DNA from: a virus
Taxonomy: Duplodnaviria > Heunggongvirae > Uroviricota > Caudoviricetes
Virus record (IMG/VR): IMGVR_UViG_2541047123_000012
DNA: 4,175 bases
Reading direction: 5' to 3' (one strand)
Shown here: positions 1 to 4,175 of the stretch, in pieces
Numbering within the stretch: the first letter of the stretch is position 1
Layout: each line of letters starts with the position of its first letter
Notes under the pieces: model-generated
Databases searched by the model: none
Told to the model about the DNA's origin: nothing
What the model saw: the letters and a program-made list of their open reading frames with translations, nothing else
Made by a program: the position numbers and the translations under genes

Positions 1-53
1 CAAACGAATCTGGTGCAGATTTTGTCTGCATCTCTTCGATACGTTTCAGCCAT
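1..53 (-). CDS. Possible 5' end of a further leftward gene (partial, runs off the window start)
   Basis: Minus-strand ATG at 51-53 opens a frame (MAETYRRDADKICTRFV...) that stays open to position 1. Only a weak purine-rich stretch (GAAGAG) lies upstream. A second ATG at 29-31 in another frame is equally possible. No recognisable homology. Confidence 0.2.
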   Translation of the reverse strand, partial: MAETYRRDADKICTRFV

Positions 54-124
54 CGCAGCACACTCTTCAAAGTTTGCTTAATGCTTTTTCGCTCCCATTC
101 GGCGCATTGTTTTTTCCAGTTCTG

Positions 125-550
125 CTATGCGCTTACTTTCCATCCGACGATTACTCCCTCGTAATATTCACGCTGCTCGTTGAGTTTTGATTTTGCTGCT
201 TCAAGCTCAACACGCAGCTTCCCAACCGTAAGCGCAATCCCCTCGTTCTCCTGGTCGCGGCGTTTGATGTATTGCTGGTTTCTTTCCCGTTCATCCAGCA
301 GTTCCAGCACGGTAGCCGGGTTAGCCTCTGCTATGAATTCAGCGTTTGCATAAGCCTGAGCATCTGATTCAATCAGGCAGTTAACATGACATTCCGCAAT
401 CACGCCACCGGGTTCTCCTTTCCATTTTTGGCAAACAAAAACTCCTGTTAAATTGCCGTGCTGGTTAACAGATGTATGCCCTACGATGTAGCTTCCTTTA
501 GTTGCTTTTTCTGCCTTTTCACGCAGTGCCTGATAATTAATTTCGCTCAC
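125..550 (-). CDS. Ea22-like protein (ead/Ea22 family, exo-xis region), 141 aa
   Basis: Minus-strand ORF with GTG start at 548-550 and TAG stop at 125-127. N-terminus MSEIN... and the coiled-coil-like segment LELLDERERNQQYIKRRDQENE...KLRVELEAAKSKLNEQREYYEGV match my memory of lambda Ea22. It is shorter than the 182 aa I recall for lambda Ea22. The GTG start overlaps the TGA stop of the upstream ORF by 3 nt (547-549 vs 548-550). Confidence 0.6.
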   Translation of the reverse strand: MSEINYQALREKAEKATKGSYIVGHTSVNQHGNLTGVFVCQKWKGEPGGVIAECHVNCLIESDAQAYANAEFIAEANPATVLELLDERERNQQYIKRRDQENEGIALTVGKLRVELEAAKSKLNEQREYYEGVIVGWKVSA

Positions 551-768
551 TTCGAACCTCTCTGTTTACTGATAAGCTCCAGATCCTCCTGGCAACTTGC
601 ACAAGTCCGACAACCCTGAACTGCCAGGCGTCTTCGTTCATCTATCGGATCGCCACACTCACAACAATGAGTTGCGGATACAGTCTGGTAGTTCAGGCGA
701 CGCATTTTTATTGCTGTATTGCGCTGTAATTCTTCAATTTCTGATGCTGAATCAATGATGTCTGCCAT
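547..768 (-). CDS. TraR/DksA-family C4 zinc-finger protein (lambda Orf73-like), 73 aa
   Basis: ATG at 766-768, TGA at 547-549. Translation contains CxxC-(17 aa)-CxxC (CECGDPIDERRRLAVQGCRTCASC), the hallmark of the DksA/TraR C4 zinc finger. Length and position (between the orf61-position ORF and ea22) match lambda orf73. Confidence 0.8.
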   Translation of the reverse strand: MADIIDSASEIEELQRNTAIKMRRLNYQTVSATHCCECGDPIDERRRLAVQGCRTCASCQEDLELISKQRGSK

Positions 769-820
769 CTTCCATTAATCCCTGAATTGTTGGTTAATAC
801 GCTTGAGGGTGAATGCGAAC

Positions 821-845
821 AATAAAAAAGGAGCCTGTAGCTCCC
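821..845 (-). terminator. Putative intrinsic terminator for leftward transcription
   Basis: Inverted repeat GGAGC (830-834) / GCTCC (840-844) with a 5-nt loop. On the minus-strand RNA the stem is followed directly by UUUUUUAUU (complement of the plus-strand A-run at 821-829). Lies about 20 nt downstream of the stop of the 867..1148 ORF. Confidence 0.4.
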
Positions 846-866
846 TGATGATTTTGCTTTTCATGT

Positions 867-1148
867 TCATCGCTCCTTAAAGACGCCGTTTAACATGCCG
901 ATCGCCAGACTTAAATGAGTCGGTGTGAATCCCATTAGCGTTACCGTTTCGCGGTGCTTCTTCAGTACGCTACGGCAAATGTCATCGACGTTTTTATCCG
1001 GAAACTGCTGTCTGGCTTCTTTGATTTCAGAATTAGCCTGACGGGCAATGCTGCGAAGGGCGTTTTCCTGCTGAGGTGTCATTGAACAAGTCCCATGTCG
1101 GCAAGCATAAGCACACAGAATATGAAGCCTGCTGCCAGAAAAATGCAT
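867..1148 (-). CDS. Small hypothetical protein at the lambda orf61 position (exo-xis region)
   Basis: Minus-strand ORF of 93 aa from ATG 1146-1148 to TGA 867-869. An internal ATG at 1080-1082 would give a 71-aa product (MTPQQENALRSIARQ...). Neither start has a strong Shine-Dalgarno, so the true start is uncertain. Same orientation and coding density as its neighbours. Confidence 0.5.
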   Translation of the reverse strand: MHFSGSRLHILCAYACRHGTCSMTPQQENALRSIARQANSEIKEARQQFPDKNVDDICRSVLKKHRETVTLMGFTPTHLSLAIGMLNGVFKER

Positions 1149-1158
1149 TCTGTTGTTG

Positions 1159-1350
1159 TCATGCCGGGTCTCTCTTGTTTGCTTCTGCTTTCGCCGCCAT
1201 CATTTCCAGCTTTTGTGAAAGGGATGTGGCTAACGTATGAAATTCTTCGTCTGTTTCTACTGGTATTGGCACAAACCTGACTCCAATTTGAGCAAGGCTA
1301 TGTGCCATCCCAATACTCGTTCTTAACTCAACAGGAGATGCTTTGTGCAT
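1159..1350 (-). CDS. orf63: Orf63-like protein (exo-xis region), 63 aa
   Basis: 192-nt minus-strand ORF, the same length as lambda orf63. It overlaps the downstream end of the orf60a-like ORF by 28 nt, which is the overlap I recall between lambda orf60a and orf63. Confidence 0.7.
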   Translation of the reverse strand: MHKASPVELRTSIGMAHSLAQIGVRFVPIPVETDEEFHTLATSLSQKLEMMAAKAEANKRDPA

Positions 1351-1505
1351 ACAGCCCCTCGTTTATTATTTATCTCCTCAGCCAGCCGCTGGGCTTTCAG
1401 TGGATTTCGGATAACAGAAAGGCCGGGAAATACCCAGCCTCGCTTTGTAACGGAGTAGACGAAAGTGATCGTGCCTACGCGGATATTATCGTGAGGATGC
1501 TTCAT
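1323..1505 (-). CDS. orf60a: Orf60a-like protein, 60 aa (62 aa if the ATG at 1509-1511 is used)
   Basis: Minus-strand [16 protein letters not shown]...; the translation begins Met-Ala-Met, so there are in-frame ATGs at 1509-1511 and 1503-1505. Starting at 1505 gives 60 aa and an ATGA start/stop overlap with exo (exo stop TGA at 1502-1504), as in lambda. Confidence 0.65.
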
Positions 1506-2182
1506 CGCCATTGCTCCCCAAATACAAAACCAATTTCAGCCAGTGCCTCGTCCATTTTTTCGATGAACTCCGGCACCATCTCGTCAAAACTCGCCATGTA
1601 CTTTTCATCCCGCTCAACCACGACATAATGCAGTCCTTCACGCTTCATACGCGGGTCATAGTTGGCAAAGTACCAGGCATCTTTTCGTGTCACCCACATG
1701 CTGTACTGCACCTGGGCCATGTAAGCCGACTTTATGGCCTCGAAACCACCGAGCCGGAACTTCATGAAATCCCGGGAGGTAAACGGGCATTTCAGCTCAA
1801 GGCCATTGCCGTCACTGCATAAACCATCGGGAGAGCAGGCGGTACGCATACTTTCGTCGCGATAGATGATCGGGGATTCAATAACATTCACGCCGGAAGT
1901 GAACTCAAACAGGGTTCTGGCGTCGTTCTTGAACTGTTTTCCCCAGGCCAGTGCCTTGGCATTAACTTCCGGAGCCACACCGGTGCAAACCTCAGCCAGC
2001 AGGGTGTGGAAGTAGGACATTTTCATGCCAGGCCACTTCTTTCCTGAGCGGGGCTTTGCTATCACGTTGTGAATTTCTGAAGCGGTGATGACGCCGAGCC
2101 GTAATTTGTGCCACGCATCATCTCCCTGTTCGACAGCTCTCACGTCGATCCCAGTACGCTGCAGGATAATGTCCGGTGTCAT
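1502..2182 (-). CDS. exo: Lambda-type 5'-3' exonuclease Exo (Red alpha), 226 aa
   Basis: ATG at 2180-2182, TGA at 1502-1504. Translation [36 protein letters not shown]... is recognisably lambda exonuclease over its full length, including the PD-(D/E)xK-type segment [18 protein letters not shown]. Start overlaps the bet stop by 4 nt (ATGA). Confidence 0.95.
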
Positions 2183-2965
2183 GCTGCCACCTTCTGTTCA
2201 GTGGCTTTTTGTTTCAGGAATCCAAGAGCTTTTACTGCTTCGGCCTGTGTCAGTTCTGACGATGCGCGAATGTCGCGGCGAAATATCTGGGAACAGAGCG
2301 GCAATAAGTCGTCATCCCATGTTTTATCCAGGGCGATCAGCAGAGTGTTAATCTCCTGCATGGTTTCATCGTTAACCGGAGTGATGACGCGTTCCGGCTG
2401 GCGTTCTGCAGTGTATGCAGTATTTTCGACAATGCGCTCGGCTTCATCCTTGTTATAGATACCAGCAAATCCGAAGGCCAGACGGGCACACTGAATCATG
2501 GCTTTATGCCGTAACATCCGTTTGGGATGCGACTGCCACGGGCCGGTGATTTCTCTGCCTTCGCGGGTTTTGAATGGTTCGCGGCGGCATTCATCCATCC
2601 ACTCGGTAACGCAGATCGGATGATTACGGTCTTTGCGGTAAATCCGGCAATGTACAGGATTCATTGTCCTGCTCAAAGTCCATGCCATCAAACTGCTGGT
2701 TTTCATTGATGATGCGGGACCAGCCATCAACGCCCACCACCGGAACGATGCCGTTCTGCTTATCAGGGAAGGCGTAAATTTCTTTCGTCCACGGATTAAG
2801 GCCGTACTGGTTGGCGACGATCAACAATGCGATGAACTGCGCATCGCTGGCATCACCTTTAAATGCCGTCTGGCGAAGAGTGGTGATCAGTTCCTGTGGG
2901 TCGACAGAATCCATGCCGACACGTTCAGCCAGCTTCCCTGCCAGCGTTGCGAGTGCTGTACTCAT
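2179..2965 (-). pseudogene. bet: bet (Red beta ssDNA-annealing protein) disrupted by a +1 frameshift
   Basis: ATG at 2963-2965 with GAGG about 10 nt upstream. The first 105 codons (MSTALATLAGKLAERVG...DNESCT) are in one frame and stop after 8 out-of-frame codons (LPDLPQRP, stop at 2624-2626). The remaining 156 codons (CRIYRKDRNHPICVTEW...EQKVAA, stop at 2179-2181) continue in another frame. 105 + 156 = 261 aa, the full lambda Bet length, and the locus is 787 nt rather than 786. The junction is at plus-strand 2648-2650 (caa where a single-base-shorter ca would restore the frame). Confidence 0.85.
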
Positions 2966-2970
2966 CCGTT

Positions 2971-3267
2971 TTATACCTCTGAATCAATATCAACCTGGTG
3001 GTGAGCAATGGTTTCAACCATGTACCGGATGTGTTCTGCCATGCGCTCCTGAAACTCAACATCGTCATCAAACGCACGGGTAATGGCTTTTTTGCTGGCC
3101 CCGTGGCGTTGCAAATGATCGATGCAGAGCGATTCAAACAGGTGCTGGGGAAGACCTTTTTCCATGTCGTCTGCCAGTTCTGCCTCTTTCTCTTCACGGG
3201 CAATCTGCTGGTAATGACGCGCCCAGCTCTGAGCCTCAAGACGATCCTGAATGTAATAAGCGTTCAT
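2971..3267 (-). CDS. gam: Gam, RecBCD inhibitor (short form GamS), 98 aa
   Basis: ATG at 3265-3267 with CAGGAG (complement of 3275-3280) 7 nt upstream; TAA at 2971-2973. Translation [21 protein letters not shown]...[10 protein letters not shown] matches lambda GamS with a few substitutions. Confidence 0.9.
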
Positions 3268-3321
3268 GGCTGAACTCCTGAAAATGGCTGTGAAAATATC
3301 GCCCGCGAAATGCCAGGCTGA

Positions 3322-3486
3322 TTAGGAAAACAGGAAAGGGGGGTAGTGAATGCTTTTGCTTGATCTCAGTTTCAGTATTAATATCCATTTTTTATAAGCG
3401 TCGACGGCCTCACGAAACATCTTTTCATCGCCAATAAAAGTGGCGATAGTGAATTTAGTCTGGATAGCCATAAGTGTTTGATCCAT
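3322..3486 (-). CDS. kil: Kil (host cell-division inhibitor), 54 aa as encoded here
   Basis: ATG at 3484-3486 with AGGAG about 9 nt upstream; start lies inside the 3' end of cIII in a different frame. Translation [47 protein letters not shown] matches lambda Kil, then continues YPPFLFS to a TAA at 3322-3324. Confidence 0.75.
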
Positions 3487-3619
3487 TCTTTGGGACTCCT
3501 GGCTGATTAAGTATGTCGATAAGGCGTTTCCATCCGTCACGTAATTTACGGGTGATTCGTTCAAGTAAAGATTCGGAAGGGCAGCCAGCAACAGGCCACC
3601 CTGCAATGGCATATTGCAT
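3455..3619 (-). CDS. cIII: CIII (FtsH protease inhibitor, lysogeny regulator), 54 aa
   Basis: ATG at 3617-3619 with AGGAG (complement of 3626-3630) upstream; TAA at 3455-3457. My own translation of the reverse complement gives [54 protein letters not shown], which is lambda CIII. Not in the ORF track because it is under the length cutoff. Confidence 0.9.
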   Translation of the reverse strand: MQYAIAGWPVAGCPSESLLERITRKLRDGWKRLIDILNQPGVPKNGSNTYGYPD

Positions 3620-3640
3620 GGTGTGCTCCTTATTTATACA

Positions 3641-3668
3641 TAACGAAAAACGCCTCGAGTGAAGCGTT
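3641..3668 (-). terminator. Weak terminator-like hairpin between ea10 and cIII (tL2-region candidate)
   Basis: Inverted repeat AACGC (3649-3653) / GCGTT (3664-3668) with a 10-nt loop containing the palindrome CTCGAG. On the minus-strand RNA the stem runs into UUUUUCGUUAU. Short AU-containing stem, so at best a weak terminator. Confidence 0.3.
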
Positions 3669-3691
3669 ATTGGTATGCGGTAACGCCGCGC

Positions 3692-4060
3692 TCAGGCGGC
3701 CTTGATAGTCATATCATCTGAATTAAATATTCCTGATGTATCGATATCGGTAATTCTTATTCCTTCGCTACCATCCATTGGAGGCCATCCTTCCTGACCA
3801 TTTCCATCATTCCAGTCGAACTCACACACAACACCATATGCATTTAAGTCGCTTGAAATTGCTATAAGCAGAGCATGTTGCGCCAGCATGATTAATACAG
3901 CATTTAATAAAGAGCCGTGTTTATTGAGTCGGTATTCAGAGTCTGACCAGAAATTATTAATCTGGTGAAGTTTTTCCTCTGTCATTACGTCATGGTCGAT
4001 TTCAATTTCTATTGATGCTTTCCAGTCGTAATCAATGATGTATTTATTGATGTTTGACAT
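3692..4060 (-). CDS. ea10: Ea10 protein, 122 aa
   Basis: ATG at 4058-4060 with GAGGA (complement of 4070-4074) 9 nt upstream; TGA at 3692-3694. Translation MSNINKYIIDYDWKASIEIEIDHDVMTEEKLHQINNFWSD... and the 122-aa length match lambda Ea10 as I recall it. Confidence 0.8.
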   Translation of the reverse strand: MSNINKYIIDYDWKASIEIEIDHDVMTEEKLHQINNFWSDSEYRLNKHGSLLNAVLIMLAQHALLIAISSDLNAYGVVCEFDWNDGNGQEGWPPMDGSEGIRITDIDTSGIFNSDDMTIKAA

Positions 4061-4077
4061 CTGTTCATATCCTCACA

Positions 4078-4106
4078 GATAAAAAATCGCCCTCACATTG
4101 GAGGGC
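4078..4106 (-). terminator. Intrinsic terminator immediately upstream of ea10 (leftward transcription)
   Basis: Perfect inverted repeat GCCCTC (4089-4094) / GAGGGC (4101-4106) with a 6-nt loop. On the minus-strand RNA the GC-rich stem is followed by GAUUUUUUAU (complement of 4078-4088). On the plus strand the same stem is followed by AAAGAAGA, so it is orientation-specific for leftward transcripts. Confidence 0.5.
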
Positions 4107-4145
4107 AAAGAAGATTTCCAATAATCAGAACAAGTCGGCTCCTGT

Positions 4146-4175
4146 TTAGTTACGAGCGACATTGCTCCGTGTATT
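4146..4175 (-). CDS. Possible 3' end of an upstream leftward gene (partial, enters from beyond the window end)
   Basis: A minus-strand frame open from 4175 ends at TAA 4146-4148 (...NTRSNVARN*), about 40 nt before the terminator hairpin. Another frame is also open here, so the assignment is tentative. Confidence 0.25.
   Translation of the reverse strand, partial: NTRSNVARN

Follow-up and report, generated by a model that had tools for sequence, protein, structure and literature searches.

Gene content of the window and its origin

The stretch of DNA analysed here, referred to throughout as the window, is 4,175 nucleotides long and is the entire contig AVQR01000069.1 of draft assembly GCA_000461935.2 (2013), from Escherichia coli 09BKT076207. 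The order of its genes is that of the lambda early-left operon, and all of them lie on the minus strand:

3692-4060, minus strand: ea10 (DUF2528), open reading frame
3455-3619, minus strand: cIII, open reading frame
3322-3486, minus strand: kil, open reading frame
2971-3267, minus strand: gam, 98 aa, intact; an uninterrupted open reading frame with a Pfam Gam match, its exact protein common
2179-2965, minus strand: bet, broken; Pfam RecT
1502-2182, minus strand: exo, 226 aa, YqaJ/lambda exonuclease by Pfam; an uninterrupted open reading frame, probably chimeric
1323-1505, minus strand: orf60a, open reading frame
1159-1350, minus strand: orf63, open reading frame
867-1082, minus strand: orf71, 71 aa, open reading frame
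547-768, minus strand: TraR/DksA-like open reading frame
125-550, minus strand: 3' part of an ea22-like gene, open reading frame

Several regulatory elements accompany these genes. The lambda cIII thermoregulator element (Rfam RF01804, 88.5 bits) lies at 3574-3632 on the minus strand, where it is expected, upstream of and into cIII. Terminator-like hairpins followed by a T tail on the coding strand, each a consensus match only, occur on the minus strand at 4087-4108 upstream of ea10, at 3649-3668 between ea10 and cIII, and at 828-846 between the TraR-like open reading frame and orf71. The Ea10 allele at 3692-4060 recurs in identical form only on contigs shorter than 2 kb, in Logan read assemblies and in one other draft from 2013 (loci L004-L011), which suggests that this segment exists in real genomes but sits in every case between repeats at which assemblies break.

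Complete genomes that match the window do so at a median of 2 and a maximum of 12 places each, so the whole contig is multi-copy lambdoid prophage DNA. A second strain with the 09BKT prefix is among the GenBank O157:H7 genomes listed in PMC7216683. The best explanation of the window's source is that 09BKT076207 is an O157:H7-type E. coli and that the contig is a small leftover of its draft. The literature on the strain, the accession and its sister strains yielded no description of the platform or coverage of the assembly.

An extra base in bet

A global alignment of lambda bet (NC_001416 32025-32810) with window positions 2179-2965 on the minus strand has 787 columns and a single gap. The gap is an additional coding-strand T at bet coding position 316/317, where the window reads ACATTGCCGG and lambda reads ACATGCCGG (ACA-TGCCGG); every other difference in this alignment is a substitution. 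The features of the broken gene are as follows:

2649..2650, minus strand: site of the extra base in the lambda bet alignment, plus-strand A to AA, coding-strand T to TT
2624..2965, minus strand: 5' open reading frame of bet, 113 aa, made of 105 native codons and 8 out-of-frame codons, then a stop
2179..2648, minus strand: 3' part of bet, native codons 106-261, in the +1 frame
2387, minus strand: bet missense change D193V, private to the window, with an invariant T in 126/126 loci of relatives

The frame of the 3' part is open upstream as far as 2730, and the open reading frame at 2179..2730 (minus strand) encodes 183 aa from a TTG; its overlap with the 5' open reading frame covers 2624-2730. 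The depositor annotated the 3' part as a coding sequence of 139 aa at 2179-2598. A previous sequence-only reading of this DNA had the frame switching after codon 105, the two segments overlapping over 2624-2730 and the fragments summing to 261 aa. The open reading frames and the lambda alignment agree with it on all three counts, native residues 1-105 and 106-261 together making 261, and the junction that it placed at 2648-2650 is correct to within one base (AA at 2649-2650). When one A is removed, the gene encodes a Bet of 261 aa, in which 3 residues are not those of lambda Bet.

Bet has a single RecT domain, and the break interrupts it midway. Against Pfam RecT (PF03837, cut-off 24 bits), the first fragment matches profile positions 5-82 with 62.8 bits and the second positions 116-195 with 53.2 bits, and the repaired Bet matches positions 5-195 with 114.2 bits. 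Both fragments and the repaired protein thus have the domain match of a RecT-family member, and the gam-bet-exo synteny of a lambdoid early-left operon is present. No single uninterrupted open reading frame spans the annealing core (about residues 1-177), as the frame is lost after codon 105. The DNA-annealing core has been solved as residues 1-178 of Red-beta (PDB 7ujl; match E = 8e-122), and the break lies within it. Judging from this domain architecture, neither fragment could be expected to form a working annealing protein.

The surroundings of the site offer no signal for programmed frameshifting. Where the two open reading frames overlap, there is neither an X XXY YYZ heptamer nor a homopolymer of more than 4 nt; the longest, AAAA, lies 53 nt upstream. 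The 101 nt running downstream from the site fold with a minimum free energy of -25.3 kcal/mol and are not significantly more stable than shuffled sequences (mean -21.1, z = -1.19). Moreover, the frame break is not conserved among bet homologues. The view taken from the sequence at the outset, that nothing here suggests programmed frameshifting, is borne out by the missing heptamer, the lack of a long run and the unremarkable fold.

The extra base appears to be confined to this one contig. An 81-mer at the site matched 2,676 complete E. coli genome records and 177 phage records, and in every one of the matches listed (40 from E. coli and 20 from phages) it corresponds to 80 bases (98.8%). A 40-mer centred on the insertion, in which each 28-mer seed necessarily spans the extra base, had 0 matches in 5,426 complete E. 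coli genomes and 50,697 phage records. Strings bearing the insertion were likewise absent from GTDB species representatives, IMG/VR and JGI metagenomes; as a control for IMG/VR, a flanking 30-mer from the window is present there in at least 120 viral contigs. Among the 145 loci that were fetched, 129 carry the wild-type string and 0 the insertion. At the protein level, the 113-aa and 139-aa Bet products occur on no contig but AVQR01000069.1 among ~15 billion proteins. They are deposited as ERB67943 and ERB67944 (the 113-aa product being ERB67943.1), are reported from NCBI alone and are absent from Logan read assemblies.

A panel of 119 full-length bet copies gave the same picture. As many as 117 are a single intact open reading frame, and 0 have the break of the window. 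The two remaining copies are broken at other sites: in IMGVR_UViG_2531839665_000007, AAA has become AAAA at coding position 459, and IMGVR_UViG_2698536307_000024 has a late stop at codon 256. The sequence-only reading had raised the question of whether the extra base is shared with lambda bet or with the alleles of related prophages, and it is shared by none of them. A pseudogene can be recognised by a disruption that a lineage shares or that recurs in independent sequence, and the searches found no second sequence carrying this one. The variant is private to one assembly, and its close relatives all lack the insertion.

Other irregularities of the contig

The bet site is not the only place at which the window departs from all of its relatives. 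Two further features matter for its interpretation:

44..148, plus strand: six private single-base insertions, seen in alignment to the Stx2c prophage of Rafaela_II
1930..1934, plus strand: TGAAC in place of the CGTAC of relatives, equal to the first 5 nt of IS629/IS1203

Over positions 1-260 the window is identical to the Rafaela_II prophage apart from the six insertions, with 0 deletions and 0 substitutions. Three of the insertions turn TT into TTT, one turns TTTT into TTTTT, one turns TTTTT into TTTTTT, and one adds an A. Positions 1-170 correspond to 164 bases in all best matches, and in 0 of 523 complete-genome records do they match at 99% or more. The insertions truncate the ea22-like open reading frame (125-550) to a 141-aa product that is unique. 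Insertions alone, six of them within the terminal 150 nt of a contig, are the pattern of a low-coverage, homopolymer-error-prone read tail and not of natural decay.

The second irregularity lies in exo. In the Stx2c prophage of TR01 (locus L026, NZ_CP033605.1 2709142-2715221), exo is split by a 1,310-bp IS629/IS1203 (L026 2224-3533, TSD TCT). The point of insertion is exactly window position 1930, and the left end of the element reads TGAACCGCCCC. At this place the window reads GTTCT-TGAAC-TGTTTT, in which the prophage flank is followed by 5 nt from the end of the IS and then by uninterrupted exo. The TGAAC arises from two private substitutions, at 1930 and 1932, which in the protein are Y84F and E85K. 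Parental type changes at the same point. The 277 nt to the left of the IS site (1653-1929) have 0 differences from the TR01 Stx2c prophage, and the 300 nt to the right (1935-2233) have 16, with alleles of other prophage types; from 2234 onwards the window is again of Stx2c type. A 40-mer across the TGAAC junction was found in 0 complete genomes, and the exact Exo protein of the window occurs on AVQR01000069.1 only, among ~15 billion proteins.

Because the parental type switches at the IS-end hybrid, the uninterrupted exo open reading frame is probably a chimeric join of different prophage copies rather than a gene of 09BKT076207. The simplest reading is that reads from the IS-interrupted copy aligned until they diverged into the element and that reads from an uninterrupted copy carried the contig across. 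We also considered a natural footprint of IS629 excision, in which slippage between TCTTGAAC and TCTCGTAC would yield the identical 5-nt hybrid. This was rejected as the main reading on account of the 16 differences to the right of the site against 0 to the left. With gene conversion from another copy, the IS-end bases would have been lost. The initial description of bet as split beside an intact exo and gam therefore needs qualification: both neighbouring open reading frames are indeed uninterrupted, but exo is probably stitched together and its product is found nowhere else. The contig thus bears error signatures independent of the one in bet, namely the insertions at its end and the IS-end hybrid with its parental switch.

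Exo is also inactivated naturally. The TR01 Stx2c prophage has an IS-split exo together with intact bet and gam. Many others of the top whole-window matches, such as EC4115, TW14359, SS17 and SS52, are annotated with two YqaJ fragments and an IS1203/IS3 transposase in the matching region. IS inactivation of the Red exonuclease in Stx2c prophages is real and widespread.

The window carries six private substitutions, all missense; four of the sites (1019, 1176, 2028 and 2387) are invariant in 84-126 relatives. Besides D193V in bet the changes are:

2028, minus strand (exo): D52G
1932/1930, minus strand (exo): Y84F/E85K
1176 (orf63): E59K, private in the panel
1019 (orf71): K22E, private in the panel

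Reverting single private missense changes restores known proteins, which occur on many contigs or, in the case of Bet and Exo, on 8 and 3 contigs. As deposited, the Exo, orf63 and ea22-like proteins are unique, and so is the repaired Bet: with V193 it has 0 occurrences among ~15 billion proteins, against the 8 contigs for D193. As evidence of error these substitutions proved weaker than hoped, as orf71 K22E is also present on one ENA metagenome contig (L147 9252-9467), where it belongs to another lambdoid prophage and the gene has five synonymous differences. K22E may thus be a recurrent or old natural variant and is not necessarily an error.

No complete genome matches the whole window at more than 98.7% identity. 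Mosaic structure was less informative. Exact-match tiling of 640-4100 from the 145 loci divides the window into 32 segments with 6 private singletons, and natural loci under the same tiling reach up to 31 segments and 10 singletons. Fine-scale mosaicism was dropped as evidence of an artefact, since natural loci reach similar values. A majority consensus of three O157:H7 copies (Stx2c, yehV and 933W types), judged by eye from a table of sites, fails to reproduce the window, so a simple model of a collapsed majority consensus is unsupported. Two local observations may be recorded. The orf60a-exo region (1290-2240) has a best identity of 97.9% among 5,442 places in complete E. coli genomes, and each of its non-private variant bases is present in some locus of the panel. 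In gam, the synonymous alleles at 3151, 3202 and 3214 are those of the yehV-type prophage of TR01 and not of its Stx2c prophage; the stretch 3151-3222 is of this yehV type and the adjoining bet of Stx2c type.

Explanations of the break and comparison with known prophages

Is the break a property of the prophage or of the contig? Judged from the assembled sequence and its relatives, the break in bet probably arose in sequencing or assembly, on a repeat contig that is itself chimeric. An artefact is favoured because no other sequence searched has the insertion and because further error-like features occur on the same contig. It is favoured also by the unique proteins that become known ones once single private missense changes are reverted, and by a best identity to complete genomes of no more than 98.7% for the window and 97.9% for 1290-2240. 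The insertion is also a duplication of an adjacent base and belongs to the same class of event as the insertions at the contig end. Under this explanation, reads from several near-identical lambdoid Red regions would have been assembled into one mixed consensus, which would join an IS629-interrupted Stx2c exo to an uninterrupted copy while retaining 5 nt of the IS end. Homopolymer-type +1 errors would have entered the contig, among them the additional A of bet. We infer that the bet insertion, the contig-end insertions and the IS hybrid share one cause and that bet is in frame at 2649-2650 in the real genome.

Several points count against an artefact. The bet site is in the interior of the contig, where a multi-copy repeat ought to be well covered, and a miscall from one base to two is a less typical consensus error than one in a long run. 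Natural inactivation of Red does occur in Stx2c prophages, as the IS1203 in exo of TR01 demonstrates, and the two broken bet copies in the panel of 119 show that bet itself is sometimes lost. Moreover, mosaicism is unable to separate the window from natural loci, and orf71 K22E on an unrelated metagenome contig shows that at least this change need not be an error.

The break could instead be a genuine, strain-specific +1 slippage in a Stx2c-type bet, giving a recent private pseudogene in the course of stepwise prophage decay. This main rival we regard as unlikely; several observations fit it. The bet segment 2266-2965 is purely of Stx2c-prophage type, D193V is a second private change in the same gene, and the break falls inside the RecT core. 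In addition, the IS629 end within exo implies that the strain's own copy carries the element. In close relatives exo of the Stx2c copy is destroyed by IS629, so bet would be under relaxed selection, and copies of bet elsewhere are occasionally broken. Against these stands the fact that, with thousands of prophage copies in O157:H7 and other E. coli, the allele occurs only once, and the other insertions of the contig are clearly error-like. Moreover, 4-6 private missense changes and seven private +1 insertions in 4.2 kb seem far above what would generally be expected between close O157:H7 strains.

What would a genuine frameshift mean? The 113-aa fragment would lack half of the annealing core and would, on that ground, be non-functional. 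It would represent a second, strain-specific hit on a Red module whose exo is already split by IS629, and thus a snapshot of stepwise decay. It would also join the private pseudogenes that prophages of E. coli O157:H7 commonly carry.

It is very improbable that the bet frameshift is an adaptive knock-out, with loss of Red selected for a reason such as stabilising co-resident prophages. Only the general fact that Red is occasionally inactivated in O157:H7 prophages, by IS1203 in exo, speaks for it. The allele is common to no other genome, and neither spread nor recurrence at the site was seen among the sequences searched. Genomes of this kind have further prophage copies whose bet is intact, and Red function would therefore survive the loss of one. 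The sequence-only reading had named prophage decay, selected loss of recombination and assembly error as the options; assembly error is the one now favoured, and selected loss, with its allele a singleton, is left unsupported.

That the frameshift is decoded into functional Bet, whether by programmed +1 ribosomal frameshifting, transcriptional slippage or reassembling fragments, has a negligible chance of being right, as we found nothing in its favour, the site offers no slippery heptamer, no homopolymer above 4 nt and no significant downstream structure, 117 of 119 full-length relatives are intact and none of the 119 has the break, and it cuts a single RecT domain in the middle.

The favoured explanation, an artefact, carries a caution. 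A textbook gene seems to be inactivated beside an apparently intact exo and gam, yet the contig is of low quality and chimeric. No biological conclusion about Red proficiency should rest on AVQR01000069.1. ERB67943 and ERB67944, together with the Exo and ea22-like products of the contig, are probably artefactual database entries. Neither of the two leading explanations would tell us anything new about Red biology.

How does the window compare with known systems? It shares with the lambda Red module (gam-bet-exo) the minus-strand order ea10, cIII, kil, gam, bet, exo, orf60a and orf63. Lambda bet is intact, whereas bet of the window has its one additional nucleotide at 316/317.

The closest natural counterparts are the Stx2c prophages of O157:H7 (phages 2851 and 1717; Rafaela_II and TR01), which are the best matches, with 98.5-98.7% identity over the window. 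Positions 1-759 are identical to them apart from indels, and positions 2266-2965 are identical except for D193V and the bet insertion. Unlike these prophages, the window resembles alleles of other prophages at 1294-1652 and 1935-2233, carries seven private +1 insertions and lacks the body of the IS, yet retains 5 nt of its end. The IS629/IS1203 in Stx2c exo sits at the same site as the hybrid of the window, with its 1,310-bp body missing there; past this site, the window continues as a 5' part of exo that is not of Stx2c type.

Draft assemblies can contain repeat contigs that are collapsed or chimeric, and indel errors in homopolymers. The bet insertion differs from typical homopolymer errors in being internal and in arising in a run of length one. 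In other respects the window is like a collapsed repeat contig: it is short, stands alone and is made of multi-copy prophage DNA only, +1 errors in T or A runs are concentrated at one end of it, and it has a junction hybrid at the point where one copy diverges into an IS.
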